From the NCBI GenBank assembly GCA_963776275.1, contig CAVZMI010000034.1, forward strand, positions 32,001 through 96,000: a stretch of 64,000 nucleotides of DNA. Direction: 5' to 3'. A program made the translations under genes and the position numbers. Each line of letters starts with the position of its first letter. Within the stretch, counting starts at the first letter, position 1. Shown piece after piece: positions 1-64,000 of the stretch. The DNA comes from Ignavibacteriota bacterium. GTDB lineage: Bacteria > Bacteroidota > Ignavibacteria > UBA10030 > CAVZMI01. The notes beneath the pieces were generated by a model. It made no database searches. It was not told where the DNA came from and saw only the letters and a list, made by a program, of their open reading frames with translations.

Positions 1-12
1 TGAGGAATATAT

Positions 13-534
13 ATGTTTTTTGGATTATTAAAAGTCGATAAATCAGAGCCAAAAATAAAAAAATTGGATGCACCTATAAAAATGATCGGTGTTTCGCTGA
101 AGACAAGTATGAAAACAATATATAAAGATGCAGTTGTTTTAGGAAAAGAATATCAAAAGGTTAAAAAGCTAAACATAATTCAAAATAAAAAAATACCCTG
201 GTCTTTCGTTGCGGTAAGTAAAAATTTCAGTGATAACAATAGTAGGTGGGAATATTTGATGGGTGATGTTGTAACAACATTTGATAATACACCGAAAGGA
301 TTAATAACATTTGAAATTCCAGCAAATACTTATGCAGTATTCACAATTCGGCCAAAATTAAATTTTCTTTGGGATCCTATTATTGGGATGACAAAGAAGT
401 ATATATTTACAGAGTGGCTGCCTAATTCAAAATATGAATCTAATAATAGTATTATAGGTGATTTTGAATATCACGATGAACGAAGTGTATCTAAAAATCC
501 ATCCATAGATTTGTATGTAGCTGTTAAAGATTAG
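13..534 (+). CDS. GyrI-like small-molecule binding domain protein (cassette 1)
   Basis: Motifs IKMIGVS...YLMGDVV...PKGLITFEIPANTYAVFT...YIFTEWLPNSKYE...DFEYHD...IDLYVAVK are typical of GyrI-like/AraC effector-binding domains. Very AT-rich. Confidence 0.85.
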   Translation: MFFGLLKVDKSEPKIKKLDAPIKMIGVSLKTSMKTIYKDAVVLGKEYQKVKKLNIIQNKKIPWSFVAVSKNFSDNNSRWEYLMGDVVTTFDNTPKGLITFEIPANTYAVFTIRPKLNFLWDPIIGMTKKYIFTEWLPNSKYESNNSIIGDFEYHDERSVSKNPSIDLYVAVKD

Positions 535-558
535 AAGTGAAATAATATGCATACAGCT

Positions 559-664
559 GCATATCATAGCAGGCACTATAACGTGAAAAACACCCTACCC
601 CGCCACATAAAATTATTTTATATCAGTATCGGGTAAGACGGTGTGGTTTGCGTGAACGTTATGG
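559..664 (+). other. attC-like site 1
   Basis: GCATATC (559-565) to GTTATGG (658-664). Imperfect outer stem GCAGGC/GTTTGC, inner CACC/GGTG and an ATAAAAT/ATTTTAT hairpin. Confidence 0.6.
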
Positions 665-696
665 GCAATTGCTAACACAAAAGAAGGAGAGGTCTT

Positions 697-1731
697 GTGT
701 CTCGTAGGCTCCATATGGAAATCATCTTATTGATCTTATGCGCTGCGACAAATTTGGTAATGAGCCAGGAGATACTAACGATAAGCACGAAGATCCCACA
801 CGCTCGGAAGTACCACAGCTTCCTGTACCACGATACCAGCGGTTGTGTTCTTTTGTTCTCAGGCGTTTCGAGAAGCGGATGGACGACCGATCTCATGGAC
901 ATCTGGTCGTATGATGTAAAGTCTGGCCAATGGAACAACGTCGGCATCTGTGAACCTCTCCAGCCCGACAGCTCTAATGTATTCACTTCCGCTGTCTACG
1001 ATAGCAAATCAAATCGCGTTATAATATTCGATCGTCAGGGACAAACCTGGGCCTATCATTTTGAGAAGAATACGTGGCAGAATATGAAGCCGAATGTATC
1101 GCCACTCCCCCGATGCGGGCAGGGGATGGCGTATGATACTGAATCCGACCGCGTGATTATGTTCGGCGGATTTGGATGCAAGGGAGTCAACGACAGCGTT
1201 TATGCGGACACATGGGCCTATAACTATGATTCCAACACCTGGACCTTGATGCATCCCATGCTTTCCCCACCCGCTCGTATGTACTCTGCGATGGCAGACG
1301 ACAGTAAACTGGATCGCGTTGTTATGTGGGGAGGAAGGCTGTGGAAGCCGTTGCCGGACAACGCTGTGTGGGCATACGATTTTAATTCTGATACCTGGAC
1401 TCGCTACGAGAATGACGGCGGCCCGGCACAGGCGCTCACCTATGCCAACATGGTATACCGGACAGCGACTCACGATTTCTTTCTGTATGGAGGTGCAGTG
1501 CTAGTAGCAGCGTTCAAAGGCAAGCCCACGAATGAAACGTGGACGTATGAACTTTCTTCCAACACATGGAAGCGGCTCATGCCAAACCATTTGCCACCCC
1601 CACTTGCCAACCACGGTATGGCGTATGTCCCGACTAGCAGTGTCGTCATCCTGTTCGGGGGAGAACTTGTAGCTCTCTATTCTGACAAGCTATTCAGTGA
1701 CGTTCTGGTTATTCGACTCGAAGACAAATGA
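697..1731 (+). CDS. Secreted Kelch-repeat (beta-propeller) protein (cassette 2)
   Basis: Signal-peptide-like N-terminus and repeated P-P-R/H-GMAYD...VIMFGG...DTWAYxxxxNTW Kelch units. RBS AAGGAG upstream of the GTG start. Confidence 0.85.
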   Translation: MSRRLHMEIILLILCAATNLVMSQEILTISTKIPHARKYHSFLYHDTSGCVLLFSGVSRSGWTTDLMDIWSYDVKSGQWNNVGICEPLQPDSSNVFTSAVYDSKSNRVIIFDRQGQTWAYHFEKNTWQNMKPNVSPLPRCGQGMAYDTESDRVIMFGGFGCKGVNDSVYADTWAYNYDSNTWTLMHPMLSPPARMYSAMADDSKLDRVVMWGGRLWKPLPDNAVWAYDFNSDTWTRYENDGGPAQALTYANMVYRTATHDFFLYGGAVLVAAFKGKPTNETWTYELSSNTWKRLMPNHLPPPLANHGMAYVPTSSVVILFGGELVALYSDKLFSDVLVIRLEDK

Positions 1732-1758
1732 TTGGGTCAAGCAATAGTTCGCAACTGC

Positions 1759-1884
1759 TCATATCACGCAAAACAACGACGTTGGAATAGGCAGGGAATA
1801 AAAAACCTCGCTCAATATTTTTGTTCGCTTGAATTAGATTTATACGCTCACAAAAATATTGCGTTGTTTTGCAGGACGTTAATC
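1759..1884 (+). other. attC-like site 2
   Basis: TCATATC (1759-1765). Perfect stems GCAAAACAACG (1768-1778)/CGTTGTTTTGC (1862-1872) and CAATATTTTTGT (1813-1824)/ACAAAAATATTG (1850-1861). Ends GTTAATC (1878-1884). Confidence 0.75.
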
Positions 1885-1926
1885 GCCACACAGCGGACAA
1901 TTTGTGCAATCAACGGAGGTGAATTT

Positions 1927-2771
1927 GTGAACTCCAAATGCATCATTCTGCTTGTTGCATTTATTGCTGTGCGATATTCTGCAGCACAGCAAGAGGCAAA
2001 GCTCTACGGAATCGAACGCGTCTATTTCCGACCTGTTCTAGAATCGGATTCAAACCTGATGCGACAGCCCAACGTGGCCTCATTTCTGCCGATTCAACTC
2101 AAGTCTTCCGACCTCGGCTCAATTTAAACAACTCTTTGGATGAAATAGCTGTTCGGGATTTTCGTCTCCCATTTGATCCTCACGGTAAGGAACTCTGGAT
2201 TCGGGAGATTGTTAACAGTGAACATCATCGAATATTTGAGACATGGTGGGCCATGTATGCAGGTGGAAAACGTAGTTGCTTGTGGCGCTTTAGGGCCGAT
2301 CCGAGAGACAACGACGACAAAGCGCTAACGAACTATGTACTAGATAGTGTGTTACAGTCTGGAGAGCACACCATCGCTGTTCGAGTCCAAGGAACAATGT
2401 TTCGCCCACAAGGGGCTTGGTGGGTAACAGGAAAAGTGTTCAATTTCTCCATAGTCGACTCTGGATTAGTTTTCTCATGTATTGAAAACACGTTCGGCTT
2501 TTTTCATGGCTACAACCGGGGCGAGGATCCGCCGATCAGCGTCATGTCGGAAGAGCTAGTCGACAAGCGTTTTCGGAAGCGTGAGGTGTACAAAACTCCC
2601 GAGCATATTCTCAGGCTATGCGGATTCCGAAATCCAGTAACAGATGACGCATCACAATTCAATTGGATAGAACTCCGACAAGTTGCTCGCTGCATTACCG
2701 AAAGAGCTGGTGCAAAGGAATCTTTTCGTGCAATGTATGCACCCACGTTTGTTGAACGTGGTGGGAAATGA
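1927..2771 (+). CDS. Hypothetical secreted protein, frameshifted near 2115-2127 (cassette 3)
   Basis: GGAGGT RBS then GTG at 1927 with a signal-peptide-like start in the 1732..2127 frame. Continues in the 1938..2771 frame. Confidence 0.6.
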
Positions 2772-2835
2772 GGTGTGCTCACCAAGCAACATGGTTTACG
2801 TAGTATTAAGGTCGGAGGGTGATCCGCTTCGCGGC

Positions 2836-2983
2836 ACTTATCAGCACCAACTACGACACTCGCTTCATTTGGTAAGGCAACGTTGGTCCCTAGTTCGGCG
2901 CGACAAATAAAGGTCGTTCACCCCGCCCGTCAATTGACAGAATGTTGGTCGGTCGGGGTGCGTAGTTGGCCCAGATGTTATGC
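2836..2983 (+). other. attC-like site 3
   Basis: ACTTATC (2836-2842). Stems CCAACTACG (2847-2855)/CGTAGTTGG (2961-2969) and CACCCCGCCCG (2919-2929)/CGGTCGGGGTG (2950-2960). Ends GTTATGC (2977-2983). Confidence 0.75.
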
Positions 2984-3035
2984 GCCATTTGCGTTGCGTT
3001 AACTCATGAGAAACAGGAACGAAAGGGAAAACAAT

Positions 3036-3398
3036 ATGAAAGTCACAGGACTCTCTCTCTGCCTCCTTATAGGAACGGTCTTCTTGTACAACGGATGCAA
3101 GGATGACACAACGGCCCTAGAAGATAATATCTGTTCCTTTGTTAATCCGTATTTGGTTGATAGGCCCGAGAATGGTGCCAATATTCCAGGTTGCGGAACT
3201 ACAAATGTAACTGTTTCAAATGTTCAGCGTATCCAACCATATGCAGTTGTATATTCATTTGATTTCACAATCTCCTGTTCGTCCAGTGGAAAGACTTACT
3301 CGGGGAGAGTCTACGAAGTTGAGTATTCGGACAATTGGATTCCAATAGCTTACAAGCTGGATATTAACGGGAAAAATTGTGGTAGGATTCAAATGTAG
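3036..3398 (+). CDS. Hypothetical lipoprotein (cassette 4; no downstream attC-like site seen)
   Basis: MKVTGLSLCLLIGTVFLYNGC lipoprotein-type signal; the mature part contains several Cys residues. Confidence 0.7.
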   Translation: MKVTGLSLCLLIGTVFLYNGCKDDTTALEDNICSFVNPYLVDRPENGANIPGCGTTNVTVSNVQRIQPYAVVYSFDFTISCSSSGKTYSGRVYEVEYSDNWIPIAYKLDINGKNCGRIQM

Positions 3399-3448
3399 GA
3401 ATTAGCTGGAGAATTGACCAATCATCAATGCCGGAGCGATATTCTTAT

Positions 3449-4144
3449 CTATTCCTTCTCTTTTTTCTTCCCTTCGATGACAATGACAAATTCCCCCTTG
3501 ATGTTCCGGGATGAAAAATGTTCAAGAACCGAAGAGACGGAACCGCGCAGCACCTCCTCGAATTTTTTCGTCAGCTCGCGCGCCACGGCAATCCGGCGAT
3601 CGCCAAAATACTGCTGAATATCTGCAAGTGTGCGGAGTACTTTATGGGGGGATTCGTAGAGGATGACTGTCCGTTCCTCTTTTGCAAGCCGTTTCAGCAT
3701 CGTCTGGCGCCCTTTCTTCGCCGGCAGAAAGCCTTCGAAGACGAACGCATCCGCCGATAAACCGCTGACGACGAGAGCGGCCACAAAGGCGGTGGGGCCC
3801 GGAATGGGAACGACCGGCACATCGGCGTCGATCGCGGCACGCACAATGCTGTAAGCAGGATCCGAGATGCCCGGCGTCCCGGCATCCGACACCAGCGCGA
3901 TCGATTGACCCTGCTCGAGCTTATCTATAAGATCGGGTACCCGGCGCTGCTCGTTATAACTGTAGAAGCTTATGAGCGGTTTCTTAATTTCGAAATGATC
4001 TAATAGAATCTTCGTCGTTCGCGTGTCTTCTGCAGCTATCAGATCGACAGATTTTAATATCTCCAGCGCCCGTACGGTGATATCGCCGAGATTGCCGATA
4101 GGAGTCGCGACAATAAATAAGACTCCTCGCGAAGTATTCACCAT
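3449..4144 (-). CDS. rsmI: 16S rRNA (cytidine1402-2'-O)-methyltransferase
   Basis: LFIVATPIGNLGDIT, AAEDTRTT, VSDAGTPGISDP, YESPHK and ARELTKKFEE motifs. Start moved to the ATG at 4144. Confidence 0.95.
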   Translation of the reverse strand: MVNTSRGVLFIVATPIGNLGDITVRALEILKSVDLIAAEDTRTTKILLDHFEIKKPLISFYSYNEQRRVPDLIDKLEQGQSIALVSDAGTPGISDPAYSIVRAAIDADVPVVPIPGPTAFVAALVVSGLSADAFVFEGFLPAKKGRQTMLKRLAKEERTVILYESPHKVLRTLADIQQYFGDRRIAVARELTKKFEEVLRGSVSSVLEHFSSRNIKGEFVIVIEGKKKEKE

Positions 4145-4246
4145 ATTTGATGAAGAATATTCAATCATAATGTCATAATATAGGAATATGAGATGAAAAA
4201 AAGAAATGAATATACGATTCAAAAAGATGTATACGTGTATTTCACC

Positions 4247-4282
4247 AAAAAAAACGGCCAGATGCCCCAAGGCTCCTGGCCG
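4247..4282 (-). terminator. Intrinsic terminator after lat
   Basis: Minus strand CGGCCAG...CTGGCCG stem followed by a T8 tract. Confidence 0.7.
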
Positions 4283-4328
4283 CATTATGGCGTTCTCCCC
4301 GTATTTTAAGATCCGAAATCCAGAGATC

Positions 4329-5726
4329 CTATTTCAGCGATGAAAGGACCTGACGAATAATTTGCATTCCCTTATCGACGTTTTCCTTTGAAAGTATCAG
4401 CGGGGGACGGAACCGGATCGTCCGCTCTCCACATCCCATAATAATCAATCCCAGCTCATAAGCCTTTTTACGAAATTGTCTACGGCTCTCGGGAGAATCG
4501 AAATCCATGGCGCACATGAGTCCTCTGCCGCGGATGTTGTGAATCAGCAGCGGAAATTCCTCGCCGATCTCCTGAAGCCGTATCAGGAGATACTCGCCGA
4601 CAACGCGGGCATTCTCAACGAGATTTTCTTCCTCGATGATCTGCAGTATCTTTGTGAACCGCACCATGTCGACGAGATTCCCGCCGAACGTCGAATTCAG
4701 CCGGCTCGATTTATGAAATACATTATCCTTCACTTCGTCAATGCGCGTGCTGCACATGAAGCCGCAGATGTGCGTTTTCTTGCCGAATGCCATCATGTCG
4801 GGCTTCACGAAATGTTCATGAGCCCACATGGCTCCGGTCAGGCCGACGCCTGTCTGCACCTCATCGAAGATCAGCATGATCTCGTTTTCATCGCAGATCC
4901 TTCGCAGCTCGACGAAAAATTCTTTCCGGAAGTGGTGATCTCCCCCTTCGGACTGGATCGGTTCGATGATCATCGCTGCAATGTCATCCGGATTGTTGAT
5001 GATCGCTTCTTTGATCTGACCGAGGGCAATCTGCTCCGCATTGATCACCTCATTGAGGTTTCGTTCATTCAACGGGAAGCGGATCGCCGGATTCAGAATC
5101 CGCGGCCACTTGAACTTCGGGAAATAATTTGTCTTGGTCGGATCTGTATTTGTGAGCGACATCGTATATCCACTCCGGCCGTGAAATGCCTGCCGGAAAT
5201 GAATGACCTGATGTCCCCGTTCTATCGTATATCCTTTTATAAAATTTTTTCGGACCTTCCAATCAAACGCCGTCTTCAAGGCATTTTCATTCGCCAATGC
5301 ACCGCCATCAATATAAAATACATATGGGAGATACGACGGCATCGCGATGCGGCTGAAAGTCTCGACGAATTCGGCCATCTCAACCGTGTAGATATCCGAA
5401 AGCGTCGGCTTATTCACAGCAGCATAACCCAGTTTCTCGCGGAATGCGGGCGAGTTCAAACCGGGATGGTTCATTCCCACCGCCGATGATGCGAAAAACG
5501 AGAAGAAGTCAAGGAATTCTCTCTCACGCCGCGAATCATAAATATAGCAGCCGTGACTTTTTTGCAGGTCAACGACCATGTCAAGACCGTCGGCCAGCAT
5601 GTGCTTCGCGAGCGTGGTATGAACTTCCTGTGGCGTGATGTGTACGGGGGCCGCAGTGGCCTTCTTCCCCGTTACTTCTGTTTCCTTCTGAACGGGGTTC
5701 TTATCGACAACCAATGTGTCGGGCAT
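4329..5726 (-). CDS. lat: L-lysine 6-transaminase (class III aminotransferase)
   Basis: HMLADGLDMVVDL, FLDFFSFFAS, ALKTAFDWK, EPIQSEGGD, FDEVQTGVG, FGKKT and SRLNSTFGGNLVDMVR are characteristic of Lat. Confidence 0.92.
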   Translation of the reverse strand: MPDTLVVDKNPVQKETEVTGKKATAAPVHITPQEVHTTLAKHMLADGLDMVVDLQKSHGCYIYDSRREREFLDFFSFFASSAVGMNHPGLNSPAFREKLGYAAVNKPTLSDIYTVEMAEFVETFSRIAMPSYLPYVFYIDGGALANENALKTAFDWKVRKNFIKGYTIERGHQVIHFRQAFHGRSGYTMSLTNTDPTKTNYFPKFKWPRILNPAIRFPLNERNLNEVINAEQIALGQIKEAIINNPDDIAAMIIEPIQSEGGDHHFRKEFFVELRRICDENEIMLIFDEVQTGVGLTGAMWAHEHFVKPDMMAFGKKTHICGFMCSTRIDEVKDNVFHKSSRLNSTFGGNLVDMVRFTKILQIIEEENLVENARVVGEYLLIRLQEIGEEFPLLIHNIRGRGLMCAMDFDSPESRRQFRKKAYELGLIIMGCGERTIRFRPPLILSKENVDKGMQIIRQVLSSLK

Positions 5727-6020
5727 GGAACACCTCCTTCATGATTCAGGGTACTATGTCGTTGTAATAAAATAGACACAATCCCTCTCTCAGAAGAATT
5801 CCTGATGCTCAAAAAACGAAACAATATATGTTACACGACCGACCATGATATAATATACCTGTTTATAATGAAGAAAACAATTATCCCCTTGCTGACGTTC
5901 CCTACCTCTATAATAATCGACATTTTTATGTCTTCACTTAAGGAGAAATCCAAATAAATATTGAATTGTACCAGCTATAACTTGCCGCTATAGTCGACAT
6001 ATACCGTCCTTATATCTATG

Positions 6021-6092
6021 CCTCGGGAGGTGGACCGTCCCTCGTAACACTCTTTTTATTCTGCACGTTCCGAGGGAGCATGACTCCCAAGG
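6021..6092. other. GC-rich imperfect hairpin in the ALDH-lat intergenic region
   Basis: CCTCGGGAG/CTCCCAAGG outer arms and TCCCTCGTAAC/GTTCCGAGGGA inner arms. Confidence 0.5.
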
Positions 6093-6102
6093 AATATATG
6101 CC

Positions 6103-6133
6103 AACCTTAAACCTTAAACCTTCAACCTTAAAC
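6103..6133. repeat. Heptamer tandem repeat (AACCTTA)n
   Basis: AACCTTA AACCTTA AACCTTC AACCTTA AAC. Confidence 0.85.
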
Positions 6134-6138
6134 GCTCT

Positions 6139-7626
6139 TCAGTAATTATCTATCTGCGCCCGTTGCAGCTTACCGCTAAAATCGACATATACTGTTTTCC
6201 ATTCTGTGTAGAAGTCGTACACCGCCCATCCACCCTCACGGTGTCCGTTACCCGTCTCCTTAACTCCACCGAACGGCATATGGGCTTCGGCGCCGATGGT
6301 CGGGACATTGATATAGGTGATGCCCGCTTTGATATCCCGTATGGCCTGAAATGCCGAGTTCACGTTTGTCGTGTAGATGGAAGATGAGAGTCCGTACGGT
6401 GTGTCGTTTAGAACTACAATCGCTTCTTCGAGTGTCTTCACTTTGAGAACCGATAACACAGGACCGAAAATTTCTTCCCTTGCAATTCTCATTTCCGGAA
6501 TCACATCGGTGAAAATTGTCGGTTTGTAGAACCATCCTTTGCTTGCCTCGCCTTCGGTATAGATCTCACCGCCTATTGCAATTTTCGCTCTCTCCTTCTT
6601 TCCGATTTCGACATAGCTCTGAACTATATCGCGTTGTGATTTATTAACACATGGACCGACATCAACATCCGGCAGCAAACCGTCACCGAGTTTAAGTTTT
6701 TCAGTCCGCTTGATCAACATATCGATGAACGTATTGTAGATACCTTCCTGAAGTATAAGCCGGCTCGTTGCAGTGCAGCGCTGCCCAGTGGTCCCGAACG
6801 CACCCCAGAGAACACCGTCGAGTGCGAGCTCAAGATTCGAATCGTCCATAACAATCTGCGCATTTTTCCCGCCGAGTTCGAGTGAAACACGTTTGAGTGT
6901 CTTCCCCGCGGCTGAAGCAATAATCTTCCCGACTGATGAAGAACCCGTGAAGCTGATCAGGTCGATATCCGGATGTTCGACTATCGCCATACCGACTTCA
7001 CTGCCGGTACCGTGGACGATATTGACGACTCCATCAGGAACTCCGGCTTCCGTCAGAATTTCAACAAGCTTTGCGGCAGTCTCAGGAGTATCCGATGCCG
7101 GCTTAAACACCACAGTATTACCGCTAAGCAGGGCCGGAAAGATTTTCCAGGTCGGAATTGCCATTGGAAAATTCCATGGAGTGATGATCCCGGCAACGCC
7201 GATCGGCACTCTTATTGCCATATTAAACTTGTTTGGAAGCTCTGAAGGTACTGTATGACCGAACAGCCGCCGTCCTTCTGTGGCTGCATAGTATGCGGTA
7301 TCGATTCCTTCCTGAACGTCGGCGCGTGTTTCGAGCAGCACCTTCCCCATTTCTTTCGTCATTATGCGAGCCAGTTCTTCTTTTCTTGCTACGAGGATAT
7401 CTCCGACCTTTCGCATGATGTCACCGCGTTTTGGTGCAGGTACGAGGCGCCATTTCTCGAATGCCGTTCGCGCTGCTTTAACGGCTTCATCAACATCTTC
7501 TTTTGTGGATTTTGGAAAGGTACTGAGAATTTCATCCCAGTTGGCGGGGTTTCTATTTTCGAAGGCACGCCCTGATTGTGAATCGATGTTCTTACCATTG
7601 ATGAAGTTTTTGTAATGCTTCGCCAT
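6139..7626 (-). CDS. Aldehyde dehydrogenase (semialdehyde dehydrogenase-like)
   Basis: ITPWNFP, FKPAS, SFTGS, LELGGKN, GQRCTA, EEIFGP and PFGG ALDH motifs. Confidence 0.93.
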   Translation of the reverse strand: MAKHYKNFINGKNIDSQSGRAFENRNPANWDEILSTFPKSTKEDVDEAVKAARTAFEKWRLVPAPKRGDIMRKVGDILVARKEELARIMTKEMGKVLLETRADVQEGIDTAYYAATEGRRLFGHTVPSELPNKFNMAIRVPIGVAGIITPWNFPMAIPTWKIFPALLSGNTVVFKPASDTPETAAKLVEILTEAGVPDGVVNIVHGTGSEVGMAIVEHPDIDLISFTGSSSVGKIIASAAGKTLKRVSLELGGKNAQIVMDDSNLELALDGVLWGAFGTTGQRCTATSRLILQEGIYNTFIDMLIKRTEKLKLGDGLLPDVDVGPCVNKSQRDIVQSYVEIGKKERAKIAIGGEIYTEGEASKGWFYKPTIFTDVIPEMRIAREEIFGPVLSVLKVKTLEEAIVVLNDTPYGLSSSIYTTNVNSAFQAIRDIKAGITYINVPTIGAEAHMPFGGVKETGNGHREGGWAVYDFYTEWKTVYVDFSGKLQRAQIDNY

Positions 7627-7637
7627 GGTACACCCCC

Positions 7638-8933
7638 TTATGTCAGACCGACCCTTTTGAAGATCGTGTCGACATGTTTTGTGCTTCTGGAGAGATCGAA
7701 TAATTCGTCAATCTCTTTTTGTGAAAGGATTGCCGTAATTTCGGGTTCCGCTTTAAGGAGGTCCTTGAATTCCTGTTTGGTTTGCCAGGCCTCCATCGCA
7801 TTTTTCTGGACCAGCCGGTACGCATCTTCGCGATTCATCCCCTTTTTTGTCAGTGCAAGAAGCACCGGTTGCGAGAAAATGAGCCCGTGCGTAAGGTTCA
7901 GATTCGCCAGCATGTTTTCCGGATAAACAAGAAGTCTGTCCAGAACGTTCGAGGTCAGATGGATCATGTAATCAAGCAAAATGCAGCTATCGGGGATCAC
8001 AACGCGTTCAACGGATGAATGGGTGATATCACGCTCGTGCCACAATGCAACGTTTTCGAGTGCCGCCATTGCATTTCCGCGCAGAACGCGGGCGAGTCCG
8101 GCAATGCGTTCGCATGTGATCGGATTCCGTTTATGTGGCATGGCGGAGGAGCCTTTCTGGCCTTTGGAAAAATATTCCTCGGCTTCGAATACCTCGGTTC
8201 TTTGTAAATGCCGGATTTCCGTCGCAAATTTCTCGAGTGACGCTCCGATAATGGCAAGCGTGCTCATGAATTCCGCATGACGATCGCGCTGAAGCACCTG
8301 TGTTGAGACCGATGCCGGTTTCAATCCCAGTTTTCCGCATACATATTCTTCCACTTTCGGACTCAGATGCTCGAACGTTCCGACTGCACCCGAAATCATC
8401 CCCACCGAGATGGTCTCGATGGCATGTTCCAGTCGCGTAATATTCCGCTTGGTTTCTTCATACCAGATTGCAAATTTCAGTCCCATGGTAACAGGTTCCG
8501 CATGGATACCGTGTGTACGGCCGACCATAATGGTATTTTTTAATTCCACCGCGCGCCGGGCAAGGATTTCTTTCAATCCCTGAAGTCCTTTCAAAAGCAG
8601 CTCTCCCGATTGTTTCATCTGCACGGCCAGTGCTGTATCGAGAACATCCGAAGACGTTATGCCGAGGTGAATGAAACGCGATTCCGGACCCACATATTCT
8701 CCGACGTTCGTCAGAAAGGCGATCACATCGTGCTTGACTTCTTCTTCGATGGCCGCGATACGTTCAACATCGAATGCCGCCTTCTCGCGAATTACCGATA
8801 CTGCTTTAGAAGGAATCACACCCAGCTGTGCCTGTGCTTCACATGCAAGGATTTCGATTTGAAGCCAGATAGAAAATTTGTTTTTATCGTTCCAGATGGC
8901 CCCTATGGCAGGACGTGTATATCGTGAGATCAC
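7638..8933 (-). CDS. purB: Adenylosuccinate lyase
   Basis: [25 protein letters not shown] and [11 protein letters not shown] signatures. Confidence 0.97.
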
Positions 8934-9112
8934 TTGATAAGCACTCCTTTCTCTACCAGGCTAATAAGAAAACGGATTGGTCATTCCGACACTTCCCCCG
9001 ATGTTTGTCGAGGATAGATCAGAATCTACAAAATTAATTGAAAATGGCACTTCGAATTTGAGGAACACAACCTTAAAAAATAAATCGCCAGCCTGTTACA
9101 AATCGCAGACTC

Positions 9113-10326
9113 TTATTTCTGCTTTTCCAGTTTGAGTGAGATATTTATTTTTTTCTTATCACGCATAACGGTCATTTTTAATGTATCGCCGGTTTTTGCA
9201 TCGCGAATCACTTCCATGATAGATTCTTCATTCACTATGGGAATACCACTGACTTCGAGGATCACATCGCCGGGCTGCAGTCCTGCCCGATCTCCCGGAC
9301 TATTCTTTTGAACATCGCTGATGATAACTCCCTCGGTTTTCTGCAGGCCAAGTGGTTTTACCATGCGTTCATCCACATTCTGAACACTGATGCCCGTCCA
9401 GAAATCCCTTTCAACCTTTCCATCTTTCTTGAGAATCTCGAGTGCAACTTCTTGATACGATTAATCGGAATTGCAAAACCGTATCCGACATATGTCTGAG
9501 AATACCCCGCGGTGAAGATCAATGTGTTCATTCCAATGACTTCACTGTTCATGTTAACCAGCGGACCGCCGCTGTTTCCTTTGTTGATCTGGGCGTTCGT
9601 CGCGATCATATCACGATAGATTCTCCCTTCATCGCCTGAGAGTTTCATACCGGTCGAGCTGACGATTCCATTCGTAACGATCGGTTTATCGTTAATATCG
9701 AAGAGGCCAAACGGATTACCAAAGGCAACCACATCTTCACCAACCATGATATCGTCCGAGTCACCGAATTGTATATAAGGAAAATTTTCTCCTTCAATTT
9801 TCAGGAGTGCCACATCGGAGACATGGTCGGAACCGACGAGTCGTGCTTTGTAGCGTTGTTTATTCGTCATGGTGATTGTAATTTCTTTCGCATTACCGAC
9901 AACGTGATCGTTCGTGAGGAGGTAGCCATCCGCAGAGATGATAAAGCCAGAGCCGAGTCCCTGTACTTCTTCCTTATATGTTTGATCGCGCTTCTGGTGG
10001 CCAAAAAACTGATCAAAGAAAGGATCATTGAAAAAATTTTGAAATGGATCGCGTACCGTATATTCACGCACTTCTTTAACGTTGATTCCGACGACTGCCG
10101 GACTCGCGACCGCTGCGACATGCGTAATCAATGAGCGTCGTGTTTCACGGGTATTCGGTTGTTTTGTGTTCTCCTGTTGGAACACCGCCTTTTCAGTATC
10201 GTAATGGCGGGTATCGACCCCCAAATTATCCATCGGGCGCGAAGGAGCCGTAGCACGGCCGATAACAAAACCCGCAATGCCAAATAATAAAAAAACCAGT
10301 GCAACGATGATAATACGCCGAGCCAT
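9113..10326 (-). CDS. HtrA/DegP-family serine protease with PDZ domain (frameshift ~9450)
   Basis: GLGSGFII, TNDHVV, DVALLK and GNSGGPL trypsin motifs. The PDZ domain is in the 9113..9376 frame. Confidence 0.9.
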
Positions 10327-10337
10327 AATTATCCTCC

Positions 10338-11332
10338 CTACCGTTTTCTTTTCATCACTTTCTGTACCGATGCAACGATATCATTTTTATGGATATGGTA
10401 TTTTTGCAGTAACTCGTTTGGCGTACCGGATTCACCAAATACGTCATTCACTGCTACCATCTCAACCGGAACCGGAGCATTTCGCACCACAACCTGAGCG
10501 ACAGCATCGCCGAGTCCGTTATTGATCTGATGTTCTTCGGCTGTGACAATTGCACCGGTTTCTCGAGCTGCTGTAATAATCGCTTCACGATCAAGGGGTT
10601 TGATTGTGTGCATATTGATAACCCGGGCCTTGATACCTGCTTGGGCCAGCTCATCTGCGGCTTGAAGTGCCTGCCAGACCATTACACCGCATGCGATAAT
10701 CGTGACATCATTACCCTGCAGAAGTGTATCCGATTTTCCCAGGACAAAAGGAGTTGCGGGATCTGTAAATACCGGCAGAGCAGGTCGGCTGAAACGGAGG
10801 TATGCGGGCCCTTGAGTTCAGCAATCGCAAATGTCGCTTTTCGTGTCTCGTTCGCATCGCACGGGACTATAACGGTCATATTCGGGAGTCCGCGCATCAA
10901 TCCGATATCTTCAAGCATCTGATGTGTCGCTCCATCTTCACCAAGTGTAAGACCGGCGTGTGATGCACAGATTTTTACATTCATCCTGCTGTAAGCAATA
11001 CTCTGGCGGATAGTATCGTATACACGACCCGTCGCGAAGACTGCGAATGTTCCTGTGAATGGAATTTTTCCTGTGATCGAGAGCCCGGCCGCCATTCCGA
11101 TCATATTATGTTCGGCAACGCCTGCGTGCACAAACCGGTCCGGAAACTCTTTAGCGAATTTGTGCATATTGACCGATTCGGTTAAATCCGCACAGAGAGC
11201 GACGACATTCGGATTTTTTCGGCCGAGTTCGACGAGTGCTTCACCGAAGGCAACGCGGGTGGCTTTTTGTTCTGCTGCTTGTATCATGAATTTTTCTTCC
11301 TTTGCAATATTTAAGTATTGTTCTTTTCCCAT
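10338..11332 (-). CDS. Transketolase C-terminal subunit (frameshift ~10800)
   Basis: [25 protein letters not shown], then [10 protein letters not shown] and TAEEH in the second frame. Confidence 0.9.
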
Positions 11333-12201
11333 TCAAGTGTTATAAAGTCGCCGAATTTTGTCGGGGCAAGATCGGCAAGCGCTTTCTTTGCCTGTTCTTC
11401 GTTTGGCGCTACACCATGCCATTTAAAATCTCCCTCCATCCACGGCACTCCTTTGCCCATAATTGTACGAGCGAGTATCACCGATGGTTTCCCTTTCGTT
11501 TGGAATCCTTTATCGATGGCATTTCGGATCTGGTCGATGTTGTGTCCGTCAATTTCCTGCACATCCCAGCCGAAGGCGGAAAATTTATCCGCCAGCGGAT
11601 TGATATCGTACAATTTATCCATAAGGCCGTCAATTTGAATATTATTCCGGTCGACTATAGCAAGAAGATTATCGAGTTTTCTATATCCCGCCATCATGAT
11701 GCCCTCCCAGCTCGATCCCTCCTGAAGCTCGCCATCGCTCCCGATCATAACGACGCGGTTTGGCTTTTTGTCCAGACGCATTCCGAAGGCTGTCCCCGTC
11801 GCTACCGACATTCCCTGTCCCAGTGAACCTGAAGCGATTTCAATACCCGGCGCACCATGAATCCACATAGGCGCAGGATGACCCTGAAGACGGCCGTTGA
11901 ACTTCCGGTATGTTGCAAGCTCACTCAAAGGGAAATAGCTGGCACGCGCTAAAGCCGAATACCAAACGGCAGCCACATGCCCGCACGAGACATAGAAATA
12001 GTCGCGTCCCTCCCATCCGGGATTGGTAGGATCATATTGTAAGACATTAAAGAATAATGTCGCAAATATATCGGCAAGGCCAAGTGGTGCACCTGTATGG
12101 CCGGACTTGGCAAGATAGAGCATTTTAATAATATCGCGACGCATCTGTCGTGCCATTTCTTGAAGATCGGGTGTTTCAAATTTCTGAAATTTCCGTTCCA
12201 T
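11311..12201 (-). CDS. Transketolase N-terminal (TPP-binding) subunit
   Basis: [23 protein letters not shown] and DGH motifs. Confidence 0.93.
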
Positions 12202-12210
12202 TTTGTCCTT

Positions 12211-12855
12211 TCATTGATCAGAAGAAGATTGACCGCGTTTTGTACGAATCAGACCGCGGATGAAATCCGCATGACGCAGAAGGATAAGCATACACAACGC
12301 TGTGCACAACCAAATCATTTCATTCCATTGTATCGGTGTCCATAAGCTTACTTCAACCCACGACCGGGGGAGAAAGAACAACAATATCGGGGTAATAATA
12401 GTCGCTACTACATTCCCACCATGTACATCCCGCCAGATCTTGTATGTTATACACCAGAGAAGACACCACACGAGGGGAAAAATCGAGCCGAGTAATAACA
12501 TGACTCCAAGCGCTGTAGCCAGACCACGACCGCCACGAAACCGTAACCAGATATTAAAATCATGTCCGACGATTGCCGACAATCCGGCAAGAGCCTGAAT
12601 CGGATATCCAGACTTCTCGAATCGCGATACGACAACTACAGCAGCTGCTCCTTTGCATACATCAAACAGAAGAACAGCAATACCCACCCATTTTTTCCGG
12701 GTCACCTGAAAACTGTTGAGGGCACCGACATTTCCCGAACCTGCGAGGCGAATATCACGCTGTGAAGAAAGCTTCACAATGATATAGGCTGCAGGTATCG
12801 AGCCGATAAGATATCCGATCAGAATCGCAAGAATGCCACTGGACAGCAACTGCAC
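12211..12855 (-). CDS. plsY: Glycerol-3-phosphate acyltransferase
   Basis: YLIGSIP, DIRLAGSGNVGA, D-x-x-KG, GH and FRGGRGLAT motifs. Confidence 0.9.
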   Translation of the reverse strand: MQLLSSGILAILIGYLIGSIPAAYIIVKLSSQRDIRLAGSGNVGALNSFQVTRKKWVGIAVLLFDVCKGAAAVVVVSRFEKSGYPIQALAGLSAIVGHDFNIWLRFRGGRGLATALGVMLLLGSIFPLVWCLLWCITYKIWRDVHGGNVVATIITPILLFFLPRSWVEVSLWTPIQWNEMIWLCTALCMLILLRHADFIRGLIRTKRGQSSSDQ

Positions 12856-12936
12856 CTCGGTCGAGTAACCTCAGGAATGATGATTCATCTACTATAAAAA
12901 TAGGGAAAATATGGTGAAGAAGCAAGGAAGCGGGAC

Positions 12937-12978
12937 GAGGTAAAGGTAGAGGTAAAGGTTAAGGTTAAGGTTGAGGTG
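12937..12978. repeat. Hexamer tandem repeat (RAGGTW)n
   Basis: GAGGTA AAGGTA GAGGTA AAGGTT AAGGTT AAGGTT GAGGTG. Confidence 0.85.
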
Positions 12979-13127
12979 GAACATTATAGTTTGATTGCGC
13001 GTCGTCTATATGAGACACTCTCTAGAGAACATTCACCTGAAAGAAGATTTTGAACTACATTATTGAACGACTATCAAATTATCGTTATATTTTCGATTAT
13101 GTTGCCCATCGTAAACTCGGAATCCCA

Positions 13128-14018
13128 ATGAGATATTATATACTGTTTTTTCTGACTATTTTCTTCACTTTCTTTCAGAGAACTAATGCGCAGGAACTTG
13201 AATTCGACGTTTCCATCGATGCACAGCAGCTCCCCACGGCAAACAAGGAGTATGTCACCCACTTTGCGGAAGAGGTGAAGAAGTACCTAAACGATTTTAG
13301 ATGGACAACCGAAGATTATCTTGGCGAGAAGATTCATTGTACAATGTCGATCTTTTTTCTCTCAGGATCTCCGGATAACCGATATAGTGTCAGGGTCTTC
13401 ATCGGGAGCCAGCGACCGATATACCGATCGAACAAAGGAACATTGACATTGCGTATACTCGATGATAAGTGGGAGTTCAGTTACATCCCCGGACAGGGAT
13501 TCCGTCACAATGAAACTCAATTCGACCCGTTGTTAAGCTTCCTCGATTTCTACGCCTGCCTCATCATTGGATACGATACGGATACATTCTCAGAAATGGG
13601 CGGTACCCAATATTTTCAAAGGGCTTCCGATATTGCCGCGCGCGGAGCATCAGAAAATTCGAAGGGGTGGCCGAAAGGAGGCACCGGCTATACGCGGCAA
13701 CAGATCATCGAAGACCTGCTAAACTCTAAATATGCCCCTATCCGCAAGGCACTTTTCATATACCATTTTCACGGTCTAGATATGCTGGAGACGAATCAGA
13801 ATCGCGGTCTCGATAATATGCTGTACGCGATCGACCTGATCGGAAAAGCACAAAAAGCTGAGAACACGGCCCTCCCCCTCGCCAGAATTTTCTTTGAGGC
13901 AAAATATCAGGAAATAGCAGATCGCTTTGCCAACTACCCCGACCGTTCGGTGATCGGAAGATTCGCAGACTACGACCCAACACATAAGAGGGATTACGAC
14001 CAAGCCGGCAGAAGATGA
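13128..14018 (+). CDS. DUF4835 family protein (PorD-like, T9SS-associated)
   Basis: Signal peptide, then QEL-x-x-x-V-x-I...WT...EKIHC...SQRPIY...DFYACLIIGYDTDTF pattern of DUF4835. Confidence 0.8.
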   Translation: MRYYILFFLTIFFTFFQRTNAQELEFDVSIDAQQLPTANKEYVTHFAEEVKKYLNDFRWTTEDYLGEKIHCTMSIFFLSGSPDNRYSVRVFIGSQRPIYRSNKGTLTLRILDDKWEFSYIPGQGFRHNETQFDPLLSFLDFYACLIIGYDTDTFSEMGGTQYFQRASDIAARGASENSKGWPKGGTGYTRQQIIEDLLNSKYAPIRKALFIYHFHGLDMLETNQNRGLDNMLYAIDLIGKAQKAENTALPLARIFFEAKYQEIADRFANYPDRSVIGRFADYDPTHKRDYDQAGRR

Positions 14019-14049
14019 CTAAAGTATATATAAATTTCCCGCCCCGTTT

Positions 14050-14250
14050 TTACTTTTTACGACGAAGCTTCGACAATGATTTTTCGTCAGCAGCATACTG
14101 CTCCATATAACCGCACGATGTACAAATATACCGCGTAAGGTTCGCAAAACCGAACATATCAACCTTAATTACATTATATGTACCAATATCGCTGGGTATG
14201 ACTGTTATTTTCTTGGAGGAGCATTTTGGACAAACGCCTGTAGATTTCAT
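14050..14250 (-). CDS. Small zinc-ribbon protein
   Basis: CPKC...YICTSCGYMEQY. Confidence 0.7.
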   Translation of the reverse strand: MKSTGVCPKCSSKKITVIPSDIGTYNVIKVDMFGFANLTRYICTSCGYMEQYAADEKSLSKLRRKK

Positions 14251-14470
14251 GATGATTTTCCGGAATATTTTTTCATTTAATGATCTGATTTACTCAAGGT
14301 TACAAGTCGTCGGTTTTTATCAACAAATATGAAATCATTACATAATTTCAATTGCCTTCTCCAGAACAATATCATGTTCATCTTTAATACTTTCAGATGC
14401 ATCAATCACAATATTAGGAAATATACCAACGTCTTCAAGAATTGTCATATCCAATTTATATTCAACTGTC

Positions 14471-17400
14471 TCATTCTTCCATAGAAAAACCATGAAATCC
14501 CACAACAGGCTTTTCGCCGCGCGTATCGGCGTTCTCCAATTCCATTTTAACTAAACGCTGCTCGCCGGGCATAAGCGAAATATAATTATCGCTGTATATA
14601 ACCGGTAAAATTCTCTCTCCGCTTTTTTCTCCCGTCACTCTCAACACAACCATCAGCGCGGGTTGATTGGTATTGTTTTTCAGACTGGTCGTCAAATACC
14701 AGCGGTTCCCTTTCTGTTCCACTTTTGTGTCCGAGTCCAATTTCACCTTTGGAAGTTTTCGAATCGCTTTGAGATCACCTTCTTCCAATCCGCGCCAGTA
14801 AAAATTTTCCGAGATCACTTCGCCGCCTCTTTCAAGCTTGAGTCTGATAAAACAAACGCGGCTCAGGCTATCGGCAGATTCAATCCTGAAACAACGTATT
14901 ATGCTGTCTTCCGGACAACTCATCGTTGTTTTCCTTTTTATTTTTACCGTTCCGTCCAGACCGATAATTTCCATGCTTGCCGTAAGCTCGCGACCGTTCG
15001 GAACGCTGTAATTAACAACTTCAATGCTGTCGCTCAATGGATTCCACTGAATATGCAGCGGTTCGCAGGCTTTCTTGCAGCCGAAATAAGCTGCTGTCGG
15101 CTCGAAGTAATAATCATAGGTTTGCCAGACAAGAGAAGGCCATGCAGGGTGGCTCATCCATAATAACATTCCCATCCTGTTCTTACCTTGAGCTTCAAAC
15201 ATTGCGCGATATCCCTGGTAATTCATCCACTGTGAGAATGAAAGCCACTCTTTCAAATCATTCATGGGTCCAAAACTTTCCTCAAGCTGTTGAATAAATG
15301 ACGATCCACCTTGAGCACCATTCAGACAAAAATCGTGGATCCCCCACATGCGCTCCCGGGGCCATATTGCAGAATCGGGCATCATTTGTTTTAGACTTTC
15401 AAACGAGACGATGTCAGGCATCCCCATTTCACTGTGGAGTTTTTCCGTAGCCCTTTTTTCGAAATAAAACTTTGTCGGCATTGCCCTATAGGGCCCTCCA
15501 CCGCTCACCACTCCGAATGCCGAGTTTGATATGTAGTGCACATCCGGGTGTAATTCCTCCAATAATTTCCTGATTGCCGAATCTATTACCTCAGGCGGAT
15601 TGCCTTCGTTACGCCCACAGTATAATGCGAGTGAGGGGTGATTGCGAATTCGCTTCACGAAGTCTTCCACATTCCGTACGAACATTTCATTGTCGCTTGG
15701 GTTCGGACCGTCTACCGGGTTCGCCAGCCAGAAATCCTGCCATATCATAATACCGTGGCGGTCACAAGCCTTATAAAATTCTTCATCGCCCGTCTGTCCG
15801 ACCCAGTTTCTAATCATGGTGAAATTCATCTCTTTGTGATATCGTACTGCGATATCATACTCCCTTCCCCGATAACGAAGCATCGATTCGGAAAAACCCC
15901 AGTTGCCGCCTTTGCCGATGAACCTCCTGCCGTTAATCCAGATTTTCAAAATCCCACCATCTTCGGAGTAAATCATTTCTCTGATGCCCGTTGAAAACGA
16001 AATTGAATCCGATACTCGATCATCTGCAAGAACGAATGTAAGTTCAACATTATACAAATTAGGTTTACCGTATCCGTTCGGCCACCACAACGCGGGATTG
16101 TGCAAGTGAAGCGACGGGTGTGTAGAGGAATTAAATCTTACCCTCGCTTTTTCAGAAGCTTTAAGTGTAACAGATTGTTCAAAAGCAACCCCGCTGAATT
16201 TACCTCGCAGCGTTCCCGTTACGCGTTCCGAGCTATGATTACAAAGAAGTGCTTCTATAGTTACATCAGCCGACGATGTATCCGGAAGGGGTAGTTTGGT
16301 TGAAATAAAAGGATTTTCAATTGTGACGGAGCCACTCACCGACAGGTAAACGTCGTTCCAGATGCCGGTATTGCGTCCGCGTATAGTCGGTATCCAATCC
16401 CAGCCGATAGATGCATGAAAGGTCGGATTATCTGCACCAAGCTCGCCGCCGTTTGCATCGGGACTGAATTTTGTTTGTTCGGTGACAAATCCGGGTGCGG
16501 CATTTTTTTCGATATGTACAGCAATCACATTTTTCTTTCCAGTGATAATGATGCCTGAAACATCGAATTTGCCGCGCGTAAAAGCTCCTTCTATCCGCCC
16601 GAGCTTTTGTCCGTTCAGAAAAACTTCCGCTTTCCAGTTTATTCCATCGAAGTCAAGAGATATCCGTTTCCCTTTATAGGAAGCTGGAGCAATGAACTCG
16701 TCCCTGTACCAGAAATCCGAATAGAAGTAAGAATCCGAAATCATCAATTGATTATCTCCATAGTTCGGATCGGGCAGAGCCCCCGCGTTGAGGTAACTGA
16801 CAAGCACTGTTGCCGGTACGGTTGCAACAATCCAGCTGCTGTCATTGAATCCTGGTCTGGACAAAGCTTCACCGTCGGCGTGAACCTGCGAGCTGCGCTG
16901 AAGCTTCCATGCACCTCCGGACAAATACAATTTCCCATCTTCTTTCACAGAAGGCTGGGCATGCGGGATCGCTACGGGACCACCCCTGCCGTACACTTCC
17001 AATTCACTTAAAATGTAATTGCTGTCTATAGCGGGCTTTTTTAAAAGTATGCGCACATACTTTCCTTTAACAGGTTTGCTTAATTTAATATCATCGGTGT
17101 ATCCCCAATTCTTAGACAGCAACATGACATCCTTCCAGTGCGTTGCGTCGTCCGACACCTGAATCGAACCGGCCACAGCGCGGTGTAACCAATAGAGAAC
17201 AATTCGATCAAATGAACATTCAGCGCCCAGATCTACATAGACCCACTCCTCCCCTTTGCCTTCGCTCATCCATGCGCTGGAAAACTGGTATGCGTCATCC
17301 GATAATGGAACGTGTTCCGTTGGTGAACATGGCAAACTCGCCGATACCCCAACTCTTGGCATTAGGGGAATGTAAATCAACCCGATAGAACCGGTGGTGA

Positions 17401-18032
17401 GACGGTTTCTTCAAATTAAAAGGATAATTGAATATTCGAAAGTTGGGCGGAAGAAATTTTCGGAAAAAACCGGTAATAGTGTCTCCAGGGAGACCGCCAC
17501 CGCTTACAGTACCCAATGTCTCCCAATTTCTCCCTTCATCAGAAACGCTTACAGCCATCTCCCAATGTTTAGGTTCCAGACTGTCAACCAGAAGGCTGCA
17601 TGTTACAGCGATGCTATCCACCTGCGGGATAATACTATTCCCGCTAATTTCTACCTGAGTCCAGACATTCGGACCTACCAGATTTTTCCCTGTCATCATG
17701 TGACGATCCAAAACCCATTCTCTCTCGTTCTTTTTAGCTACTCCATCGCTGTAGGTCGTAACTACAAAGGGGGGAAGTTGTGATTCTTTTATTCCATCGG
17801 TAACAAGCTGCGCAGCCAGATTATAATCGTAACTGCTCGAATTGTAAGCCGGCCTGTGTAAAGCAAGGTTTCTGTACGTTGTATTATCTATTTTTATCGA
17901 CGGAGAGAAATCTTCTTTTGCGTCCCCCGGGTATATACCCACGCCGCGTGTGTGCACCTGAGCCTTTGTCGTAGTGAAGACTAATATCGCAAGAAGAATA
18001 AAAAAGGTATGGAGTAGAGTCATTTTTTTCAT
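14471..18032 (-). CDS. GH2 glycoside hydrolase with discoidin (F5/8 type C) modules, beta-mannosidase/exo-glucosaminidase-like (frameshift ~17310)
   Basis: Signal peptide, WVYVDLG discoidin motif, DGINWKAEVFLNG, LWWPNGYG, INGRR-x-x-x-KGGNW, RNHPSLALYCGRNE and HSEMG. Confidence 0.88.
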
Positions 18033-18108
18033 AATACTTCCTGTCGAAACTGGATGATTGATACTTCTCTCCCCATCAATCTGTCAGCTCGTGAAGCAGA
18101 AGCTCTGC

Positions 18109-19975
18109 TTATGGTGCCTGCACGACGGTGATTTCAAACGGTTTTAAGTTCAATGAAACATCACTAATAACAGGTCCGCCGAATCGCACGTAACTTGTAT
18201 CCTGCTTCACTGATAGCTCCTTGTTGTTCACTGCTTCACGCCAACCGGAAGTCGGAACCTTCTGGATGAACCTAAGCGTCATCGCCGCTGTTTCATCGCT
18301 CATGTTATAAAGGACATATTGCTTGTCGCCGAACAAGTACATGCCGACACCTCCGGGGCCATCCAACTCCGTTCCAAGTTCTCTTACGAAGGCACGTCGA
18401 ATTAAATTCAGAGCCTGCGCGGGGAGACGCAGCAGATCGTAGCTGTTCTCCGGCATATTTAAGACGTATATTCTTCCGTTGAGATACTGCACGTTAAAAA
18501 GGACTCCGAAGTCGTAGTCATCCTTCTCCACGGCTACATCGCGCGCGTAAGGCCAGGTGGTCGTTTCGATGCGGGGGAAAGTGAAAGTCCTGTCCGCCTT
18601 GATGAGATCCTCCCGGAACCATCCTTCTCTCAGCCTGAATTCATCCAACGTCACGCTCCCACCGTAATCAACCAGATTCAGAGTATTCTTGAATTCTGTA
18701 TTCTGAAGTTTTTTCCAGAGCCCCCACGTCATAAACAGGTCTCTTCCTTCACGCAGTCGTACAAGCATCTCATCGGCGAGTCCGGGATCCTTGAGTGAGT
18801 GGAGAGTGAAGATTGCATTCTGACTTTGCGCCGGAAACTTTGCTACTGGAGTGAGCGGAATCCCCGCCATGCCCAAATAACCGAAAATATTGTATTCGCC
18901 TGTAGAGCCGTAAGGCAAATAGATCGGGACTCCGCGCGAAGGACCGTTCAGCATTCCAGCAACTCGGTCGAACTCCTGCAGCTTATCGCGGAAATAAGGG
19001 TAAACGTCGCTTGACGGACCGGTTGCAGGATGAAGCTGACCTGCGCACCAGAGGATTATCTCCGGTGTCTGTGCAAGAACCGCCTGCCAGACCTGAGCAT
19101 TGTAATCGTTATAGTCTCCCTTCATATCGTAATTGTCCAACCACGAGCCGACCCACTTGGAGGAATCGACGCTTGAATACCATTTCTGGAAAATATAACC
19201 GCTGTAGATCGGTATATGCTGGTCGTGATTCATTCGATTCCGTGTTTCGATGCCGACGGCCATATTATCAAATAGATGAGTTTCGTTGTAAACGTCGTAA
19301 CCGTTGTCTCCGAATCCTTCGTACCAGTTCGGGTACTTGATGATGATCCTGACCTCAGGATTTACTTGTTTGGCTGGAGCGATAATATATTTTTTAGATT
19401 GTTCGAGCAATAGTTTTGTGCGGTATTCGGCCCAGGTTTGATTGCCCCGTTCTTCGTAACTTTTCGGATCAGTAGCCAATGTGAAGAGCCAGTCGTCGAT
19501 AATGATATCGTCGAAGATCCCAGCCAGCGCGCTCATTCGTTTCTCGAGGGCTGCCATGTCCCTGGGGTCGTTGTAGGTCAACGGACACTTGTGCTCCGAA
19601 CGGCACCATTCCTCCTGAGACTCTGATACCCATGGCCCGAAACCTGTCGGCGATTTTTTTCATCATTGGAATATCTATTTCTCCGCGGGTGGTCCCTTCG
19701 AGATATACATGATTAGCTTTTATCGGTGCGAAGTATTCCATCGTCTTCTGGAATTTAACAGGATCGGCGAGAAGCGAATCGATATCCCGCGATGTGAAGT
19801 AGATCGCGTACTTCAAGTGCGGCCAGCCCGCTTCGCTCGTCTCGCCTTCGGCTCGCCGAAGCGAACGAGGCGAGCCCGCTATCTTGCTGTTCTCTTGACC
19901 GTGAGCAAAGCGTGTACCCAGAAGCAGGATGGATATCAGTCCGAGGGTAAAGTATTTTGGAATTGTATTTTTCAT
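18109..19975 (-). CDS. Secreted hypothetical protein, possibly glycoside hydrolase-like (frameshift ~19590; 48-bp in-frame palindromic insertion)
   Basis: AAGGAG RBS and signal peptide from the ATG at 19975. The 19469..20020 and 18109..19581 frames join. FDDIIIDDW and IIKYPNWYE motifs. Confidence 0.7.
19825..19880. repeat. REP-like palindrome inserted in-frame in a CDS with AGCCCGCT direct repeats
   Basis: AGCCCGCT at 19825 and 19873 (48 bp apart). Internal stems CTCGTCTCG/CGAGGCGAG and CTTCGGC/GCCGAAG. Confidence 0.75.
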
Positions 19976-20034
19976 CACACACTCCTTGCTGAGTCTATTG
20001 GAATAGTCATATTGTTTCAATGTGTTTCACCATA

Positions 20035-20122
20035 ATCAGCTTATCCGGCATCAAAAAAAAGTCGAAAGCATTCGGGGAAAGGTGATGGTAGTGTAGGAAG
20101 AAGCTTTTAAAAATGCAAGGAG
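20035..20122 (-). repeat. Direct repeat copy 1 (contains sigma70 promoter TTGCAT-N17-TACACT on minus strand)
   Basis: Near-identical to 26710-26795; the promoter-bearing 3' part is identical. Confidence 0.9.
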
Positions 20123-20218
20123 AGAGTAAAAATCCTCAGAGATTTATGATTGCCCGCGTTTAATAGATGCAAAGTCAATTCCGCCGTAACGGAACCGACC
20201 CTGCCGTCGTTGTTCCAT

Positions 20219-20425
20219 TTATCTAATAAATATTAATTTCTTAGTCCGAACCATATCTCCCGCTCGAAGTCTGTAAAAATAAAATCCCGACGCCAGATCT
20301 TGTGAGTTAAACTTATAAGAATATTTCCCGACAGATCGCTCTCCATCAATCAAAACTGCAACTTCTTCACCGATCAAATTGAACAAAGTCAGCCGAACAT
20401 GCGACGTGATATTGTTTCTTAATAT
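20219..20425 (-). pseudogene. Orphan T9SS type A C-terminal sorting domain (5'-truncated gene remnant)
   Basis: HVRLTLFNLIGEEVAVLIDG...LASGFYFYRLRAG...TKKLIFIR with no credible upstream cargo domain. Confidence 0.75.
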
Positions 20426-20586
20426 AAGCATTAATATCGAATTTTCTTCTGGGACATTATTACGATTACAATATAAAAAGTACAAATTGAACTTACCTTT
20501 CAAATCACTTAACTTACAAGTAGAATAAGAAAGTCGTATTTAAATAATACAAGGATTCTATGGATTCGGGGATAAACACCATATAA

Positions 20587-21324
20587 ATGAATGATAACAT
20601 GAAAAAAACTAGGACTATTATACACCCTGCGAGAATTATCAAAAAACCAGTAGCTATCCCTCAAATTGTTAGTCTTCGGAAAAAGGCTATTCAAGCCACT
20701 AAAATTCTTCGTTCAATTTACCATTCACCACAGCATAACAATAAACAAGACCCACTCGATGAGATCGTGTTCATTATACTGTCCCAAATGACAACATATC
20801 GGAGTTTCGAACGAGTATTTGACCGGCTAAAGAAAATCGCTCCAACTTGGGAAATGGTTCGTCGGATGCAGCTGAAGCGGCTGAAGAGACTCATCAAGGA
20901 TGCGGGGCTTAGCAACCAGAAGGCACCTCGAATAAGGGCGGTATTGAACAGACTGCGGAATGACTTTGGTAGGGTAACGCTAGAGCCGCTTAGGCAAATG
21001 AAAACCAGTGATGCCGAAGCCTATCTGGTTTCCCTCCCCGGAGTACAAATGAAGAGTGCAAAGTGCGTATTAATGTACTCATTGAAACGCAAAGTTCTCC
21101 CAATTGATACTCATGTACTGAGAGTAGCACGTAGGCTCGGGCTCTTGGATGATTTGGTCATTTCAGAGAAGGCTCATCGGCGACTAGAAGCAATAGTTGA
21201 ACCTTCGTTTCGTTATGCATTCCATGTTAATTCTGTCTCTCACGGTCGATCGATTTGCCTTACGGCCAACCCACGTTGTCCCTTGTGCAGGCTGAAACGA
21301 CTTTGCGATTACTACAAAAAGTGA
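20587..21324 (+). CDS. Endonuclease III-like HhH-GPD DNA glycosylase with FeS cluster
   Basis: ILSQMT, LPGVQMKSA (HhH with Lys), PIDTHVLRV and C-x6-C-x2-C-x5-C. Confidence 0.88.
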   Translation: MNDNMKKTRTIIHPARIIKKPVAIPQIVSLRKKAIQATKILRSIYHSPQHNNKQDPLDEIVFIILSQMTTYRSFERVFDRLKKIAPTWEMVRRMQLKRLKRLIKDAGLSNQKAPRIRAVLNRLRNDFGRVTLEPLRQMKTSDAEAYLVSLPGVQMKSAKCVLMYSLKRKVLPIDTHVLRVARRLGLLDDLVISEKAHRRLEAIVEPSFRYAFHVNSVSHGRSICLTANPRCPLCRLKRLCDYYKK

Positions 21325-21415
21325 TCTAGGGGCATTGCTTGATTTCGACATACGGCGCCTACACCCTGTGGTGAGCAATGTCCGGTTGTGACCTCCGATG
21401 GGTCAGAGGACTAAA

Positions 21416-22015
21416 ATGGCCAATCAGAAAATAGATGATGAAAACGAATTTCTCGAGAGTGAAGACGACTTCAACCGTGAACTCGAAATAGCTATAAGAG
21501 AAGCATACCCAGCCCTTCTCAATAGGGTCAGGACTGCGGGGTTTGCAGGCTATCGCCGACGCTTGGGTTTGGAAAAGGATCTAGCCGATGAGGCAGTCTT
21601 CCATTTTATAAAGCATTGTAAACGCAAACACACGCTCCCTGACAATGCACTTAAATATCTTGTTGCCATTGCCCGCAATATCGCAAAGAAAGAGTACCGC
21701 AACAAGGATAGGATTACCCCTCTATCCCGAAGGAGTGTATCCAGTTTATCTATCGCTGAACTTACAATAACGGAGGACATACAAGAGGTTGAATTGGAAG
21801 GGGACGAGGCTTCATACCAGGAGATACTCATGGAGAAAGTTCGCATCATGATTGAAAAACTGCCCCCCAAGCAGCGGAAAGCGGTTAAACTCCATATAGA
21901 AGATCCAGCAGCAACACAAAAGCAGCAGGCCGAAAGAATGGGTGTAGATGAAGGCGCTTTTCGAAAGGATCTTACAAGGGCAATGGATAGACTTAAACGG
22001 GAACTGAATCCTTGA
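21416..22015 (+). CDS. Sigma70-family (ECF-like) factor
   Basis: DLADEA...YLVAIARN resembles region 2. IEKLPPKQRKAV...AERMGV...RKDLTRAMDRLK resembles the region 4 HTH. Confidence 0.7.
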   Translation: MANQKIDDENEFLESEDDFNRELEIAIREAYPALLNRVRTAGFAGYRRRLGLEKDLADEAVFHFIKHCKRKHTLPDNALKYLVAIARNIAKKEYRNKDRITPLSRRSVSSLSIAELTITEDIQEVELEGDEASYQEILMEKVRIMIEKLPPKQRKAVKLHIEDPAATQKQQAERMGVDEGAFRKDLTRAMDRLKRELNP

Positions 22016-22080
22016 GTACGACAGAAAATGTCCGGTATGCGACTCCATTGTTATGTGAATAAAAAAAAAGGAGATCAAAA

Positions 22081-23298
22081 ATGGAAGAAACAGCAAAACC
22101 AAATCAGACAAGCCCTTTTGAATCTACCCCACCACCGATTCTTAGCTGGGAAGGGCAAAAGAATTGGCAGAAGCCCCGATTCGAGGCGAGGTACTTCCAC
22201 CGTAAACGGATCGAGGTTTGGAACGGATATGTACGAACTAGGGATGTGAAGGGATGGGTTGACAATGTTCGGATCGAGCTATTCGTTGAAAAATGGAAGC
22301 GTGATAATCATGGATTACCTCCAGGTAACGAAGATATACTTCAATGGATGAAGAACGATCCCTACGATGAGTTTGATCTGAAGAGCCTGGGAGAGAGCAT
22401 TGTGAATAATGGGGTCAGACAACCTATCGTGGTGACAAGTGATGGCGTACTCCTCGATGGAAATCGACGCTACTTCGCTGCATTGATGATGCTGGAGAAG
22501 TCTGAACAAGAACACGCCCCTGATATCTCCGAAATGGTAAGCCAGCTCCCGGCTTATGTCTTGAGTCCCACCTGCGAACCTTCGGAATATGACTCAGTGC
22601 TTGTCGAGGAGAATTTTGTCGATGATTGCCGCCGAGAATGGCCCAATTTCATCAAAGCTAAGAAAGTCTTCGAAGCGTACGGTGAAATGAGGGAACGGGG
22701 CAAATCACGTTCAGAGGCTCTTTCAGATTTGGTCGTTCGTTTTGGCATTTTACGCAGTCGAGCAGAGAGATTCATCAAAATGATGGATCTAATCCAGGAG
22801 TTCCATGACCATCATTCCACTAACGACGAGGAATCCGGCCAGCAGGCCAAGGACGAGTATGAGGTTAGGTGGAGAGCACAAAAGTATTTCGAATACTTCG
22901 ACGAGTTACATAAGACGCGAGTATTGAACACACTCGACAATGATCCGGAGCTGAGAACCAAGGTGTTCGAAAGGCTTTACGATGGCGACTTCTCTAGCTT
23001 CGCTCAAATAAGGAAAGTTCCAGAAATCGCAGCTGACCGACGTGCACGTGATAAGTTCATTTTAGGCTCGGGCAAGCGAGCAGTTGATGAGGCAATCGAA
23101 TGGGTTACAGTCGTGGGCGTCGCAAAGAAAGCACTCAACAACAACGACCGCATAACGAGCTTCTTGCGCTTTTTGTTGAGCTTGACAGCTGAAGAAATGG
23201 AGAACCTAGATCCTGTTGCAATAACTGAACTAAAGAATATTTCGACGAAGGTCGCTGATATGGCCAACGCCGCAAAGGGAGGTGAAAAAGATAATTGA
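22081..23298 (+). CDS. ParB/Srx-like N-terminal domain protein
   Basis: LKSLGESIVNNGVRQPIVVTSDGVLLDGNRRY ParB-type core followed by a helical C-terminal region. Confidence 0.8.
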   Translation: MEETAKPNQTSPFESTPPPILSWEGQKNWQKPRFEARYFHRKRIEVWNGYVRTRDVKGWVDNVRIELFVEKWKRDNHGLPPGNEDILQWMKNDPYDEFDLKSLGESIVNNGVRQPIVVTSDGVLLDGNRRYFAALMMLEKSEQEHAPDISEMVSQLPAYVLSPTCEPSEYDSVLVEENFVDDCRREWPNFIKAKKVFEAYGEMRERGKSRSEALSDLVVRFGILRSRAERFIKMMDLIQEFHDHHSTNDEESGQQAKDEYEVRWRAQKYFEYFDELHKTRVLNTLDNDPELRTKVFERLYDGDFSSFAQIRKVPEIAADRRARDKFILGSGKRAVDEAIEWVTVVGVAKKALNNNDRITSFLRFLLSLTAEEMENLDPVAITELKNISTKVADMANAAKGGEKDN

Positions 23299-25037
23299 AA
23301 GAAGCACTCGGCTTAATAGACATAGATCAAAGCGACATCGCGTTTGTTTGCAAAACGCTGTCGCCATACAATCGCCGTAAATCAATTGAACTAATCAGGA
23401 GGGTAAATCCCTCCGCCAAGATTTCCATTGATGGAACTCTCTTGAGATTCAGTGTCACGGATGCGGTTGCCCTGCGGGCCAGTATCGACAGCTCTGAGTT
23501 CACCTGGTCGGAAAATGCAGCCATGTGGATAACAACCTTCTCTCAGAATTACTCAAACCTAAGTCGCTCCCGTCGACGTCTTTGGGAACTACAGAGACAT
23601 GGCACTGCTAAGAAGTTGCTATCAGATTATTCTAATTTCACGAACCTTGATGAGCATCAGATCATTGCTGTTGCCGCCATGACGGATAAGACCATTACTG
23701 GCATATGCTTGTTCGACGAGCAAGGCCTTGGAAAAACAGTCATGGCTATTCATTCTTTTGATCGCCTCAAGCAGGAGAGTTTAGCGGATGCGGTCTTGAT
23801 ATTTGCACCCAAAAACATGTTGGAGGAGTGGAAGAAGGATTTCGAACGATTCATGGGTGGAAAGTATAGAATCCAGATCCTCTCGGGTGAACGGAGAAAG
23901 AAGTACCAGTCACTTCTTGAGAGCGCTGACGTGTATATTACAAATTACGAGACCGCCTACTCCCTAGAAGACTCCTTGCGTTCCATTCTCAACAGGAAGA
24001 TAGGTAAAGTTGTTCTCGTTGTTGATGAGAGTTTCTACATAAAAAACCGAAATACGAGGCGGGGTATAGCCATTAGACGACTACGAAACCTATGCGAGCG
24101 GTGTTGGGTTCTATGTGGAACGCCTGCACCTAACAACGCGCTCGATGTGGTGCATCAGTTTGAAGTAGCAGATGCTGGTGCTACTTTTGCCGGTGTTGAA
24201 CTTCCAAAAAATGGAAAGAGACTTCAAGAGGTCATCAAGACCACAGTGGAGTCGAGAGGCGTATACTTGCGTCGACTGAAACGCGATGTTCTTCCTGAAT
24301 TGCCCGCGAAGCAGTTCGAGCTAGTTGTCGTACCGATGGAGTCAGAACAGCAGAGTCTCTACGGAAATGCACTCCGATTGCTCGTTAAAGACGTGAAGGC
24401 TTCGGATGAGATAATCTTCAATAAACAATATGCATCATTCTTGTCACGGAAGATGAAGCTACTTCAAATCTGCAGCCATCCGGGGCAAATCGTCGATCAG
24501 TACCAAGGCTTACCAGCAAAGATGGTGGCATTGGATGGTCTACTGCGTCACCTTATAGACGAAAACGGCGAAAAGGTCGTTCTGTGGTCCTACTTTCGAT
24601 ACACAATTGATCAATTGATCCGGAGATACGACCTATATAAACCGGTAAAACTCGATGGTAGTGTACAAGACACTACAAAACGGTCTCAAGCAATACGCAG
24701 CTTTCAAGAAGATAGTGAAACAATGCTCTTTGTCGGTAACCCTGCTGCTGGTGGAACTGGTATCACTTTGACACGATCCTGCACCATGATCTATGAATCT
24801 TTCTCACCACAGACAGCACATTACCTCCAAAGTCTCGACAGGATACATAGAAGAGGCCAAACGCGTGATGTGTATTACTATGTTTTGCTATGTAAAGGCT
24901 CGATCGAAGAAGATGAGTACGAGAGATTATTGAGAAAAGAAATTCAATCAGCCGAGTTATTCAGTGACCCGTTGCCAGAAGCGACACCGAGAGAAGTGTT
25001 CCTTGAGGAACTGATCGGTGCTTTGAAGAAACTCTAG
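23295..25037 (+). CDS. SNF2-family helicase/ATPase
   Basis: DEQGLGKT, VVDES, LCGTPAPN, LRRLKRDV, GGTGITLT and QSLDRIHRRGQ. Start overlaps the upstream stop. Confidence 0.9.
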   Translation: MKEALGLIDIDQSDIAFVCKTLSPYNRRKSIELIRRVNPSAKISIDGTLLRFSVTDAVALRASIDSSEFTWSENAAMWITTFSQNYSNLSRSRRRLWELQRHGTAKKLLSDYSNFTNLDEHQIIAVAAMTDKTITGICLFDEQGLGKTVMAIHSFDRLKQESLADAVLIFAPKNMLEEWKKDFERFMGGKYRIQILSGERRKKYQSLLESADVYITNYETAYSLEDSLRSILNRKIGKVVLVVDESFYIKNRNTRRGIAIRRLRNLCERCWVLCGTPAPNNALDVVHQFEVADAGATFAGVELPKNGKRLQEVIKTTVESRGVYLRRLKRDVLPELPAKQFELVVVPMESEQQSLYGNALRLLVKDVKASDEIIFNKQYASFLSRKMKLLQICSHPGQIVDQYQGLPAKMVALDGLLRHLIDENGEKVVLWSYFRYTIDQLIRRYDLYKPVKLDGSVQDTTKRSQAIRSFQEDSETMLFVGNPAAGGTGITLTRSCTMIYESFSPQTAHYLQSLDRIHRRGQTRDVYYYVLLCKGSIEEDEYERLLRKEIQSAELFSDPLPEATPREVFLEELIGALKKL

Positions 25038-25054
25038 CTTTATGATATCGATAA

Positions 25055-26364
25055 CTATTTTATTTCCCGGCTCTTGTCTAGAATGAGGATATGTTTAGAA
25101 ATGATATCGCGGCGATGGCCGTTGTTACCCAACCAATTACGCGCTTCCTTCGGATTTTTATTGCGCCGCATCCTTGCCGGGTTTAACATTGTATGAGGTC
25201 GATCTGAGAGACGATCCAATAGAGTCAGGTTATGACAAACGATAACCCCTCGTAGTTTATGAGTTTTCGCGCTCTGCATGGCTTTTTTTATTGTTTTTCC
25301 AATTACCTCTCCTAACCCCACCGGTACAGCATTGCCAATTTGTTTGTATTGTTCAGAAATGCCACCCGCAAATCGCCAGTTATCTGGGAATTGTTGGATG
25401 CGAGCATATTCCCTTACACTCAGTGGTCGAAGTTTTGTGGGGTGGCACAACAAGGTTGCTTTGTAGGTGGGATGTGTCGTTAGTGATGGTGCTGGTCTCT
25501 TCCATGAAAGTCTTCTGAAGAAACCACTCCTCCCCCCCACGAGTCGTATGCTTTGCCGAGTGCCTCCTCTTGTACACCAGGTTTTAAGTCTCTCCAGTTG
25601 CCACCTTCGGGTATGTGCTTTAAGTACTTCTTATATGTCGGTGGCAATGGAGTATATTTTTGACTCTTTTCCCTCAACCCCTTAAGGGCTTCGTGCAACC
25701 CGAACCAAGGAAGGCGCCCCTTTTTTCTACTTTTAGAATGAGAAGGTTTTATGAACCGCAAATCTTCTCCATCTCGTGAACCAATAAATACAACGCGTTG
25801 TCTTGACTGAGGTACGCCATAGTCAGCTGCATCAAGTAAGTCAAAAACTATATAGTAACCAGTCTTCTTTAGTTCTCTAAGAATTAATGCAAAAGCTGAT
25901 CCTAATTCCTCCTCGATCGTCAGTGGCGGAAACCCTGGTCATCGTCTCTTAAGTTGGCGATGCTTAATGGCAGCGGAAAGAAGTCCTTTTACATTCTCCA
26001 TTACAAAGAACCGTGGTTTTGCTTCATTAATAACTCTTAAAAATTCTTTGAACATTTTCCCACGTGGATCGCCAACTGATCCTCTTTGTCCTGCTGTACT
26101 GAATGCCTGACAAGATGGTCCTGCAGCTACAATAGCAATATCACCAATTCCAAGACCCGCTGCCATCAAAAGTTCTTTTGTAGATACATCCTCTATTTTA
26201 TTTTCAAAAAGTTTGATGTCTGGTCGGTTAATGCGGATTGTCTCCGCTGCATGTTTGTTACACTCAACCGCAACACGAACATTAAAACCAGCCTTCTCAA
26301 GACCAATATCAAGCCCTAATGCTCCTGAGAATATAGATATTATAGATTTGTTTCTCTTGCTCAT
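25055..26364 (-). pseudogene. DNA (cytosine-5)-methyltransferase, SinI/Sau96I-like; interrupted by in-frame TGA (25939-25941) and a G7-tract frameshift (~25535)
   Basis: FSGALGLD, GPSCQAFS, MENVKG, YGVPQSRQR, RRLSWKRPAPSLTT, RPLSVREYARIQQFP and QIGNAVP. The lesions may be assembly errors. Confidence 0.85.
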
Positions 26365-26709
26365 GTAGGAATCTTAAAGAAATATATGTTCATCTTGTAG
26401 CTTCATCAAGACGGTTTATTAAGAGTGCGTTTTCTGTTGTAGATAACTGAATATAATTAAAGTACGAGAGTGTACATTTACTTTATAGTCCCTTCGCATC
26501 CCTGAGCTTCCCATCAGCATTGTCTGTTTCAAATCCTGCATCACTTTCTCAATCGTGTAAGATGAGTGCAATACGCTTACATAATTACATGCCTCGGTTT
26601 GATGTCCCTAGTTCTAAAAAATATATCTGTTTTTTGCTGTGAAAGCAAGCCTATCGACGCCTCCTACAATTTTGAAAGATTACGTCCATTCCGGTTGCCT
26701 TGCTTCCAT

Positions 26710-26795
26710 ATCAGCTTATCCGGCATTAAAAAAAGTCGGAAGTATTCGGAAAAGGCGAAGGTAGTGTAGGAAGAAGCTTTTAAAAATGCAAGGAG
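26710..26795 (-). repeat. Direct repeat copy 2 (sigma70 promoter-containing)
   Basis: Matches 20035-20122 with a few substitutions and two 1-nt indels. Confidence 0.9.
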
Positions 26796-26868
26796 GAGGT
26801 CAATATTGATTGATAATTCTCATCTCTTTAATCTCATCGCCAACCTGAATCTGATCCATGTACTATAA

Positions 26869-28272
26869 TCAAAAATAGGGCCGCATCCGGTATTTCATTC
26901 CAAGCGTTTTCTCGATGAACTCTTTTGCTTTCTCCTGATCCACTTCATCCATACCTACGATGCTCATAACAACCTCGGGGAGGTATTTCTGGCATTCCCT
27001 GGCGAACTCGAGTATTGCGGTATAGAAACGGGGACCGTCGATACGCATCAGGCGGCCGTACTGTTCGGGATCCGTGGAATTCAGGCTTATCGATACACTA
27101 TCGATCAATCCCACAAGTTCCGGAACTATATTCCGTTTATTGATAACGCTGCCGTGTCCATCGGTGTTGAGGCGGACTTTTCCACCGTGCTCTTTGACCC
27201 ATCGTGCAATATCTTTCAGCTCATCGAGGCGAATCGTCGGCTCACCATACCCGCAAAAGACAATCTCATCGTATTTTGTCGGATCGCCGATTTGGTCGAT
27301 GACTTCCTGTGCGGTCGGTTCCTCAGTGATGCGAAGATTATGTCCTTTTATGACTGCCTCGCCTTTGCGATCGCAGAAAACACAATCAGCATTGCAGCGG
27401 ATCGTCAGGTTAATGTATAGAGCATTCTTGAGCTCGTACACGATCCGTGGCGGATCGAGGCTCCCGATGCCGAATAACTTTTTTGCGTTATACGACGTTG
27501 TCCGCTCTACATCTTTTATCGTTGCGTGCAATATTTCAGCGATTTTTTCTGCAACAATTTTCACGTTTGCCGGTTCGTTCCGCCGGCCGCGGAAAGGGAC
27601 GGGAGTAAGATACGGGGCGTCGGTTTCAACCATTATATAATCATAACTGATCTTTTTCAGCACATCGACGGTACTGGAATTTCTAAACGTTACAATTCCC
27701 GGAAACGAAATCAGAAAACCCATCTCAATGAGCTTCCAGGCTGTTTCTGCATCCCCTGCATAACAATGGAACACTCCCTTATGAATCGGGACCTTACCGT
27801 CCGATCCCGTCGTTCCACTCCGCCATTTCGGTTCCTGAGCGATCGTTTCCTCGACGATACGGATGGCATTATTAAGTGAATCGCGAGTGTGAATCACCAC
27901 CGGGAGATTTCTCCGGACAGCAATACGAAGCTGCTCGCGGAACACATCAACCTGAGTCTCACGGGGAGAAAAGTCGTAATAGTAATCGAGTCCGATCTCG
28001 CCGATAGCGACCACCTTCGGGTGCTTGCTTATTTGTTCGATTTCTTTGAGTGATTCCGTTGTGGCCTTGCCTGCATCATGGGGATGGAAACCGACACAGG
28101 CATAGATCATGTCGTATCGTTCTGCCAGATCGATAACGGTTCGGCTGGTTGCATAGTCAACTGCCGGCACAACAATATATTCAATACCGGCTTCGCGTGC
28201 ACGAGCGATAACTTCATCGATATCACCCTGGAATTCGGGAGAATAAAGGTGAGCATGTGTATCTATAAGCAT
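26869..28272 (-). CDS. TatD-family nuclease fused to a TatD-associated radical SAM domain
   Basis: DTHAH, GEIGLDY, IHTR and ETDAPY, followed by LYINLTIRCNADCVFC (CxxxCxxC) and FCGYGEPT. Confidence 0.9.
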   Translation of the reverse strand: MLIDTHAHLYSPEFQGDIDEVIARAREAGIEYIVVPAVDYATSRTVIDLAERYDMIYACVGFHPHDAGKATTESLKEIEQISKHPKVVAIGEIGLDYYYDFSPRETQVDVFREQLRIAVRRNLPVVIHTRDSLNNAIRIVEETIAQEPKWRSGTTGSDGKVPIHKGVFHCYAGDAETAWKLIEMGFLISFPGIVTFRNSSTVDVLKKISYDYIMVETDAPYLTPVPFRGRRNEPANVKIVAEKIAEILHATIKDVERTTSYNAKKLFGIGSLDPPRIVYELKNALYINLTIRCNADCVFCDRKGEAVIKGHNLRITEEPTAQEVIDQIGDPTKYDEIVFCGYGEPTIRLDELKDIARWVKEHGGKVRLNTDGHGSVINKRNIVPELVGLIDSVSISLNSTDPEQYGRLMRIDGPRFYTAILEFARECQKYLPEVVMSIVGMDEVDQEKAKEFIEKTLGMKYRMRPYF

Positions 28273-28390
28273 GGAACAAGAATATTCTTATGATTGAACT
28301 TTTCTTTAATATACCAAGCACGGCCCTGAGAGGCAAGCGGAGAGTGTCGCTGTCAGATATGAGAATATAAAAGCAGATATTTCACATTTG

Positions 28391-29077
28391 TCAATGCGGA
28401 TAAATTTTTCCTATTCCATTGACTGTTTTATTTACAACCGGCGGATTGCCTTCATACACAATACTTCCAACACCATTAATTTCAGCATTTAATTGTTGTG
28501 TGACATGAACTTCACAATTTCCTGTCCCGTTAATGGTGGCTGTACACACGGAGGAAACCAAACCGAAATTGCTGATATTTCCCGCCCCATCGATGAAAAT
28601 CGTTTGAGTGCTGGCATCTCCGTCAAGTGAAATATTTCCGGCACCCTCGATCCGGCATTTCACCGCATCGCAATGAATCGGGTTAGTAGTAGTAATATCT
28701 CCCGCTCCGATAATTTCAAGGTTTTCGATTGTCGTCAGGGTGACATAAACTCTAACCGTAGTGTTGGTGTATGATCCTTCATCCAATCCTACGATCAGGT
28801 ATCCGTTTTCACACCGTGTGACTACTCTGTCGATAATATTATCGTCGGCCTCAACCCGTATGCTCTGATGGGTGTCTTGTGTCAGATATACTTTTGCCGA
28901 TCCGACGATCTGTACGCTCTGACAAGGCTGAACGACTCGTTCCTCGGATACAGTCCTTCCCGAGCCGACAATGGATTCGCTGTCTTCATAATTATGATGG
29001 TGATGAAAACAGCCCTGAGTAAAGATAGAGAGCGTAATAATAAGAATAGCGGATATAATTATTCGGCGATATTGCAT
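28391..29077 (-). CDS. DUF2807 (head GIN domain) lipoprotein
   Basis: Lipobox TQGC, IVGSG..VSEER, IRVEADDN and repeated I-x-G-A-G-x-I beta-helix units. Confidence 0.85.
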   Translation of the reverse strand: MQYRRIIISAILIITLSIFTQGCFHHHHNYEDSESIVGSGRTVSEERVVQPCQSVQIVGSAKVYLTQDTHQSIRVEADDNIIDRVVTRCENGYLIVGLDEGSYTNTTVRVYVTLTTIENLEIIGAGDITTTNPIHCDAVKCRIEGAGNISLDGDASTQTIFIDGAGNISNFGLVSSVCTATINGTGNCEVHVTQQLNAEINGVGSIVYEGNPPVVNKTVNGIGKIYPH

Positions 29078-29187
29078 TGTGTGTTCCTCACTGGATGATG
29101 TTTTATTCTTATCACTATTCATATACGTAAAATTGGGCAACCTGTTTCAGAATTACTCTTTAATAATTGCTTTATCCAGGATTTAAG

Positions 29188-31380
29188 TCACAAAAGTGCT
29201 TCAACCGTCAGTGTAAATCGTCGTACTGGCGCGATATTACCAATCAATTCCACATAATAATATTGAAAGATATTATATGCATTAAACGTAATACGTGCAG
29301 GGATGCCATAATGCGATCCGTCGAACATGAGACGGGCATCAGTGACATAGATAGGGACCCGCAGGTCTCCGTCTTTGACTATGTTGAGTGTGACAAACTC
29401 CCTATCGATCCTGTCGATTTTGCTGATAAACCGGAAATCGATTCCGGCGCTGAACGATCCGATGGTTGCGTCGAATCCGGCCATGAGTACATGGCGGGGT
29501 CTGTATTTTAAAAGGTCATTAAGCGTAAGGTCGCGCGGATAGACATAGGTGTAGGCAAGCTCGGCCTTGAGGAGATTATGGAATAATGAGGATTGAAGGT
29601 GAACTTCTCCGCCGAGGATACGTGCGCGTGTAACATTATTAAACTGTCCGAATGATTTTCCTCCGATGACAACAAAACGGGGCTCGATCATATCCCAGAA
29701 CTCATTTTGAAAAAGTGCGCAATCGACAGCGACATCGGATACTATCCGAGCGTTCAACCCGATTTCTATTGACAAGCTTCGTTCAGGCTGAAGCGAAGGA
29801 TTCGGGATGATGGTGAGTCCGCCGGCACTCGTGACCGTGAATGTTTCGCCGACCGTCGGTACACGAAATCCGCTCCCGGCCGATGCCCTGACAATGATCC
29901 CCTCGGACAGCGTCGCGGTCAGACCGAGTTTCGGATTGAAGCGCGAAAAAGCCGAAAGAGAATCGATTTTTTGATAATCATATCGAGCACCCGCGGTAAC
30001 ATGCAGCGAAGTCATGATTGCATATTCATCCTGGATGTAGAATGCCCCACCGCCTCCCGATCGTTTGCCAAAAATGTTCGCATCGACCTTATCGATTCGT
30101 CCTTCTATACCCGCCGTGAGATAATGCTGCGGATGAATCTGAGTTTCAATCTGCACTTCGTTAACAAAAAGGTTTGCCAGCGACTTATTCCCCACTCCAT
30201 TGATGTTGCCGACATTATCCTCCCAGTCAGTCCGGTACCACATCGATTTGAAAGTGAATGAAAGATCCTCTGTGAGAAATGTTTTAAAATCCGAGCTGAC
30301 ATTCACCCGTGTCGTTTTTACCCATTCACCAAGCTGATCTTCCTGCGGCTGAAGCGCGTGATAAATATCGCGCCAGAAGAGAAAGCTTCCTGTCCGATGG
30401 GAATAGAAGTTAGTACTCAAAGTCCAGCGGGTGAACGGACTGAATTCATACCCGGCTTTCGCATAGAAATTCAAACGTCGGGCATAATCATTTTCACGGT
30501 ATCCATCATCGACCGTACGATTTGCCGAGAGCGCCAATGTAAGCTTATCGAAACGCTGTGTATGAGTAAGATATAGACCGGCCTGACCCCGCGTTACAGA
30601 GGACCACTTCCATTCATCGTAGAGCGGACGGTCATACACACTCAAAAAAGTCTTTATCACAGTCACAGGTTGTGATTCAACTTCTTTCGTAATAATATTG
30701 ATAACCCCCCCGAGCGCATTCGATCCGTACAGTGCCGATCCGGCTCCTTTCACAACTTCGACCCGATCGATGCTCATTACCGGAATGGATTCAAAAATAA
30801 TCTCGCCCGTATCGCCGGTGAGATAAGGGATCCCGTCGAGCAGCACCAGCACGCGGCTTCCGATTCCGCGGGCATATCCGCTCGATCCGCGGATGTTGAT
30901 TTGCCATTGCGTCATGTTGACGCCGGGGATATATCGCAGCGCTTCGTCCATGGTGATAATATTCCGTGTGCGAATCATCTCGGCTCCCATTACGGCAACA
31001 GTCGTCGGTACATCCTGAATATTCTGTTCATGCTTTGCTGCAGTTATAACGACGGGTTGAGTTTGAACAGGCTGGGGTGTCAGCAGAATCGTGATCGTGC
31101 TAATTGAGTCTTTCGCAACACGGACGTTCACGACTTTTTTCGTGGCGAAACCAACCATGGAGACTTCAAGAGTAAAAAGCCCCGGAGGCACTCTTTGGAG
31201 TGCAAATTCGCCCTGTGTATTTGTAGTACTCCCCAGCAGAGTACCATGAACGGAGACTGAAACACCGAGAAGCGGCGATCCGTCCTCATCGGATCTAACA
31301 ACACCCCGAAGCGTACCGTTCTGTGCTAATGATATTTGATGGAATACTATCAGTGCAAAAATGAAAGAGTACCATCTCAT
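29188..31380 (-). CDS. TonB-dependent receptor
   Basis: N-terminal carboxypeptidase-like extension, plug motifs (INIRG, VLVLLDG, IDRVEVVKGAGSALYGSNALGGVINIIT) and a beta-barrel. Confidence 0.93.
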   Translation of the reverse strand: MRWYSFIFALIVFHQISLAQNGTLRGVVRSDEDGSPLLGVSVSVHGTLLGSTTNTQGEFALQRVPPGLFTLEVSMVGFATKKVVNVRVAKDSISTITILLTPQPVQTQPVVITAAKHEQNIQDVPTTVAVMGAEMIRTRNIITMDEALRYIPGVNMTQWQINIRGSSGYARGIGSRVLVLLDGIPYLTGDTGEIIFESIPVMSIDRVEVVKGAGSALYGSNALGGVINIITKEVESQPVTVIKTFLSVYDRPLYDEWKWSSVTRGQAGLYLTHTQRFDKLTLALSANRTVDDGYRENDYARRLNFYAKAGYEFSPFTRWTLSTNFYSHRTGSFLFWRDIYHALQPQEDQLGEWVKTTRVNVSSDFKTFLTEDLSFTFKSMWYRTDWEDNVGNINGVGNKSLANLFVNEVQIETQIHPQHYLTAGIEGRIDKVDANIFGKRSGGGGAFYIQDEYAIMTSLHVTAGARYDYQKIDSLSAFSRFNPKLGLTATLSEGIIVRASAGSGFRVPTVGETFTVTSAGGLTIIPNPSLQPERSLSIEIGLNARIVSDVAVDCALFQNEFWDMIEPRFVVIGGKSFGQFNNVTRARILGGEVHLQSSLFHNLLKAELAYTYVYPRDLTLNDLLKYRPRHVLMAGFDATIGSFSAGIDFRFISKIDRIDREFVTLNIVKDGDLRVPIYVTDARLMFDGSHYGIPARITFNAYNIFQYYYVELIGNIAPVRRFTLTVEALL

Positions 31381-31904
31381 TGATGAAAGTCCTCCTGAAA
31401 TGGTTGTGGAGGAGGATTACTAAAATCGACAAGGATATCGATACCGGGAACGACCTGATCGGTGGGAACGACTAAATCTTTCGTTTCGTTGGTTCCACTC
31501 CCGCCATCGTATACGCCGATAATTCTCCAATCAGCGAAAGGATTTGTTCCGAAACGCTGAACCACAGCAATATATCGATAGGTAGATGCTGGAACAGGAA
31601 ACTCATAAGGCACGGAATCATGTCCCATTGGAAGTCCGGATTCAGCCGGCGGCGGATAAATTTTCACCGAATCTGTATTGACTACGAGTGCGATGATCTC
31701 GGTAAATGACGTAAATTTACGCCATGCCTGAGATGCAATAAGACGCAATTCCAGTGTATCTTGCGGCCATGTCCCGTGAAACCGGATAACACCGCTAAAA
31801 CCCGGCTGAACCGGACGCGACGGCCCAAGGCCGTGATCGCAGCCGCCAAGGGAAAAAAGAAATGCGAAAAAGAGAGGGAGCAGTGTTATGAGTCGTTTCA
31901 TCAA
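31377..31904 (-). CDS. Hypothetical lipoprotein, co-transcribed with the TonB-dependent receptor
   Basis: LGGC lipobox; stop overlaps the receptor start. Confidence 0.75.
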   Translation of the reverse strand: MMKRLITLLPLFFAFLFSLGGCDHGLGPSRPVQPGFSGVIRFHGTWPQDTLELRLIASQAWRKFTSFTEIIALVVNTDSVKIYPPPAESGLPMGHDSVPYEFPVPASTYRYIAVVQRFGTNPFADWRIIGVYDGGSGTNETKDLVVPTDQVVPGIDILVDFSNPPPQPFQEDFHQ

Positions 31905-31969
31905 TGCAAAAAGTAGTAATTGCTGAAGCGAAAGTCAAGAGTGAAGAGATAGGTTAAGGGAAAGGTTAA

Positions 31970-32030
31970 CCCTTCGCCTTTCCGCCTACGCTCCGCTGGT
32001 GCGGAGCTTCGGCGGATCGCTCAGGGCAGG
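31970..32030 (-). repeat. Nested REP-like element
   Basis: CCCTTCGCCTT[TCCGCCTACGCTCCGCTGGTGCGGAGCTTCGGCGGA]TCGCTCAGGGCAGG, embedded in AGGTTA-type hexamers. Confidence 0.75.
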
Positions 32031-32049
32031 GGTTAAAGTTAAGGTCGAA

Positions 32050-32865
32050 TCATATTTTCCTTAATAAATAAACATCCTGTTTCTGATTGGCATTTTTTCC
32101 TCCCGGCACATAATCGACAAGTTCAAATCCAAACAGAAGGTTATCTTCTAAAAATTTCTTCGTTTGATACGTAGCGCACTTATTATCCCCCTCAATATTC
32201 TGATTCAGCGTCAGTATCCCATAGCGTTCCAATACAGCCTTTTCAGCGGGAGTAAATTTTTGGAATGTAGTTTCTCCATGAGTCGTAAGATAAATATATC
32301 CTCCCTTTCTGAGAACTCTATGGAATTCAGTAGTCCATTTTTTTTGCAGCTCGACGCTTAAATGTGTAAATACAGACCGCGCATAAAGAAAATCGAACAT
32401 CGAACTCTCATACGGAAGCGGTGGCGCCAATGTATTGGCATGGAATTTCGCAAACGGTAGGTTGGCGGAACACCACCGTATCAATTCCGGATTATAGTCG
32501 GAACCGTGGAGATGAACCGTATTTGAATGCGGAAGAAAATGTCTGATAATTCTTCCACAGCCGCATCCGAAATCAAGTATCGAATTGAATGAACGAATAT
32601 CAACCTTATTTTTTCCCAACAAAGCTTTCATATCATCAAATATCTCTTTCCCCAAATAATAATACACCGATACCCATGGCAGTCCGATTATCAGGAATAT
32701 CAACCGTAATGGAGGAGCCGGATAACCATCGGGTAATCCTTTTCGGCGGTATGAATATTCGTCTAAAAAGACCCGGGGTGAAAAAGATTGCAGCGAATGA
32801 TAGATTATTCGAATTAGATCTAGGAGGCCTATCGTTCTTAATAACTTTTTTAATTTGTTTTTCAT
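32050..32865 (-). CDS. Class I SAM-dependent methyltransferase
   Basis: ILDFGCGCGRI, FDFLYARSVFTHL and RVLRKGG. Confidence 0.88.
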   Translation of the reverse strand: MKNKLKKLLRTIGLLDLIRIIYHSLQSFSPRVFLDEYSYRRKGLPDGYPAPPLRLIFLIIGLPWVSVYYYLGKEIFDDMKALLGKNKVDIRSFNSILDFGCGCGRIIRHFLPHSNTVHLHGSDYNPELIRWCSANLPFAKFHANTLAPPLPYESSMFDFLYARSVFTHLSVELQKKWTTEFHRVLRKGGYIYLTTHGETTFQKFTPAEKAVLERYGILTLNQNIEGDNKCATYQTKKFLEDNLLFGFELVDYVPGGKNANQKQDVYLLRKI

Positions 32866-32910
32866 AATAATACATCAAAAATATATTACAGATTCGATGA
32901 TCGGTGATAT

Positions 32911-32943
32911 AAAAAGCCCCACAAGGATTATTTTATGGGGCTT
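32911..32943 (-). terminator. Intrinsic terminator after pnp
   Basis: AAGCCCCA/TGGGGCTT stem followed by T's on the minus strand. Confidence 0.7.
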
Positions 32944-33004
32944 GATGTATTTCAATATCACAAAGCGATACTGCGGCAGGGCGGACGCTCAGCCTGACAG
33001 TACT

Positions 33005-35202
33005 TTAATGTCTGTGATCGCGACGCGGGCCTCTCCGGTCATGTGAACCGCCGTCTCTCCGGGGTGTACGAGGTCGATTATGATCCTCTTCGGCTGCATT
33101 CTCTCCGCCAGCCATCAGGATTTTTCGGCTGAGGTTTAATCTTCCCTCATCATCGATCTTTATCAGTTTCACTTCAACCGGATCTCCGACCTTGAACACG
33201 TCAGAGACTTTGTTCGTTCGCTGGACGTCGATCTGTGAAATATGCAGTAGTCCTTCTTTCCCCGGCAGAATTTCAACGAATGCACCAAAGTCCATGATGC
33301 GCTTGACGGTACCTTTGTATACTTTGCCGACTTCGGGGAGTTCGATAATGCGGTCGATGAGTTCTCTGGCCTTATCGCTTTGTTCCTGATTGATGGCAGC
33401 GATGACAACCGTACCGTCGTCTTCGATATTGATTTCGGCACCGCTTTCGGCAACAATTGCCCGGATATTTTTCCCGCCCGGAACCGATAATAGCACCGAT
33501 CATATCTGTCGGGACCATCATGGTATGCAGCCGTGGAGCAAACGGTGAAAGATCGGGTCTCGGTGCCGCGATTGTCTCTTCCATTTTATCGAGTATATAG
33601 AAGCGTCCCGCTTTCGCCTGTTCAAGCGCCGTCTTCAAGATATCGAAGGTAATTCCTTTGATCTTGATATCCATCTGAAATGCGGTGATACCTTCGCGTG
33701 TACCGGCAACTTTAAAATCCATATCGCCCAGATGATCCTCGCTCCCAAGAATATCGCTCAGAATTGCCACTCCATCACCTTCTTTTACCAATCCCATCGC
33801 GATTCCTGCAACCGGATGTTTGATCGGGATGCCTGCATCCATAAGAGCCAGAGTCCCGGCACATACCGTTGCCATCGACGATGATCCGTTCGATTCCAGA
33901 ATATCGGACACGATGCGTACCGTGTACGGAAAAGCTTTCTCGTCGGGCATCATCACCTTCAACGATCGTTCGGCCAGGTTCCCATGGCCGATTTCACGCC
34001 GACCCGTCCCGCTGTATCTCCCGACCTCACCTACACTGTACGGCGGGAAGTTGTAATGTAACATAAATCGTTTCGTCGATTCGGGCAAGAGGCCGTCGAC
34101 CATCTGCTCGTCGAGTTTCGTTCCGAGTGTGACGCTGGTCAGACTCTGTGTCTCGCCGCGTGTGAATAGCGCCGAACCGTGCGTGCGGGGAAGGAGTCCG
34201 ATTTCAATCGTAATCGGGCGAATATCTGTCAATCCACGACCGTCCAGCCGTTTTGAACTGTTGAGGATCATCTGCCTCATTTCGACTTTTTCGATGTCGT
34301 ACACAACTTCTTTGATCCAGTGTTCGCGTTTCGGATGAGTCTCGTCCGGATATTTTTCTTTCAGTGCTTCGAGCGTCTCATTTACGATTCGCTGGTAATC
34401 ATCGTGACGTTCCACTTTCGTCATCGCCGTATTGACGTGAGTCCGAATTTTCTCGGTAGTGAGAGCACGAACATCCTCGATGAGTTGAGGATCAATCGGG
34501 GTGAGAGTAATTTCGCGTTTTGCTTTAGGAGCTATCTGCATGAGTTCGAGCTGAAGGAGGCATATTTTCTTGATTGCTTCATGACCGACATTAAGGGCAT
34601 CGAGCATCTCTTTTTCCGAAATTTCTTTAGCTTCACCTTCAACCATTACGATGGAGTCCATAGTCCCCGCGACGGTCACATCCATCGCACTCTCTTCGAG
34701 CTGTTTGAATGTCGGATTAACGATCCACTCACCGTTCACCCGGCCGACGCGGACTTCGGCGATAAGGTCCGTCGAACGGAATGTCGGAAATCATCAGAGC
34801 TGCCGAAGCAGCGCATGCACCCAGCCAATCACCGTCATTCTCCTGATCGGCAGAAAAAACCGTAACGATAACCTGAGTCTCATTGTTATATGACTCTGGA
34901 AACATTGGGCGGATAGGCCGATCGATGAGTCGTGAGGAGAGGATTTCTTTCTCCGAAGGACGTCCCTCACGTTTGAGGAAACCTCCGGGGATTTTCCCCG
35001 CGGCTGCTGTTTTTTCGCGATACTCAACTTGAAGAGGGAAAAAATCCTGATCCTCCTTCGTCTCTGTTGAGGCAACTACGGCTGCCAGCACCATTGTATC
35101 GCCATAGCGGGCCATCACGGCACCGCTTGATTGTTTTGCATATTTACCTGTCTCTAATGAAAACTTCCGTCCACCGAGCTCAAGTTCTTTTACATTAATC
35201 AT
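33005..35202 (-). CDS. pnp: Polyribonucleotide nucleotidyltransferase (frameshifts ~34760 and ~33480)
   Basis: [38 protein letters not shown] and GDMDFKVAG plus KH and S1 domains across three frames. Confidence 0.95.
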
Positions 35203-35232
35203 ATGATCTTTCTTCCTTAATCTTTCATGAAA

Positions 35233-35502
35233 TTACTTGCGGATATCGAGTGCTGCAATGATTTTTCTGTACCGATCGATATTTTTTTCCTGGAGATATT
35301 CCAGCAACCGACGTCGTTTACCGACCATTTTCAGAAGACCGCGACGGGAATGATGGTCTTTGGTATGGATATTAAAGTGTCCCGATAGTTCGTTGATATG
35401 CGCTGTCAAGAGTGCAATTTGAACTTCAGGCGTCCCCGTATCGGTATATGATTTGCCGTATTTCTCAATGATCGTCTTTTTTTGTTCTGTTGATAATGGC
35501 AT
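35233..35502 (-). CDS. rpsO: 30S ribosomal protein S15
   Basis: [13 protein letters not shown]...[20 protein letters not shown]. Confidence 0.98.
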
Positions 35503-35526
35503 TGATATACTCCTTTGATATTGAAT

Positions 35527-36478
35527 TTATATTCCAATGTGAAATTCATTTTTCATAATTGCTTTGCACATTTCGGCGTCAAGCCGCAGTTGTTGAGCGA
35601 GTGTTTCCGGACTCACAAAGCGTTTTTCGTCGCGAATCCGATCGTAAAACCTGATCTGCACACGTCGTCCATAAATCTCCTCGCTGAAATCGAACAGGTG
35701 AATCTCGATACTGAGTTCTGTTGTTTCTGTGAACGTCGGACGGGTGCCGATATTAAGCATTCCGGGATATTCGCTTCCATCCATCACCATGCTTGCTACA
35801 TATACGCCGCGTGCCGGAATTAATTTTCGCTCGCCGATAATACTGATATTTGCCGTCGGGAAACCGATCAATCGGACCACGGCCTTCTCCTTCAATGACG
35901 ATACCATCGGCGGAATATATCCGGCCCAGCAGCAGATTCGCCTTTCGGACATTCCCCACTTCAAGGTGTTTCCGTATTTTCGAACTCCCTACAACATCAC
36001 CATCTATTGTTATCGGCTCGACCACGCGAACGCCAAAACCGAATTCCCGGGCTATCGTCTGTAATTCGGCAATTCGTGCTTCGCGGTCGCGCCCGAACGA
36101 ATGGTCATACCCTTCGATTACTTCTGCAACACCGATTCCGCCGACAACATACTCTTTATAAAACTGCCTCGGCGTCAATCGTGAAAATTCATATGTAAAA
36201 GGAACGATTAACAGCACCTCGATATCGAATTTCTGAAGCAACGTAATCCGTTCTTCAAGTGTTGTCAGAAGCCGGATTGCACCTGCATTTTTCCCCACCA
36301 GAGTTCTCGGATGAGGATTGAACGTCACCACTACACTCCGGCCCTTCTTCTCCCGTGCACGGTGTACAACCTCGGTAAGTATTTTCTGATGCGCCTGGTG
36401 AACACCGTCGAATGTTCCGACCGTGACGATGGAATTCGAATCTTGTTGTATGTCAATCAGTGAAGAGAGTATCTTCAT
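35527..36478 (-). CDS. ribF: Riboflavin kinase/FAD synthetase (frameshift ~35875)
   Basis: GTFDGVHQAH, TFNPHP, GYDHSFG and SSKIR, then GFPTANI, NIGTRPT and EIHLFDF. Confidence 0.93.
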
Positions 36479-37154
36479 TCGCTCGTTTTATCCAGGTTAA
36501 ATCGCGCAAGCTCCTCAATTGTCCAAGCATTTTCGAGGCGGTACGGACCACACGCGAGCGGATCAACCGTCTGAGATATGCACCGCAGCCGAGCCGCTCG
36601 CCTATATCATGAGCCAGCGATCGGATATATGTTCCTTTCGAGCACACAATACGAAAGCCTACCAGAGGAAAGGCAATCGTTGCTACGTCGCACGCTGTGA
36701 TTTCAATGCTTCGTTTTTCCCGTATTACTTCACGTCCGCGCCTGGCGTAATGATAGAGCGGTTTTCCACCGTACTTCAACGCTGAATACATTGGCGGCAC
36801 TTGTTCCCGGACGCCTACGAATTCTTGAAACACCCGGCGAATATCGGCTTCTGTAATGCCTTCGATTGACCTGCGTTCTTCAATTTCGGTTTCCACATCA
36901 AAACTTCGGGTCCACGCTCCGAGCTCAAGATCTCCCTCATATTCTTTGTCAAAATTCTTAAACTCTTCGATCGTCTTTGTTTTTTTCCCCGTGCAGAGTA
37001 TCAGGAGTCCAGTAGCCTTTGGATCAAGCGTCCCTGCATGACCGATTTTCCCAATATGAAAAAGATGTTTGACTTTTTTTACCACATCGAACAACGTCCA
37101 ATCGATCGGTTTATTAATAAGCAAGACCTCCCCTTCATCGAAATCAAATGTCAC
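36453..37154 (-). CDS. truB: tRNA pseudouridine(55) synthase (probable frameshift ~36545)
   Basis: INKP, KIGHAGTLDPKATG, QVPPMYSALK and CSKGTYIRSLA. Start placed at the GTG downstream of the REP. Confidence 0.92.
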   Translation of the reverse strand: MTFDFDEGEVLLINKPIDWTLFDVVKKVKHLFHIGKIGHAGTLDPKATGLLILCTGKKTKTIEEFKNFDKEYEGDLELGAWTRSFDVETEIEERRSIEGITEADIRRVFQEFVGVREQVPPMYSALKYGGKPLYHYARRGREVIREKRSIEITACDVATIAFPLVGFRIVCSKGTYIRSLAHDIGERLGCGAYLRRLIRSRVVRTASKMLGQLRSLRDLTWIKRANEDTLFTD

Positions 37155-37181
37155 CTTACTATGAAGCAGGATCGCTGAAGG

Positions 37182-37229
37182 CCTGTCCTGAGCGACTTGC
37201 CCCGGGTTACATCGAGGGGAGTCGAAGGA
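37182..37229 (+). repeat. Nested REP-like element between rbfA and truB
   Basis: CCTGTCCTGAGCGA[CTTGCCCCGGGTTACATCGAGGG]GAGTCGAAGGA. Confidence 0.75.
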
Positions 37230-37257
37230 AGGCGGCGATGTTTCACTATATTTCACA

Positions 37258-37617
37258 CTATTCTCCCGAGGATGAACCGTTGTCATGCGTTTTCTTTATC
37301 AGATCATTGATTCGTTCGACACGATCGAGCGTATCATCAAGATGAAAATGTATTGCTGGTGTAAACTTCAATCGAATGTGACCACCGAGTAATGATCGAA
37401 CGTGCCCTTTGTGATCTTCCAGCATTGTCAGTGTTTTCTCCCGTATCTCGATATTCCCTAGGATACTCACATACACTTTTGCGATTTTGAGATCGGGTGT
37501 TACTTTTACTTCTGTCACCGTAATAAAACCGTATCCCGGTTTGGTCAATTCTCGTTGGATTATTGTGCTCACCTCTTCCCGAATCAGGGAAGCAACTCTG
37601 TTCATCCGGACCGTCAT
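37258..37617 (-). CDS. rbfA: Ribosome-binding factor A
   Basis: RMNRVASLIREEV, ITVTEVKVTPDLKIAKVY and LKFTPAIHF; infB-rbfA-truB synteny. Confidence 0.95.
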   Translation of the reverse strand: MTVRMNRVASLIREEVSTIIQRELTKPGYGFITVTEVKVTPDLKIAKVYVSILGNIEIREKTLTMLEDHKGHVRSLLGGHIRLKFTPAIHFHLDDTLDRVERINDLIKKTHDNGSSSGE

Positions 37618-37687
37618 ACCATTCTCCTTTAAACCCGCCACATGAAACCGATAAAGTATAGCGGGGATGAGCCTATGGCTCATTCTC

Positions 37688-40411
37688 TTACGCCAATTTT
37701 CGTTTTGTCTCAACGATCCGGTATCCTTCGATAACATCACCGACCTTCAGGTCGTTGTAATTCTCGATTCCGATACCACATTCAAAACCCTGTTCGACTT
37801 CACGCACATCGTCTTTAAATCGTTTCAGTGACGAGATCCCACTGTCAAAAATTACTATACCATCGCGAACCAATCGGACGCGGGTATTCCGCGTGATCTT
37901 TCCCTGCTGAACGTAACATCCGGCAATTGTTCCCGCCTTTGGCACCCTGAAGGTTTGCCGGATCTCGACCGTCGCAGTGATTTCTTCTTTCTGTTCGGGC
38001 GCGAGTAATCCCTCAAGTGCATCATGAACCTCATTAATGGCATCGTAAATGATATTATAGAGTCTGATGTCCACTTTTTCCTGCTCGGCGAGCTGGCGGG
38101 CTTTCAGGTTCGGACGCACGTGGAAACCGATGATCACGGCCCCGGATGCAGTTGCGAGCAGTACATCCGATTCAGAAATTGCGCCGACTCCGCGATGAAT
38201 CACATTGACTTTTACTTCATCGGTCGATATCTTCATCAGAGCATCGCCAAGTGCCTCAACCGATCCATCGACATCGCCTTTCACGATGACTTTCAATTCC
38301 CTCACGACGCCTTCCTGAATTTGCTTTGATATATCGTCGAGTGTCAACATATGAATCTGGCGGAAATCCTGCTCGCGTTTGAGCTGCTGGCGCTTCAAGC
38401 TGATTTCGCGTGCATACCGCTCGGAGGCAAGCGAAACAAACACATCGCCGGCCTGTGGGACACCGTCGAAGCCGGTAACCTGAACCGGAGTCGACGGCCT
38501 GGCAGCCTCGACACGATTTCCGCGTTCATCAAAGAGTGACCTGACTCTGCCGCTGTAAATTCCTGCTACAAAGGCATCACCGACACGAAGTGTTCCCTTT
38601 TGGACAAGTACTGTCCCAACAATTCCTTTTCCTTTGTCAAGCTGTGCCTCGATTATCGTTCCCCGGGCAAGTCGATCGGGATTTGCTTTGAGTTCCAGCA
38701 CTTCGGCTTCCAGTAGTATCTTTTCCAGCAGCAGTTCTATATTCTTTCCGGAGCGCGCCGAGAGTTCTACAGATTGATATTTTCCGCCCCATTCTTCGAC
38801 AAGAATCCCCTTATCGCTCAACTGTTGCCGGATGCGATCAGGATTTGCATCCGCCTTGTCGATCTTGTTCATCGCTATTATGATCGGAACGTTGGCAGCC
38901 TGTGCATGGTTGATCGCTTCGACAGTCTGCGGCATCACGCTATCATCGGTCGCGACCACAAGTACGACAATATCGGTCACCTGTGCTCCGCGGGCACGCA
39001 TCGCCGTGAAAGCTTCGTGGCCTGGCGTATCCAGAAAACTAATCTGCCTCCCGTTTTGAAGCGTCACTTCATATGCACCTATATGCTGTGTAATTCCACC
39101 CGCCTCACCTGCCACAACATTTGCACTACGGATATAATCTAGAAGTGAAGTTTTTCCATGGTCAACATGTCCCATGATTGTTACTACCGGGGCACGCGAT
39201 TTCAATGTAGATTCCAGATCGGGAACATCTTTCAGGACATCCTCGGTGAATTCTTCCTGGAATTCCACCTGTAATCCGAATTCGTCGGCGACCAGCTGGA
39301 TCGTATCTTTATCCAGTCTCTGGTTAATCGATACCATGAGGCCGAGTCCGATACACTTGGCGATCACCTCGCTGACATCCACATTCATCAAATTAGCGAT
39401 CTCGCCGACGGTAACGTACTCAGTGACATGTAGTATCGATTTATCCCGTTCGGCCAATTCCATAATGCGTTGTTCTTCCTGCTCTCTCTTTTCGCGCTTT
39501 TTCCTTCGGAAGAGTGCACGGGCACTGACGGGCGCGGTATCGTCCATTTCCTGGAGCGTTCGTCGGATTGCGTCTTCGACTTCCTTTGTATCGATTTCAT
39601 GATGGCGGAGTTTTTTCTTTTTCTTCTTCTTCTTTCCTTCTTCTTCCTCAACCGCGGTAATCGCGTGCACTTCTTCACGCAGCTTCTTTTTCTTCTTCTT
39701 TTTCTTCTTATGTTCTTCCACTTCGGGGGGTAACAACATTCCTTCAATGCCGCGTGCCGGGCCAACCTGTCGCTGCGGCGGCCTCAGCTCTATTTTACCC
39801 ATTACTTTAAGGGTTCGCTGTTGTGCCTTGGCTTTTTCGAGAGGTGAAATATGAGCCTCTTCCGCGTGTTTCTTCTTTCTCCTGCGCCGTTGCGGACCTG
39901 TTTCTTCACGTGCTATTACCGTCGCTTGTTCCGCACCACCCGTGGGTACCTCTTCTCCGCCGAGGGGAAGTTCTCCCTGGACAGGTTCAGCAATCTCCGG
40001 AGCACCGGGTCCCTGTGTCTCCTCTGGGGGTTTCCCCCGCGCTTCGATCACTTCGGTGACCGGAGAAACGCTCACAGGTTCACCCGCCGGATGCTCGACT
40101 TTCTCTTCCTTCAGTTTTTCTTCTTTCGGAGCATGGAGTTCAACAACAGGGGAAACCTCTTCGGGTCTTTTTTCAATCTTCTTCCGGGATTCACGAATCT
40201 CGGCTATTTTCCGATGGTGCTTTTCGGCTACGTCCTTATCCTTCTTGAAATGGACAAGAATATCGCGAAACATCTCCTCGGTCACCGTCGACATGTGACT
40301 CTTGATCGAATATCCTTTTTTATTCAGGAATTCGATAATAGTTTCGCTCGAGAGATTTAGTTCCGTTGCTAGCTTGTACACCTTTTTCTTTTTTTCGACT
40401 TGTTCTGTCAT
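37688..40411 (-). CDS. infB: Translation initiation factor IF-2
   Basis: [31 protein letters not shown] and [10 protein letters not shown]. Confidence 0.98.
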
Positions 40412-40599
40412 TCTTCTACTATAATTCGTACATGACGAAGAATTAGTACCGCTCCAACTATTATTTCAAAAAAATTCTATGTGATTATATGTGTTGGAGT
40501 CCCGCTCTCTGAGCGGGATGCCACTTTTATAATACGGTGAAACAGTACCGCTACGCGGTAGTAAAAACTAATTGGAGTGGCACTATTATGTTGAAAACG

Positions 40600-41979
40600 T
40601 TATGATCGGCGGATTGTTCCTCCCTGAGGAAGTGCATTCGCCTTCCGTTTCGCCTCGCGGTCTTCTTTTGTTTCCTTTTCTACTTCGTTCTCTCCTATTT
40701 CCGATTCTTCTTCCTCGTCGGTTTCCCCCTCCTCTTCAACCTCCGCTTCTTCCAGTCCGACCTTCATCATTTCAAGGATTTCTTTCGCCCGTTCCTCACC
40801 AATACCATCAATTGTTGTCAGTTTTTCCATCCCGGCTTCGATCACCTCACGGGCAGTCGTCAATTCTTCGTCAATCAGACGTTCATAGATTGCCTCACCC
40901 AGCTCGGCACGAAATTGCTGGAGCTCAATATCGTACTCTTCTTCAGGCGCGCCTTCGTTCACAACGTCAATTTCATATCCGGTAAGCTTCGATGCGAGAC
41001 GGACATTCTGACCATTTTTCCCGATCGCGAGCGACGCTTGATCGTTTGCCACAAGAATCACGGCTCTCTTTTGCTCATTATCGATTGAGAGGTTTTTTAA
41101 TTTTGCCGGTGCGAGAGCCCGGGTAATCATTACGACATGATCTTCGCTATAGTTAATGACATCTATATTTTCGTTGTTCAATTCACGGACGATGGCGTGT
41201 ATCCGGACTCCCTTCATGCCCACGCAGGCGCCGACAGCATCTATTCGGTCGTCGTGCGATTCCACCGCCACTTTCGAGCGTTCACCGGCTTCCCGTGCGA
41301 CAGCCTTGATCTCGATGATACCATCGTAGATTTCCGGAATTTCGATCTCAAACAGCTTGATAAGAAACTTCGGATCACTTCGCGATATAATCACGCGGGG
41401 ATTTCCGGGACCTTTCTGTACTTCCTTGACCAGAGCCCGGAGCGTATCTCCTTTTTTGTACCGTTCTTTGAAAATCTGTTCCTCCTTGGGGAGAATCAAT
41501 TCATTACGGTTATGGAGAACAAGAATCTCTTTTTTCCGAATTTGATAAATTTCCCCAACGACAATTTCCCCCAGGGCGGCAGAATATTCATTATAGATCA
41601 ATTCCTTTTCGACATCTTTGATCCGCTGGTTGAGAGTCTGCTTTGCCGTCACGACAAGCCTGCGTCCGAAGGATTCGAGATCAATGATCTCAACGTATTC
41701 GTCTCCGACATTAAGCTCTTCCCCAGATCCTTTTCGTGCCGTTTCAACATCGACCTGCATTACAGGATTTTCAACCACCTCGACAACTTCACGCTCAAGG
41801 TAAATTTCAATATCTCCCTTTTCCATATTGACTACGACTTCGAACTTGGCATCCTGTCCGTATTTTTTCCTCATCATCATTCCGAAGATGTCTTCGAGAA
41901 TGCCGACAAGAATGTCCTTGTCGATCCCCTTATCTCGCGCCATCTGTGCGAATGAGTCGACGATTTGATAATTCATCAT
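40600..41979 (-). CDS. nusA: Transcription termination factor NusA
   Basis: FGR..AKQ, S1 domain, EIPEIYDG, AREAGERSK, ACVGMKG and SLAIGKNGQNVRLA. Confidence 0.97.
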   Translation of the reverse strand: MMNYQIVDSFAQMARDKGIDKDILVGILEDIFGMMMRKKYGQDAKFEVVVNMEKGDIEIYLEREVVEVVENPVMQVDVETARKGSGEELNVGDEYVEIIDLESFGRRLVVTAKQTLNQRIKDVEKELIYNEYSAALGEIVVGEIYQIRKKEILVLHNRNELILPKEEQIFKERYKKGDTLRALVKEVQKGPGNPRVIISRSDPKFLIKLFEIEIPEIYDGIIEIKAVAREAGERSKVAVESHDDRIDAVGACVGMKGVRIHAIVRELNNENIDVINYSEDHVVMITRALAPAKLKNLSIDNEQKRAVILVANDQASLAIGKNGQNVRLASKLTGYEIDVVNEGAPEEEYDIELQQFRAELGEAIYERLIDEELTTAREVIEAGMEKLTTIDGIGEERAKEILEMMKVGLEEAEVEEEGETDEEEESEIGENEVEKETKEDREAKRKANALPQGGTIRRS

Positions 41980-42022
41980 GTTCTCCTGCTATAAAAATTT
42001 TGTCCCCTATATCTGCCGCCCC

Positions 42023-42478
42023 CTATTTGAAGCGGGGTTCGACAGTTGCACGCAGAATTCCGGCTATCGGTATCTCGACGGCGGTTCCTTCTTCATTCTC
42101 CACCATAATCGAGTTCTCTGTCACCGTTACTAATTTTCCGACGACCGTCACCGCTGTGCCTTCCATGGTATATTTCACTTTGAGGGTTCGGCCGATATTT
42201 TTAGGATACTGGCGATACAATTTCAGCGGCCGGTCAAGACCGGGCGACGAAACCTCGAGTCTATAACGTCCGTGAATGATCTCAGCAGCATCAAGCCGGG
42301 CAGCAAGATCACGACTGATCGAGGCACAGAGTTCTGTCGTGATGCCTGAATCTGAATCGACAAAAACTTCAACAACGCGTGTACCATGTTCACCACGGAC
42401 AGCGCAGTCGACCAGGTAAGCCTTGTAGCCCTCGATAATCGCTTCAGCATGATTGCATACCGCCTTCGCCAGATTCAT
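42023..42478 (-). CDS. rimP: Ribosome maturation factor RimP
   Basis: YRLEVSSPGLDRPL; directly upstream of nusA. Confidence 0.95.
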   Translation of the reverse strand: MNLAKAVCNHAEAIIEGYKAYLVDCAVRGEHGTRVVEVFVDSDSGITTELCASISRDLAARLDAAEIIHGRYRLEVSSPGLDRPLKLYRQYPKNIGRTLKVKYTMEGTAVTVVGKLVTVTENSIMVENEEGTAVEIPIAGILRATVEPRFK

Positions 42479-42496
42479 GCAAATTCAATTCCTTCC

Positions 42497-42527
42497 AAAA
42501 AAAATAGCCCATTAAGGTGGGCTATTT
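42497..42527 (-). terminator. Terminator hairpin in the rimP leader / after atpC
   Basis: AAATAGCCCA/TGGGCTATTT stem plus T tract on the minus strand. Confidence 0.75.
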
Positions 42528-42537
42528 GAGGTTTTTG

Positions 42538-42566
42538 AATATAGTAAATTCCTTCATAGAAAGCAA
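42538..42566 (-). promoter_or_regulatory. Sigma70 promoter for the rimP operon
   Basis: TTGCTT-N17-TATATT on the minus strand. Confidence 0.6.
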
Positions 42567-42571
42567 GGAAA

Positions 42572-42982
42572 TTAGTTTTTTCCCGCAATTCTTAAGCGAT
42601 TCAGAGCTCTCTGAAGAGCCGCTTCAGCACGAACAAGGTCGGCTCCGGGTTCCCGCATATGCAGCCGTTCTCTTGCCCGATTCTGCGCCGCTTCCGCGCG
42701 TTTTACATCGATTTCGGAAGCTTTTTCAGCCGTTTCAGCCAGTAGGATTACCTTATTGTTACGCACTTCCAGAAAACCGCCGGTTGTGGCATAGCGGTCC
42801 GTATTCCCATTTTTATCGGTCACTTTGATTTCACCTATAACCAGCGAAGAAAGTAATGGGGCATGACCAACCAGCACCTGAAAACCGCCGAGGGCTCCCG
42901 GCACCGACACACTTTCGACCTTATCGCTAAAGATGATCTTCAGTGGTGTAACAATATCAAGCAGAAACAGTTTCTCTTCCAT
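42572..42982 (-). CDS. atpC: ATP synthase F1 epsilon subunit
   Basis: LDIVTP, PGALGGFQVLVGHAPL, GGFLEV, IDVKRA and ALQRALNRL. Confidence 0.96.
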   Translation of the reverse strand: MEEKLFLLDIVTPLKIIFSDKVESVSVPGALGGFQVLVGHAPLLSSLVIGEIKVTDKNGNTDRYATTGGFLEVRNNKVILLAETAEKASEIDVKRAEAAQNRARERLHMREPGADLVRAEAALQRALNRLRIAGKN

Positions 42983-42984
42983 AA

Positions 42985-44481
<1,497 letters not shown>

Positions 44482-45183
44482 CTAAAAATTCGGAAGGTGT
44501 TTCTCCTTCGTGTAATGACGGGCGATAATGGCAACAGCTTCTTTCGGATTATCGGTAATATGGAAAAGATTGAGATTCTCGGGCGATATATTCCCGGCCG
44601 ACAGCATGGTCGTTTTGATCCACTCGACCAAACCCTGCCAATAATTCTTGCCTAAAAGAATGACCGGAAACTTTGTCGTCTTGTGCGTCTGGATCAGTGT
44701 GATCGCTTCGAAAAATTCATCGAGCGTGCCGTACCCGCCGGGAAGGACGATGAACCCCTGAGCATACTTTACGAACATCACCTTACGAACGAAAAAATGC
44801 CTGAACTTTATCAGCTTATCTTGATCGACGTAAGCATTGGCCTGCTGTTCAAACGGTAAATCAATATTGACGCCTATGGAACTCCCGCCTGCCTCTCTCG
44901 CCCCTTTGTTCGCAGCTTCCATGATCCCGCCGCCGGCGCCGGTAATAACGCCATATCCGGCACGGACAAGCTCACGTGCGACTTCTTCGGCAAGCTTATA
45001 CGCAGGCGTTCCGGGCTCTGTCCGAGCCGAGCCGAAAACCGAGACGGCCGGACCGATCCGCGACATGATCTCAAAGCCGTTGACCAGCTCGGCCATTACC
45101 TGAAATACCCGCCAGAGATCCTGCTGAGCACTTTCAAGCCACGCAGTACGATCCCACAATGTTGGTTGATCCGATGAGTTCAT
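44482..45183 (-). CDS. LOG family protein (TIGR00730-like)
   Basis: VSVFGSAR, MEAANKG and PGGYGTLDE. Confidence 0.92.
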   Translation of the reverse strand: MNSSDQPTLWDRTAWLESAQQDLWRVFQVMAELVNGFEIMSRIGPAVSVFGSARTEPGTPAYKLAEEVARELVRAGYGVITGAGGGIMEAANKGAREAGGSSIGVNIDLPFEQQANAYVDQDKLIKFRHFFVRKVMFVKYAQGFIVLPGGYGTLDEFFEAITLIQTHKTTKFPVILLGKNYWQGLVEWIKTTMLSAGNISPENLNLFHITDNPKEAVAIIARHYTKEKHLPNF

Positions 45184-45245
45184 AATTTTTCCTTACCAAG
45201 ATTTCATTTCCGACGTTTTTACGAACTGTCGGGAACTAATTCCTT

Positions 45246-45815
45246 TCAGTATTTGCCTTCAAGAAAATTCTTTAAGATGATGATCCCGTTGTCGGTTGCA
45301 ATTGATTCCGGGTGAAATTGGACGCCGATTGTCGGAGTTTCACGATGACGGACGCCCATGATTGTTCCATCATCAACCCATGCGGTGACCAGGAGATCTT
45401 TCGGCAGCGTCGCCCGATCGATCACAAGCGAATGATACCGCGTGGCGGAAAATGGGTTCGGCAGGCCATCAAATAATTTCCATCCGTCGTGGTAAATCAA
45501 AGATGTTTTCCCGTGCACAATTTGCTTAGCCCTTATAATATCACCGCCGAATGCCTCGCCAATCGATTGATGTCCGAGACATACCCCGAGAATGGGAATT
45601 TCCCGATAAAATCTTTTTACAAGGGAAACGGAGATACCTGCTTCCTTCGGAGTACACGGTCCCGGAGAGATAATGATCGCCTGTGGTTTTTGTCGAGCGA
45701 TGTCGTCGAGTGTCATTGCATCATTGCGTGCAACGTTCACTTCAACCCCCACCATGCCGAGATATTGTACGAGGTTATACGTAAACGAATCGTAGTTATC
45801 GATTACCAGCACCAT
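45246..45815 (-). CDS. trpG: Anthranilate/aminodeoxychorismate synthase component II
   Basis: IDNYDSFTYNL, SPGP, GVCLGHQ, RYHSL and QFHPES. Confidence 0.9.
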   Translation of the reverse strand: MVLVIDNYDSFTYNLVQYLGMVGVEVNVARNDAMTLDDIARQKPQAIIISPGPCTPKEAGISVSLVKRFYREIPILGVCLGHQSIGEAFGGDIIRAKQIVHGKTSLIYHDGWKLFDGLPNPFSATRYHSLVIDRATLPKDLLVTAWVDDGTIMGVRHRETPTIGVQFHPESIATDNGIIILKNFLEGKY

Positions 45816-45819
45816 GATG

Positions 45820-47340
45820 TTATGCTCCCTCTCTTGGCCGTTGGGAATATTGCGGCAACATTTGAAAAGACTGCACCAGGGCTCCCATTTTATCGAGTGA
45901 TTCCTGGTATTCGCTGGCCGGTTCCGAATCATAGACAATTCCTGCGCCCGCCTGTAAACGGGCAACGCCGTCTCTCATGACTATCGTCCGGATCGCAATA
46001 CATGAATCAAGGTTCCCTGCAAAATCGATATAGCCGATTGCGCCGCCGTAGACGCCTCGTTTGGCTTTTTCAAGCTCGGCGATTATCTCCATGGCGCGGA
46101 TTTTTGGAGCGCCGGAAAGCGTACCTGCGGGAAAACATGAATAAAGTGCGTCTATTGCACTCATGTCCGCACGAAGTTTCCCCCGGACGTTCGAGACAAT
46201 GTGCATGACGTGAGAATACCGTTCGATCGCCATGAATTCGGTCACGGCGACGCTCCCGTAGTCACAGATTCTGCCGAGATCATTCCGTCCGAGGTCTACG
46301 AGCATGAGATGCTCCGCCCGCTCTTTTTCATTCGCCAGAAGCGCGACTTCGAGCTTCGCATCTTCTTCCGATGTCCGTCCGCGCCGTGTTGTTCCGGCGA
46401 TCGGCCGCGTCTCAACGATACCGTTGTCGACACGAACTAGCAATTCCGGAGACGAACCGATAATTTCCGTCTCTCCAATCCTCAAGAAATATGCATAGGG
46501 GGAAGGATTCACAACCCGCAGCATACGGTATACGTCGAATGCATCCGCCTGAATTTTCTGGGTCAGTCGCTGTGAAAGCACAACCTGAAAAATGTCTCCC
46601 GCCCGGATATACTCTTTACACCGCTCGACGCTGCCGAGATACTCTTTTTCGCTCATGCTCCATTGCTGTAACTCATCGAAACGGGCAGTAGCAAAATACG
46701 GCGTCACCTGCCGCTGTAGAATCGATTTTATTCGCGTGATTTCTTCAACGACTTTTCGGTATTCCATCCGTATCTCATCTTCAGGTAACTTGTGAGTGCT
46801 GATGTAGCCATTCGATACAATGAAAATTTTTCGTTGGACATTATCGAATACAAGAATCGTGTCATAAAACATCAACACGCCGTCATCATAGGGGAGTTCG
46901 GGCGTATTCGGGAGATCGAGATTCTCCACCAGTTGAACCGTCTCATAACCAAGATATCCGACGGCACCACCGCTGAAACGGGGCAGACCCGGAACCGGAA
47001 CAGCCTTAAGATGATGGAAAATTGTTTTCAATGCGTCGAGCGGATGGACAATATCTTTCACCAATGCTGGAAGAACGGTAACATCGCTGTGCAGCGGTTC
47101 GAGAGAAAATTTTTTACCGTTGATTCGAAAAATCATAAACGGATTAAATCCGAGAAACGAGTAGCGTGCAAGGCGTTCTCCACCATCGATACTCTCGAGC
47201 AGAAATGAGTACGGACTTTCACGCCCGATCTTCAAATAGACCGAAACGGGAGTCTCGGTATCTGCAAGCAGCTCGTCGACGATCGGAACGACATTCCCCT
47301 GTACTGCAAGTTTCTTAAAATCTTCGAACGATGTAATCAT
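45820..47340 (-). CDS. trpE: Anthranilate synthase component I
   Basis: LLES, GDIFQVVLS, NPSPY, RPIAGT, AEHLMLVDLGRND and PAGTLSGAPK. Confidence 0.93.
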   Translation of the reverse strand: MITSFEDFKKLAVQGNVVPIVDELLADTETPVSVYLKIGRESPYSFLLESIDGGERLARYSFLGFNPFMIFRINGKKFSLEPLHSDVTVLPALVKDIVHPLDALKTIFHHLKAVPVPGLPRFSGGAVGYLGYETVQLVENLDLPNTPELPYDDGVLMFYDTILVFDNVQRKIFIVSNGYISTHKLPEDEIRMEYRKVVEEITRIKSILQRQVTPYFATARFDELQQWSMSEKEYLGSVERCKEYIRAGDIFQVVLSQRLTQKIQADAFDVYRMLRVVNPSPYAYFLRIGETEIIGSSPELLVRVDNGIVETRPIAGTTRRGRTSEEDAKLEVALLANEKERAEHLMLVDLGRNDLGRICDYGSVAVTEFMAIERYSHVMHIVSNVRGKLRADMSAIDALYSCFPAGTLSGAPKIRAMEIIAELEKAKRGVYGGAIGYIDFAGNLDSCIAIRTIVMRDGVARLQAGAGIVYDSEPASEYQESLDKMGALVQSFQMLPQYSQRPREGA

Positions 47341-47436
47341 TGACTTTTCCCTGGCACCGCACCAAGTAAGTGTACATTCATTGATTTTATAATACCTTAC
47401 CCTTTTATTTGCAGATATAATACAGTAGTATGGGCA

Positions 47437-48462
47437 TTAGCCAAAGAGCATGTGGAAGACAGCGACTGCCTGGCGTATTTCGTCCAGAGAGACATCCAGA
47501 TGGGTAACAGCCCGTATTTTTCCGGGGCTACCGGCACTTAGCAGCACTCCCTCGGTCCGCAATTTTTCCAGAACAACCGCCGGTGTAAGTCCGTCGCGTT
47601 TGACATCTACAATCACGATATTTGTCTGCACCGTTTCCATTTCGATTATAAAGCCCGCGATCGTACCGACTTCAGCAGCAAAGTATCGTGCTTTCTCGTG
47701 GTCTTCTGCAAGCCGCTCTCTATTATTTTCCAGTGCATAGAGAGCGCCGGCAGCAATTATTCCAGCCTGACGCATTCCTCCACCGAAGATTTTCCGGTAT
47801 CAATCGGCCCCTTCCAATAAATTCTTCGGACCGGCGACCGCCGAGCCGACCGGAGCCCCGAGTCCCTTCGAGAAACACACCGAAATCGAATCACAGTACT
47901 GTGCATATTCCTGCGGAGATATCCCAGTCGCGACACACGCATTCCACAGGCGGGCGCCGTCGATGTGAAGAAGAAGTCCTTCGCTCTTTGCAAGGTCGTG
48001 AATCCGGCGAATTTCCTCGATCGGATAGATTGTTCCACCGGCGCGGTTATGAGTATTTTCTATACACACCAATCGAGTCGGCGGCATATAATACTCTTTG
48101 GATCGGATTGCCTGCTCGATCTGGTCGGCGGTCATGATGCCGTGACGACCCGGGATTGTCATAAGTTGAACGTTCGAAATCATAGCGGGAGCAGCAGTTT
48201 CATAATTGAAAATATGCGACTCCTGTTCGACAATGATTTCATCTCCCGGTTGAGTGTGAGCTTTAATCGAGAGTTGATTCCCCATGCAACCCGATGTGAC
48301 ATAGATCGCTTTTTCTTTCCCCAATAACTTGGCGACCTTTTCCTGTAATTCATTGATGGTGGGATCTTCACCGTAGACGTCATCTCCTACGGGAGCCCGG
48401 GCCATTATCTGACGCATCGCCGGCGAAGGCCGTGTGACGGTATCACTTCGAAGATCGATCAT
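47437..48462 (-). CDS. ltaE: Low-specificity L-threonine aldolase (frameshift ~47810)
   Basis: IDLRSDTVT, GDDVYGEDP, ENTHN, HIDGAR and SKGLGAPVGS, then MRQAGI. Confidence 0.92.
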
Positions 48463-48503
48463 AAATTTTCTCAGGCAAAATTGCATTCAATACGACGATC
48501 ATT

Positions 48504-50178
48504 TCACTTTTTTCCCTTACGAATGAAAATCCATCCAGCAGCAACAACGGTAAGGCCAAGGCTCAATCCAAACGCCGGAATTGCTATATAGTCTCCCATT
48601 CGTGCATATAATGTCTTTTCCTGATTTATTCCGATAGACTGAAGCCGGATGGCCTGTGTATCATATTCTGTAGATTGATACATTCTTCCGTACGGATCTA
48701 CAAACGTGCTTATCCCACCGTTAGCACAGCGTACAATCCATCGACGGTTTTCAATTGCACGCAGCCGTGCATAGTCGGCGTGTTGGAGAAAACCCAACGT
48801 CCTCCCCCACCAGCTATCGTTAGTGATAATGACAAGAAATTCGGCGCCGGAATTCACAAATTCACGGACGAAACCCGGGTAGATCGACTCATAACAAATA
48901 AGCGTTGAGAATTTTCTATCCCCGGTAGAATCCGGCAGCCGGAATATCGTCATTTCTTTCCCGACGCCCCAACCGCTTAATCCGACACCCCACTCCAGCA
49001 CATTCAGGAAAACAAACGTATCGGCATAGGGAACACGTTCGCCAAACGGAACCAGAAGCATCTTATGATATCGCTGCACCTGACGATTACCCGGAAGGAA
49101 AAGAACAGCCGAATTATATGTATCATACCACTCACGCGTGACCGTTGTCCGCTTGCTGCTTGGATTCGCTTTTATAGAATCCGGATAGAATTCAACATCA
49201 GGAAAACCAGTTAGCAGCGCGATATGGAGCGAATCGATCTGTTCTTCGATCATACTTCGATGAAACTGATACCGTGGAAGAAGGATAAAATACGGCAGTG
49301 CAGTCTCGGGCCATATTACGAATTTCGCTCCGCGTCGAACGAGCGAGTCGGTGAGGTCCATGATAAAGCCGAAGCTGCTGCAATTTCTCGCCACCGCTCC
49401 ATTTTCCCCACGGGTCAATGTTGGGTTGGACGATCCCTACAGCGAGCGATTCTGCCGAATGTATCGTCTCGACCGGATGGGTACGCAGGACAATCTCGCC
49501 ATGAATCTTCGGTAAAAGAACGAGCACAATTCCAGCAAGTGTCGTTAATATCGCGCGGCTCGATGCAATCGTCCACCGGCCTGTCGAAAGATTTTTCCAT
49601 GCCACATAGAGAAGTATATTGACAATGAGTATGAGCAACGAGGCACCGTAGATTCCCGTCCACGATATAAACTGCACACGTGCCGGATCCGATGCCTGCG
49701 AATTACCGAGCGTAATCCAGGGAAACGCAATATCACCAAGCGAATGCCAGTACTCGAATCCGATCCAGAATATTGGAAATGTAACAAGCATCCATCGTTC
49801 CCCCCATGATTTTCGGACAAGGAGCGCCGCCGCAATTGGAAGAAAAAAGAAAAAAGGATGCCCGATCATCAATCCTGCACCGGCCAGCATCAGATAGGGA
49901 TCGCGGCCGTGCGTAAATCCTCCAACCCAATATAAAGATATCGCGTTGAACACAAAAAGCATCACGTAGGAATATCTAAGCGGACGCATGACGCCTTCAA
50001 GACGGGATATCATAATAAAAAAGGGAATAAATCCGATATAGGCAAACATCGCCGTCGGTAAGGGGGGGAATGAAAGACCGAGCAAGATTCCAGAAAACAG
50101 AGCCAGCGTGAGGTTCGTACGTCGGGAACCGGTACCGATCCGAATTGGGTGCGATGATATTCCAGATAGTTTGTTCAC
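48504..50178 (-). CDS. lnt: Apolipoprotein N-acyltransferase (frameshift ~49365)
   Basis: Transmembrane N-terminus, FPW, QPNI, WPETA, YNS, KMLLVPFGE, ICYES, TNDSW and RAIENRR. Confidence 0.93.
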
Positions 50179-50762
50179 TGTTTCTGTTTTGCCTTCATCC
50201 CGAATTTAGCCGGGATGGTCCTTTCAATATATTTCAAAAGTAAAATCATTATCTGACCTACAATAAAGCCGATGAGAGCACCTCCAAGAGCATCCGAAGG
50301 ATAGTGGACACCAACATAAACTCGTGAAAGTGCAATAATTCCTGCCATCGAGTAGAAAGCCCACACCCACCGCTTGTATGCATACGACAACACGACAGCC
50401 GCTGCAAACATGTTCACCGCATGAGACGATGGAAACGATTTCCCCGAGCCGCAGTCGACTAACGGCCGGACTCCTTCCAGTACATAACACGGGCGTTCGC
50501 GTTCAACAAGCGGCTTTATAACAGAGCTGCTTAACTGATCGCTGATAGTGATTGTGAGAATAAGGACGACAACGACAATCCGCCCTGTCCGCCCGCCCAT
50601 GACTAGAAGAAGAATCCCAACCGCAAGAAAGAAAATCTTTCCCCCGATCATCTGATTGAGATCGGTCAGGAATGGCATGACGACATTCAAAAGATCATTT
50701 CTTAATGTCTGATGAATGAAGAAAAAGAGCCATCGATCTATTCCAAATAAAAAATCAATCAT
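50175..50762 (-). CDS. PAP2 family phosphatase
   Basis: K...RERP, SFPSSH and SRVYVGVHYPSD. Confidence 0.92.
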   Translation of the reverse strand: MIDFLFGIDRWLFFFIHQTLRNDLLNVVMPFLTDLNQMIGGKIFFLAVGILLLVMGGRTGRIVVVVLILTITISDQLSSSVIKPLVERERPCYVLEGVRPLVDCGSGKSFPSSHAVNMFAAAVVLSYAYKRWVWAFYSMAGIIALSRVYVGVHYPSDALGGALIGFIVGQIMILLLKYIERTIPAKFGMKAKQKQ

Positions 50763-51367
50763 CGCTTATTCAATTTTTTCCTGAGTACAAGATAAAAAAT
50801 CCACACGATGACAACCGTGCAGATCACAATCGTGATAATTCTGCTATAGTTTGCGAGATATTCACCAATAATCTGCCAGTTTCTGCCGACAAGGTACCCT
50901 GAATACAGCAACAGCCCATTCCAGACCAGTGCGCTTACGGCACATAGCGGGATCGTTATCGAAAGCGAGAGCCCTGACATTCCGGTAAAGAATGAGACAA
51001 CGGCACGAGTCCCGGAGAGAAATCTATTCGCAACAACAACCCAGGCTCCCCATTTCTGGAACCAGAGTTCTATTTTTTGAACACCGCTTGATGAAATGAA
51101 TTTCAGCTTCCCGGTCTTCAGAATATGCTCACCAAACCAGCGGCCAAGCAGATACATCGAGAAAAAACCGAGTGTACTCCCTGCAGTCGAAAAAAGAATA
51201 GCACCGATAAAATTGATTCGTCCAATGCCAATTAATGTTCCACCAAAAACAATAACAACGTCACTCGGAGACGGTGGAAAAATATTTTCGATATAGGCGA
51301 TAAGAAACAGAGTACAGTATACCCATACCGGACTTAATTGCGCCAGTGTCGTGATAAATTCGTGCAT
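50759..51367 (-). CDS. DedA family membrane protein
   Basis: ENIFPPSPSD, GSTLG and RFLSGTR. Confidence 0.9.
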   Translation of the reverse strand: MHEFITTLAQLSPVWVYCTLFLIAYIENIFPPSPSDVVIVFGGTLIGIGRINFIGAILFSTAGSTLGFFSMYLLGRWFGEHILKTGKLKFISSSGVQKIELWFQKWGAWVVVANRFLSGTRAVVSFFTGMSGLSLSITIPLCAVSALVWNGLLLYSGYLVGRNWQIIGEYLANYSRIITIVICTVVIVWIFYLVLRKKLNKR

Positions 51368-51371
51368 GCTC

Positions 51372-51851
51372 TCATTGTGGCAATGGATGAAGGGATGCAA
51401 CTGAATATGCAACAGCACCTTCTCCGGTACCGACGAATCCCATCCCCTCGGCAGTTGTAGCCTTTACGGAAACCTGATCAAGTTGCATGCCGAGGACGTG
51501 GGCGATGTTCAGACGCATTTCCGTTACGTAGGGAGCAATCTTGGGCGCCTGAAGCACCAGTGTTACATCGACGCTGATGATCTTGAATTTATGTTCCTTG
51601 ACCATCTCACCTACCCTTTTCAAGATCATCAGGCTTGAAATATCTTTTAGCTTTTCATCGGTGTCTGGGAAATGTTTCCCGAGGTCTCCTAATGCCGCGG
51701 CTCCGAGGAGTGCATCGGCAATCGCATGGAGAATGACATCTCCATCCGAATGGCCGAGGAGTCCTTTGTCGTGAGGAACCTCGATACCTCCGATAATCAA
51801 CTTCCTCCCTTCAACCAACCGATGAACATCGTATCCTATACCGACCCGCAT
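51372..51851 (-). CDS. ispF: 2-C-methyl-D-erythritol 2,4-cyclodiphosphate synthase
   Basis: RVGIGYDVH, GHSDGDV, GDLGKHFPD and VKATT. Confidence 0.96.
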   Translation of the reverse strand: MRVGIGYDVHRLVEGRKLIIGGIEVPHDKGLLGHSDGDVILHAIADALLGAAALGDLGKHFPDTDEKLKDISSLMILKRVGEMVKEHKFKIISVDVTLVLQAPKIAPYVTEMRLNIAHVLGMQLDQVSVKATTAEGMGFVGTGEGAVAYSVASLHPLPQ

Positions 51852-51863
51852 AGGCACCTCCTG

Positions 51864-52139
51864 TTAGTATATCTCAAAAGCGGGAAAATCGTGTTGTGGT
51901 TCCCGCCATTCAATTGCTACATCGGTGACATGAGACATCCGGGTTCCGACTCGTACCTGCGAAATCATCTCTTCAACGAGTGAACGATCCCCTTCGATCT
52001 CGATTTCCACTTCGCCCGTCACAAGATTCCTGACATACCCTCGCAAGTGCAGGTTTACTCCTATCCTGTAGACGAAGTAACGGAATCCGACTCCCTGGAC
52101 GAATCCACGGATAAGGATGTGCGCGCGAACTTCTTTCAT
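51864..52139 (-). CDS. acyP: Acylphosphatase
   Basis: GFVQGVGFR, GYVRN and GEVEIEIEG. Confidence 0.93.
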   Translation of the reverse strand: MKEVRAHILIRGFVQGVGFRYFVYRIGVNLHLRGYVRNLVTGEVEIEIEGDRSLVEEMISQVRVGTRMSHVTDVAIEWREPQHDFPAFEIY

Positions 52140-52229
52140 TTAAGATCAATTTACAAAAAAAGGGGAAAATTACAAAATTTATACGTGATGTGATAAAACA
52201 ATCCGTGGAAATAATGCGGAAGGATGATG

Positions 52230-52763
52230 TTATTGTTGTTCTTTCTCCTCCTCCAGGCGTATAACCTTACCCGCGGGTGTCTCCTCCGTTTCATATTCAG
52301 TCATGCTTTGAATCCTGACGAGGGCCTCGGAGATCTTTTTCGCGGCAATCTCGCACTGTTCCCACCGCTTGAGATCTTCGTCTGGGAGATTTCCTGTTCC
52401 ATGCCGCTTTGCAGCCTGTGAGACCATTAGAATAATCGCCAGCGGATTAGCAATGTTGTGCTGAAGACTGCGGGTAACTTCATGCAATGTGGATATTTCC
52501 TTTTCCTTCAACTGCCATTTCTGTTCGATATCGAGCCGCTTTAACTCCTCCTGGTGAAGGTACTGATTCATCATTACTAGCCGTTGAAAGATGTATGAGA
52601 GGATAAAAAAGAAAAGAAGACTTTCGACCTTAAAAAACCATGTAAAAAAGTCGAACCTTTGGAAATGGATATCGTAAAAGACATTAAAAACCGTGATTCC
52701 CATGAAGAGAAGAAACGCAAGCCAAACGATAAAACCCGGATTATTTTTTAGCCATCCATTCAT
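52230..52763 (-). CDS. Membrane protein with HisKA-like helix, lacking a kinase ATPase domain
   Basis: Two transmembrane segments, then SLQHNIANPLAII (H-box-like); the protein ends shortly after. Confidence 0.6.
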   Translation of the reverse strand: MNGWLKNNPGFIVWLAFLLFMGITVFNVFYDIHFQRFDFFTWFFKVESLLFFFILSYIFQRLVMMNQYLHQEELKRLDIEQKWQLKEKEISTLHEVTRSLQHNIANPLAIILMVSQAAKRHGTGNLPDEDLKRWEQCEIAAKKISEALVRIQSMTEYETEETPAGKVIRLEEEKEQQ

Positions 52764-53107
52764 AGATATTCCCGGTGAAAAAGCAATTTGAGTTCGTCGA
52801 AATTAATGTACTAAACAACTTATGGAGAGTCAAGCAATTGCTAAAATTTATCTAATTCCTTATTATATATATCCGACATATTCCGGCGCAACCTTTAAGG
52901 AATGGAGACCCATGAAACGCTCAATGTTTTTTTCACCGCGCTCGTTTTTTCATCTATCCTCACCTTCGCTCAACCCAAAGAGCAAAGGCTCACGTTCTAT
53001 GAAAAAAGCAACTACTATACCGTTCATTGGAAAGAATGAAGCGCTTGTTAAAAAATCGAGACGACCCGCGTTAACTTTATCTATACTTCCAATATTCCAT
53101 TTGATAA

Positions 53108-54700
53108 TTATTTTTTAAATAGAGAATTGTACTTCTGACGAGCGGCATCAGCATTTATCTGTAAATCACTCAGAGTGGTTCCCGCAACAATAGCGAAATA
53201 TACATCTACAGTATCCCCGACTGAAAGTGCAAATGGACCCGATCCGATCCACATCCTGTATTCACCAGGCACTATGATAGGTTCGTTTAAGAAAGTTGAA
53301 ATCCATATGAATGATGAATCACGGATTCCGTTACCCTCCCCTTTCCCGGTCACACGAGCACCCGACATTCCGTTCAACGCAATAATGCCGTAATAATTCG
53401 GATCACTCCCACCCCCACCAGGGTATTCATATGCCATATTTCTTGACTGATCATACCCACCGAGATTTGAACCACTCCCATTCGTTCCTCCAATATCCCA
53501 GTCTGCAAAAATACCGACGAAGAGATCATTTAGCGCCCATTGATTCCCATAAAGACGATAGTGAATGAACATGCTATTTTCACCGGTGTTGGAATATGAA
53601 ATTTGATTTACCGTCAAACTGTAAGGACTAGGGGCTCCACCATCATTAAAAGTAGCCTCCGCGATTTGATTCCAGGAAGAATTGGATTTAAAACCAGAAA
53701 CGTGAACCGTATTAACTAAATCATTATTTATCATGAAACTTCCTACATGACCATTAACACTCTTACGAGACATTGTTCCCATAATTAGACCTGATGAATA
53801 TAATGCATCTGCATTTCCCTTAAACCTGACACCTCTACCGATATTTCCATTGTATAAGTGGCCAATATTGCCATTCTCAAACATTGTAACTTCAAGGTTT
53901 CCTGTGTTGTGTGTCAGATATTGTGTTGGCTGCATTTGTGGCAGTGCCACTAACTCAACTAGAAAATGCAAATCTGAAAGAGTACTTGAATTATCGTTAC
54001 TTATGAATGGACCGGGTATCGATGCAGACATTTGCCCACCGATATTATTTCTATTCTGTAATACCGAAATATCAACAGTAGTATCAAAGGAAATTGAATT
54101 CCCGAGTTCATTATAATATCTGATCCAGAGCCACCATTGAGTACTACTCCCGCCTTTCACAAAACTAATCTCTATGGCATTTTTGATACCTTCAGGATCA
54201 GCGTTAAACGACATCGAACCCCAAATATTATATTGTTCGTTGAAATAATCATAAGCTTCCGTATACACTCCGTAAGGATAACTATATGATCCGATACAGC
54301 ACTCATAATATTCATATGATTTACCGTTTAACTTAAAAGTTATTACATTCTGCCCGCCACATTTGTCTTTCGGATAATGATAATCTTTCCCATCAATATT
54401 AACATCAAAGCTGATAACAGTAGAACGACCATAATCATTTTTAATATTGGTCCACTTGAAAGTATGTGTTTCGTTATTCATGCTTATCGTCGCATCGAAC
54501 GAGAGAAGACCTTGAACGTTTTTTGAGTAATCCGATCCGTTATTCCACATGTTATGGATCTTTACTTCAAATCCGTTCACTGTAAAACATATGGAGTTGG
54601 CTCCGTCGGGGGATTCTGTTGGATTTTTTTTCGAACAGGATACCATCAAGCAACACAACATGATGGCCATTTGCAAAAGATCGAAGATAATGTGTTTCAT
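53108..54700 (-). CDS. Multi-domain hypothetical lipoprotein, AT-rich
   Basis: LMVSC lipobox. The C-terminal HNTGN...VGIFADWDIG...FAIVAG..L.DL...A.AA...Y block resembles modules of secreted proteins in this lineage (inference). Confidence 0.7.
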   Translation of the reverse strand: MKHIIFDLLQMAIMLCCLMVSCSKKNPTESPDGANSICFTVNGFEVKIHNMWNNGSDYSKNVQGLLSFDATISMNNETHTFKWTNIKNDYGRSTVISFDVNIDGKDYHYPKDKCGGQNVITFKLNGKSYEYYECCIGSYSYPYGVYTEAYDYFNEQYNIWGSMSFNADPEGIKNAIEISFVKGGSSTQWWLWIRYYNELGNSISFDTTVDISVLQNRNNIGGQMSASIPGPFISNDNSSTLSDLHFLVELVALPQMQPTQYLTHNTGNLEVTMFENGNIGHLYNGNIGRGVRFKGNADALYSSGLIMGTMSRKSVNGHVGSFMINNDLVNTVHVSGFKSNSSWNQIAEATFNDGGAPSPYSLTVNQISYSNTGENSMFIHYRLYGNQWALNDLFVGIFADWDIGGTNGSGSNLGGYDQSRNMAYEYPGGGGSDPNYYGIIALNGMSGARVTGKGEGNGIRDSSFIWISTFLNEPIIVPGEYRMWIGSGPFALSVGDTVDVYFAIVAGTTLSDLQINADAARQKYNSLFKK

Positions 54701-54972
54701 AATATCCACCTATGAAAAAGTTATATGATAAGTCAATGTTTTTTTACTCGCGCGTTAAGACGGGAATCATCCGCATTTTTTATAACGTCCGGAGAATATT
54801 CAAGGACTCACATAATTCCACAGTGAAATTATGTATTCACAAAACACAACCGTGAAAGGCCGCCGGGGTCGGGTTGTCTTGTCGTAGCTGTTTTCGGAAT
54901 GGGGAATTAATCAGGAACGACCTAATTATAGGCTTCCCGATAGAGCAGTAACGATATCTGTTATGTTTGTGA

Positions 54973-55000
54973 AAGATAAAATTTCTGTTTGAAAAGTCAA
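54973..55000 (-). promoter_or_regulatory. Putative sigma70 promoter
   Basis: TTGACT-N16-TATCTT on the minus strand, about 270 nt upstream of the lipoprotein gene. Confidence 0.45.
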
Positions 55001-55108
55001 GTATCCGTCTACGCTAAGGAGGTTATTATTCTTATTGGAATTAGAATAGCAAAAATAGAAAGAATTTCATAAATTTCATTAAATCTGAGAATAACTGAAG
55101 GAAACAAA

Positions 55109-56077
55109 GTGAAAGCCATCATCATTTCACAAACCGGCGGACCTGAAGTGCTCGAATATAAATCAGCACCCATGCCGCACATTAAAGAGAATGAGGCGCT
55201 GGTCAAGATCGAAGCGATCGGCGTCAACTTCATAGACATCTACCACCGGAGCGGATTGTACCCTATCCCCCTCCCCTTCACCCCCGGCTCGGAAGCAGCA
55301 GGAATAGTCGAGGCTATAGGACAGAAAGTGACCGAGGTAACCATCGGCCAACGCGTTTCCTATGCAATGGTGATGGGTTCATACGCCGAATACGCCGCCG
55401 TCCCGGCGTGGAAACTTGTCCCGGTACCGGAAACCATTCCGATCCAGACAGCGGCAGCAACGATGCTGCAGGGTATGACGGCGCATTATCTCACTACATC
55501 TACGTATTCATTAAAATCCAACGATACCGTACTCATTCATGCGGCAGCAGGCGGAGTCGGACTGCTTCTTATCCAGCTTGCGAAGCGAATCGGAGCCCGT
55601 GTGATCGGTACTGTCTCGACAGAAGCGAAAGCCGCGCTCGCGCGCGAAGCCGGAGCCGACGATATCATTCTGTACACGCTGCAGGATTTCGAAACCGAGG
55701 TAAAAAAAATTACCGGCGGCAAAGGTGTGCAGGTTGTTTACGACTCGGTAGGCAAAGACACATTTGCAAAAAGTCTCGATGTACTCGTTCCACGCGGGAT
55801 GATTGTACTATTCGGTCAATCGAGTGGTGTCGTTCCTCCATTCGATCTGAATATTCTGAGTCAGAAAGGTTCTCTGTTTATTAGCCGGCCTTCACTCGGT
55901 CATTATACACTAACACGCGAAGAACTACTCTGGCGTGCAAACGATTTGTTCACATGGATCGTCAAAGGCGAATTAAAAATCCGGGTCGATCGAACTTACG
56001 CGCTGACGCAGGCGGCCGAAGCGCATCGTGCATTGGCTGGAAGAGAAACAACGGGGAAGGTGTTGCTGATACCGTAA
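55109..56077 (+). CDS. qor: NADPH:quinone oxidoreductase (zeta-crystallin family)
   Basis: GGPEVL, AIGVNFID, HAAAGGVG, YDSVGKDTF, FGQSSG and TTGKVLL. Confidence 0.92.
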   Translation: MKAIIISQTGGPEVLEYKSAPMPHIKENEALVKIEAIGVNFIDIYHRSGLYPIPLPFTPGSEAAGIVEAIGQKVTEVTIGQRVSYAMVMGSYAEYAAVPAWKLVPVPETIPIQTAAATMLQGMTAHYLTTSTYSLKSNDTVLIHAAAGGVGLLLIQLAKRIGARVIGTVSTEAKAALAREAGADDIILYTLQDFETEVKKITGGKGVQVVYDSVGKDTFAKSLDVLVPRGMIVLFGQSSGVVPPFDLNILSQKGSLFISRPSLGHYTLTREELLWRANDLFTWIVKGELKIRVDRTYALTQAAEAHRALAGRETTGKVLLIP

Positions 56078-56172
56078 ATTTTATATTGGAGCTCTTTAAA
56101 TTTGCACTGTCGTTAAATACGATAACATTTTCTTAGTTGACGTTCAGTGCTTTTTGACATACCTAACTATTT

Positions 56173-56511
56173 TTAAAAATATTCCAGCCAAATTTCGGAA
56201 AGATAAATCAGGACCCATTTATAATTAAATAGAAGTACGACTACCAGAATAACCAGTATTATCCTGAATATAATAGGCGCGGACTCTATCGGTCTTGCAA
56301 CGAAACCTGAAATTCTCTTGACAACACCCCACGGGATTAAAAGACCAATTACAGCGAAGAGCAGGGACGAGATCAAAATCTGAGTACCCGTATTATTATC
56401 GGCGGTACCATGCTCCTCAGTCATTGTAGCAAACACACCGGCAAAGAAGCCGACGACAGACCAACAGAACATGTAGCCCATCTTTAGGAAAACTTTGAAA
56501 AAGAATGACAC
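56173..56511 (-). CDS. Hypothetical membrane protein
   Basis: GGAGG RBS before GTG; three hydrophobic segments. Confidence 0.6.
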   Translation of the reverse strand: MSFFFKVFLKMGYMFCWSVVGFFAGVFATMTEEHGTADNNTGTQILISSLLFAVIGLLIPWGVVKRISGFVARPIESAPIIFRIILVILVVVLLFNYKWVLIYLSEIWLEYF

Positions 56512-56780
56512 TTGACCTCCGGTTTGATCTAATGTGTCATCTATAATAAATGCCTTAGTTGGTGTCCATAATAAAGAGGAGCGGGACTCCTCATAACGGT
56601 TAATCTACAAATTTTTAAACAAAATAAAAATGTCGTTGCAAGCTTTATTCCTTTTTACTTTTTCCTTAGAAAAAGCCATATAACACTTGCATTCCAGCTC
56701 TATCCACCATGATACTTGACAGAAGCAAACGACCACCGTATATTTCAGCCGAGAAGAAATAGGCAAGGGTAAAGGTTGAG

Positions 56781-58034
56781 GTGACCATGAATCAAATAGC
56801 TGAATCATACGTGAAGCTCGTCCTGGCTCTTGGCCTGCATGATGCAGATTATGTCGATGCGTATTATGGGCCTAAGGAGTGGGTAGGAGAGATAGAAAGA
56901 GAGGTAGAGGAAGAGGTAAAGTTTAAGGGTAAGAATGGGTCGCTTGATAGAATACGCGATGAGGCGAAATCGCTTCTCTCCGAGCTTCCACCAACAGCAG
57001 CTCCTACGGGCGATGAAATCGTGCAACTCAGACATAAGTATCTCACCAAGCAGATTCGAGCGCTGATCGCCCGAGCGGAAACACTTCTCGAAAAGAAATT
57101 ACTGTTCGACGAAGAATCGGAAGCGTATTACGATGCGATTGCACCGATTTACCCTGAAGATCATTTCAGGAAAATTCGAAACGATCTCGATTCGATACTT
57201 CCCGGCCACGGGAGAATTCCTGAACGGTATGATAATTTCAAAAACCAATTCATCATTCCCGGTGAGAAACTCGATGCCGCGTTTTCAGTCGCTATCGAAG
57301 AATGCAGGAAGCGCACAAAAGAACATATCTCCCTTCCGACGGACGAGAGTTTCAACCTCGAATATGTCAACAAAAAACCATGGAGCGGATATAATTGGTT
57401 TAAGGGAAATGCCCATAGCCTTATTCAGCTGAACACCGATCTTCCGATATTTATCGACCGGGCAGTCGATTTAGCCGCACATGAAGGATATCCCGGACAT
57501 CATGTGTACAATTCACTCCTTGAACTGCATCTCTTCAAACAAAAAGGGTGGGTGGAATTTTCTATATTTCCGCTTTTCAGTCCACAGGCATTGATTGCAG
57601 AAGGGACGGCAAATTACGGCATTGAAGTCGTATTCACTCCATCAGAGCGAATTGACTTCGAGCGGGAGATTCTCTTCCCTCTTGCAGGACTTGATCCTTC
57701 GAAAGTCGAGCTTTATTATAGAATACATGAACTCTCAATGCGACTCGCATACGCCGGGAACGAAGCAGCACGCGGATATCTTGATGGGAAGATCACCGCT
57801 GAAAAAGCCATCGAGTGGTTAGTCGAATATGCGTTAATGTCGCATCAACGAGCCGAGCAGCGTATAGAATTTTTTGATAAATATCGAAGCTATGTGATCA
57901 ATTATAATCTCGGTCAGGATCTGGTTAAACAATACCTAGAACGTCTCGGTGCGACGGCGGATAATCCGGCAAAGCGTTGGGAAGAGTTTGCGAAATTGTT
58001 GGCTTCTCCAAGGCTACCGTCGGGATTGCGATAA
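56781..58034 (+). CDS. Conserved hypothetical protein, DUF885-like putative metallopeptidase
   Basis: YVDAYYGP, AAHEGYPGHH, AEG-x-A and YVINY. Confidence 0.75.
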   Translation: MTMNQIAESYVKLVLALGLHDADYVDAYYGPKEWVGEIEREVEEEVKFKGKNGSLDRIRDEAKSLLSELPPTAAPTGDEIVQLRHKYLTKQIRALIARAETLLEKKLLFDEESEAYYDAIAPIYPEDHFRKIRNDLDSILPGHGRIPERYDNFKNQFIIPGEKLDAAFSVAIEECRKRTKEHISLPTDESFNLEYVNKKPWSGYNWFKGNAHSLIQLNTDLPIFIDRAVDLAAHEGYPGHHVYNSLLELHLFKQKGWVEFSIFPLFSPQALIAEGTANYGIEVVFTPSERIDFEREILFPLAGLDPSKVELYYRIHELSMRLAYAGNEAARGYLDGKITAEKAIEWLVEYALMSHQRAEQRIEFFDKYRSYVINYNLGQDLVKQYLERLGATADNPAKRWEEFAKLLASPRLPSGLR

Positions 58035-58106
58035 TACTACAAAGAAACCGCTCTACATCTGATGGCGTGAAATGTATCCGAAGAATGAATGGTATTTTTA
58101 ATATTG

Positions 58107-58140
58107 AAAAGGCGATCCTCTCCTCAGAGACCGCCTTTTT
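58107..58140. terminator. Bidirectional terminator between convergent genes
   Basis: AAAAGGCG...CGCCTTTTT. Confidence 0.7.
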
Positions 58141-58183
58141 GTTTTAGTTGATAACCCCGGGCTTAAAGCCATGGTCATGTCTA

Positions 58184-58561
58184 CTATTTTAACGCCGCTA
58201 CATCCTTCACGATAACTCCGTTGACACCGCCTGATGATCGGATAATTCCGTTCACAGTTACATTCCGTGCGATGAATCCCATCAGTTTTTCATTCGGCCC
58301 GCTCTTATGATTATCGGGCAGCAGAGATACATAGAGCTTCCCATCGGATGTAAGGATACCGAGCGCCCCACCCGCTTTTGCACACGACTCGGCGCAAGCC
58401 TTATGTCCTTCACCCCGTGCACCGTGTCCGAGATAACAGCTGATATCGACAACCTCGCCGGTGATTGTGGTTTCCTTCGCAGCGGATTTCGGTTTGTCCT
58501 GCGATTGCAGCAGTGTAACAAGCAGAACAAGTAGAATGAGGAATCCTATCGCTCTTCTCAT
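58184..58561 (-). CDS. Hypothetical secreted protein with Cys/His motif
   Basis: Signal peptide; GEVVDISCY...H-x-x-CA-x-x-C-x-x-x-G. Confidence 0.75.
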   Translation of the reverse strand: MRRAIGFLILLVLLVTLLQSQDKPKSAAKETTITGEVVDISCYLGHGARGEGHKACAESCAKAGGALGILTSDGKLYVSLLPDNHKSGPNEKLMGFIARNVTVNGIIRSSGGVNGVIVKDVAALK

Positions 58562-58950
58562 TGATCTTCTCCCCCCATTTCCCCCCTTTTAATATTAACT
58601 GTATAAAATAACTCTTTATTTTCATAACGATAGTACATGCTAGAGAGTTCCATTCACTTCCGCCCTACCACTAATACAAATTCCCCGTACCCCATATGAT
58701 CGATGAAGAAATGGAGAGTGATGGGCTAAAGCCCTTTATTGGGAATTTGGTTTTTCATCCACGAGCTGAAGCTCGTGGCTATTAATGCAAATGAATTTAT
58801 GCCCCAGAATAATTTCGGTCTTTTCATCCCCGAGTTTCTACCATCGAGCGGTAAAACTCCACCAAATTAGTCTGCCTCAGGAGTACACCTGTCCCAACGG
58901 TCTACAGACCTCTACGAGCCGCAGGCCGTAGGAGTCGTAGACCGCCGCCT

Positions 58951-59036
58951 TGTCCTGCCCTAAAGGACCACTTCGTGGAGCGAATTCCGCCGACTTGCCC
59001 TGAGCTTGTCGAAGGGAGGCGGAATGAGTCGAAGGA
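58951..59036 (+). repeat. Multiply nested REP-like element
   Basis: TGTCCTG[..]AGCGA[ATTCCGCC..TTGCCCTGAGCTTGTCGAAGGG..GGCGGAAT]GAGTCGAAGGA. Confidence 0.75.
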
Positions 59037-59248
59037 TTTCGTGTTCCGTTTTCGTTTATGTCCCACGATTTCGTGTTCTTTACGTCCCACGTTTCACAGT
59101 GGGACTGTGGGCCCAGTGGAGCAAGTGGGGCCCCCAATGGGGCTGGCGGAACTCCTTTGGAGTAGGCTTTCCAGAATTCTCCTTGAAATTTTTTCTTGAT
59201 TTGAGTACTATTGATGAACAACAGTATTAATTCAAAAAGGAGCACTCA

Positions 59249-61171
59249 ATGCAGCCACGTACGATTCCATATCTTTTCGAAGAGAGCGTTCGTAAATATG
59301 CCAAAAATATACTCATGTGGGAAAAAACCGGCGATCACTATACCGGCTCGACATACGAAGAGATCCGTGAGTCCATCTATCAATGTGCTGCAGGACTCCT
59401 GCATCTTGGTATACACAAAGGCGATAGGCTTGCACTCATCGCCGAAGGTCGGAATGCGTGGGTAATTTCCGAGCTGGGGATCTTTTATGCAGGAGCGATT
59501 AACGTCCCCCTCTCGGTGAAACTCAACGAACTCTCCGAAATAAAATTCCGACTTGCCCATTCGGGCTGCCGGATGGTCATCGTGTCGGCAAATCAGCTTG
59601 GAAAAATCCGTGAGGTCGAACCCGATCTTCCCGAGCTCGAAAAAATTATTATTCTGGATCCGTTGGATTCATACGAAGAAGACGAGATTCCGTTCGACGT
59701 GCTCTTGAAGCTGGGGGGCGAATATCTCAAAGATCACCGAAACGAATTCGATCAAACATGGCGGTATGTCGAAGAAAATGATGCGGCAAATATCTGCTAC
59801 ACATCGGGAACGACGGCAGATCCAAAGGGAGTCATTCTCACACATCGCAACTATACCGCAAACGTTGAACAGGCTTCCGCCCTGCTCCCCATTCCCGAAT
59901 ATTATTGTTCGCTTCTGATACTTCCCTGGGATCACTGCTTCGGACATACAGCCTGTATTTATACACTGATGCGCAACGGGGCGAGCATGGCGGCTGTGCA
60001 GGTCGGAAAAACCGGACTCGAGACTCTCAAGAATATTCCTATCAACATAAAGGAAACGCGTCCTCACTTTCTATTAAGCGTCCCTGCGCTGGCAAAAAAT
60101 TTTCGGAAGAATATAGAAAATGCAATAAAGGAAAAAGGACCGAAAGTCGAAAAACTTTTTCAGAAATCACTTAACTTCGCCTACGAATATAATGGAGAAG
60201 GATGGAACCGTGGGAAAGGTTTGAGAATGCTGCGCCGGCCTCTCTATCTTATCTTCGATCGGTTGATCTTCAGCAAGATCCGCGAGAATTTTGGCGGCAG
60301 GCTTGAGTTCTTTATCGGAGGCGGCGCTTTGCTAGATATCGAGCTCCAGAAGTTTTTTTATGCAATTGGGATTCCTATGTTTCAGGGATATGGGCTCACC
60401 GAAGCGACGCCCATTATCTCCGCCAATGTTCCCCTCAAACACAAGCTCGGTTCATCCGGATCGATCGTCAAAGATCTCGAAATAAAAATCTGTGATGAAA
60501 AAGGAAATGAGCTGTCTGTCGGACAGCAGGGCGAAATCGTTGTACGCGGTGAGAACGTGATGGCCGGCTACTGGAAAAACGAGAAAGCTACGAAAGAGAC
60601 CATACGCGACGGTTGGCTCTACACAGGCGACCTTGGATACCTGGATGAAGACGGATTCTTGTATGTACTTGGTCGCGATAAGAGTCTGCTTATCGGCAGC
60701 GACGGAGAAAAATACAGTCCCGAAGGAATCGAAGAGGCGCTCATAGCACACTCAGACTACATCGACCAGATCATGCTTTATAACAATCAATCACCCTATA
60801 CGGTGGCACTGGTCGTCCCGAATAAAGATGCGCTCCTCCGTGCCATGCATTCTGATAATCTAAGCTGCCACACAACGGAAGGACAGGACGCCGCCTTGCG
60901 TCGGATTGAATCGGATATCCAGGATTACAAAACAGGCGGAAAATACGCGGGGATGTTCCCGGAACGGTGGCTTCCTTCTGCCGTCGCCGTTCTGGGTGAG
61001 GGATTTACGGAACAGAACAGGTTTCTCAACAGCACGATGAAAATGGTACGGGGGAAAATTACCGAATTCTATCAGAACCGGATCGAATACCTGTTCACGA
61101 CCGAGGCAAAAAACATCTGTAATCCGCAAAACCGGATGATCATCAAACGATTTGAGGAACACCAGGAATGA
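59249..61171 (+). CDS. Long-chain fatty acid-CoA ligase (AMP-binding)
   Basis: YTSGTTADPKG, GYGLTE, RGENVMAGYW, TGDLG and GRDK. Confidence 0.92.
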   Translation: MQPRTIPYLFEESVRKYAKNILMWEKTGDHYTGSTYEEIRESIYQCAAGLLHLGIHKGDRLALIAEGRNAWVISELGIFYAGAINVPLSVKLNELSEIKFRLAHSGCRMVIVSANQLGKIREVEPDLPELEKIIILDPLDSYEEDEIPFDVLLKLGGEYLKDHRNEFDQTWRYVEENDAANICYTSGTTADPKGVILTHRNYTANVEQASALLPIPEYYCSLLILPWDHCFGHTACIYTLMRNGASMAAVQVGKTGLETLKNIPINIKETRPHFLLSVPALAKNFRKNIENAIKEKGPKVEKLFQKSLNFAYEYNGEGWNRGKGLRMLRRPLYLIFDRLIFSKIRENFGGRLEFFIGGGALLDIELQKFFYAIGIPMFQGYGLTEATPIISANVPLKHKLGSSGSIVKDLEIKICDEKGNELSVGQQGEIVVRGENVMAGYWKNEKATKETIRDGWLYTGDLGYLDEDGFLYVLGRDKSLLIGSDGEKYSPEGIEEALIAHSDYIDQIMLYNNQSPYTVALVVPNKDALLRAMHSDNLSCHTTEGQDAALRRIESDIQDYKTGGKYAGMFPERWLPSAVAVLGEGFTEQNRFLNSTMKMVRGKITEFYQNRIEYLFTTEAKNICNPQNRMIIKRFEEHQE

Positions 61172-61234
61172 ATTCAGTGTTTTTCATTCATATACTTTAA
61201 ATAAACTTCTTTCACCTATCGCATACTTCTTTCA

Positions 61235-62392
61235 ATGAAAGCACTGAATTTTGTGATTTTTTTCTCGGTTTTTTTTGCAATCTATGGACTCAGTAATTAT
61301 TACATTTACATTCGCGGCGCGCAGTCGATTCCGGCAGGATCGCCGCTTAAAGGCTGGTATGTAATAATATTCCTCGTTGTTTCTCTTTCCTTTATTGTAG
61401 GCAGAGTACTTGAGCGATTCACACTCTCATTTGTCAGCGAACTATTCGTCTGGATCGGGAGTATCTGGCTTGCAGCGATGCTGTATTTCTTCCTTGCCAT
61501 TATTCTTTTCGATTTTCTGCGATTGATGAATTTCATCTTTCACATTTTTCCATCATGGATCACCGATGATTACGGCAGAGCGAAGGCCATCACGGCGTTG
61601 GTGACAATCAGCGCGGTTGCAGTTCTTCTCGCGGCAGCGTTCGTCAATGCGTTGACCATTAGACTCCGTACACTCGAGATATCAATCCCTAAAAAAGTGG
61701 AAGAGATGAAAACGATGAACATTGTCGCCGTTTCGGATATTCATCTCGGCACAATTATCGGGCGAAAACGATTTGACAGGATTGTCGACAAAATCAACGC
61801 CCTGCAGCCGGATATCGTCCTCTTCCCCGGCGATATTGTCGATGAAGACCTAGCGCCGGTGATAAAAGAAAACCTGGGCGAATCCTTGAAGAATATCAAG
61901 CCGAAGTATGGAGTATACGCTATCACCGGAAATCATGAATATATCGGCGGAGTTGAAGAAGCCTGCCGGTATCTGATTGATCACGGAGTGACGATGCTCA
62001 GGGATTCCGTTGTAAAAATCAACCACGCTCTTTTCTTAATCGGACGTGAAGACAGGAGCATCGGACAATTTCAGGGGAAGCGGCGAAAGTCACTTGAAGA
62101 TCTCATGGAAGAAGTCGACCTGACGTATCCGGTTATCCTCATGGATCATCAGCCGTTTCACCTCGAGGAGGCAGTTCGGAATCGCGTTGATCTTCAACTT
62201 TCCGGACATACCCATCACGGACAGCTCTGGCCGTTGAATTATATCACCGAAAAGGTCTACGAGATCAGCTGGGGGTATGAAAAAAGAGAGCAGACACATA
62301 TTTATGTCTCAAGCGGTGCCGGTAGCTGGGGTCCGCCAATGAGACTTGGGAACACTCCTGAAATCATAAACATTCATCTTCACTTCGAATGA
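61235..62392 (+). CDS. Membrane-anchored metallophosphoesterase
   Basis: Transmembrane N-terminus; SDIHLG, GDIVD, GNHE, HQP and SGHTHHGQ. Confidence 0.92.
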   Translation: MKALNFVIFFSVFFAIYGLSNYYIYIRGAQSIPAGSPLKGWYVIIFLVVSLSFIVGRVLERFTLSFVSELFVWIGSIWLAAMLYFFLAIILFDFLRLMNFIFHIFPSWITDDYGRAKAITALVTISAVAVLLAAAFVNALTIRLRTLEISIPKKVEEMKTMNIVAVSDIHLGTIIGRKRFDRIVDKINALQPDIVLFPGDIVDEDLAPVIKENLGESLKNIKPKYGVYAITGNHEYIGGVEEACRYLIDHGVTMLRDSVVKINHALFLIGREDRSIGQFQGKRRKSLEDLMEEVDLTYPVILMDHQPFHLEEAVRNRVDLQLSGHTHHGQLWPLNYITEKVYEISWGYEKREQTHIYVSSGAGSWGPPMRLGNTPEIINIHLHFE

Positions 62393-62423
62393 CAGGTAGT
62401 GTAATTCCGGCAAAAATTCATCA

Positions 62424-63914
62424 ATGAAGGAGCATCCAATGCATTTTTTCCGATCGCTTTCCAAAAAAAGTGTTCTATTTTTATTCTTAATACTGATTCT
62501 TCATTCTTTTCAACTCGATGCGCAGCGATCCGGCATCGACGCCAGAAACGCACCTGAGTTCATCCAGCCGCTTCTTATCTATGAATATTGCAGAACCCTT
62601 ACATCACCGAAATACACCGGGCGTCTCACGGGGAGCGTTGGATATACAGAGGCAGCTCGATGGATAGAAACCCAATTAAGAGGATGGGGTTTACAACCTA
62701 TGGACACAGCCGGACATTACCTGCAGGGATTTCCAGCGGCATATTCAGAAATCAAAAATGCATCGATGACTATCATTCTTCCCGCCACTGTGGACTCGGC
62801 AACCAGAAAATTTGTCCTCGAACCCGTAAAGGATTTTCTTCCTTTCTTCTCCGCCGATTCAGGAACGCAATCAGGAAAAGCAGTATTTGCCGGCTGGGGA
62901 ATCAGCGCCCCCGAACTTGGTTATGATGACTATGCCGGGCTCGATGTCCGTGGAAAATTCGTCATGTGTTTTCGCAAGACACCCGATCCATCCGACGATC
63001 GATTCACACCCTTTAATGAGAGCCGTAGGCGCATGTCCATTGCTAAGGAACACGGTGCGATCGGGGTAATTGCCCTCAATGATGAAGTCCTAGCCCATCC
63101 ATATGGCGACCGGATCGCGAATTTCATCCCGGTAATGATTGCCTTCAAAACAGCGGACATGATTCTGGAAGAAAAAGGAACCCGATGCGATTCTCTCAAG
63201 GCTGTGCTTCTTCGAACGAAAAAACCCTCTTCATTCGAGACCGGGACTGTTATTGAGTGCACGGTCTCTTCACATTATCACCCGGATGAAAAGGGATACA
63301 ATGTTGTGGGGATTATTGAGGGCTCCGATTCAACACTTAAAAAGGAATGCATTGTCATTGGAGCTCATGCAGACCACTGCGGTCAGTTTAAAAATAAAAT
63401 ATTCTCAGGCGCCGACGATAATGCAAGCGGAACAGCCGTTGTAATGGAAATCGCACGTACCTTCGCTACACTTAATGTCAAACCGAAGCGCTCGATCGTC
63501 GTTGTGCTATTCGGTGGGGAGGAGATAGGATTGAAAGGCTCGGAATATTTTGTCTCGCATATTCCACAAAAATTTTCAAAAGTTGCCGGCATGCTCAATT
63601 TTGATATGGTAGGCGAGGGCGACGGAACGAATTGCAGCTTTTCTTCTTCTGATTTTAAAAATATACTAATTGAAGCTGACGGTCCGGTCGGAACTTTACA
63701 GAATACGCACCTTATGAAAAAGGATGAGGCATTGTTAAGCGACTATGCTTCATTTCTGAAACAGGGTATTCCCTGCCTGTCGTTCTCGTCAAACGGTCCG
63801 CATCTGAGTTATCATCAAACAGGAGACACACTCTACCGTCTCAATCCGGATATCATGGCGGACGTTGCCATTCTCGGTTTCCGGGCGGCATATATACTGG
63901 CGAATAGAGAATGA
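62424..63914 (+). CDS. M28 family aminopeptidase with PA domain
   Basis: GRLTGS, PA insert (GWGISAPELGYDDY), IGAHADH, GADDNASG, GEEIGL, NFDMVG, SDY and YHQTGD. Confidence 0.92.
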   Translation: MKEHPMHFFRSLSKKSVLFLFLILILHSFQLDAQRSGIDARNAPEFIQPLLIYEYCRTLTSPKYTGRLTGSVGYTEAARWIETQLRGWGLQPMDTAGHYLQGFPAAYSEIKNASMTIILPATVDSATRKFVLEPVKDFLPFFSADSGTQSGKAVFAGWGISAPELGYDDYAGLDVRGKFVMCFRKTPDPSDDRFTPFNESRRRMSIAKEHGAIGVIALNDEVLAHPYGDRIANFIPVMIAFKTADMILEEKGTRCDSLKAVLLRTKKPSSFETGTVIECTVSSHYHPDEKGYNVVGIIEGSDSTLKKECIVIGAHADHCGQFKNKIFSGADDNASGTAVVMEIARTFATLNVKPKRSIVVVLFGGEEIGLKGSEYFVSHIPQKFSKVAGMLNFDMVGEGDGTNCSFSSSDFKNILIEADGPVGTLQNTHLMKKDEALLSDYASFLKQGIPCLSFSSNGPHLSYHQTGDTLYRLNPDIMADVAILGFRAAYILANRE

Positions 63915-63967
63915 GGAAGCAGCGCTTGATTTCACTCGCATATTAATGCAGACAAGGTTGCCTCTAC

Positions 63968-64000
63968 AACTTTAAACTTTAAACCTTAAACCTTCAAACC
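63968..64000. repeat. Heptamer tandem repeat (AACYTTA)n
   Basis: AACTTTA AACTTTA AACCTTA AACCTTC AAACC, running to the window end. Confidence 0.8.

Follow-up and report, generated by a model that had tools for sequence, protein, structure and literature searches.

Arrays of attC sites that lack an integron integrase, known as CALINs, are small clusters that have been regarded as the products of integron decay (Cury et al., 2016, PMC4889954; IntegronFinder 2, PMC9024848). An array on contig C34 of an Ignavibacteriota genome resembles CALINs in being a small row of co-oriented units, each made of an ORF and a site, with no integrase nearby. It differs from them in that its sites form a separate structural type, here named type B, and that its head keeps an attI-like site. 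Moreover, the cognate enzyme, which is probably encoded elsewhere in the same genome, would fail the IntI test of IntegronFinder.

Another group of related systems is the sedentary chromosomal integrons, such as those of Vibrio (with VCR sites) and Xanthomonas, which possess lineage-specific attC sites that are homogeneous in sequence and structure, carry cassettes of mostly unknown function and undergo fast turnover. Type-B arrays are reminiscent of these integrons in their many cassettes, their lineage-specific attC families and their rapid turnover between close relatives; unlike them, the genome analysed here contains several arrays, and its recombinase gene is co-oriented with the cassettes and encodes no IntI insertion. 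The order of gene, attI and co-oriented cassettes known from other integrons is common to type-B loci, however the integrases of those known systems carry the IntI-specific domain by search definition and the recombinase on contig C23 of the same genome does not. Canonical integrons of the same order share with type B the host group, the chaining of cassettes at G/TT and the recombinase subgroup, but differ in having arrays upstream of intI, symmetric 5-nt spacers, an extra L-box base and the insertion. An 'integron-like' subgroup of simple tyrosine recombinases fits an insertion-less IntI relative, and the portions of that study considered here assign its insertion-less members neither a function nor sites or arrays (Smyshlyaev et al., 2021, PMC8138268). 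Full-text searches of the openly accessible literature yielded no account of attC arrays that have an IntI-like recombinase without the insertion at their head. One figure that may be relevant is Supplementary Figure S1 in Cury et al. (2016, PMC4889954), on recombinases lacking intI_Cterm near attC sites.

The reading preferred here, with a probability of roughly 0.85, is that the C34 array is an integrase-less, partly decayed six-cassette array of a variant integron that has type-B sites and would be served by a short recombinase in trans.

Extent and content of the C34 array

The window, that is the whole stretch of 64,000 nucleotides that was analysed, holds the distal two thirds of the array in its positions 1-3423. 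The entire array, which comprises six cassettes in 5.2 kb (C34:30290-35423), begins two cassettes upstream of the window and ends at window position 3423. The first-pass annotation had described four unrelated, co-oriented genes in this region, a description that ORF and Pfam analysis bears out, and a cassette array accounts for the presence of four such genes between a tRNA/SRP RNA locus and rsmI. The features of the window are as follows.

1..658, + strand: Cass2 cassette, starting about 32 nt upstream of the window (position 2968 of the extracted locus, L011) and ending with the G of R' at 658; missing as a unit in a contig of metagenome X1
13..534, + strand: ORF of 173 aa, Cass2/GyrI-like effector-binding protein (Pfam PF14526, E 3.4e-17; PF06445 GyrI-like, E 6e-9)
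559..664, + strand: site 1, attC-like, of the Cass2 cassette; R' GTTATGG from 658; weak match to covariance model R1 (19.5 bits, E 0.0028)
659..1878, + strand: Kelch cassette, running from the TT that follows the crossover up to the G of the following R'; its start pairs at 12/16 positions with the left end of site 2
697..1731, + strand: ORF of 344 aa, secreted Kelch-repeat beta-propeller protein (Pfam PF24681, E 4e-35; PF13415; PF13418)
1759..1884, + strand: site 2, type-B attC; R'' TCATATC ends at 1765; R' GTTAATC from 1878; full-length R1 match (75 bits, E 1.4e-15)
1879..2977, + strand: secreted-ORF cassette without a Pfam family; signal peptide in 1926-2127, other frame 2130-2771
2836..2983, + strand: site 3, type-B attC; R'' ACTTATC ends at 2842; R' GTTATGC from 2977; R1 match (57.7 bits, E 9.7e-12)
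2978..3423, + strand: last cassette, without a terminal site (no R1 match after the ORF); lipoprotein-like ORF 3036-3398 without a Pfam family
3421..3446, + strand: right copy of a direct repeat; left copy at L011 1125-1150, 19/26 identical
3449..4141, - strand: rsmI-like methyltransferase, conserved flank (Pfam PF00590, E 2e-33); DNA 94% identical in genome G001

PF14526 is the Pfam family 'Integron-associated effector binding protein', and the cassette that encodes it has a GC content of 29-31% vs 46-54% in the adjoining cassettes. The secreted ORF (1926-2771) is broken into two frames that overlap near position 2127, the break being either a frameshift or an assembly error.

The far border of the array adjoins rsmI, where the first-pass annotation had placed its end. 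Sequence shared with G001 resumes at L011 6424 and that shared with the X1 contig at 6427 (window 3424-3427). Upstream, further sites and a recombinase had been predicted. The sites are indeed present, as two more cassettes preceded by an attI-like site (C34:30228-30295) that heads the array beside the SRP RNA and tRNA-Ala genes. The predicted recombinase is not: the array is bordered there by tRNA-Ala and SRP RNA, a tblastn search of 7 kb of the locus revealed no recombinase remnant at E below 2, and a TIGR02249 profile search detected no recombinase gene on contig C34. Thus the array lacks the adjoining intI of a complete integron, and it has the composition of a CALIN, which is defined by at least two attC sites with no integrase nearby: three strong sites and a weak one, as judged with R1, the model built in this study. 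In Rfam, the tRNA and the SRP RNA were the sole matches at the C34 locus, the spacers giving none, and the G001 locus was likewise without a match.

The C34 array shares homology at its head with the attI region on C23. In the intact locus the attI-like palindrome overlaps the last codons of the recombinase gene, and this palindrome is all that remains at C34. Since the attI-like head has been retained and the recombinase gene lost, the C34 array would be a CALIN-type remnant.

Structure of the sites and cassette junctions

Type-B sites are composed of an R'' box (..TAAC-A), a stem of 10-12 bp, two inner hairpins that form a three-way junction, a 4-nt spacer and GTTA, over a length of 105-200 nt. 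Judged by eye, their spacers of 1 nt vs 4 nt and their three-way-junction core are unlike the sites found beside the canonical IntI of relatives. The 29 sites used to build covariance model R1 include none from C34, and compensatory changes occur among them at 24/24 consensus base pairs. As in attC sites, structure is therefore conserved above sequence, site 1 being a weak case. In the C34 locus R1 identifies three strong matches, all on the + strand, at L011 4759-4884 (75 bits), 2102-2261 (71.8 bits) and 5836-5983 (57.7 bits). Genome-wide, the source genome (G000) has 38 matches at E<=0.01, including 14 on C23 and 9 on C32, and several arrays are recognized, on C23, C22/C32, C34, C7 and C12. 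Membership of the window sites in this family is established: copies elsewhere are 73-93% identical, site 3 being 93% identical to a site of the C23 array (C23:229944-230094). Relatives of site 2 found by BLAST sit in arrays of four other genomes (G033, G028, G006 and G034), and those of site 1 at G001:C5:126102 and G001:C15:3087.

The bottom strand folds better than the top strand in 25/29 sites, with a mean advantage of 2.9 kcal/mol. In DNA folding of the window sites, the bottom strand of site 2 has a z of -3.5 and that of site 3 folds at -27.7 kcal/mol (z -3.2), compared with -20.9 kcal/mol (z -0.7) for the top strand of site 3. Site 1, with a z of -1.1, folds no better than shuffled sequences.

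In the attC consensus the left end carries an inverse core, RYYYAAC, and the right end a core, GTTRRRY. The right ends in the window (GTTATGG, GTTAATC and GTTATGC) retain GTTA, and RRRY in part; the AYGTTA reported earlier at the end of all three spacers is found there as ACGTTA, ACGTTA and ATGTTA. An upstream site has the left end GCCTAAC, and sites 2 and 3 end in ..TATC, their R'' box having ATC where the family has AAC. The R'' of site 1 is placed differently by model R1 (GCATATC, window 559-565) and by fold pairing with R' (CTATAAC, 576-582); neither placement pairs well upstream, that of CTATAAC scoring 3-4 of 16. No site is detected by R1 or by a strict hairpin scan at the position before ORF1, after the DUF3795 gene. 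A lone R'' remnant, 18/21 complementary to the cassette start, lies there and is followed by the string AAT-ATGTGCAATTGC where GTT-ATG is expected; the same remnant state is found in both copies of the DUF3795 cassette.

In the preferred reading, each cassette is a promoterless unit of one ORF and one folding recombination site. Cassettes are joined at G/TT, so that the left end of a site complements the opening bases of the cassette to which it belongs. The first-pass annotation had noted such matches in two places, between the left end of site 2 (GCAACTGCTCATATC, 1751-1765) and the right end of site 1 (GTTATGGGCAATTGC, 658-672) at 12/15 positions, and between the left end of site 3 (GCGGCACTTATC, 2831-2842) and the right end of site 2 (GTTAATCGCCAC, 1878-1889) at 8/12. 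All four strings are present at these coordinates and a recount on the sequence gave the same figures. As a control, sites were compared with one another over 16 positions outside the GTTA/TAAC core. The right end of each site and the left end of the next agree at 13, 14, 12 and 11 of 16, vs 3-4 of 16 for a site and its own right end and 3-11 for other non-adjacent pairs. The upstream neighbour is the best of five partners in 4/4 columns, in agreement with the earlier proposal that a left end pairs with the right end of the previous site and not with its own. The two pairs first noticed are the weaker ones (12 vs a next best of 11, and 11 vs 9), since consensus sequences of the family are common to the ends. 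Clearest are the two junctions that lie upstream of the window, which rank among the top five by length of the 182 inverted repeats in 7 kb. Similarly, neighbour complementarity reaches 15/16 in other type-B arrays, own-site and reverse pairs remaining at or below 11. Pairing of R'' with the start of its own cassette, as expected of crossover at G/TT, is thus seen at 4/4 junctions and also in other arrays, and the homology of cassette copies starts at the R' core. Cassette boundaries are thereby established, and the idea of integron-type cassettes bounded at G/TT is upheld by this neighbour-specific end complementarity.

These junctions bear on the view that the locus is a fixed gene cluster whose spacers are dispersed structured repeats, either REP- or MITE-like elements or terminators. 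The window sites do belong to a repeat family with copies elsewhere, sites 2 and 3 are stable intergenic hairpins, and YAAC/GTTR-flanked hairpins are no commoner than in a reversed genome: the strict scan of the genome gave 118 matches vs 162 in that control, with no enrichment, and since such raw counts were useless, clusters alone were used. However, dispersed repeats would not give neighbour-specific end complementarity. Nor would they be expected to be oriented, head-to-tail, as the ORFs are and tied to a recombinase gene, or to accompany gene content that is wholly different in G001 and absent in G002, with one ORF-plus-site unit lacking in a close relative. A cluster of this kind is very improbable.

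A short IntI-like recombinase and its arrays

The enzyme that likely serves the array is not a canonical IntI and would act in trans from C23, where the candidate gene lies at 235648-236583. Its product scores 237.7 bits against TIGR02249, below the cut-off of 265, although this is still its best NCBIfam family (XerC and XerD give 178-179 bits). The IntI-specific additional domain near patch III is absent: residues 184-204 replace residues 179-239 of VchIntIA (2A3V), leaving 21 residues where VchIntIA has 61, and the protein is about 38 residues short compared with the canonical IntI of relatives. The distance from KDR to HxLRH is 61 in the C23 recombinase and 58-64 in short forms, vs 100 in 10/11 canonical proteins measured. 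Invariant columns of alignment A1 include R140, K165, H232, R235, H258 and Y267 of the C23 recombinase, the catalytic residues of tyrosine recombinases. The short recombinase is 37-38% identical to the canonical IntI of the order and belongs to the same subgroup. In a quick tree, canonical IntI of the order is nested within a grade of insertion-less forms, which would make the short-enzyme systems candidates for a pre-insertion state.

The physical link between the short recombinase and type-B arrays is established. Both copies of the gene in the source genome head arrays, and the first ORFs that follow the two copies are not related. In the source genome and throughout the order (Ignavibacteriales-like), type-B sites lie directly downstream of the short recombinase and are co-oriented with it; at 20 loci from 16 relatives, 2 strict site matches occur in 111,427 bp upstream vs 33 in 110,445 bp downstream. 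The insertion point (attI) is situated 13-46 nt after the recombinase stop codon, and in 5/9 loci the GTTA at this place has a downstream complement that ends in TAAC and agrees at 17-18 of 20 positions. At least two type-B sites are found in 16/17 genomes with the short recombinase vs 7/24 without it, a comparison in which kin are not independent and R1 includes sites from seven such genomes, the source genome among them. The association is not invariable, because G001 has 21 type-B sites and no recombinase match at E<=1e-25, and G019 and G026 have canonical IntI only. Together with G008, these latter genomes carry type-B sites (5, 7 and 10 in G008, G019 and G026, respectively) and canonical IntI without a complete short-form gene, G008 having just a 102-aa IntI-like fragment.

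These three genomes lend some weight to an explanation in which the C34 array is an ordinary CALIN. A canonical IntI, its gene lost or left unassembled, would have made and moved the cassettes, and the short recombinase would be a mere bystander. Canonical IntI scoring above the TIGR02249 cut-off is encoded in 13/41 genomes of the order, and one could be unassembled here because the assembly analysed is a draft bin with 96% completeness and 5.3% contamination. The insertion has also been described as necessary for activity (PMC9668308, citing Messier and Roy, 2001; Cury et al., 2016, PMC4889954). However, TIGR02249 gives nothing above its cut-off in the source genome and no match at all in G001. 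Arrays lie upstream of canonical intI in 3/6 loci (5, 10 and 3 sites) and downstream in none, and their sites are of a different architecture, about 164 nt long with 5-nt spacers on both sides and the extra L-box base. Type-B arrays, by contrast, begin just after the stop codon of the short recombinase. A canonical IntI is an unlikely source of the C34 cassettes.

With the variant integron as the favoured reading, the short recombinase probably catalyzes the exchange, using the folded bottom strand. A broader proposal, held with somewhat better than even confidence, is that insertion-less IntI-like recombinases drive a class of integron that is distinct and widespread, with attC sites of its own (three-way junction, bottom strand favoured) and attI right after the stop codon, whose arrays would be filed by current tools as CALINs; the C34 array would be a decayed member that has no recombinase gene. 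The extra domain is what defines the integrase in searches for integrons. If the short enzyme serves such arrays, complete systems may be hidden among many 'orphan' attC clusters, records for Bacteroidota-related phyla would understate how common integrons are there, and the step from Xer-type to integron-type recombination could be tested with natural intermediates.

Decay and turnover of cassettes

Several features point to decay of the C34 array: ATC for AAC in two or three R'' boxes, one site reduced to R'', two frame-split ORFs and the missing last site. The first-pass annotation had regarded the cassettes as excisable, a view that finds no support in the ATC boxes of sites 2 and 3, the weakness of site 1 and the left end that is all that stands before ORF1. 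Present movement of the C34 cassettes would require the intact recombinase copy on C23 to act in trans.

Turnover between relatives is established, and synteny is not fixed: G001, of the same genus, encodes entirely different cassettes at rsmI, and G002 has no sites at rsmI or at tRNA-Ala. Another idea is that the attI-like site and the array arrived beside rsmI as one integrative island, by another mechanism, and that cassettes have not moved individually since. The 26-nt direct repeat encloses the attI-like site and the array, and no other place in 14 kb (L011, both strands) matches as well; in addition, tRNA-Ala and rsmI are separated by 178 kb in G002, and several sites look decayed. The repeat may nevertheless be merely the rsmI terminator hairpin, which is complete beside rsmI in G001. 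Furthermore, G001 and the metagenome contig differ from the source genome by whole cassettes within the same borders, so that cassette-level change after arrival is needed. Arrival as an island is possible though doubtful, and it is compatible with a variant integron, to which it adds.

The loss of a single cassette is seen in X1, a peat metagenome kept as contigs, which was the only read set containing this DNA; it covers 9% of sampled words, yields no circular junction and cannot reveal excision. One of its contigs (about 95% identity) passes directly from L011 2967 to 3665, so that 697 nt are absent and 8 letters are shared, which corresponds exactly to the Cass2 cassette. Because the joint falls within an 8-nt repeat immediately to the right of the core and not at G/TT, homologous recombination between short repeats could equally explain this deletion. 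The homology of the same contig to the DUF3795 cassette begins 2 nt before the G of R', and a copy of this cassette with 89% identity is present in the C23 array.

Borders and content of the array

The window (G000:C34:32001-96000) opens on four co-oriented ORFs followed by rsmI on the opposite strand. Two further co-oriented ORFs with spacer sites lie upstream of the window: a lipoprotein-like ORF split over two frames and a gene for a DUF3795 protein. From the 5′ and 3′ borders and the cassette ends, the array thus comprises six cassettes. Coordinates marked L011 refer to contig C34, 29001-36000 (window position plus 3000).

Genes at the start of the window
13-534, plus strand: Cass2/GyrI-like protein (Pfam PF14526, 'integron-associated effector binding protein', E 3.4e-17)
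697-1731, plus strand: Kelch propeller ORF
1926-2771, plus strand: secreted ORF, no Pfam family; frame shifts near 2127
3036-3398, plus strand: lipoprotein-like ORF

Cassettes of the array
Cassette 1, L011 1290-2255: split lipoprotein-like ORF
Cassette 2, L011 2256-2967: DUF3795
Cassette 3, window -32 to 658: Cass2
Cassette 4, window 659-1878: Kelch
Cassette 5, window 1879-2977: split secreted ORF
Cassette 6, window 2978-3423: lipoprotein-like ORF

The Cass2 gene has a GC content of 29-31%, against 46-54% in the adjoining genes. The first-pass annotation was right to read these genes as an integron-like cassette array. It had also placed a recombinase upstream, which is absent; an attI-like remnant alone lies there.

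The left border is formed by the SRP RNA and tRNA-Ala genes (minus strand, L011 681-864) followed by four 40-nt tandem repeats. These repeats, units of 38-40 nt (CCCCGTTCTTGGGCAGTCCCACGTTTCGTGTGGGGCAG; L011 865-1029, C34:29865-30029), abut the 5′ end of tRNA-Ala(CGC). Beyond them is the head site, a palindrome followed by 6 nt and GTTAGGC (L011 1228-1295). The head site shares homology with the stretch directly 3′ of the stop codon of a recombinase gene on contig C23 of the same genome, and the homology takes in the palindrome arm that forms the last codons of that gene. No trace of a recombinase gene besides this arm was detected at the C34 head in the 7 kb searched. On the right, homology resumes at L011 6424 in a same-genus genome (G001) and at 6427 in a metagenome contig (window 3424-3427). 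A 26-nt direct repeat (19/26 identical; unique in 14 kb) occurs at L011 1125-1150 and window 3421-3446; its left copy is a full hairpin with a T-run, resembling sequence beside rsmI in G001. The two copies flank the head attI-like site plus the whole array, and may represent either an attachment-site duplication or just the rsmI terminator.

A three-way-junction site family with complementary ends

When the 7 kb were compared by BLAST with 41 genomes of the same order, the spacers recurred, not the genes. Spacer copies 73-93% identical are found elsewhere in this genome (contigs C23, C32 and C7) and in many relatives, often clustered. An alignment of 29 sites from arrays elsewhere, none of them from C34, yields a consensus fold of 24 pairs with compensatory changes in all 24. 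An outer stem beside the R box and two inner hairpins make up a three-way junction, here called type B. A covariance model built from this alignment (R1), searched with filters off, matched L011 on the plus strand throughout, giving 75 bits for site 2 (after the Kelch ORF), 71.8 for the site at L011 2102-2261, two cassettes upstream, 57.7 for site 3 (after the secreted ORF) and a weak 19.5 for site 1 (after Cass2; E 0.0028). The same search gave no site after the DUF3795 gene and left the head site below significance (12 bits). Folded as single-stranded DNA, the bottom strands of sites 2 and 3 are more stable than shuffles (z -3.5 and -3.2); site 1 is no better than its shuffles (z -1.1). For 25 of the 29 family sites, bottom-strand DNA gives the stabler fold; the mean difference is 2.9 kcal/mol, among kin that are not independent. 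The site scan also caught five 55-nt hairpin units at C23:248758-250284, mostly 156 nt apart; they look like a different tandem repeat rather than an attC array.

The complementarity reported between the right end of one site and the left end of the next holds: all quoted strings and coordinates are exact, and a recount on the sequence gave 12/15 and 8/12. As a control, five right ends were compared with five left ends over positions 5-20 from the crossover, excluding the shared GTTA/TAAC core. The right end of each site matched the left end of the following site at 13, 14, 12 and 11 of 16 positions, against 3-4 of 16 for a site with its own right end and 3-11 for the remaining pairs; the upstream neighbor was the best of five partners in all four columns. 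Margins for the two pairs within the window are narrow (12 vs 11, and 11 vs 9) since the ends belong to one or other of two consensus classes. Neighbor pairing is unambiguous at the two junctions upstream of the window, which also appear independently among the top five of 182 inverted repeats ranked by length by a repeat finder over the 7 kb (26 nt at 81%, 21 nt at 86%).

An insertion-less recombinase heads related arrays

A search with TIGR02249, the integron integrase model, returned no match above the cut-off in this genome, and none on C34. In the two best matches, on contigs C23 and C22, model positions 181-234 are missing; each of these two genes stands at the head of a co-oriented array. 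With TIGR02249 the C23 protein (311 aa) reaches 237.7 bits (cut-off 265), and with XerC and XerD 178-179 bits. Its closest solved relative is VchIntIA (2A3V), in which 61 residues stand where the C23 protein has 21; relative to canonical IntI of related genomes, the IntI-specific region is shorter by about 38 residues, and the KDR-to-HxLRH spacing is 61 residues rather than 100. Invariant columns include R140, K165, H232, R235, H258 and Y267. The C22 copy is 99% identical and diverges right past the catalytic tyrosine; between it and the first cassette site come a GIY-YIG ORF and an rve-type transposase (G000:C22:9512-12349; L107 1512-4349). At five relatives' loci (L123, L127, L128, L132 and L137), the short-form ORFs run to 385-445 aa from the first start codon past the upstream stop, which reflects either extended N-termini or start codons called too far upstream.

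Sites lie mainly downstream of these short forms. Across 20 loci in 16 relatives, 33 strict site matches fall within 110,445 bp of downstream DNA and 2 within 111,427 bp of upstream DNA. Where the downstream DNA extends to 6 kb or more (ten loci), nine loci contain a site. At five of nine loci, a GTTA 13-46 nt past the stop codon has a 17-18/20 complement ending in TAAC 566-4531 nt downstream, which puts the start of the first cassette immediately behind the recombinase gene. At least two R1 matches (E<=1e-6) occur in 16 of 17 genomes with a short form vs 7 of 24 without, a comparison among non-independent kin in which R1 itself includes sites from seven of these genomes, this one among them. 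One exception is G001 (bin 99% complete), with 21 type-B sites (E<=1e-6) and no IntI-like match at E<=1e-25; another is G013, which has no sites and carries two recombinase copies, both on tiny contigs. For a set of 80 distant homologs from many phyla (41-59% identity), the density of sites is five times higher downstream (27 in 218,183 bp vs 11 in 438,698 bp). Of the 37 loci where 1.5 kb or more of downstream DNA is available, however, only 12 have a site.

Canonical IntI, above the TIGR02249 cut-off, occurs in 13 of the 41 genomes (409-485 bits when full-length). Of six such loci analyzed, three carry arrays of 5, 10 and 3 sites, in each case upstream of intI; the remaining three either lack sites or have upstream DNA shorter than 450 bp. 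Sites of these canonical integrons resemble textbook attC (GCCTAAC, a 5-nt spacer, an extra-base L box, ~164 nt). Type-B sites differ from these in having a spacer of 1 nt on one side and 4 nt on the other, and a conserved ACGAC. A quick 61-row tree, with two Xer-like proteins of this genome as the root, places the short forms of the order in one clade (SH-aLRT 99). Its sister (89) is a clade that joins canonical IntI with three insertion-less proteins, and the whole sits inside an insertion-less grade. The tree takes in a hand-picked 33 of the 80 distant loci and 11 canonical sequences from 11 of the 13 genomes with canonical IntI; five partial or badly extracted rows were removed. Its topology is suggestive only.

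A passage of the IntegronFinder 2 paper, which defines attC clusters without integrase as CALIN, records complete integrons 'in Chlorobi and Ignavibacteriae' (PMC9024848). Recombinases without intI_Cterm near attC sites are discussed in a passage of an earlier survey and judged 'are not IntI', on the ground that they always had fewer than three sites (Cury et al., 2016; PMC4889954). The insertion 'is not fully conserved' within the integron-like subgroup, according to a statement in Smyshlyaev et al. (2021; PMC8138268), and archaeal attI is described in part of another study as directly downstream of intI, with the additional domain present (Ghaly et al., 2022). A full-text literature search found no account of arrays headed by an insertion-less enzyme. 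The parent system is an integron variant, undescribed as far as this search reached.

Wear and turnover

Relative to the C23 array, the array in the window looks worn. ATC stands in sites 2 and 3, and also in site 1 as the model places it, at the position where most of the 37 genome matches inspected have AAC. One site is down to its R″ (left core), the last cassette lacks a terminal site, and the recombinase gene is missing. Two of the six ORFs are split over two frames, in a draft bin where assembly error is possible. The C23 array contains a single 2.8-kb cassette (L022 12755-15491, minus strand) encoding a C-5 cytosine methylase, an ApaLI-like endonuclease (weak, E 2.4e-4, below cut-off) and a Vsr-like endonuclease, with ends complementary at 19/20 positions counted on the sequence. 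A 300-aa ORF on the opposite strand within a 1.7-kb gap of the same array (L022 5008-5910, plus strand) may be an insertion sequence.

Gene content at the locus differs in G001, the same-family genome G002 and a metagenome contig; the fixed synteny named in the first-pass annotation as grounds for refuting the array was therefore not found. In G001, rsmI is 94% identical and preceded by clear type-B sites, and the ORFs before it are wholly different (170, 874, 332 and 603+109 aa); its upstream flank is a separate contig ending early, with the left border unseen. In G002 no sites lie beside rsmI or tRNA-Ala, which are 178 kb apart. The sole public run with part of the stretch, a peat metagenome, is stored as contigs and holds 9% of sampled words. 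One of its contigs (2.2 kb, ~95% identity) joins L011 2967 to 3665 and so is without the Cass2 cassette. The joint lies inside an 8-nt repeat (GCAATTGC) just right of both cores, which is not proof of crossover at G|TT. Homology to the DUF3795 cassette starts 2 nt ahead of the R′ (right core) G in a second contig, and homology ends exactly at the 5′ end of tRNA-Ala in a third. In contig record 4 (vs L011 3592-3649 and 4458-4758), the hairpin after the Kelch ORF resembles site 1, not site 2, and 104 nt are missing within the Kelch gene.

A copy of the DUF3795 cassette, 89% identical, lies inside the C23 array. Both copies (L011 2936-2990; L022 3086-3326, minus strand) retain an R″ that is complementary to the first bases of the cassette. 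The two sequences diverge 2 nt past R″, neither with a recognizable full site, and this divergence may reflect crossover or deletion at R″.

Follow-up and report, generated by a model that had tools for sequence, protein, structure and literature searches.

Near the start of the window (the whole 64,000-nucleotide stretch of contig C34 analysed here, with positions counted from its first letter), three sites resembling the attC recombination sites of integrons alternate with open reading frames (ORFs), and in each the proposed left core carries TATC where AAC would be expected to face the GTT of the right core. The original prediction took this core, a left spacer 3 nt shorter than the right one and a large loop on one arm as the marks of a distinct class of single-stranded recombination site, possibly served by a divergent integrase. 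The question is thus whether TATC sets these sites apart, or whether they belong to something larger, and which recombinase goes with them.

Results

The first 3.4 kb of the window are the distal end of an orphan integron-like cassette array

The array spans ~30.2–35.4 kb of contig C34 (window −1.8 to 3.4 kb) and has five sites (C34:30.2–35.0 kb). With at least two attC-type sites and an integrase absent nearby it qualifies as a CALIN, no integrase match having been found on C34. The array head carries a hairpin-plus-GTTAGGC element like those found 3′ of the stop codon of the short recombinase described below, and the cassette-like ORFs are of Cass2, Kelch and DUF3795 type (Pfam). The features in the window are listed here, with scores of the site model R1 (see below):

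13–534, + strand: cassette ORF, Cass2/GyrI-like (integron-associated effector-binding protein); Pfam PF14526, 63.5 bits
559–664, + strand: site 1, degenerate cassette site, right core GTTATGG at 658–664; R1 19.2 bits
697–1731, + strand: cassette ORF, Kelch beta-propeller (Pfam Kelch families); cassette ~659–1878
1759–1884, + strand: site 2; R1 90.2 bits, E 9.9e-25; folds
1938–2771, + strand: cassette ORF, 277 aa, without Pfam family; cassette ~1879–2977
2836–2983, + strand: site 3; R1 40.9 bits, E 8.5e-11; bottom-strand fold z −3.45
3006–3398, + strand: last array unit, 130-aa ORF without Pfam family, no site after it
3449–4285, − strand: first ORF past the array, TP_methylase domain (Pfam PF00590), in our reading perhaps RsmI-like

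The search for a site 3′ of the last ORF was negative, R1 giving at most 3.4 bits (E >3) over 3000–4000.

Letters, register and folding of the three sites

The TATC letters are present at all three predicted places, GCATATC (559–565), TCATATC (1759–1765) and ACTTATC (2836–2842). The right cores GTTATGG (658–664), GTTAATC (1878–1884) and GTTATGC (2977–2983) each stand directly before the next ORF and were counted as conforming to GTTRRRY. In sites 2 and 3 the register of the left core is upheld by the R1 alignment and by complementarity to the start of the site's own cassette; in site 1 it is ambiguous.

In the register of the family to which they belong, site 2 consists of TCATATC, an A at 1766, stem 1 (1767–1778 with 1862–1873), a left-arm insertion at 1779–1812, stem 2 (1813–1824 with 1850–1861), the spacer GGAC (1874–1877) and GTTAATC. 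Site 3 has ACTTATC, an A at 2843, stem 1 (2844–2855 with 2961–2972), an insertion at 2856–2918, stem 2 (2919–2929 with 2950–2960), the spacer AGAT (2973–2976) and GTTATGC. The 12-bp stem 1 pairs at 11/12 positions in site 2 and at 10/12 in site 3. The left 17 nt of site 3 are complementary to its own cassette start at 11/17 positions and those of site 2 at 13/17, the latter counted by hand against the site 1 flank; the automated count for site 2 was 12, since there it was paired with site B rather than with that flank.

Site 1 is more degenerate. Its R1 score of 19.2 bits (E 1.1e-4) was obtained in 4 kb with filters off, and it is absent from the genome-wide R1 report. R1 aligns as its left core another 7-mer, the AAC-containing CTATAAC at 576–582; ungapped likeness to a sister site, together with geometry, puts the core at 561–567, and the original prediction had it at 559–565. 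Its left part resembles the type of C23:228226 and its right part that of C23:221938, as in a possible chimera of two site types; however, the first alignment spans the whole length, and stem 1 still pairs at 8–9/12 positions, G·T counted.

Of the other predicted features, the one-sided loop of the left arm was confirmed (1779–1812, 34 nt; 2856–2918, 63 nt), the second hairpin directly abutting the right arm, and so was the ACG/CGT that closes stem 1 on its inner side (alignment columns 28–30). The left spacer is indeed 3 nt shorter in sites 2 and 3, but it measures 1 versus 4 nt in the family register; the 2/5 and 4/7 nt proposed earlier arose because mismatched end positions of the 12-bp stem were counted in. 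When both strands were folded, z-scores went beyond chance for site 2 (−2.6/−2.8) and site 3 (−0.8 top, −3.5 bottom), and site 1 (−1.3/−1.0) gave no significant value. The bottom strand has the lower-energy fold in sites 2 and 3.

The sites belong to a large family of fixed architecture

Model R1, for which 51 related sites were used, describes this family and has no bearing on the standard attC model of IntegronFinder. It matches 39 times in this genome and 106 times in the loci of relatives, and of the 151 genomes sampled across the (Ignavibacteriales-like) order, 91 contain matches. On the left a family site has a 7-nt core ending in TAAC, one unpaired A, a 12-bp stem and a long left-arm insertion; on the right, a second hairpin immediately next to the right arm, an unpaired spacer of 4 nt (NNAC) and then GTTA, with the consensus GTTAKGY. 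Spacers are 1 and 4 nt throughout the tabulated sites of this genome and its relatives. Because this geometry is common to all members, both the spacer difference of 3 nt and the loop on one arm are traits of the family. When exact 10-bp stems flanked by AAC and GTT were tabulated by spacer lengths across the genome, 15, 17 and 19 stems fell at spacers (1,4), (2,5) and (3,6), as against 0–6 in most other cells, mirror cells with equal counts and 11 at (0,1)/(1,0).

Stem 1 pairs in 96.9% of cells, 10 of its 12 pairs vary on both sides, and none of 500 shuffles reached the score. Single extrahelical bases, of which an attC site should have two to three, are lacking in the 12-bp stem 1, which contains no unpaired alignment column. 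The conserved insertion in the arm of the left core is 30–60 nt long. For the inner hairpin of 113 sites the median is 39 nt on the 5′ and 2 nt on the 3′ side, and 98/113 show the pattern of ≥15 nt left with ≤6 nt right. The left 17 nt of a site are complementary to its own cassette start at 13.1/17 positions versus 9.1/17 for the downstream neighbour (86 pairs); the own start matches better in 66 pairs and less well in 11, with 9 ties (p 6e-12). The family thus has an extended R box, the 7-nt left core plus ~10 flanking nt, that pairs with the beginning of its own cassette. On average the bottom strand is the more stable one by 2.17 kcal/mol, and it is lower in energy in 96/113 sites, and for 263 canonical attC sites an advantage of 2.12 is given in PMC5027507. 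The opposite strand of family sites also matches R1, weakly. Weak matches of the same geometry lie beside relatives of the recombinase in Bacteroidales, Flavobacterium, Treponemataceae, Bacillota and CPR loci.

TATC is a rare variant within the family

The left core reads TAAC in 28/37 sites of this genome and in 87/88 distinct sites of relatives, and ATC in 3/37 and 1/88 (4 of 125 tabulated). Since the ATC sites moreover fit the same R1 model, the proposal that TATC defines a class has to be given up. RYYYAAC describes the left core of the family as a whole, and sites 2 and 3 depart from it with ATC. A fourth ATC site of the genome lies at C23:222821–222945. ATC falls in different site subtypes whose sister sites read AAC; the site at C23:229940–230107, which reads GCATAAC, is 92.7% identical to site 3 over 151 nt. 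Other broken cores occur in the genome as well, with AAT (five times) and AAA (once) on the left and ATT, GCT, GTG and GTC on the right. The change in sites 2 and 3 is uncompensated, because the cassette starts that belong to them read TT.

A short IntI-like recombinase without I2 travels with the family

The recombinase that accompanies the family is an IntI-like tyrosine recombinase of ~300 aa without the I2 (additional) domain. Its best solved relative is VchIntIA (2a3v, E 1.5e-44), followed among PDB matches by XerA chains. Query residues 184–204 (21) face residues 179–239 (61) of the 2a3v chain, so that ~40 residues of the additional domain are missing, and the gap shows again when the protein is aligned to six canonical IntI from the same order. 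The protein falls below the cut-offs of TIGR02249 (237.7 bits versus 265), XerC (178.8 versus 335) and XerD (178.1 versus 330), and just below that of the XerA model NF040815 (219.8 versus 220, borderline). With IntI it shares an N-terminal SAM-like domain, the catalytic core and a C-terminal SPLD-type tail. This tail is missing in two other tyrosine recombinases of the genome, encoded on contigs C6 and C11, which we took as XerC/D-like and which formed the outgroup of a quick tree; in that tree the clade of I2-bearing IntI nests within the short family. IntI-like genes are limited in this genome to two copies of the one short recombinase; a separate integrase for the ATC sites was not found, nor was any TIGR02249 match above the cut-off genome-wide.

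A co-directional array lies downstream of the short recombinase in 9/9 loci scanned, and a hairpin-plus-GTTA element follows its stop codon in 9/10. One gene for the short recombinase lies at C23:235651–236583. Among ORFs of at least 100 aa to ~1.5 kb upstream of the C23 integrase gene (locus L002), the upstream neighbour is a GNAT acetyltransferase.

Across the 151 genomes of the order, the short recombinase occurs in 61 and a canonical IntI (TIGR02249 over cut-off) in 60. At least three family sites are found in 47/61 genomes with the short recombinase versus 18/90 without it, and in 22/60 with canonical IntI versus 43/91 without; Fisher tests on such counts overstate the association because related genomes are not independent. 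The same number of sites is reached in 9/40 genomes having canonical IntI only, and one genome of the same genus that is negative for the short recombinase holds 15 family sites. Around canonical intI, R1 gave no matches in 17 loci. Two simpler attC scans of 10–11 canonical-intI loci showed no array either, though these scans are insensitive, the stricter one having found nothing usable even in known arrays. The family co-occurs with the short I2-less recombinase and not with canonical IntI.

Discussion

A family of attC-type sites and an orphan, probably decaying array

What survives of the predicted class is a geometry that departs from textbook attC and the association with a short, I2-less recombinase, while TATC is lost as its hallmark. 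We suggest that the three sites are attC-type sites of a large family of fixed architecture, that the family is served by the short recombinase, and that the sites seen here, weakened by ATC, hold cassettes frozen in an orphan and decaying array. Taken as a whole, this is in our judgement the probable explanation.

We infer the following course of recombination. The bottom strand would fold, the R box and the 12-bp stem would be bound by the short recombinase, and the bottom strand would be cut in the 5′-AAC-3′ of the right core (G|TT on the top strand). A single-strand exchange could then take place with another site, or with the hairpin-plus-GTTA site adjoining the recombinase gene. The strand to be cut would be marked by the spacer asymmetry together with the one-sided branch, in place of the extrahelical bases that I2 reads. 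TATC would leave a T·T opposition (A·A on the bottom strand) at the base adjoining the cut, and the C34 array would have lost its integrase gene, after which its cassettes would be frozen.

Regarding TATC itself, the most likely account is a rare A-to-T change of TAAC that weakens sites in a decaying array. In the IntI1 assays reported in PMC2811028, an attC site with a non-complementary GTT–ATC pair recombined at 6e-6 versus 2.2e-3 for the wild type, a drop of ~370-fold for this mismatch in an IntI1 site. The size of the effect may differ here, because in the IntI1 mutant the changed base is on the cleaved strand, whereas the predicted cleaved bottom strand of our sites keeps AAC and the facing strand is altered; the recombinase is also a different enzyme. 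In one relative (G028) a low-scoring ATC site adjoins an attI-like site whose GAT core could pair with it, though this GAT/ATC pair may instead be a local 10-bp hairpin and not a compensated R box.

A bolder claim is that these sites and their relatives, at least 113, are substrates of an IntI relative that never had I2, a natural cassette system that would recombine folded single strands without extrahelical bases and tell the strands apart by the 1 × 4 spacer and the branched arm. We put this somewhat short of an even chance. Because the I2-bearing IntI are nested in the short family, the system could represent a stage before the gain of I2. In integron biology, I2 and the extrahelical attC bases are held to have co-evolved, and the origin of either alone is described as an open chicken-and-egg problem (PMC4792948, PMC7790495); if the claim is true, an I2-less IntI relative with sites free of extrahelical bases makes this question testable. 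The TATC core is the narrower and lesser finding, in which nature supplies mutants of the base that adjoins the cut, and should the system never have had I2, the ATC left core is a natural experiment on that base.

Alternative explanations

It could be asked whether ATC is instead selected, either to block recombination of the wrong (top) strand or to lower excision, the AAC of the bottom strand staying intact. The left-core AAC would be a possible place for a top-strand cut because the family is nearly symmetric and without extrahelical bases, and the weak R1 match of the opposite strand agrees with this. ATC is moreover clustered, in 3/5 sites on C34 versus ~1 in 33 elsewhere in the genome; two to three identical A-to-T changes in neighbouring sites exceed simple random decay and therefore leave room for selection, the more so as the change recurs in unrelated subtypes and site 2, at 90.2 bits, is otherwise well kept. 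A useful lock should, however, be commoner near active array heads, whereas ATC is rare (4/125), its places being an orphan array and the degenerate distal portion of the C23 array, where other cores are broken too. We thus regard selection as unlikely, and prefer decay.

Another explanation would make the sites ordinary attC, used in trans by a canonical I2-bearing IntI, with the short recombinase as a neighbour that has some other job. Canonical IntI does occur in 60 of the 151 genomes, an intI gene could be missing from this incomplete assembly, the R boxes and cassette structure are integron-like, and nine of the 40 genomes with canonical IntI only do have three or more sites. Yet the presence of sites does not track canonical IntI (22/60 versus 43/91) and R1 has no match in the 17 canonical-intI loci, while the short recombinase heads arrays in all nine loci scanned and has a conserved GTTA site adjoining its stop codon, and weak matches of the same geometry adjoin its relatives in other phyla. 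This makes use in trans improbable, and the short recombinase remains our candidate for the family's own enzyme.

The idea of TATC…GTTA as a separate functional class with its own dedicated integrase drew on the same change in three neighbouring sites, and could add the fourth site on C23 and the pair beside the attI-like site in G028. The census of the family, with AAC in 28/37 sites here and 87/88 in relatives, largely refutes it; R1 fits the ATC sites as well, near-identical sisters of these read AAC, the change in sites 2 and 3 is left uncompensated by their own cassette starts, and the genome has IntI-like genes for one short recombinase only. We consider it very unlikely. Hardly credible at all are assembly or binning errors as the source of the ATC letters: the metagenome-assembled genome is in 38 contigs (96% complete, 5.3% contamination), but the same letter stands at three to four separate places in otherwise well-matching sites, and errors would not hit one column repeatedly.

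Relation to known systems

The spacer of canonical attC is made up of two similar stretches of ~5–6 nt each. Family sites resemble canonical attC (attCaadA7, VCR) in their inverted cores ending in AAC and starting with GTT, in a cassette boundary within the right core, in the pairing of the left core with the own cassette start, in a bottom strand that folds better by ~2 kcal/mol, in extra bases on the L″ arm and in an inner part of variable length. They differ in a central spacer of 1 × 4 nt that ends in a conserved AC and has arms of dissimilar length, in an R box longer by ~10 bp, in the conserved 30–60 nt insertion on one arm, and in a first 12-bp stretch free of single extrahelical bases; for the canonical stem two of these, as a rule a G and a T ~6 bp apart, are described in PMC7439510.

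The C34 array, whose five sites lie on a contig without an integrase match, resembles the CALINs of Cury 2016 and Neron 2022, for which loss of intI is one origin proposed in PMC8618304. Unlike these, it retains an attI-like hairpin-plus-GTTA element at its head, and the family's own integrase would fall outside the usual definition of IntI.

The short recombinase resembles IntI (VchIntIA 2a3v, IntI1; TIGR02249) in adjoining an attI-like element and a cassette array, but it stays under the TIGR02249 cut-off, lacks the ~40 residues of I2 and is encoded co-directionally with the cassettes. According to PMC4792948 and PMC7790495, the extrahelical bases are read by I2, which is regarded as the innovation for single-strand sites. 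Absence of I2, similar length and a borderline XerA score are shared with Xer recombinases (XerC/D, archaeal XerA; compare the hairpin-mimicking elements of, e.g., CTX phage), although the short recombinase heads cassette arrays instead of serving one dif site and scores far below the XerC and XerD cut-offs. Integrase and cassettes are also co-directional in Spirochaetota integrons; typical Spirochaetota IntIs are generally in reverse orientation (bioRxiv 10.1101/2022.02.06.479319), and those treated in PMC2426708 were selected for the additional domain. A published description of I2-less integron-like arrays was not found in the literature searched. A survey in which the additional domain is what defines an integron would file such arrays as integrase-less clusters or miss them, and integrons in the Bacteroidota/Ignavibacteriota group would be undercounted as a result. 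The order appears to include cultured species.

Finally, some observations concern the Kelch cassette. A tRNA-His called by ARAGORN within the Kelch ORF was taken as a false call. Three sequencing runs shared 5–7% of words, all as contigs, with sites 2 and 3 outside their coverage. A peat contig of one of them (run X2) carries a diverged copy of the cassette, which matches window 665–1353 with 43 of 689 letters different and window 1458–1758 with 28 of 301 different. This copy has another upstream neighbour and is followed, after 53 other letters, by a stretch resembling the inner part of site 1; a reading of it as a circular permutation was dropped, the inner type of site 1 being a common site subtype.

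The far end of a cassette array

We find that the window covers contig C34 from 32001 to 96000 and that its first 3.4 kb holds four ORFs on the same strand, parted by three structured intergenic sites. Because these are cassette ORFs with their sites, and a profile search of the genome contigs gave no integrase match on any part of C34, this stretch is the distal end of a cassette array without an integrase. The C34 array has lost its integrase gene, its site 1 is degenerate and the terminal site is absent at its end. A DUF3795 cassette and two further sites were read on the contig upstream of the window.

Features of the array on contig C34 (window positions unless prefixed C34)
C34:26777-26878 and C34:29681-29782: two bacterial small SRP RNA matches, 2.9 kb apart
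C34:29792-29864: tRNA adjoining the array head
C34 about 29866-30030: tandem repeats, about 5 of roughly 35 nt, between tRNA and array
C34:30229-30295: hairpin with GTTA core
C34:30289: upstream site, R' GTTAGGC
C34:31255: upstream site, R' GTTATGT
13-534, same strand as the other three: cassette ORF, Cass2 'integron-associated effector binding protein' (Pfam)
559-664: site 1, left core GCATATC 559-565, right core GTTATGG 658-664
697-1731, same strand: cassette ORF, Kelch propeller (Pfam)
1759-1884: site 2, left core TCATATC 1759-1765, right core GTTAATC 1878-1884
1938-2771, same strand: cassette ORF (ORF call)
2836-2983: site 3, left core ACTTATC 2836-2842, right core GTTATGC 2977-2983
3006-3398, same strand: last ORF of the array (ORF call)

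Between the DUF3795 and Cass2 ORFs lies a collapsed site (C34 about 31945-31975, window -55 to -25), in which GCACAAC, a left-core-like 7-mer, stands about 8 nt from a right-core tail and stems are absent. A tRNA-His reported by ARAGORN at 1518-1595 on the minus strand sits inside the Kelch ORF and was taken as a false call.

A large family of asymmetric sites

The original prediction saw in the three sites a distinct class marked by a TATC core, a 3-nt spacer asymmetry and a large one-sided loop. Its TATC cores were correct in letters and position on re-reading, and folding of sites 2 and 3 yields two-stem structures with the loops where it had put them (1779-1812 and 2856-2918). Its spacers of 2/5 and 4/7 nt keep the 3-nt asymmetry but not their lengths, each being the family's 1/4 plus mismatched stem ends. 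Compared with shuffled sequences, site 2 folds with z-scores of -2.6 on one strand and -2.8 on the other, and site 3 with -0.8 on the top and -3.5 on the bottom strand, while site 1 folds no better than its shuffles (-1.3 and -1.0).

Searching the genome for this layout revealed arrays on contigs C23, C22 and C32. Counts of perfect 10-bp stems flanked by AAC and GTT peak at spacers (1,4), (2,5) and (3,6), with 15, 17 and 19 occurrences; mirror cells hold the same counts, (0,1)/(1,0) holds 11 and the remaining cells mostly 0–6. From an alignment of 51 sites, taken from this genome and nine relatives' loci, we built a covariance model, R1, which matches sites 2 (90.2 bits) and 3 (40.9 bits) and the upstream site C34:31092-31271 (32.9 bits), and gives 39 matches in the genome at E 0.01 or less. 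Site 1 is matched only with filters off (19.2 bits) and with another 7-mer, CTATAAC 576-582; its register is ambiguous. In the R1 register each tabulated site runs 7-nt left core, A, 12-nt arm, inner part, 12-nt arm, 4 nt (ending AC in most sites) and right core. The 12-bp stem adjoining the cores is paired in 96.9% of the cells of the alignment, and 10 of its 12 pairs vary on both sides, a covariation score reached by none of 500 shuffles. Of 151 sampled genomes of the order, 91 hold family sites.

The inner part is likewise lopsided. Among 113 folded sites (82 of relatives, 31 of this genome) the inner hairpin is flanked by a median of 39 nt on the 5' side versus 2 nt on the 3' side, and the one-sided pattern is seen in 98. 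The 5' stretch has conserved words at both its ends, and because further small helices are predicted in 90 of the 113 sites, it resembles a branch more than an open loop. Folding favours the bottom strand in 96/113 sites, the mean advantage of 2.17 kcal/mol being nearly equal to the 2.12 given for 263 canonical attC sites (PMC5027507). The 3-nt spacer asymmetry and the insertion on one side are traits of a large family unlike textbook attC sites.

TATC as a rare change in the core

This layout is common to a family whose tabulated left core is TAAC, and TATC therefore fails as the class mark originally proposed: AAC stands in 28 of 37 sites here and in 87 of 88 in relatives.

Left-core triplets in this genome (n=37, two partial R1 matches left out) and in relatives (n=88 distinct forward-strand sites)
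AAC: 28; 87
AAT: 5; 0
ATC: 3; 1
AAA: 1; 0

The ATC sites of this genome are site 2, site 3 and C23:222821-222945, and the lone one among relatives has a low R1 score. They fall in different subtypes whose sister sites carry AAC; site 3 shares 92.7% identity over 151 nt with C23:229940-230107, of which the core is GCATAAC. TATC is a rare point change and not a class mark.

As cassettes 2 and 3 start with TT, the change in sites 2 and 3 is uncompensated. For IntI1, an attC site with non-complementary GTT-ATC is reported to recombine at 6e-6 versus 2.2e-3 for the wild type, and paired changes at the same position to be tolerated (PMC2811028); the comparison is imperfect, the altered base being on the cut strand there and on the facing strand here. 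The change most likely weakens sites in an array without its integrase gene, and several far or solitary sites have broken right cores (ATT, GCT, GTG, GTC). Alternatively, ATC, which recurs in the neighbouring sites 2 and 3, may have a selected role, e.g. as a block to top-strand cutting; we favor the weakening of orphaned sites.

In a relative (L042:1665-1891, genome G028), the first unit after an attI-like hairpin opens with GATGCGCAAC, and 33 nt farther downstream stands an exact 10-nt complement of it, with ATC as its end. The two may form a compensated GAT/ATC R box, or merely a local hairpin.

A short recombinase linked to the sites

In a profile search, the integron-integrase model has zero matches over its cut-off in this genome. 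The model matches best a single protein of roughly 300 aa, present in two copies and scoring 237.7 bits against TIGR02249 (cut-off 265). One copy heads the largest array, on C23; in the other (C22:9512-10735, L001:1471-2694) a GIY-YIG ORF (Pfam PF01541) interrupts the gene just ahead of the catalytic-tyrosine motif. The final 40 or so residues of this ORF are the recombinase's own tail, and it resembles an in-frame insertion of a mobile endonuclease gene. The best solved relative is VchIntIA, 61 residues of whose chain are faced by 21 in the short protein. Aligned with six canonical IntI from its order, the short protein lacks the additional-domain (I2) block and has the SPLD-type C-terminal tail in common with them.

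The short protein is found in 61 and canonical IntI in 60 of the 151 genomes. Co-directional family-site arrays lie downstream in all nine scanned short-recombinase loci; R1 has 106 matches in short-recombinase loci and none around canonical intI genes in 17 loci. At least three family sites occur in 47/61 genomes with the short protein versus 18/90 without, and in 22/60 with canonical IntI versus 43/91 without, related genomes not being independent in either count. Relatives of the short protein in other phyla have weak same-strand, same-geometry matches downstream (17 in 80 loci). The site family is linked to an IntI relative that lacks I2, and so the divergent integrase of the original prediction stands, but not as partner of a TATC class.

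Some genomes of the order, including G009 (same genus), G022 and G026, hold 10–15 family sites with no short recombinase found, and in some of these the queries used here found no IntI of any kind; they may represent orphan arrays or assembly gaps.

At the short-recombinase stop codon, 9 of 10 loci have a short perfect hairpin followed 4–6 nt on by a GTTA core (just past the stop in L130 and L040-L049). The same element, with the gene absent, heads the orphan C34 array, and we regard it as a candidate attI. A quick tree, with the two other (XerC/D-like) recombinases of this genome as root, places the six canonical IntI inside the short family as a single clade on a long branch, a nesting that is unsure because support along the path is 47–94.

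Integron definitions demand the additional domain (PMC2426708; bioRxiv 10.1101/2022.02.06.479319), and how I2 and extrahelical bases arose is described as an open problem (PMC4792948). Complete integrons are reported from Ignavibacteriae in IntegronFinder papers (PMC9024848), and our literature search, judged by titles, abstract openings and text passages, found no account of an I2-less integrase serving cassette arrays.

Cassette boundaries

When 86 pairs of successive sites are compared, a site's left 17 nt show complementarity to the beginning of its own cassette at 13.1/17 positions, versus 9.1/17 for the downstream neighbour and 8.8/17 for random sites, which we read as the mark of circular cassettes with their junction at G|TT. 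For site 3 the count is 11/17, and for site 2 it is 13/17 by hand against the flank of site 1, or 12 by the script, where its partner is the site preceding site 1. Three copies of an ORF-less 198-nt cassette stand in differing contexts (C23:228028-228226, C23:230401-230599, C22:12939-13155), each copy bounded by right cores. A peat-metagenome contig (run X2) carries a divergent version of the Kelch cassette (window 665-1758; 71 of 990 aligned letters differ), of which the upstream neighbour and the downstream site both differ from those of the window and the likeness ends at 1758, 1 base ahead of the left core of site 2.
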